Source: Escherichia coli (GTDB taxonomy: Bacteria; Pseudomonadota; Gammaproteobacteria; Enterobacterales; Enterobacteriaceae). Taken from it: 64,000 bases of DNA. Made by a program: the position numbers and the translations under genes. The stretch's first letter is position 1. Each line of letters starts with the position of its first letter. Of the stretch, positions 1 through 64,000 are shown in pieces. The notes beneath the pieces were generated by a model. The model was not told the origin of the DNA and did no database searches. It saw only the letters and a list, made by a program, of their open reading frames with translations. The DNA lies in assembly GCF_030013205.1 (NCBI RefSeq), contig NZ_CP122648.1. One strand, written 5' to 3'.

Positions 1-16836: not shown

Positions 16837-17658
16837 ATGGCTAAAGCAAACTCTTCATTTTCTGAAGTGCAAATTGCCCGTCGTATTAAAGAGGGGCGTG
16901 GCCAAGGGCATGGTAAAGACTATATTCCATGGCTAACAGTACAAGAAGTTCCTTCTTCAGGTCGTTCCCACCGTATTTATTCTCATAAGACGGGACGAGT
17001 CCATCATTTGCTATCTGACTTAGAGCTTGCTGTTTTTCTCAGTCTTGAGTGGGAGAGCAGCGTGCTAGATATACGCGAGCAGTTCCCCTTATTACCTAGT
17101 GATACCAGGCAGATTGCAATAGATAGTGGTATTAAGCATCCTGTTATTCGTGGTGTAGATCAGGTTATGTCTACTGATTTTTTAGTGGACTGCAAAGATG
17201 GTCCTTTTGAGCAGTTTGCTATTCAAGTCAAACCTGCAGCAGCCTTACAAGACGAGCGTACCTTAGAAAAACTAGAACTAGAGCGTCGCTATTGGCAGCA
17301 AAAGCAAATTCCTTGGTTCATTTTTACTGATAAAGAAATAAATCCCGTAGTAAAAGAAAATATTGAATGGCTTTATTCAGTGAAAACAGAAGAAGTTTCT
17401 GCGGAGCTTTTAGCACAACTATCCCCATTGGCCCATATCCTGCAAGAAAAAGGAGATGAAAACATTATCAATGTCTGTAAGCAGGTTGATATTGCTTATG
17501 ATTTGGAGTTAGGCAAAACATTGAGTGAGATACGAGCCTTAACCGCAAATGGTTTTATTAAGTTCAATATTTATAAGTCTTTCAGGGCAAATAAGTGTGC
17601 AGATCTCTGTATTAGCCAAGTAGTGAATATGGAGGAGTTGCGCTATGTGGCAAATTAA
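16837..17658 (+). CDS. tnsA: Tn7 transposase subunit TnsA (endonuclease-like)
   Basis: 273-aa ORF (MAKANSSFSEVQIARRIKEGRGQGHGKDYIPWLTVQEV...) recognised as TnsA. Confidence 0.96.
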   Translation: MAKANSSFSEVQIARRIKEGRGQGHGKDYIPWLTVQEVPSSGRSHRIYSHKTGRVHHLLSDLELAVFLSLEWESSVLDIREQFPLLPSDTRQIAIDSGIKHPVIRGVDQVMSTDFLVDCKDGPFEQFAIQVKPAAALQDERTLEKLELERRYWQQKQIPWFIFTDKEINPVVKENIEWLYSVKTEEVSAELLAQLSPLAHILQEKGDENIINVCKQVDIAYDLELGKTLSEIRALTANGFIKFNIYKSFRANKCADLCISQVVNMEELRYVAN

Positions 17659-19753
17659 TGAGGTTGTGCTATTTGATAATGATCCGTATCGCATTTTGGC
17701 TATAGAGGATGGCCAAGTTGTCTGGATGCAAATAAGCGCTGATAAAGGAGTTCCACAAGCTAGGGCTGAGTTGTTGCTAATGCAGTATTTAGATGAAGGC
17801 CGCTTAGTTAGAACTGATGACCCTTATGTACATCTTGATTTAGAAGAGCCGTCTGTAGATTCTGTCAGCTTCCAGAAGCGCGAGGAGGATTATCGAAAAA
17901 TTCTTCCTATTATTAATAGTAAGGATCGTTTCGACCCTAAAGTCAGAAGCGAACTCGTTGAGCATGTGGTCCAAGAACATAAGGTTACTAAGGCTACAGT
18001 TTATAAGTTGTTACGCCGTTACTGGCAGCGTGGTCAAACGCCTAATGCATTAATTCCTGACTACAAAAACAGCGGTGCACCAGGGGAAAGACGTTCAGCG
18101 ACAGGAACAGCAAAGATTGGCCGAGCCAGAGAATATGGTAAGGGTGAAGGAACCAAGGTAACGCCCGAGATTGAACGCCTTTTTAGGTTGACCATAGAAA
18201 AGCACCTGTTAAATCAAAAAGGTACAAAGACCACCGTTGCCTATAGACGATTTGTGGACTTGTTTGCTCAGTATTTTCCTCGCATTCCCCAAGAGGATTA
18301 CCCAACACTACGTCAGTTTCGTTATTTTTATGATCGAGAATACCCTAAAGCTCAGCGCTTAAAGTCTAGAGTTAAAGCAGGGGTATATAAAAAAGACGTA
18401 CGACCCTTAAGTAGTACAGCCACTTCTCAGGCGTTAGGCCCTGGGAGTCGTTATGAGATTGATGCCACGATTGCTGATATTTATTTAGTGGATCATCATG
18501 ATCGCCAAAAAATCATAGGAAGACCAACGCTTTACATTGTGATTGATGTGTTTAGTCGGATGATCACGGGCTTTTATATCGGCTTTGAAAATCCGTCTTA
18601 TGTGGTGGCGATGCAGGCTTTTGTAAATGCTTGCTCTGACAAAACGGCCATTTGTGCCCAGCATGATATTGAGATTAGTAGCTCAGACTGGCCGTGTGTA
18701 GGTTTGCCAGATGTGTTGCTAGCGGACCGTGGCGAATTAATGAGTCATCAGGTCGAAGCCTTAGTTTCTAGTTTTAATGTGCGAGTGGAAAGTGCTCCAC
18801 CTAGACGTGGCGATGCTAAAGGCATAGTGGAAAGCACTTTTAGAACACTACAAGCCGAGTTTAAGTCCTTTGCACCTGGCATTGTAGAGGGCAGTCGGAT
18901 CAAAAGCCATGGTGAAACAGACTATAGGTTAGATGCATCTCTGTCGGTATTTGAGTTCACACAAATTATTTTGCGTACGATCTTATTCAGAAATAACCAT
19001 CTGGTGATGGATAAATACGATCGAGATGCTGATTTTCCTACAGATTTACCGTCTATTCCTGTCCAGCTATGGCAATGGGGTATGCAGCATCGTACAGGTA
19101 GTTTAAGGGCTGTGGAGCAAGAGCAGTTGCGAGTAGCGTTACTGCCTCGCCGAAAGGTCTCTATTTCTTCATTTGGCGTTAATTTGTGGGGTTTGTATTA
19201 CTCGGGGTCAGAGATTCTGCGTGAGGGTTGGTTGCAGCGGAGCACTGATATAGCTAGACCTCAACATTTAGAAGCGGCTTATGACCCAGTGCTGGTTGAT
19301 ACGATTTATTTGTTTCCGCAAGTTGGCAGCCGTGTATTTTGGCGCTGTAATCTGACGGAACGTAGTCGGCAGTTTAAAGGTCTCTCATTTTGGGAGGTTT
19401 GGGATATACAAGCACAAGAAAAACACAATAAAGCCAATGCGAAGCAGGATGAGTTAACTAAACGCAGGGAGCTTGAGGCGTTTATTCAGCAAACCATTCA
19501 GAAAGCGAATAAGTTAACGCCCAGTACTACTGAGCCCAAATCAACACGCATTAAGCAGATTAAAACTAATAAAAAAGAAGCCGTGACCTCGGAGCGTAAA
19601 AAACGTGCGGAGCATTTGAAGCCAAGCTCTTCAGGTGATGAGGCTAAAGTTATTCCTTTCAACGCAGTGGAAGCGGATGATCAAGAAGATTACAGCCTAC
19701 CCACATACGTGCCTGAATTATTTCAGGATCCACCAGAAAAGGATGAGTCATGA
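17645..19753 (+). CDS. tnsB: Tn7 transposase subunit TnsB (DDE recombinase)
   Basis: 702-aa ORF overlapping the tnsA 3' end. Confidence 0.96.
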
Positions 19754-21417
19754 GTGCTACCCGGATTCAAGCAGTTTATCGTGATACGGGGGTAGAGGCT
19801 TATCGTGATAATCCTTTTATCGAGGCCTTACCACCATTACAAGAGTCAGTGAATAGTGCTGCATCACTGAAATCCTCTTTACAGCTTACTTCCTCTGACT
19901 TGCAAAAGTCCCGTGTTATCAGAGCTCATACCATTTGTCGTATTCCAGATGACTATTTTCAGCCATTAGGTACGCATTTGCTACTAAGTGAGCGTATTTC
20001 GGTCATGATTCGAGGTGGCTACGTAGGCAGAAATCCTAAAACAGGAGATTTACAAAAGCATTTACAAAATGGTTATGAGCGTGTTCAAACGGGAGAGTTG
20101 GAGACATTTCGCTTTGAGGAGGCACGATCTACGGCACAAAGCTTATTGTTAATTGGTTGTTCTGGTAGTGGGAAGACGACCTCTCTTCATCGTATTCTAG
20201 CCACGTATCCTCAGGTGATTTACCATCGTGAACTCAATGTAGAGCAGGTGGTGTATTTGAAAATAGACTGCTCGCATAATGGTTCGCTAAAAGAAATCTG
20301 CTTGAATTTTTTCAGAGCGTTGGATCGAGCCTTGGGCTCGAACTATGAGCGTCGTTATGGCTTAAAACGTCATGGTATAGAAACCATGTTGGCTTTGATG
20401 TCGCAAATAGCCAATGCACATGCTTTAGGGTTGTTGGTTATTGATGAAATTCAGCATTTAAGCCGCTCTCGTTCGGGTGGATCTCAAGAGATGCTGAACT
20501 TTTTTGTGACGATGGTGAATATTATTGGCGTACCAGTGATGTTGATTGGTACCCCTAAAGCACGAGAGATTTTTGAGGCTGATTTGCGGTCTGCACGTAG
20601 AGGGGCAGGGTTTGGAGCTATATTCTGGGATCCTATACAACAAACGCAACGTGGAAAGCCCAATCAAGAGTGGATCGCTTTTACGGATAATCTTTGGCAA
20701 TTACAGCTTTTACAACGCAAAGATGCGCTGTTATCGGATGAGGTCCGTGATGTGTGGTATGAGCTAAGCCAAGGAGTGATGGACATTGTAGTAAAACTTT
20801 TTGTACTCGCTCAGCTCCGTGCGCTAGCTTTAGGCAATGAGCGTATTACCGCTGGTTTATTGCGGCAAGTGTATCAAGATGAGTTAAAGCCTGTGCACCC
20901 CATGCTAGAGGCATTACGCTCGGGTATCCCAGAACGCATTGCTCGTTATTCTGATCTAGTCGTTCCCGAGATTGATAAACGGTTAATCCAACTTCAGCTA
21001 GATATCGCAGCGATACAAGAACAAACACCAGAAGAAAAAGCCCTTCAAGAGTTAGATACCGAAGATCAGCGTCATTTATATCTGATGCTGAAAGAGGATT
21101 ACGATTCAAGCCTGTTAATTCCCACTATTAAAAAAGCGTTTAGCCAGAATCCAACGATGACAAGACAAAAGTTACTGCCTCTTGTTTTGCAGTGGTTGAT
21201 GGAAGGCGAAACGGTAGTGTCAGAACTAGAAAAGCCCTCCAAGAGTAAAAAGGTTTCGGCTATAAAGGTAGTCAAGCCCAGCGACTGGGATAGCTTGCCT
21301 GATACGGATTTACGTTATATCTATTCACAACGCCAACCTGAAAAAACCATGCATGAACGGTTAAAAGGGAAAGGGGTAATAGTGGATATGGCGAGCTTAT
21401 TTAAACAAGCAGGTTAG
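19750..21417 (+). CDS. tnsC: Tn7 ATP-dependent regulator TnsC
   Basis: 555-aa ORF with Walker A motif GCSGSGKT. Confidence 0.96.
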
Positions 21418-21419
21418 CC

Positions 21420-22946
21420 ATGAGAAACTTTCCTGTTCCGTACTCGAATGAGCTGATTTATAGCACTATTGCACGGGCAGGCGTTTATCAAGGGATTGTT
21501 AGTCCTAAGCAGCTGTTGGATGAGGTGTATGGCAACCGCAAGGTGGTCGCTACCTTAGGTCTGCCCTCGCATTTAGGTGTGATAGCAAGACATCTACATC
21601 AAACAGGACGTTACGCTGTTCAGCAGCTTATTTATGAGCATACCTTATTCCCTTTATATGCTCCGTTTGTAGGCAAGGAGCGCCGAGACGAAGCTATTCG
21701 GTTAATGGAGTACCAAGCGCAAGGTGCGGTGCATTTAATGCTAGGAGTCGCTGCTTCTAGAGTTAAGAGCGATAACCGCTTTAGATACTGCCCTGATTGC
21801 GTTGCTCTTCAGCTAAATAGGTATGGGGAAGCCTTTTGGCAACGAGATTGGTATTTGCCCGCTTTGCCATATTGTCCAAAACACGGTGCTTTAGTCTTCT
21901 TTGATAGAGCTGTAGATGATCACCGACATCAATTTTGGGCTTTGGGTCATACTGAGCTGCTTTCAGACTACCCCAAAGACTCCCTATCTCAATTAACAGC
22001 ACTAGCTGCTTATATAGCCCCTCTGTTAGATGCTCCACGAGCGCAAGAGCTTTCCCCAAGCCTTGAGCAGTGGACGCTGTTTTATCAGCGCTTAGCGCAG
22101 GATCTAGGGCTAACCAAAAGCAAGCACATTCGTCATGACTTGGTGGCGGAGAGAGTGAGGCAGACTTTTAGTGATGAGGCACTAGAGAAACTGGATTTAA
22201 AGTTGGCAGAGAACAAGGACACGTGTTGGCTGAAAAGTATATTCCGTAAGCATAGAAAAGCCTTTAGTTATTTACAGCATAGTATTGTGTGGCAAGCCTT
22301 ATTGCCAAAACTAACGGTTATAGAAGCGCTACAGCAGGCAAGTGCTCTTACTGAGCACTCTATAACGACAAGACCTGTTAGCCAGTCTGTGCAACCTAAC
22401 TCTGAAGATTTATCTGTTAAGCATAAAGACTGGCAGCAACTAGTGCATAAATACCAAGGAATTAAGGCGGCAAGACAGTCTTTAGAGGGTGGGGTGCTAT
22501 ACGCTTGGCTTTACCGACATGACAGGGATTGGCTAGTTCACTGGAATCAACAGCATCAACAAGAGCGTCTGGCACCCGCCCCTAGAGTTGATTGGAACCA
22601 AAGAGATCGAATTGCTGTACGACAACTATTAAGAATCATAAAGCGTCTAGATAGTAGCCTTGATCACCCAAGAGCGACATCGAGCTGGCTGTTAAAGCAA
22701 ACTCCTAACGGAACCTCTCTTGCAAAAAATCTACAGAAACTGCCTTTGGTAGCGCTTTGCTTAAAGCGTTACTCAGAGAGTGTGGAAGATTATCAAATTA
22801 GACGGATTAGCCAAGCTTTTATTAAGCTTAAACAGGAAGATGTTGAGCTTAGGCGCTGGCGATTATTAAGAAGTGCAACGTTATCTAAAGAGCGGATAAC
22901 TGAGGAAGCACAAAGATTCTTGGAAATGGTTTATGGGGAAGAGTGA
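21420..22946 (+). CDS. tnsD: Tn7 target selector TnsD (attTn7/glmS binding)
   Basis: 508-aa ORF with N-terminal CCHC-type zinc-finger residues; operon position. Confidence 0.95.
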   Translation: MRNFPVPYSNELIYSTIARAGVYQGIVSPKQLLDEVYGNRKVVATLGLPSHLGVIARHLHQTGRYAVQQLIYEHTLFPLYAPFVGKERRDEAIRLMEYQAQGAVHLMLGVAASRVKSDNRFRYCPDCVALQLNRYGEAFWQRDWYLPALPYCPKHGALVFFDRAVDDHRHQFWALGHTELLSDYPKDSLSQLTALAAYIAPLLDAPRAQELSPSLEQWTLFYQRLAQDLGLTKSKHIRHDLVAERVRQTFSDEALEKLDLKLAENKDTCWLKSIFRKHRKAFSYLQHSIVWQALLPKLTVIEALQQASALTEHSITTRPVSQSVQPNSEDLSVKHKDWQQLVHKYQGIKAARQSLEGGVLYAWLYRHDRDWLVHWNQQHQQERLAPAPRVDWNQRDRIAVRQLLRIIKRLDSSLDHPRATSSWLLKQTPNGTSLAKNLQKLPLVALCLKRYSESVEDYQIRRISQAFIKLKQEDVELRRWRLLRSATLSKERITEEAQRFLEMVYGEE

Positions 22947-24563
22947 GTGGTTAGGCTAGCTACATTTAATGACAATGTGCAGGTTGTACATATTGGTCAT
23001 TTATTCCGTAACTCGGGTCATAAGGAGTGGCGTATTTTTGTTTGGTTTAATCCAATGCAAGAACGGAAATGGACTCGATTTACTCATTTGCCTTTATTAA
23101 GTCGAGCTAAGGTGGTTAACAGTACAACAAAGCAAATAAATAAGGCGGATCGTGTGATTGAGTTTGAAGCATCGGATCTTCAACGAGCCAAAATAATCGA
23201 TTTTCCTAATCTCTCGTCCTTTGCTTCCGTACGCAACAAGGATGGAGCGCAGAGTTCATTTATTTACGAAGCTGAAACACCATATAGCAAGACTCGTTAT
23301 CACATCCCACAGTTAGAGCTAGCTCGGTCATTATTTTTAATTAACTCCTATTTCTGTCGAAGCTGTTTGAGCAGTACCGCTTTACAGCAAGAGTTCGACG
23401 TTCAGTATGAGGTTGAGCGAGATCATTTAGAGATAAGGATCTTACCCAGTTCATCGTTTCCTAAAGGGGCGTTAGAGCAGTCGGCCGTAGTGCAGCTTTT
23501 GGTTTGGTTGTTTTCGGATCAAGATGTTATGGATTCGTATGAAAGTATTTTTAGGCACTATCAACAAAATAGAGAAATTAAGAACGGCGTTGAAAGCTGG
23601 TGCTTTAGCTTTGACCCTCCGCCCATGCAGGGTTGGAAATTACATGTAAAAGGACGTTCTTCTAACGAGGATAAGGATTATTTAGTTGAGGAAATAGTAG
23701 GTTTAGAAATCAACGCTATGCTTCCTAGCACAACAGCTATTAGCCATGCCTCTTTTCAGGAAAAGGAGGCAGGTGATGGTAGTACGCAGCACATAGCGGT
23801 TTCAACAGAGTCAGTTGTTGATGATGAGCATCTACAGTTGGACGATGAGGAAACAGCCAATATAGACACAGACACACGAGTCATAGAGGCTGAGCCGACA
23901 TGGATAAGTTTTAGTAGACCTAGTCGAATTGAAAAATCTCGCAGGGCAAGAAAAAGTAGCCAAACTATTTTAGAAAAAGAAGAAGCAACAACAAGTGAAA
24001 ATAGTAATTTGGTTAGTACTGATGAGCCACACTTAGGTGGTGTCCTAGCAGCGGCAGATGTGGGTGGGAAGCAGGATGCAACCAATTACAACTCTATTTT
24101 TGCTAATCGATTTGCTGCTTTTGATGAGCTACTTTCAATTCTAAAAACTAAATTTGCATGTCGGGTGCTTTTTGAAGAAACCTTGGTTTTGCCAAAAGTT
24201 GGGCGTAGCCGATTACATCTGTGTAAAGATGGCTCACCAAGAGTGATTAAAGCCGTTGGGGTGCAACGTAATGGCAGTGAATTTGTATTGCTAGAGGTGG
24301 ATGCATCGGATGGGGTGAAAATGCTTTCTACCAAAGTGTTGAGTGGCGTTGATAGCGAAACATGGCGGAATGATTTTGAAAAGATACGGCGTGGAGTGGT
24401 GAAGAGCTCATTGAATTGGCCAAATAGTTTGTTTGATCAATTATATGGACAAGACGGGCATAGAGGGGTGAATCATCCAAAGGGGTTGGGGGAGCTGCAA
24501 GTATCGAGAGAGGATATGGAAGGGTGGGCTGAGAGAGTGGTTAGAGAGCAATTTACGCATTAA
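22947..24563 (+). CDS. tnsE: Tn7 target selector TnsE
   Basis: 538-aa ORF with GTG start directly after the tnsD stop. Confidence 0.94.
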   Translation: MVRLATFNDNVQVVHIGHLFRNSGHKEWRIFVWFNPMQERKWTRFTHLPLLSRAKVVNSTTKQINKADRVIEFEASDLQRAKIIDFPNLSSFASVRNKDGAQSSFIYEAETPYSKTRYHIPQLELARSLFLINSYFCRSCLSSTALQQEFDVQYEVERDHLEIRILPSSSFPKGALEQSAVVQLLVWLFSDQDVMDSYESIFRHYQQNREIKNGVESWCFSFDPPPMQGWKLHVKGRSSNEDKDYLVEEIVGLEINAMLPSTTAISHASFQEKEAGDGSTQHIAVSTESVVDDEHLQLDDEETANIDTDTRVIEAEPTWISFSRPSRIEKSRRARKSSQTILEKEEATTSENSNLVSTDEPHLGGVLAAADVGGKQDATNYNSIFANRFAAFDELLSILKTKFACRVLFEETLVLPKVGRSRLHLCKDGSPRVIKAVGVQRNGSEFVLLEVDASDGVKMLSTKVLSGVDSETWRNDFEKIRRGVVKSSLNWPNSLFDQLYGQDGHRGVNHPKGLGELQVSREDMEGWAERVVREQFTH

Positions 24564-24618
24564 AGGAATGACTGAAAGAGCCTGTAAACCCTTTTGTGTA
24601 AGTGCTTTTGCCGGTCAG

Positions 24619-24777
24619 TTAAAGGTGGCCATTTAAACGGTCACCAAATTCGATCATAAAACGGTTCATGGCCGGCTTCCAGTTGCGGATCGGCATCGTC
24701 CATTTCTTGGTCGCCGCCTGGATAGCCAGGTACACCACCTTCATCGCTGATTCGTCCGTAGGGAACACCTTGAGTTC
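24619..24777 (-). pseudogene. 3' remnant of an IS256/Mutator-family transposase gene
   Basis: Minus-strand frame reads ...LKVFPTDESAMKVVYLAIQAATKKWTMPIRNWKPAMNRFMIEFGDRL..., which resembles the conserved C-terminal region of IS256-family transposases; there is no N-terminal part or start codon. Confidence 0.55.
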
Positions 24778-24793
24778 ATATTAATGGAATTTT

Positions 24794-25171
24794 CTACAAA
24801 TAGCCTCCGTGGTTTTGAGGGGGGATTACAGACGATCCATAGTAGTAATCCAATGAGTTCTTGAGCGCGGCGACATGTTTGGACGCCTTGGCAAAAATTA
24901 GAGCCTGCTTGAAGTGCAGGCGAGCACGTGCTTGGACGATTGATCCATTCGCGGTCAAAAACTCAATCTTGGATGACAGCGTGTCAGGAAATCCAATATC
25001 GAAGTCCCGCCCCGTGTCAAAGTAGGGCATTTCATGATCAAAGGACGAAGCTTCCCAGGCCACTTCCCTAATATTCCAGCCGCTAGAAACAAGATTTCGT
25101 ACGACTTCATCAACTTTTTTGCTTTCCAACTTGTCACAAAGTGCATAGGCAAGAGCTTTGGCGGCAGACAC
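24794..25171 (-). CDS. hypothetical protein in the Tn7 variable region
   Basis: 125-aa ORF co-oriented with the cassette array; no recognisable motif. Confidence 0.45.
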   Translation of the reverse strand: MSAAKALAYALCDKLESKKVDEVVRNLVSSGWNIREVAWEASSFDHEMPYFDTGRDFDIGFPDTLSSKIEFLTANGSIVQARARLHFKQALIFAKASKHVAALKNSLDYYYGSSVIPPQNHGGYL

Positions 25172-25224
25172 GTGCGTTTCCTCTTAAACATAGGTCGAAC
25201 GGATACCCGAGGCAAAGCGGAGCA

Positions 25225-25548
25225 TTAGTCCCAAAGCATCTCCGGTAGATCCGGAGGCTCCATACTGAAGGCATGGCATCTTGGGCATTGATATTTGAAA
25301 CTTCTCTCTAGATAGCAGGGATTTCTTGGCCTTGCCTCATGCTGATAGCTTGTAAATATCACACGATCCTTAGCCCCACAAAGTGAGCATACTCCGTAGC
25401 TTTCATTTATAGAAATCGTCGTTAGATTGTCGCAGCATGTGCACGTTCCGACTATTTGCTCAGGAAGCATCGCCATACCTTGGCCTAGGTAAAGAAGATC
25501 AGACTCGTAGCCACATCGGTGGCAACTGAGCTTGTACGCAATGCCCAT
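25225..25548 (-). CDS. hypothetical Cys-rich (zinc-ribbon-like) protein in the Tn7 variable region
   Basis: 107-aa ORF with paired CxxC-type motifs (CHRCG..., CTCCD, CSLCG, CPRCH). Confidence 0.45.
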   Translation of the reverse strand: MGIAYKLSCHRCGYESDLLYLGQGMAMLPEQIVGTCTCCDNLTTISINESYGVCSLCGAKDRVIFTSYQHEARPRNPCYLERSFKYQCPRCHAFSMEPPDLPEMLWD

Positions 25549-25580
25549 CTGGTTGTCTCACCTGAATCGTAACGTCAGAG

Positions 25581-25952
25581 CTATTCATCCATCCATTCGG
25601 CATCAATGTATGCCACTAAGCCGACCAGCTGACCGTTTGGACTGAAGTATGTTGCCTGCACCCCACTTGACATCTCATCAATACCACCGCACTGCGCTAG
25701 GCGCCGGTCCCACTTGCCCACAGAAGCGTCAGGATCGGCTGAGTTCCCCAAGACCCTTGTGAGCCATGCCTCCTTTAACTCAACCTCTCGAATGATTGCG
25801 TCGGCCAGCTCCTCCGCGTTATCTAGTTCGACATAGTCTGGAATTCGGACGTACGTTCTGAACACAGCTGGATACTTACTTGGGCGATTGTCATACATGA
25901 CATCAACAATGTACCCGTTTGTGTAACCGTCTCTTGGAGGTTCGTATGACAC
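25581..25952 (-). CDS. hypothetical protein in the Tn7 variable region
   Basis: 123-aa ORF with GTG start, preceded by a GTTAGGC core-site-like sequence. Confidence 0.45.
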   Translation of the reverse strand: MSYEPPRDGYTNGYIVDVMYDNRPSKYPAVFRTYVRIPDYVELDNAEELADAIIREVELKEAWLTRVLGNSADPDASVGKWDRRLAQCGGIDEMSSGVQATYFSPNGQLVGLVAYIDAEWMDE

Positions 25953-26012
25953 TAGTGGTTCCCCTCAGCTTGCGACTAGATGTTGAGGCCTAACATTTTA
26001 TTAGAGAGCAGG

Positions 26013-26510
26013 CTAGTTGCTTAGATACATGATCTTCAGGCCGTTATCTGTCAGGGCAAGCGAAAATTGGCCATTTATGACGACCAATGCCCCGCAGAAG
26101 CTCCCATCTTTGCCGCCATAGACGCCGCGCCCCCCTTTTGGGGTGTAGAACATCCTTTTGCCAGATGTGGAAAAGAAGTTCGTTGTCCCATTGTTGGCAA
26201 TGACGTAGTAGCCGGCGAAAGTGCGAGACCCATTTGCGCTATATATAAGCCTACGATTTCCGTTGCGACTATTGTCGTAATTGGATGAACTATTATCGTA
26301 GTTGCTCTCAGAGTTGTCGTAATTTGATGGACTATTGTCGTAATTGCTTATGGAGTTGTCGTAGTTGCTTGGAGAAATGTCGTAGTTGGATGGGGAGTAG
26401 TCATAGGGAAGACGAGCTTCATCCACTAAAACAATTGGCAGGTCAGCAAGTGCCTGCCCCGATGCCATCGCAAGTACGAGGCTTAGAACCACCTTCAACA
26501 GATCGCGCAT
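26013..26510 (-). CDS. hypothetical secreted protein with tandem heptad repeats (S-x-S-N-Y-D-N)
   Basis: 165-aa ORF with an N-terminal signal-peptide-like segment (MRDLLKVVLSLVLAMASGQALA) and about seven SPSNYDN-type repeats, encoded by 21-bp tandem DNA repeats near 26280-26410. Confidence 0.55.
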   Translation of the reverse strand: MRDLLKVVLSLVLAMASGQALADLPIVLVDEARLPYDYSPSNYDISPSNYDNSISNYDNSPSNYDNSESNYDNSSSNYDNSRNGNRRLIYSANGSRTFAGYYVIANNGTTNFFSTSGKRMFYTPKGGRGVYGGKDGSFCGALVVINGQFSLALTDNGLKIMYLSN

Positions 26511-26523
26511 AGTCTTCCCCAGC

Positions 26524-26585
26524 TCTCTAACGCTTGAGTTAAGCCGCGCCGCGAAGCGGCGTCGGCTTGAACGAATTGTTAGACA
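26524..26585 (-). other. attC (59-be) recombination site of the aadA1 cassette
   Basis: Imperfect palindrome ttaagccgcgccgcgaagcggcgtcggcttgaacgaattgttagac directly after the aadA1 stop, typical of the aadA1 attC. Confidence 0.8.
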
Positions 26586-27374
26586 TTATTTGCCGACTAC
26601 CTTGGTGATCTCGCCTTTCACGTAGTGAACAAATTCTTCCAACTGATCTGCGCGCGAGGCCAAGCGATCTTCTTGTCCAAGATAAGCCTGCCTAGCTTCA
26701 AGTATGACGGGCTGATACTGGGCCGGCAGGCGCTCCATTGCCCAGTCGGCAGCGACATCCTTCGGCGCGATTTTGCCGGTTACTGCGCTGTACCAAATGC
26801 GGGACAACGTAAGCACTACATTTCGCTCATCGCCAGCCCAGTCGGGCGGCGAGTTCCATAGCGTTAAGGTTTCATTTAGCGCCTCAAATAGATCCTGTTC
26901 AGGAACCGGATCAAAGAGTTCCTCCGCCGCTGGACCTACCAAGGCAACGCTATGTTCTCTTGCTTTTGTCAGCAAGATAGCCAGATCAATGTCGATCGTG
27001 GCTGGCTCGAAGATACCTGCAAGAATGTCATTGCGCTGCCATTCTCCAAATTGCAGTTCGCGCTTAGCTGGATAACGCCACGGAATGATGTCGTCGTGCA
27101 CAACAATGGTGACTTCTACAGCGCGGAGAATCTCGCTCTCTCCAGGGGAAGCCGAAGTTTCCAAAAGGTCGTTGATCAAAGCTCGCCGCGTTGTTTCATC
27201 AAGCCTTACGGTCACCGTAACCAGCAAATCAATATCACTGTGTGGCTTCAGGCCGCCATCCACTGCGGAGCCGTACAAATGTACGGCCAGCAACGTCGGT
27301 TCGAGATGGCGCTCGATGACGCCAACTACCTCTGATAGTTGAGTCGATACTTCGGCGATCACCGCTTCCCTCAT
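26586..27374 (-). CDS. aadA1: aminoglycoside (3'')(9) adenylyltransferase (streptomycin/spectinomycin resistance)
   Basis: 262-aa ORF (MREAVIAEVSTQLSEVVGVIERHLEPTLLAVHLYGSAVDGGLKPHSDIDLLVTV...) recognised as AadA1. Confidence 0.96.
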   Translation of the reverse strand: MREAVIAEVSTQLSEVVGVIERHLEPTLLAVHLYGSAVDGGLKPHSDIDLLVTVTVRLDETTRRALINDLLETSASPGESEILRAVEVTIVVHDDIIPWRYPAKRELQFGEWQRNDILAGIFEPATIDIDLAILLTKAREHSVALVGPAAEELFDPVPEQDLFEALNETLTLWNSPPDWAGDERNVVLTLSRIWYSAVTGKIAPKDVAADWAMERLPAQYQPVILEARQAYLGQEDRLASRADQLEEFVHYVKGEITKVVGK

Positions 27375-27377
27375 GAT

Positions 27378-27437
27378 GTTTAACGCCTGAATTAAGCCGC
27401 GCCGCGAAGCGGTGTCGGCTTGAATGAATTGTTAGGC
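27378..27437 (-). other. attC recombination site of the sat2 cassette
   Basis: About 60-bp imperfect palindrome bounded by GCCTAAC (inverse core, overlapping the sat2 stop) and GTTAAAC (core) on the coding strand. Confidence 0.75.

Positions 27438-64000: not shown

What the first reader, a model, noticed from the sequence alone, without database searches (positions are those of the whole stretch)
24619..25952. Tn7 variable-region module: three small unknown ORFs and an IS256-family transposase remnant next to tnsE
Between tnsE and the repeat protein lie three co-oriented minus-strand ORFs of 123, 107 and 125 aa. The 107-aa one has four CxxC-like pairs, suggesting a zinc ribbon. Below them is a frame resembling the C-terminus of IS256/Mutator-family transposases with no start codon. 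Such small cargo ORFs beside an IS scar could be unannotated accessory functions.
Basis: partly seen in the sequence, partly recalled or inferred. Interest (0 to 1): 0.4.

Follow-up and report, generated by a model that had tools for sequence, protein, structure and literature searches.

The report
Tn7's known leftover genes ybfA-ybfB-ybgA
This stretch is the well-known, invariant "tail" of the resistance transposon Tn7: three small genes of unknown function (ybfA, ybfB and a truncated ybgA), at least two of them with integron-cassette relatives, plus a dead fragment of an IS256-type insertion sequence. It is real but ordinary.

Summary
The window carries canonical Tn7 at glmS, and 24400-26600 is 100% identical to Tn7 of plasmid R721. 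The three minus-strand ORFs are the ORFs named ybfA (123 aa), ybfB (107 aa) and ybgA (125 aa) in the literature, with function unknown. The frame below them is the last 51 codons plus the terminal inverted repeat of an IS256-family element (24578-24772). RefSeq already annotates it as an incomplete IS256 transposase.

New here:
- All three ORFs belong to real but very rare protein families. ybfA has dN/dS of 0.06-0.13. ybfB has eight invariant cysteines (four CxxC).
- ybfA and ybfB relatives sit as single gene cassettes between attC sites in environmental integron arrays.
- Tn7's ybgA lacks about 35-45 C-terminal residues that its two relatives keep, so it is probably dead.
- In no other sequence examined are any two of the three families adjacent, so they are not a conserved module.
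- No family, defence-system, phage or fold library gives a function.

Best reading: these are old integron cassettes that lost their attC sites and were clipped by a deletion next to an IS, and Tn7 now carries them passively. Already known; low interest.

The parts
24578..24772 (-). Right-end remnant of an IS256-family insertion sequence: the last 51 codons of the transposase (stop at 24619-24621) plus about 41 bp up to and including the terminal inverted repeat (+ strand GAGCCTGTAAACC... starting at 24578). It lies 14 bp from the tnsE stop codon (24561-24563).
   Evidence: The DNA aligns at 74% identity over 195 bp with the 3' end of an intact IS256-family element in L015, as far as ...TACAGGCTC. 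Full-length 71-74% matches to annotated IS256-family ISs, some of them labelled IS1414- or ISAs3-type, occur on plasmids. tblastn gives 74% identity. RefSeq labels it 'IS256 family transposase, incomplete, missing N-terminus', a pseudogene.
24773..24815 (-). Junction interval that holds the deletion breakpoint between the ybgA remnant and the IS remnant. It contains the last, non-homologous codons of ybgA, its stop codon (24794-24796) and about 21 bp of unassigned sequence.
   Evidence: Similarity to the ybgA family ends between 24815 and about 24800. IS homology starts at 24772.
24794..25171 (-). ybgA (125 aa), a 3'-truncated copy of a gene whose two known full-length relatives are 159 and 172 aa.
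   Evidence: 100% identical to WP_001271300.1 in R721. The alignment with P0040 and P0042 (57-59% identity) shows Tn7 lacks the conserved C-terminal block W..PS.H..Y.N..T.AY.TRTIS.G.D..VYCVGN...WR. That block is absent from every frame of the window.
25225..25548 (-). ybfB (107 aa), an intact double zinc-ribbon type protein with four CxxC pairs, an invariant N-terminal MG and a nearly invariant C-terminal WD.
   Evidence: A full HMMER scan of 1.84 billion representatives found about 10 full-length homologues at 30-50% identity. Eight Cys are invariant. The AF2 model is all-beta, pLDDT 89. Homologue P0064 is a single-gene cassette flanked by attC-type repeats in L020.
25567..25582 (-). Possible relic of the 3' (R') half of an attC site at the ybfA/ybfB junction: AGCTCTGACGTTACGA against the consensus AACTCAGGCGTTAGGC (11 of 16 matches). 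Weak, post hoc.
   Evidence: My own estimate of the chance probability is about 0.005 for the 32-nt spacer. A comparable truncated attC half is seen at a fused cassette junction in L007, 1142-1167.
25581..25952 (-). ybfA (123 aa, GTG start, GAGGGG ribosome-binding site), an intact member of a small family of integron-cassette proteins.
   Evidence: Homologues at 56-75% identity. They are cassettes bounded by attC in L028 and start right after an attC in L007 and L025/L026. dN/dS is 0.06-0.13. The AF2 model has pLDDT 82.
25987..26004 (-). Boundary between the ybeA pseudo-cassette and the ybfA unit. A piece of attI2 (CTAATAAAATG|TT) is followed by the core site (G)TTAGGCC, 38 nt upstream of the ybfA start.
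   Evidence: A 13-bp exact repeat of the attI2 end occurs at 28096-28108. PMC12901181 describes the ybeA-delta-attI2(-11) cassette of Tn7.

Best explanation
What it is (shown): the region is the fixed distal tail of the class 2 integron carried by canonical Tn7.

How it arose (inferred):
1. ybfA, ybfB and probably ybgA entered as ordinary integron gene cassettes from environmental bacteria. The ybfA unit still starts at a G|TTAGGC core site directly after a piece of attI2, as a first cassette would.
2. Their attC recombination sites were then lost, which fused the three genes into one immobile block with 32- and 53-nt spacers.
3. An IS256-family element inserted near tnsE. A later deletion removed most of that IS and the 3' end of ybgA with whatever lay between. 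What remains is one IS end with 51 transposase codons, and a ybgA lacking about 35-45 C-terminal residues.

What it does now:
- The IS fragment cannot transpose (inferred: one end only, no catalytic domain).
- ybgA is most likely non-functional (inferred from the truncation).
- ybfA and ybfB are intact. No sigma-70-like promoter was found on their strand between ybeA and tnsE (shown). Any transcription is therefore most likely read-through from the cassette promoter Pc near attI2, about 2.2-3 kb upstream (inferred).
- The block plays no part in transposition, which needs only tnsABCDE and the Tn7 ends (established knowledge of Tn7).
- It is most likely carried passively, because Tn7 spread recently as a near-clonal unit.
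For: - Identity with Tn7 of R721 and many other copies.
- The literature names these ORFs and states that their function is unknown.
- ybeA ends in a piece of attI2, followed by GTTAGGC and then ybfA.
- ybfA relatives are cassettes between attC sites in L007, L025/L026 and L028, and a ybfB relative is one in L020.
- The Tn7 spacers of 32 and 53 nt are too short for an attC, and a crude attC scan of 24401-28400 picked up only the aadA1 site.
- No two of the three families are adjacent in any other locus examined: roughly ten distinct loci among L003-L011, L014 and L019-L028.
- ybgA is truncated.
- The IS remnant has one terminal repeat, and RefSeq calls it a pseudogene.
- No sigma-70-like promoter was found on the minus strand between ybeA and tnsE.
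- Natural Tn7 derivatives lack or disrupt these ORFs: IS1R deletion in pECTm80; an 87-bp inverted copy disrupting ybfA on two Acinetobacter plasmids.
Against: - ybfA and ybfB are intact, have good ribosome-binding sites and keep every invariant residue of their families. Present function is therefore not excluded.
- Tn7 copies are too uniform to show either decay or selection.
- Cassette origin is shown for relatives of ybfA and ybfB only. The two ybgA relatives are not flanked by attC sites.
- The order of the IS insertion and deletion events is inferred, not observed.
- The attC relic at the ybfA/ybfB junction is weak.
Confidence: 0.75

Rival explanations
1. ybfA and/or ybfB are working accessory genes of Tn7. 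They would be single-protein functions of the kind now found among integron cassettes of unknown function, for example small phage-defence, anti-defence or stress proteins. They would be expressed by read-through from Pc and give carriers a benefit.
For: - Both families are under purifying selection or strict motif conservation.
- Both occur as stand-alone cassettes, so each should act alone.
- One ybfA relative lies just downstream of a partial ORF with an SMC/DndD-like Walker B motif (my reading of the sequence; not confirmed by Pfam) and upstream of an 817-aa HTH protein in soil contigs.
- Both confident AF2 models lack any PDB analogue.
Against: - No hit in PADLOC, PHROGs, Pfam or NCBIfam above the cut-offs.
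- No viral structural match.
- The genes sit at the far end of the array with no promoter of their own.
- Natural Tn7 derivatives lacking or disrupting them exist.
- ybfA and ybgA relatives were found in none of 100,044 species genomes, so these families are not widespread adaptive genes. ybfB could not be scanned there.
Confidence: 0.18
2. The three ORFs form one co-functional operon, for example a toxin-antitoxin or three-component system that belongs to Tn7.
For: They are co-oriented and tightly spaced (32 and 53 nt), each has its own ribosome-binding site, and the block is invariant in all Tn7 copies.
Against: - Outside Tn7 the families never co-occur; the neighbours are unrelated in every locus examined.
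- ybgA is truncated.
- There is no match to TA or defence models.
Confidence: 0.04
3. The ORFs are chance open frames in non-coding filler DNA.
For: RefSeq annotation is inconsistent. ybfB is missing from every annotation table seen, and ybfA from some.
Against: All three have full-length homologues at 30-75% identity in unrelated contexts. ybfA has dN/dS around 0.1, and ybfB has eight invariant Cys.
Confidence: 0.02

Closest known systems
ybfA, ybfB and ybgA of Tn7 / class 2 integron In2-7 (e.g. plasmid R721, NC_002525)
   Same: Identical sequence, order and position between ybeA/orfX and tnsE. The same names are used in PMC3332091 and PMC8858760.
   Different: None for this stretch. The window's Tn7 differs only upstream, where a 5' piece of estX replaces the dfrA1 cassette.
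[quoted passage not shown]
   Same: These are small single ORFs. Relatives of ybfA and ybfB are bounded by attC sites in cassette arrays. The ybfA unit in Tn7 begins at a GTTAGGC core site.
   Different: The Tn7 copies have no attC of their own, so they are not mobile cassettes. No defence phenotype or defence-model match is known.
ybeA/orfX pseudo-cassette ending in delta-attI2(-11)
   Same: It is the immediately adjacent unit of the same array, and it is another non-canonical cassette of unknown function.
   Different: ybeA can still be excised by IntI1 through its attI2 piece (PMC12901181). The ybfA-ybgA block has no downstream site to recombine with.
IS256-family insertion sequences (relatives annotated as IS1414-, ISAs3- and ISXax1-type)
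   Same: The C-terminal transposase motif (K)VFPTDES...KKWTMPIRNW...FGDRL and the terminal inverted repeat are present; 71-76% DNA identity to these relatives, 74% to the closest unnamed IS256-family elements.
   Different: Only 195 bp of about 1.3 kb remain. There is no DDE domain and no second end. No parent element above 90% identity exists in the plasmid collection.

Membership tests
Canonical Tn7 tail ORFs (ybfA/ybfB/ybgA) | Sequence identity and position between ybeA/orfX and tnsE of Tn7 | tested here: met
   100% identity over 2201 bp to R721 and many other Tn7 copies, with the same gene order.
IS256-family insertion sequence | Full-length Mutator-type DDE transposase of about 400 aa | tested here: not met
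   Only the last 51 codons are present. Pfam Transposase_mut was not detected on the fragment.
IS256-family insertion sequence | C-terminal transposase sequence and terminal inverted repeat homologous to family members | tested here: met
   74% DNA identity over 195 bp to the end of the IR of an intact element. Protein identity is 60-74% to annotated IS256 transposases.
IS256-family insertion sequence | Two inverted repeats flanked by a target-site duplication | tested here: not met
   Homology stops at 24772 inside the transposase gene, and no second end was found. It is a remnant, not an element.
Integron gene cassette | 5' boundary at a G|TTRRRY core site after the preceding recombination site | tested here: met
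   For ybfA: CTAATAAAATG|TTAGGCC lies 38 nt upstream of its start (PMC12901181). Not seen for ybfB or ybgA.
Integron gene cassette | Own attC site (R''-L''...L'-R' imperfect palindrome) downstream of the ORF | tested here: not met
   The spacers are 32 and 53 nt. A crude scan of 24401-28400 picked up only the aadA1 attC. At most a 16-nt R'-like relic remains.
Integron gene cassette | Relatives found as cassettes in arrays of attC repeats | tested here: met
   ybfA: L007, L025/L026 and L028. ybfB: L020. ybgA: not found in arrays.
Zinc-ribbon proteins (ybfB) | Paired CxxC knuckles conserved across the family | tested here: met
   Four CxxC pairs are invariant in 11 sequences. The all-beta AF2 model has pLDDT 89.
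Zinc-ribbon proteins (ybfB) | Membership of a curated Pfam zinc-ribbon family (score above the gathering cut-off) | tested here: not met
   The best hit is Zn_ribbon_LapB at 21.6 bits against a cut-off of 25.7. Other members hit assorted zinc-ribbon models weakly. Metal binding itself cannot be tested with these tools.
Known anti-phage defence systems / toxin-antitoxin | Match to a PADLOC, Pfam or NCBIfam model of a defence or TA component | tested here: not met
   Nothing at E <= 0.01 for any of the three ORFs or their neighbours in related loci.

The most novel reading that the evidence does not exclude
ybfA and ybfB are functional single-protein cassettes. YbfB would define a new double zinc-ribbon family, and YbfA a new alpha/beta fold, with no solved structural relative. 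Either could have an undiscovered activity such as phage defence, anti-defence or nucleic-acid binding, and every Tn7 would deliver it to its host along with the resistance genes.
Probability: 0.12. Interest if true: 0.45.

Novelty: already known. Interest (0 to 1): 0.15.

Why it matters
Tn7 is one of the most studied transposons and is widespread in clinical Enterobacteriaceae and Acinetobacter, so any hidden function in it would be carried very widely. This analysis mainly closes the question for annotation purposes:

- The stretch is a known, invariant part of Tn7.
- One of the three ORFs (ybgA) is a truncated relic.
- The IS fragment is dead.
- The other two ORFs are rare cassette-type genes with no recognisable function.

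The modest additions are the cassette relatives, the ybgA truncation and the exact IS end. They support the view that the tail of the class 2 integron is a fossil of its earliest cassettes.

Tried and rejected
- Family libraries: Pfam, NCBIfam, PADLOC and PHROGs scans of the three ORFs, ybeA and neighbours in related loci gave nothing above the cut-offs.
- PDB by sequence profile: nothing for ybgA or ybfB. For ybfA there were weak summed hits to WD40 repeat proteins, caused by one FSPNGQ-like strand motif with no single stretch significant. I rejected these as homology.
- Collection scans: IMG/VR for ybfA and ybgA relatives gave none. The 100,044 species genomes gave none for ybfA or ybgA. The ybfB alignment was too divergent for that tool.
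- Apparent distant homologues rejected: P0048 and P0061 (loci L012, L013) turned out to be error-ridden assemblies of Tn7 itself.
- Apparent divergent Tn7 copies: the two Acinetobacter plasmid copies at 96-97% carry an 87-bp inverted copy inside ybfA, not natural divergence.
- Idea of an ancestral [~175-aa]-ybfA-ybfB module: a related 173/176-aa ORF precedes the ybfA relative in L007 and the ybfB relative in L019. It is absent from the other loci, so I did not adopt it.
- Not run: the costly metagenome-wide locus scan. The contexts already collected answered the co-occurrence question.

Full report
**Context.** The window is an Escherichia-type chromosome segment. It runs mnmG, the atp operon, glmU and glmS (14848-16677), then Tn7, then a fimbrial operon and pstSCAB; these gene names are my reading of ORF sizes and order, not tested. 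Tn7 is inserted at its classical site downstream of glmS: tnsA-E on the + strand (16837-24563), and the class 2 integron on the other strand. Window 20400-27983 and 28096-30153 match Tn7 of plasmid R721 at 99.9-100%. The query 24400-26600 is 100% identical to R721 and to many other plasmids and E. coli chromosomes.

**Observation check.**
- The ORFs are 25581-25952 (123 aa), 25225-25548 (107 aa) and 24794-25171 (125 aa), all on the minus strand.
- They are separated by 32 and 53 nt, and each is preceded by a purine-rich ribosome-binding site.
- The 107-aa product has four CxxC pairs.
- The frame at 24619-24772 reads (K)VFPTDESAMKVVYLAIQAATKKWTMPIRNWKPAMNRFMIEFGDRLNGHL*, the signature C-terminus of IS256/Mutator-type transposases.

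**What is already known.** The ORFs are ybfA, ybfB and ybgA, which follow ybeA (orfX) 'at the 3' end of class 2 integrons'.
- Their function is stated to be unknown (PMC3332091; PMC8858760).
- ybeA is a pseudo-cassette whose attC is replaced by a short piece of attI2 (PMC5559693; PMC12901181).
- RefSeq annotates the IS piece as 'IS256 family transposase, incomplete, missing N-terminus'. An older plasmid record calls it 'transposase'.
- ybgA is annotated as a hypothetical protein in the RefSeq-derived tables seen, and ybfA in some. ybfB is in none of the tables seen, although NCBI-sourced copies of the protein exist.

**The IS remnant.**
- tblastn of the fragment finds more than 3000 plasmid records, with 60-74% identity to annotated IS256-family transposases.
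- Against an intact relative (403-aa transposase, L015), DNA homology at 74% runs from window 24772 through the stop codon (24619-24621) to 24578. There both sequences end in ...TACAGGCTC, the terminal inverted repeat.
- Full-length 71-74% matches occur to IS256-family elements of Klebsiella, Marinobacter, Aeromonas and Escherichia, some labelled IS1414- or ISAs3-type. None exceeds 90% apart from Tn7 itself.
- So 195 bp survive: one end and 51 codons, lying 14 bp from the tnsE stop.

**ybfA.** A word-indexed search of 5.8 billion proteins found, beyond Tn7 copies, about ten full-length relatives at 56-75% identity, all from metagenomes.
- They share 37 invariant positions, including a GGIDEMS.GVQA block.
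- Pairwise dN/dS is 0.06-0.13 with saturated dS, so this is a real protein.
- Context is decisive for origin. In L028 the relative is a single gene between two attC sites. In L025/L026 and L007 it starts just after an attC or a truncated attC within arrays of repeats of the type GCCTAACAATTCGTTCAAGCCG...CGGCTTAACTCAGGCGTTAGGC, which closely resemble the aadA1 attC of Tn7 itself. These arrays also hold ParDE and Phd/ParE cassettes.
- In four soil contigs (L003-L006) a 58% relative is not in an array. It lies after a partial ATPase ORF and a 125-aa gene and before an 817-aa HTH protein.
- In Tn7 the ybfA unit begins at (G)TTAGGCC immediately after the attI2 piece CTAATAAAATG|TT that ends ybeA, 38 nt before the GTG start. 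That is the geometry of a first cassette next to attI2.

**ybfB.** The indexed search found only Tn7 copies. Two apparent relatives were noisy assemblies of Tn7.
- The full HMMER scan of 1.84 billion representatives found about ten genuine relatives of 93-129 aa at 30-50% identity.
- All eight cysteines, the N-terminal MG and (nearly always) the C-terminal WD are conserved.
- One relative (L020) is a single-gene cassette between attC-type repeats.
- The others follow unrelated genes: a 176-aa ORF, a 1036-aa sacsin-like protein, and a 240-aa ORF.

**ybgA.** Only two true relatives exist, P0040 (172 aa) and P0042 (159 aa), at 57-59% identity.
- Both continue past the Tn7 protein's ...SLDYYYGSS with a shared block of about 40 residues.
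- That block is absent from every frame of the window.
- The Tn7 gene is therefore truncated, with the breakpoint between about 24815 and 24773, immediately next to the internal breakpoint of the IS remnant at 24772.
- Neither relative is in a cassette array. One sits next to what looks like a phage-type nuclease gene (my reading of the sequence, not tested).

**Not a module.** Across the loci examined (L003-L011, L014 and L019-L028; roughly ten distinct places), no two of the three families are neighbours. tblastn with all Tn7 proteins finds only the one expected family per locus. In the plasmid collection the block occurs only as Tn7, at 96% identity or more. ybfA and ybgA relatives were found in none of 100,044 species-representative genomes, nor in IMG/VR.

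**Function.** Nothing informative was found.
- There are no Pfam, NCBIfam, PADLOC or PHROGs matches above the cut-offs. ybfB gives only sub-threshold zinc-ribbon hits.
- AF2 models are confident: ybfA pLDDT 82, a beta2-alpha2-beta3 arrangement; ybfB pLDDT 89, all-beta.
- No promoter-like site lies on the minus strand between ybeA and tnsE. Expression would therefore have to come from Pc.

**Interpretation.** The simplest account has four steps.
1. These are early cassettes of the class 2 integron that lost their attC sites. A weak 11/16 match to an attC R' half remains at the ybfA/ybfB junction.
2. An IS256-family element then landed beside tnsE.
3. One deletion then removed most of that IS and the end of ybgA.
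4. The younger cassettes (ybeA, aadA1, sat2, dfrA1 or estX) lie between attI2 and this block; the order in which they arrived is inferred from their position.

Identity, truncation, the IS end and the cassette relatives are shown. The order of events and the lack of present function are inferred. A present function for the intact ybfA and ybfB cannot be excluded, and it is the only route to novelty. By analogy with the phage-resistance cassettes found among integron genes of unknown function, I give it about 0.1-0.2.

**Verdict.** The feature is already known and ordinary. Interest is low.

Noticed in passing
window 27966-28096: The first cassette position of this Tn7 does not hold dfrA1. About 112-131 bp matching the 5' end of estX (putative esterase cassette) abut the sat2 cassette, giving a 227-aa ORF (27432-28115) that extends sat2 upstream in frame. 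The exact arrangement was found in only one complete E. coli genome (ETEC4079, NZ_CP122643.1).
   Followed up: partly
window 29574-29813 (-): A 79-aa ORF inside Tn7, between intI2 and the transposon end, matches only the first 72 of 184 positions of Pfam BrxA (E 2.5e-16). RefSeq calls it 'BrxA family protein'. It looks like a fragment of a BREX defence gene, and so another scar in Tn7.
   Followed up: partly
L007 620-1141 and L019 2993-3523: A 173/176-aa protein family (24% identity, E 7e-15 in a small database; shared ...DL(I/V)PFR.P... and ...K(K/R).WW motifs) lies immediately upstream of the ybfA relative in one metagenome contig and of the closest ybfB relative in another. It has no Pfam, PADLOC or PHROGs match. 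The link could be coincidence within shared cassette pools.
   Followed up: partly
L003-L006 (e.g. L003 270-4770): In soil contigs the ybfA relative lies after a partial ORF ending ...VMDTPFGRLD... (an SMC/DndD-like Walker B, by my reading; not confirmed by Pfam) and a 125-aa gene. It lies before an 817-aa protein with RNA-polymerase alpha-CTD, sigma-70 region 4 and HARE-HTH-like domains. This may be a defence-island setting.
   Followed up: no
L017 and L018 (Acinetobacter plasmids NZ_CP084298.1, CP094838.1), equivalent to window 25771-25825: In these Tn7 copies an inverted copy of an 87-bp segment from the ybfB/ybgA junction (window 25191-25277) sits inside ybfA (locus 3989-4075 in L017), where the alignment to the window is scrambled, so ybfA is disrupted. 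It is either a real rearrangement or a shared assembly artefact.
   Followed up: partly
window 26013-26510 (-): ybeA/orfX encodes a signal-peptide protein with seven or eight tandem S(P/x)SNYDN repeats and a C-terminal beta-rich domain. It has no match in Pfam, NCBIfam, PADLOC or PHROGs.
   Followed up: no
window 25581-25952, residues 74-110 of YbfA: A profile of the ybfA family gives summed E-values of about 1e-5 against WD40 repeat proteins in the PDB, because of a single blade-like motif (VQATYFSPNGQLV). No individual stretch is significant, so it is probably convergence of a beta-hairpin motif.
   Followed up: partly
window 28388-29386 (+): intI2 is split by the usual internal stop codon (ORFs 28388-28945 and 29060-29386), as in most class 2 integrons.
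   Followed up: no

What the first reader, a model, noticed from the sequence alone, without database searches (positions are those of the whole stretch)
26013..26510. Tn7-borne secreted protein built from tandem heptad repeats encoded by 21-bp DNA repeats
The ORF directly downstream of the aadA1 attC encodes a signal-peptide-like N-terminus followed by about seven S-(P/I/E/S)-S-N-Y-D-(N/I) heptads (YDYSPSNYDISPSNYDNSISNYDNSPSNYDNSESNYDNSSSNYDNS) and a Gly/Tyr-rich C-terminal domain. The DNA shows a matching 21-bp periodicity (ttgtcgtaatt.ga... units near 26280-26410). Repeat number could vary by slippage, and the function is unknown.
Basis: seen in the sequence. Interest (0 to 1): 0.4.

Follow-up and report, generated by a model that had tools for sequence, protein, structure and literature searches.

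The report
Tn7 orfX/ybeA: exported seven-heptad protein
The ORF is the long-catalogued but uncharacterised orfX/ybeA cassette of the Tn7 class 2 integron: a real gene for an exported protein with a rigidly conserved array of seven 7-residue repeats, still without a known function.

Summary
Window 26013-26510 (-) is a 165-aa ORF with a Sec-type signal peptide, seven in-phase heptads (Y-D-N-S-x-S-N) and a beta-rich C-terminal domain. The DNA shows a degenerate 21-bp period.

It is orfX/ybeA (UniProt O32551), the last "pseudo-cassette" of the Tn7 class 2 integron. It is known, but every paper read gives its function as unknown.

- **Translated.** At least 226 homologues exist. The repeats are the most constrained region (pN/pS 0.13).
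- **No known relative.** There is no Pfam, NCBIfam, PHROG or PADLOC match. A confident AlphaFold model (pLDDT 87) matches no PDB or viral fold.
- **Fixed array.** Seven units with unit-specific residues (P,P,I/V,P,E,A/S) persist across the homologues examined, down to about 40% identity. The DNA period is therefore a by-product of protein repeats, not a contingency tract.
- **Rare deletions.** 103 of 106 E. coli records have the intact array. In-frame deletions between short in-phase repeats do occur. The Shigella sonnei allele is an exact 63-bp loss between 17-bp repeats.
- **Likely source.** A 94%-identical cassette with an intact Xanthomonadales-type attC lies in Xanthomonas melonis.

My best guess at function, a non-enzymatic periplasmic binding or protective protein, is inference only.

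The parts
26013..26510 (-). orfX/ybeA coding sequence (165 codons plus TAG stop at 26013-26015)
   Evidence: ORF list. 100% identical to WP_001444089.1 in R721 and to UniProt O32551 'ORFX'. Named orfX/ybeA in PMC5559693 and PMC12901181.
26445..26510 (-). Signal peptide, residues 1-22 (MRDLLKVVLSLVLAMASGQALA, predicted cleavage ALA|DL)
   Evidence: Hydrophobic core and AxA rule conserved in 83 family members: -1 Ala in 80 of 83, +1 Asp in 83 of 83. No Cys at +1, so not a lipoprotein.
26259..26405 (-). Array of seven heptads, residues 36-84: YDYSPSN YDISPSN YDNSISN YDNSPSN YDNSESN YDNSSSN YDNSRNG
   Evidence: period 21. pN/pS 0.13. Unit-specific conservation of the variable position. AlphaFold pLDDT of at least 90 for residues 51-90, with 3-10 turns at YDY (36-38) and at YDN in units 5-7 (64-66, 71-73, 78-80).
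26016..26258 (-). C-terminal beta-rich domain, residues 85-165 (seven strands plus a C-terminal helix; conserved GYYV, NFFSxxGKRxFY, FCG)
   Evidence: AlphaFold model. Profile A2. Local PD40-like motif FSxxGKRxxY.
26330..26346 (-). First copy of the 17-bp direct repeat CAATTACGACAATAGTC
   Evidence: Longest exact in-phase repeat, spacing 63 bp. It bounds the 63-bp deletion of the S. sonnei allele.
26267..26283 (-). Second copy of the 17-bp direct repeat CAATTACGACAATAGTC
26130..26139 (-). Homopolymer run A4-G6 in codons for PKGGR
   Evidence: Read from the sequence. The reading frame of allele P0121 (144 aa, 118 contigs) and of P0071, P0026 and P0017 changes here.
26514..26520 (-). Shine-Dalgarno-like GGGGAAG, 3 nt upstream of the ATG
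   Evidence: Read from the sequence. Conserved as GGGAAGA or GGGGAAG in X. melonis and in the metagenome cassettes.
26525..26584 (-). aadA1 attC (60 bp); its R' box GTTAGAG marks the 5' boundary of the ybeA cassette
   Evidence: Hairpin with folding energy -27.8 kcal/mol and R''/R' pairing. The same boundary is seen in L028 and L029.
25987..26012 (-). Truncated 3' recombination site: CCTGCTCTCTAA (start of R'' of the lost attC) fused to TAAAATGTTAGGCC (attI2-derived)
   Evidence: A second copy of TAATAAAATGTT lies at the attI2 end, 28095-28107. Intact cassettes read CCTGCTCTCTAACAATTCATTC...GCGTTAG at this point. Agrees with the 'delta-attI2-11' of PMC12901181.

Best explanation
**Identity.** The ORF is orfX/ybeA, the terminal pseudo-cassette of the Tn7 class 2 integron. 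Here the array is (delta-estX)-sat2-aadA1-ybeA, in an E. coli chromosome.

**Shown:**
- It is a genuine protein-coding gene of a small, horizontally scattered family of exported proteins in Proteobacteria.
- Its layout is a signal peptide, then a short beta-strand (DLPIVLV), then LPY followed by seven heptads with consensus aromatic-x-N-S-x-S-N/K, then an ~80-residue beta-rich domain.
- The heptad array is the most strongly conserved part of the protein. Seven units is the modal count (89 of 115 listed homologues), and each unit has its own conserved residue.
- The 21-bp DNA period is therefore a degenerate shadow of selection on the protein, not a slippage-prone tract.
- Rare in-frame deletions occur between 9-17-bp in-phase microhomologies. 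One of them is common in Shigella sonnei.
- The cassette has a near-identical copy with an intact Xanthomonadales-type attC in Xanthomonas melonis. In Tn7 that attC was cut inside R'' and replaced by attI2-derived sequence.

**Inferred:**
- After Sec export and cleavage at ALA|DL, the 143-residue mature protein folds as one unit. In this fold the 49-residue Asn/Ser-stitched ladder of turns displays a row of tyrosines and is held in place by the two ends of the beta-sheet domain.
- It acts without partner proteins as a non-enzymatic periplasmic binding or protective protein, possibly for a periodic ligand such as a glycan strand. It lacks a conserved catalytic-type residue set and has no conserved gene neighbours.
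- In Tn7 hosts it is probably a dispensable passenger that is slowly decaying through deletions, frameshifts and IS insertions.
For: - **Identity:** 100% match to R721 Tn7 and to UniProt O32551 'ORFX'. Papers name it orfX/ybeA, with function unknown.
- **Real gene:** 226 homologues at E<=1e-3. There are 108 cluster representatives for the C-terminal domain alone.
- **Selection by region (pN/pS):** 0.13 in the repeats, 0.39 in the C-terminal domain, 0.67 in the signal peptide, with synonymous sites saturated.
- **Export:** AxA and hydrophobic-core rules are conserved across 83 members.
- **Structured array:** AlphaFold pLDDT 87.4 and pTM 0.80, with pLDDT of at least 90 over residues 51-90.
- **Unit-specific residues:** P, P, I/V, P, E, A/S at the variable position.
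- **Fixed count:** seven in-phase aromatic positions in 89 of 115 listed homologues, and in distant relatives whose motif has changed to SKFSNS, SKYSNS or NYDNKAS.
- **Not a contingency tract:** units are 8-18 of 21 bases identical. 103 of 106 E. coli records have the intact array.
- **Deletions:** the S. sonnei allele P0011 (272 contigs) is an exact 63-bp loss between the 17-bp repeats, with no other difference. Other alleles were also seen.
- **Deletion disturbs the array:** AlphaFold on the 144-aa allele drops below pLDDT 50 at the junction.
- **Stand-alone function:** neighbours differ in every context.
- **Origin:** intact attC in L028 (X. melonis) and in L029 and L030, with the breakpoint in R''. 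aadA1a and sat2 attCs are assigned to Xanthomonadales in PMC8352920.
Against: - No experiment or expression data were available. Export, cleavage site, fold and function are all predictions.
- I could not inspect the model coordinates. That the repeats pack on the sheet is inferred from pLDDT and from unit-specific conservation.
- The five AlphaFold models range from pLDDT 74 to 87.
- AlphaFold is a weak judge of deletion effects, and the alignment columns for the deleted units were dropped.
- The binding-protein idea has no direct support. A conserved Cys (FCG) and conserved Arg residues leave some chemistry possible.
- The deletion alleles come from draft assemblies, mostly Shigella. I did not verify them in closed genomes.
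Confidence: 0.7

Rival explanations
1. Length-tuning contingency locus. On this reading the 21-bp repeats exist to let the heptad number change by slipped-strand mispairing. That would adjust the reach or antigenicity of a surface or periplasmic protein, as in the Helicobacter pylori FucT heptad 'ruler'.
For: - Alleles retaining 3 to 6 of the 7 units exist in Shigella and other Enterobacterales.
- The only PDB sequence hit is the FucT DDLRVNY heptad stretch, 5zoi, E=7e-4.
Against: - The units are only 38-86% identical at the DNA level, and the longest shared run is 17 bp.
- Seven units with unit-specific residues are conserved across the family.
- 103 of 106 E. coli records are invariant.
- Only losses were seen in Tn7 copies. 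One 8-unit protein was seen among environmental homologues.
- The commonest loss removes the nearly invariant Glu68.
Confidence: 0.07
2. Orphan periplasmic immunity or inhibitor protein. On this reading the protein neutralises a periplasm-acting toxin, for example a type VI effector, a bacteriocin or a lysozyme-like enzyme. The Tyr/Asn ladder would serve as a substrate mimic.
For: - It is a small, exported, beta-rich, stand-alone protein carried on integron cassettes and genomic islands.
- In X. melonis the next gene encodes an Imm11-family immunity protein, followed by a 1350-aa protein.
- In Psychrobacter it sits next to a type I restriction gene and a resolvase.
Against: - No toxin gene is consistently linked to it.
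- There is no PADLOC or Pfam immunity-family match.
- In some genomes it lies inside housekeeping operons, between prpC and acnD or after ferritin genes.
Confidence: 0.15
3. Flexible, low-complexity or amyloid-like spacer. On this reading the Asn/Ser/Tyr-rich heptads are intrinsically disordered or prion-like, and simply tether or aggregate the C-terminal domain.
For: The mature protein is rich in these residues: 20 Asn, 21 Ser and 14 Tyr out of 143. DSSP finds no strands or long helices in the array.
Against: - pLDDT is at least 90 across residues 51-90.
- The array has the lowest pN/pS in the protein.
- Each unit has its own conserved residue.
- The length is fixed at 49 residues even where the motif has degenerated, as in P0191.
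Confidence: 0.08
4. Metal-binding array for calcium or iron. On this reading the repeated Asp, Asn, Ser and Tyr side chains coordinate cations.
For: There is one Asp and one Tyr per heptad. One homologue directly follows two ferritin genes.
Against: The Asp is replaced by Ala, Ser, Asn, Lys or Gln in relatives that keep the array: NYANS in L023, NYSNS in L027, KFSNS in P0144. The residues conserved across these relatives are Asn and Ser, with an aromatic residue usually at the Tyr position.
Confidence: 0.07
5. Chance ORF, or untranslated sequence, in a pseudo-cassette.
For: - The cassette lacks a proper attC and lies far from the Pc promoters.
- Frameshift, deletion and IS100-disrupted copies circulate.
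Against: - 226 homologues keep the frame, the signal peptide and the repeats, with pN/pS of 0.13-0.39.
- Opposite-strand ORFs are short and unconserved.
- There is no Rfam match on either strand.
Confidence: 0.03

Closest known systems
orfX / ybeA pseudo-cassette of the Tn7 class 2 integron (In2-7); UniProt O32551; RefSeq WP_001444089.1
   Same: Identical sequence and position: after the aadA1 attC and before ybfA, ybfB, ybgA and tnsE. The 3' site is the attI2-derived remnant described in PMC12901181.
   Different: Nothing differs. This is that gene. The papers read treat it only as an ORF of unknown function. None of those found mentions the signal peptide, the heptads or relatives.
Helicobacter pylori alpha-1,3-fucosyltransferase FucT C-terminal heptads (DDLRVNY; PDB 5zoi)
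   Same: Tandem 7-residue repeats containing N-Y-D, encoded by 21-bp DNA repeats. It is the only PDB sequence match (E=7e-4).
   Different: From my own knowledge, FucT heptads carry Leu and Val at coiled-coil positions and vary in number between strains. Here there are no hydrophobic a/d positions, the prediction is non-helical, the protein is exported, and the count is fixed at seven. The match is a compositional resemblance, not homology.
Integron gene cassettes of unknown function with Xanthomonadales-type 60-bp attC sites
   Same: Relatives in X. melonis, Pseudomonas, Methylotenera and Thiopseudomonas are single-ORF cassettes bounded by attC sites. Their attCs are 84-95% identical to the aadA1 attC.
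   Different: The Tn7 copy has lost its attC. Other relatives are not in cassettes at all. They lie in the prp operon, after ferritin genes, or in a restriction-modification island.
PD40 (WD40-like, TolB-type) beta-propeller blade motif, Pfam PF07676
   Same: The hairpin NFFSxxGKRMFYxPKKG matches the FSPDGKRxAY signature of PD40 blades. The C-terminal domain profile hits multi-blade PD40 proteins at this motif. One family member gives PF07676 at E=0.017. The weak top Foldseek hits are mostly propellers.

Membership tests
Tn7 class 2 integron orfX/ybeA | Sequence identity to the catalogued ORF, located between the aadA1 attC and ybfA within Tn7 | tested here: met
   100% over 721 bp to R721. 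The same neighbours are present. The exact protein is UniProt O32551 'ORFX'.
Integron gene cassette | 5' boundary at the R' (GTTRRRY) box of the preceding attC, with a promoterless single ORF | tested here: met
   GTTAGAG of the aadA1 attC lies 14 bp before the ATG. The only promoter-like match between the attC and the ATG region lies inside the ORF.
Integron gene cassette | Its own attC (imperfect hairpin with R''/L''/L'/R') at the 3' end | tested here: not met
   Only CTCTAA of R'' remains, fused to attI2-like TAAAATGTTAGGCC. Homologues L002, L003, L020, L021, L028 and L029 do have an intact attC.
Sec (signal peptidase I) signal peptide | Positive n-region, hydrophobic h-region, small residues at -3 and -1 | tested here: met
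   Arg2 and Lys6 in the n-region, a 10-residue hydrophobic core with mean hydropathy 2.87, and ALA|D. The pattern holds in 66-80 of 83 members. This was rule-based only; no SignalP run and no experiment.
Bacterial lipoprotein | Lipobox with invariant Cys at +1 | tested here: not met
   Residue +1 is Asp in 83 of 83 members.
Coiled-coil heptad repeat | Hydrophobic residues at positions a and d; helical | tested here: not met
   The unit is Y-D-N-S-x-S-N with one aromatic residue and no second hydrophobic position. The model shows no helix of four or more residues in the array.
Contingency (phase-variable) tandem-repeat locus | Near-identical DNA units and frequent gain and loss of units among close relatives | tested here: not met
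   Units are 8-18 of 21 bases identical. 103 of 106 E. coli records are intact. Only deletions were seen among Tn7 copies.
PD40 beta-propeller repeat (PF07676) | Score above the Pfam gathering threshold, or structural superposition on a propeller blade | tested here: not met
   No Pfam hit for the query. One of 85 members hits at E=0.017. Foldseek TM-scores are below 0.2. Only a local motif is shared.
Known anti-phage defence proteins (PADLOC) | Match to a PADLOC model | tested here: not met
   No families at E<=1. The gene is not mentioned in the paper on mobile-integron defence cassettes.

The most novel reading that the evidence does not exclude
The family represents a previously undescribed fold. 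In this reading, exactly seven Asn/Ser-stitched heptad turns form a rigid tyrosine ladder clamped onto a two-blade, PD40-like beta-sheet. This module binds a periodic envelope polymer (peptidoglycan, LPS or capsule) or blocks a periplasm-acting toxin or phage step. That would give Tn7 and many environmental integrons a selectable trait that is not antibiotic resistance.
Probability: 0.15. Interest if true: 0.6.

Novelty: already known. Interest (0 to 1): 0.3.

Why it matters
orfX/ybeA travels with one of the most widespread resistance transposons. It is in 107 of 5426 complete E. coli genomes and on at least 1000 contigs. Yet it has been carried in annotations for decades as an ORF of unknown function.

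Four results turn an ignored ORF into a defined target for structural and phenotypic work:
- it is a conserved, exported protein;
- its repeat architecture is fixed;
- it has no detectable relative among solved structures;
- a near-identical, intact cassette is present in a Xanthomonas chromosome.

The result also adds a third Tn7 cassette, after aadA1 and sat2, to those with a Xanthomonadales-type source.

The practical by-product is small. The 63-bp deletion and the other alleles could serve as lineage markers for Tn7 in Shigella.

Nothing here changes how Tn7 or integrons are understood.

Tried and rejected
**Family and fold searches that found nothing**
- Pfam, NCBIfam, PHROGs and PADLOC scans of ybeA found nothing usable. 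For ybfA, ybfB and ybgA they gave only sub-threshold hits.
- A Pfam scan of all 85 family members gave only scattered hits at E>0.01.
- The PDB profile search returned only the FucT heptads and a chance tail-spike stretch.
- Foldseek against viral models gave a best E of 0.043.
- The afdb50 library was not available.
- Rfam found nothing on either strand.

**Method steps that had to be changed**
- My first, strict attC regular expression found nothing, even where an attC was visible by eye. A looser search with a hairpin test worked.

**Ideas considered and dropped**
- Guilt by association: neighbours differ in every locus. The two 313-aa upstream proteins in L003 and L014 are unrelated.
- The 123-aa ORF after the L029 cassette has the same length as ybfA but shows no similarity to it.
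- E. coli hit H69, which looked like a copy-number variant, is an IS100 insertion.
- The 144-aa protein P0121 is a frameshift allele, not a repeat variant. The 151-aa protein P0123 is a shorter gene call beginning at Met15. Neither has lost heptads.
- Calcium binding was dropped because the Asp is not conserved.
- Coiled coil was dropped because there are no a/d hydrophobic positions and no helix.
- N-glycosylation sequons and mimicry of the RNA polymerase II CTD were considered by eye. Both were dropped for lack of a consistent motif.

**Literature**
- Searches for the protein accessions, the heptad sequence, or orfX together with heptad, tandem repeat or signal peptide found nothing relevant.
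Full report
**1. What is in the sequence**

The minus strand of 26013-26510 holds a 165-codon ORF.

Counting from Tyr36 of an LPY motif, there are seven units of seven residues: YDYSPSN, YDISPSN, YDNSISN, YDNSPSN, YDNSESN, YDNSSSN and YDNSRNG. They are encoded at 26259-26405.

Tandem Repeats Finder reports period 21, with multiples at 42 and 63, over 26267-26393. Self-identity of the DNA is 0.60 at a shift of 21, against 0.19-0.35 at neighbouring shifts.

The units are far from identical at the DNA level, at 8-18 of 21 bases. Most differences are synonymous. The DNA periodicity is real, but it reflects repeated amino acids rather than recently duplicated DNA.

**2. Identity and setting**

The genes around the ORF are as follows:

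| Feature | Coordinates | Strand |
|---|---|---|
| tnsD | 21420-22946 | + |
| tnsE | 22947-24563 | + |
| ybgA | 24794-25171 | - |
| ybfB | 25225-25548 | - |
| ybfA | 25581-25952 | - |
| this ORF (ybeA) | 26013-26510 | - |
| aadA1 | 26586-27374 | - |
| sat2 | about 27435-27956 | - |
| intI2 (usual stop at codon 179) | ORF 28388-28945; stop 28943-28945 | + |

- The 721 bp around the ORF are 100% identical to Tn7 in plasmid R721.
- The exact protein is UniProt O32551 'ORFX', found on at least 1000 contigs.
- The literature calls it orfX or ybeA, a pseudo-cassette of unknown function with an incomplete attC (PMC5559693, PMC8876359, PMC3332091, PMC8858760).
- A 2026 paper shows that its attC has been replaced by 17 bp of attI2, and that IntI1 can still excise it (PMC12901181).
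- I confirm the boundaries. The 60-bp aadA1 attC lies at 26525-26584. After the stop codon, the sequence TAATAAAATGTTA (25991-26003) repeats the end of attI2 at 28095-28107.
- The window itself is an E. coli chromosome with Tn7 next to the pst operon, 100% identical to strain ETEC4079.

**3. It is a translated gene of a real family**

A search of 5.8 billion proteins found 226 relatives. A profile of the C-terminal domain alone found 108 cluster representatives among 1.84 billion.

Across seven homologues with DNA in hand, synonymous sites are saturated. The pN/pS ratios by region are as follows:

| Region | pN/pS |
|---|---|
| Heptad repeats | 0.13 |
| Linker between signal peptide and repeats | 0.40 |
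| C-terminal domain | 0.39 |
| Signal peptide | 0.67 |

The signal peptide sequence drifts but keeps its properties. Ala is at -1 in 80 of 83 members and at -3 in 56 of 83. Asp is at +1 in all 83, and the median length is 23. There is no lipobox.

**4. The heptad array is a fixed structural element**

- Seven in-phase aromatic positions occur in 89 of 115 listed homologues.
- The variable position of each unit is conserved unit by unit: Pro, Pro, Ile/Val, Pro, Glu, Ala/Ser. The Asn and Ser positions are invariant or nearly so.
- Distant relatives, including those at 41-49% identity, have changed the motif (SKFSNSx, SKYSNSx, NYDNKAS, NYANSx) but still have seven units. One has lost the motif yet keeps the ~49-residue length.
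- The Asp is dispensable. The conserved residues are Asn and Ser, with an aromatic residue usually at the Tyr position.
- AlphaFold2 with an 85-sequence alignment gives pLDDT 87.4 and pTM 0.80.
- In that model, pLDDT is at least 90 over residues 51-90. DSSP assigns three-residue 3-10 turns at YDY of unit 1 (36-38) and at YDN of units 5-7 (64-66, 71-73, 78-80). An N-terminal strand (24-28), seven further strands and a C-terminal helix complete the fold.

Unit-specific conservation and fixed length argue that the array is part of one folded body. It is neither a homogeneous fibre nor a floppy linker. I could not read the coordinates, so the packing itself is inferred.

**5. No known relatives**

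- There is no Pfam, NCBIfam, PHROG or PADLOC family.
- The only PDB sequence hit is the DDLRVNY heptad stretch of H. pylori FucT, which is a compositional resemblance.
- One lead exists. The hairpin NFFSxxGKRMFYxPKKG matches the FSPDGKRxAY signature of PD40 (TolB-type) propeller blades.
- Because of that motif, the domain profile picks up multi-blade PD40 proteins, and the weak Foldseek list is rich in propellers.
- The eight predicted strands could correspond to two four-stranded blades. This is a hint, not membership.

**6. Copy-number variation**

Among Tn7 copies there are in-frame deletion alleles:

| Allele | Length (aa) | Units lost | Contigs | Host |
|---|---|---|---|---|
| P0011 | 144 | 4-6 | 272 | Shigella sonnei |
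| P0122 | 158 | 2 | 70 | Enterobacterales |
| P0014 | 144 | 3-5 | 28 | Shigella sonnei |
| P0018 | 137 | four (2-5) | 3 | Shigella flexneri |
| P0016 | 137 | four (3-6) | 1 | unnamed (Logan run) |
| P0007 | 155 (partial gene call, 151 from the ATG) | two (3-4) | 1 | Shigella flexneri |

- The P0011 DNA differs from the window by exactly one 63-bp deletion. It is bounded by the longest in-phase exact repeat of the array, the 17-mer CAATTACGACAATAGTC at 26330-26346 and 26267-26283.
- No expansion was seen among Tn7 copies.
- In complete E. coli genomes, 103 of 106 records carry the intact 201-bp region at 99% identity or more. Two of the exceptions are IS100 insertions.
- A frameshift allele at the A4-G6 run (26130-26139) is also common: P0121, on 118 contigs.
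- AlphaFold on the 144-aa allele keeps the C-terminal domain but falls below pLDDT 50 at the junction. This is weak evidence.

Together these look like occasional microhomology-mediated deletions and other decay in a passenger gene. They do not look like programmed variation.

**7. Where the cassette came from**

- Only 8 of 100,044 species-representative genomes carry a relative, scattered over Alpha-, Beta- and Gammaproteobacteria.
- Some relatives are classical cassettes. One lies in a Thiopseudomonas alkaliphila chromosomal integron with attC sites on both sides. Others are in Methylotenera and Pseudomonas.
- Other relatives are ordinary chromosomal genes in unrelated places. One lies between prpC and acnD, one follows two ferritin genes, and one sits beside a type I restriction gene.
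- Xanthomonas melonis has a 94.4%-identical copy. It is the last of four or five cassettes in an array of 60-bp attC sites, with no integrase within 8 kb.
- Two metagenome contigs have a 94.5%-identical copy.
- In these copies the stop codon is followed by CCTGCTCTCTAACAATTCATTC...GCGTTAG, a complete attC 93-95% identical to the aadA1 attC.
- The Tn7 copy is identical up to CCTGCTCTCTAA and then switches to attI2-like sequence. The break is therefore inside R''.
- Ghaly et al. (PMC8352920) had already assigned the aadA1a and sat2 attCs to Xanthomonadales. ybeA now fits the same source.
- The direction of transfer is inferred, not proven.

**8. Function**

Nothing links the gene to partners, so it most likely acts alone. 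The invariant residues are Asn, Tyr, Ser, Gly, Pro, Arg, Phe and Leu. There is no conserved His or acidic pair, and the Tn7 mature protein contains no His at all. This makes an enzyme less likely.

My best guess is a periplasmic binding or protective protein that presents a regular row of tyrosines on a polar Asn/Ser scaffold. I give that about 30%. An orphan immunity or inhibitor role is the main alternative.

Metal binding, coiled coil, a disordered spacer and a contingency locus are each disfavoured by specific results (see the rival explanations).

**9. Verdict**

The observation and the interpretation are right. The ORF is the already catalogued orfX/ybeA, and its function remains unknown.

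What this analysis adds:
- proof that it is a conserved, exported protein;
- the fixed seven-unit architecture;
- the absence of any known fold;
- natural deletion alleles, with their mechanism;
- a near-identical cassette with an intact attC.

Interest is modest.

Noticed in passing
window 27984-28095: The integron lacks dfrA1. A 112-bp segment replaces the 559-bp dfrA1 cassette of R721. Together with the attI2 end, it matches the start of the estX cassette at 99%, so the array is (delta-estX)-sat2-aadA1-ybeA.
   Followed up: partly
window 30000-42000: The window is an E. coli chromosome, 100% identical to porcine ETEC strain ETEC4079 (NZ_CP122643.1). Tn7 lies beside the pstS and lpf region. 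Similarity to R721 ends at about 30317, which should be the Tn7 left end.
   Followed up: partly
window 28388-28945 (+): intI2 carries the usual premature stop at codon 179, so the integrase is inactive.
   Followed up: no
window 25225-25548 (-): ybfB is a 107-aa Cys-rich ORF with a sub-threshold zinc-ribbon match (PF18073, E=1.8e-4). It is not annotated in the RefSeq R721 record.
   Followed up: no
window 24619-24768 (-): A 49-aa ORF between tnsE and ybgA corresponds to what RefSeq annotates in another strain as an incomplete IS256-family transposase.
   Followed up: no
window 29574-29813 (-): A 79-aa BrxA-family ORF lies between intI2 and the presumed Tn7 left end. The same ORF is present in R721 and in S. 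sonnei contigs.
   Followed up: no
L019 (E. coli GPEC1210) and GPEC1035: An IS100 element is inserted in the heptad array of ybeA in two chicken E. coli strains.
   Followed up: partly
L017 (S. sonnei, Logan SRR13349058): A Tn7 variant in which the 144-aa ybeA allele directly follows sat2. The aadA1 cassette is absent.
   Followed up: no
L006-L009: A 162-aa relative (P0104) sits between prpC and acnD of the methylcitrate operon in at least four different metagenome contigs. No attC was detected there.
   Followed up: partly
P0144, P0147, P0148, P0153, P0164, P0191 and P0155, P0159: A subfamily carries an extra C-terminal domain of about 90 residues with no Pfam match, in two types. One type has the motif HWI..N...G..I.LEDGS.W.I. 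The other has the motif DGDTIFKLTNGQIWQQ.EY.Y.YHY.
   Followed up: no
L026 (Formosimonas limnophila): The relative in this genome is a pseudogene, broken by stop codons after the fifth heptad.
   Followed up: no
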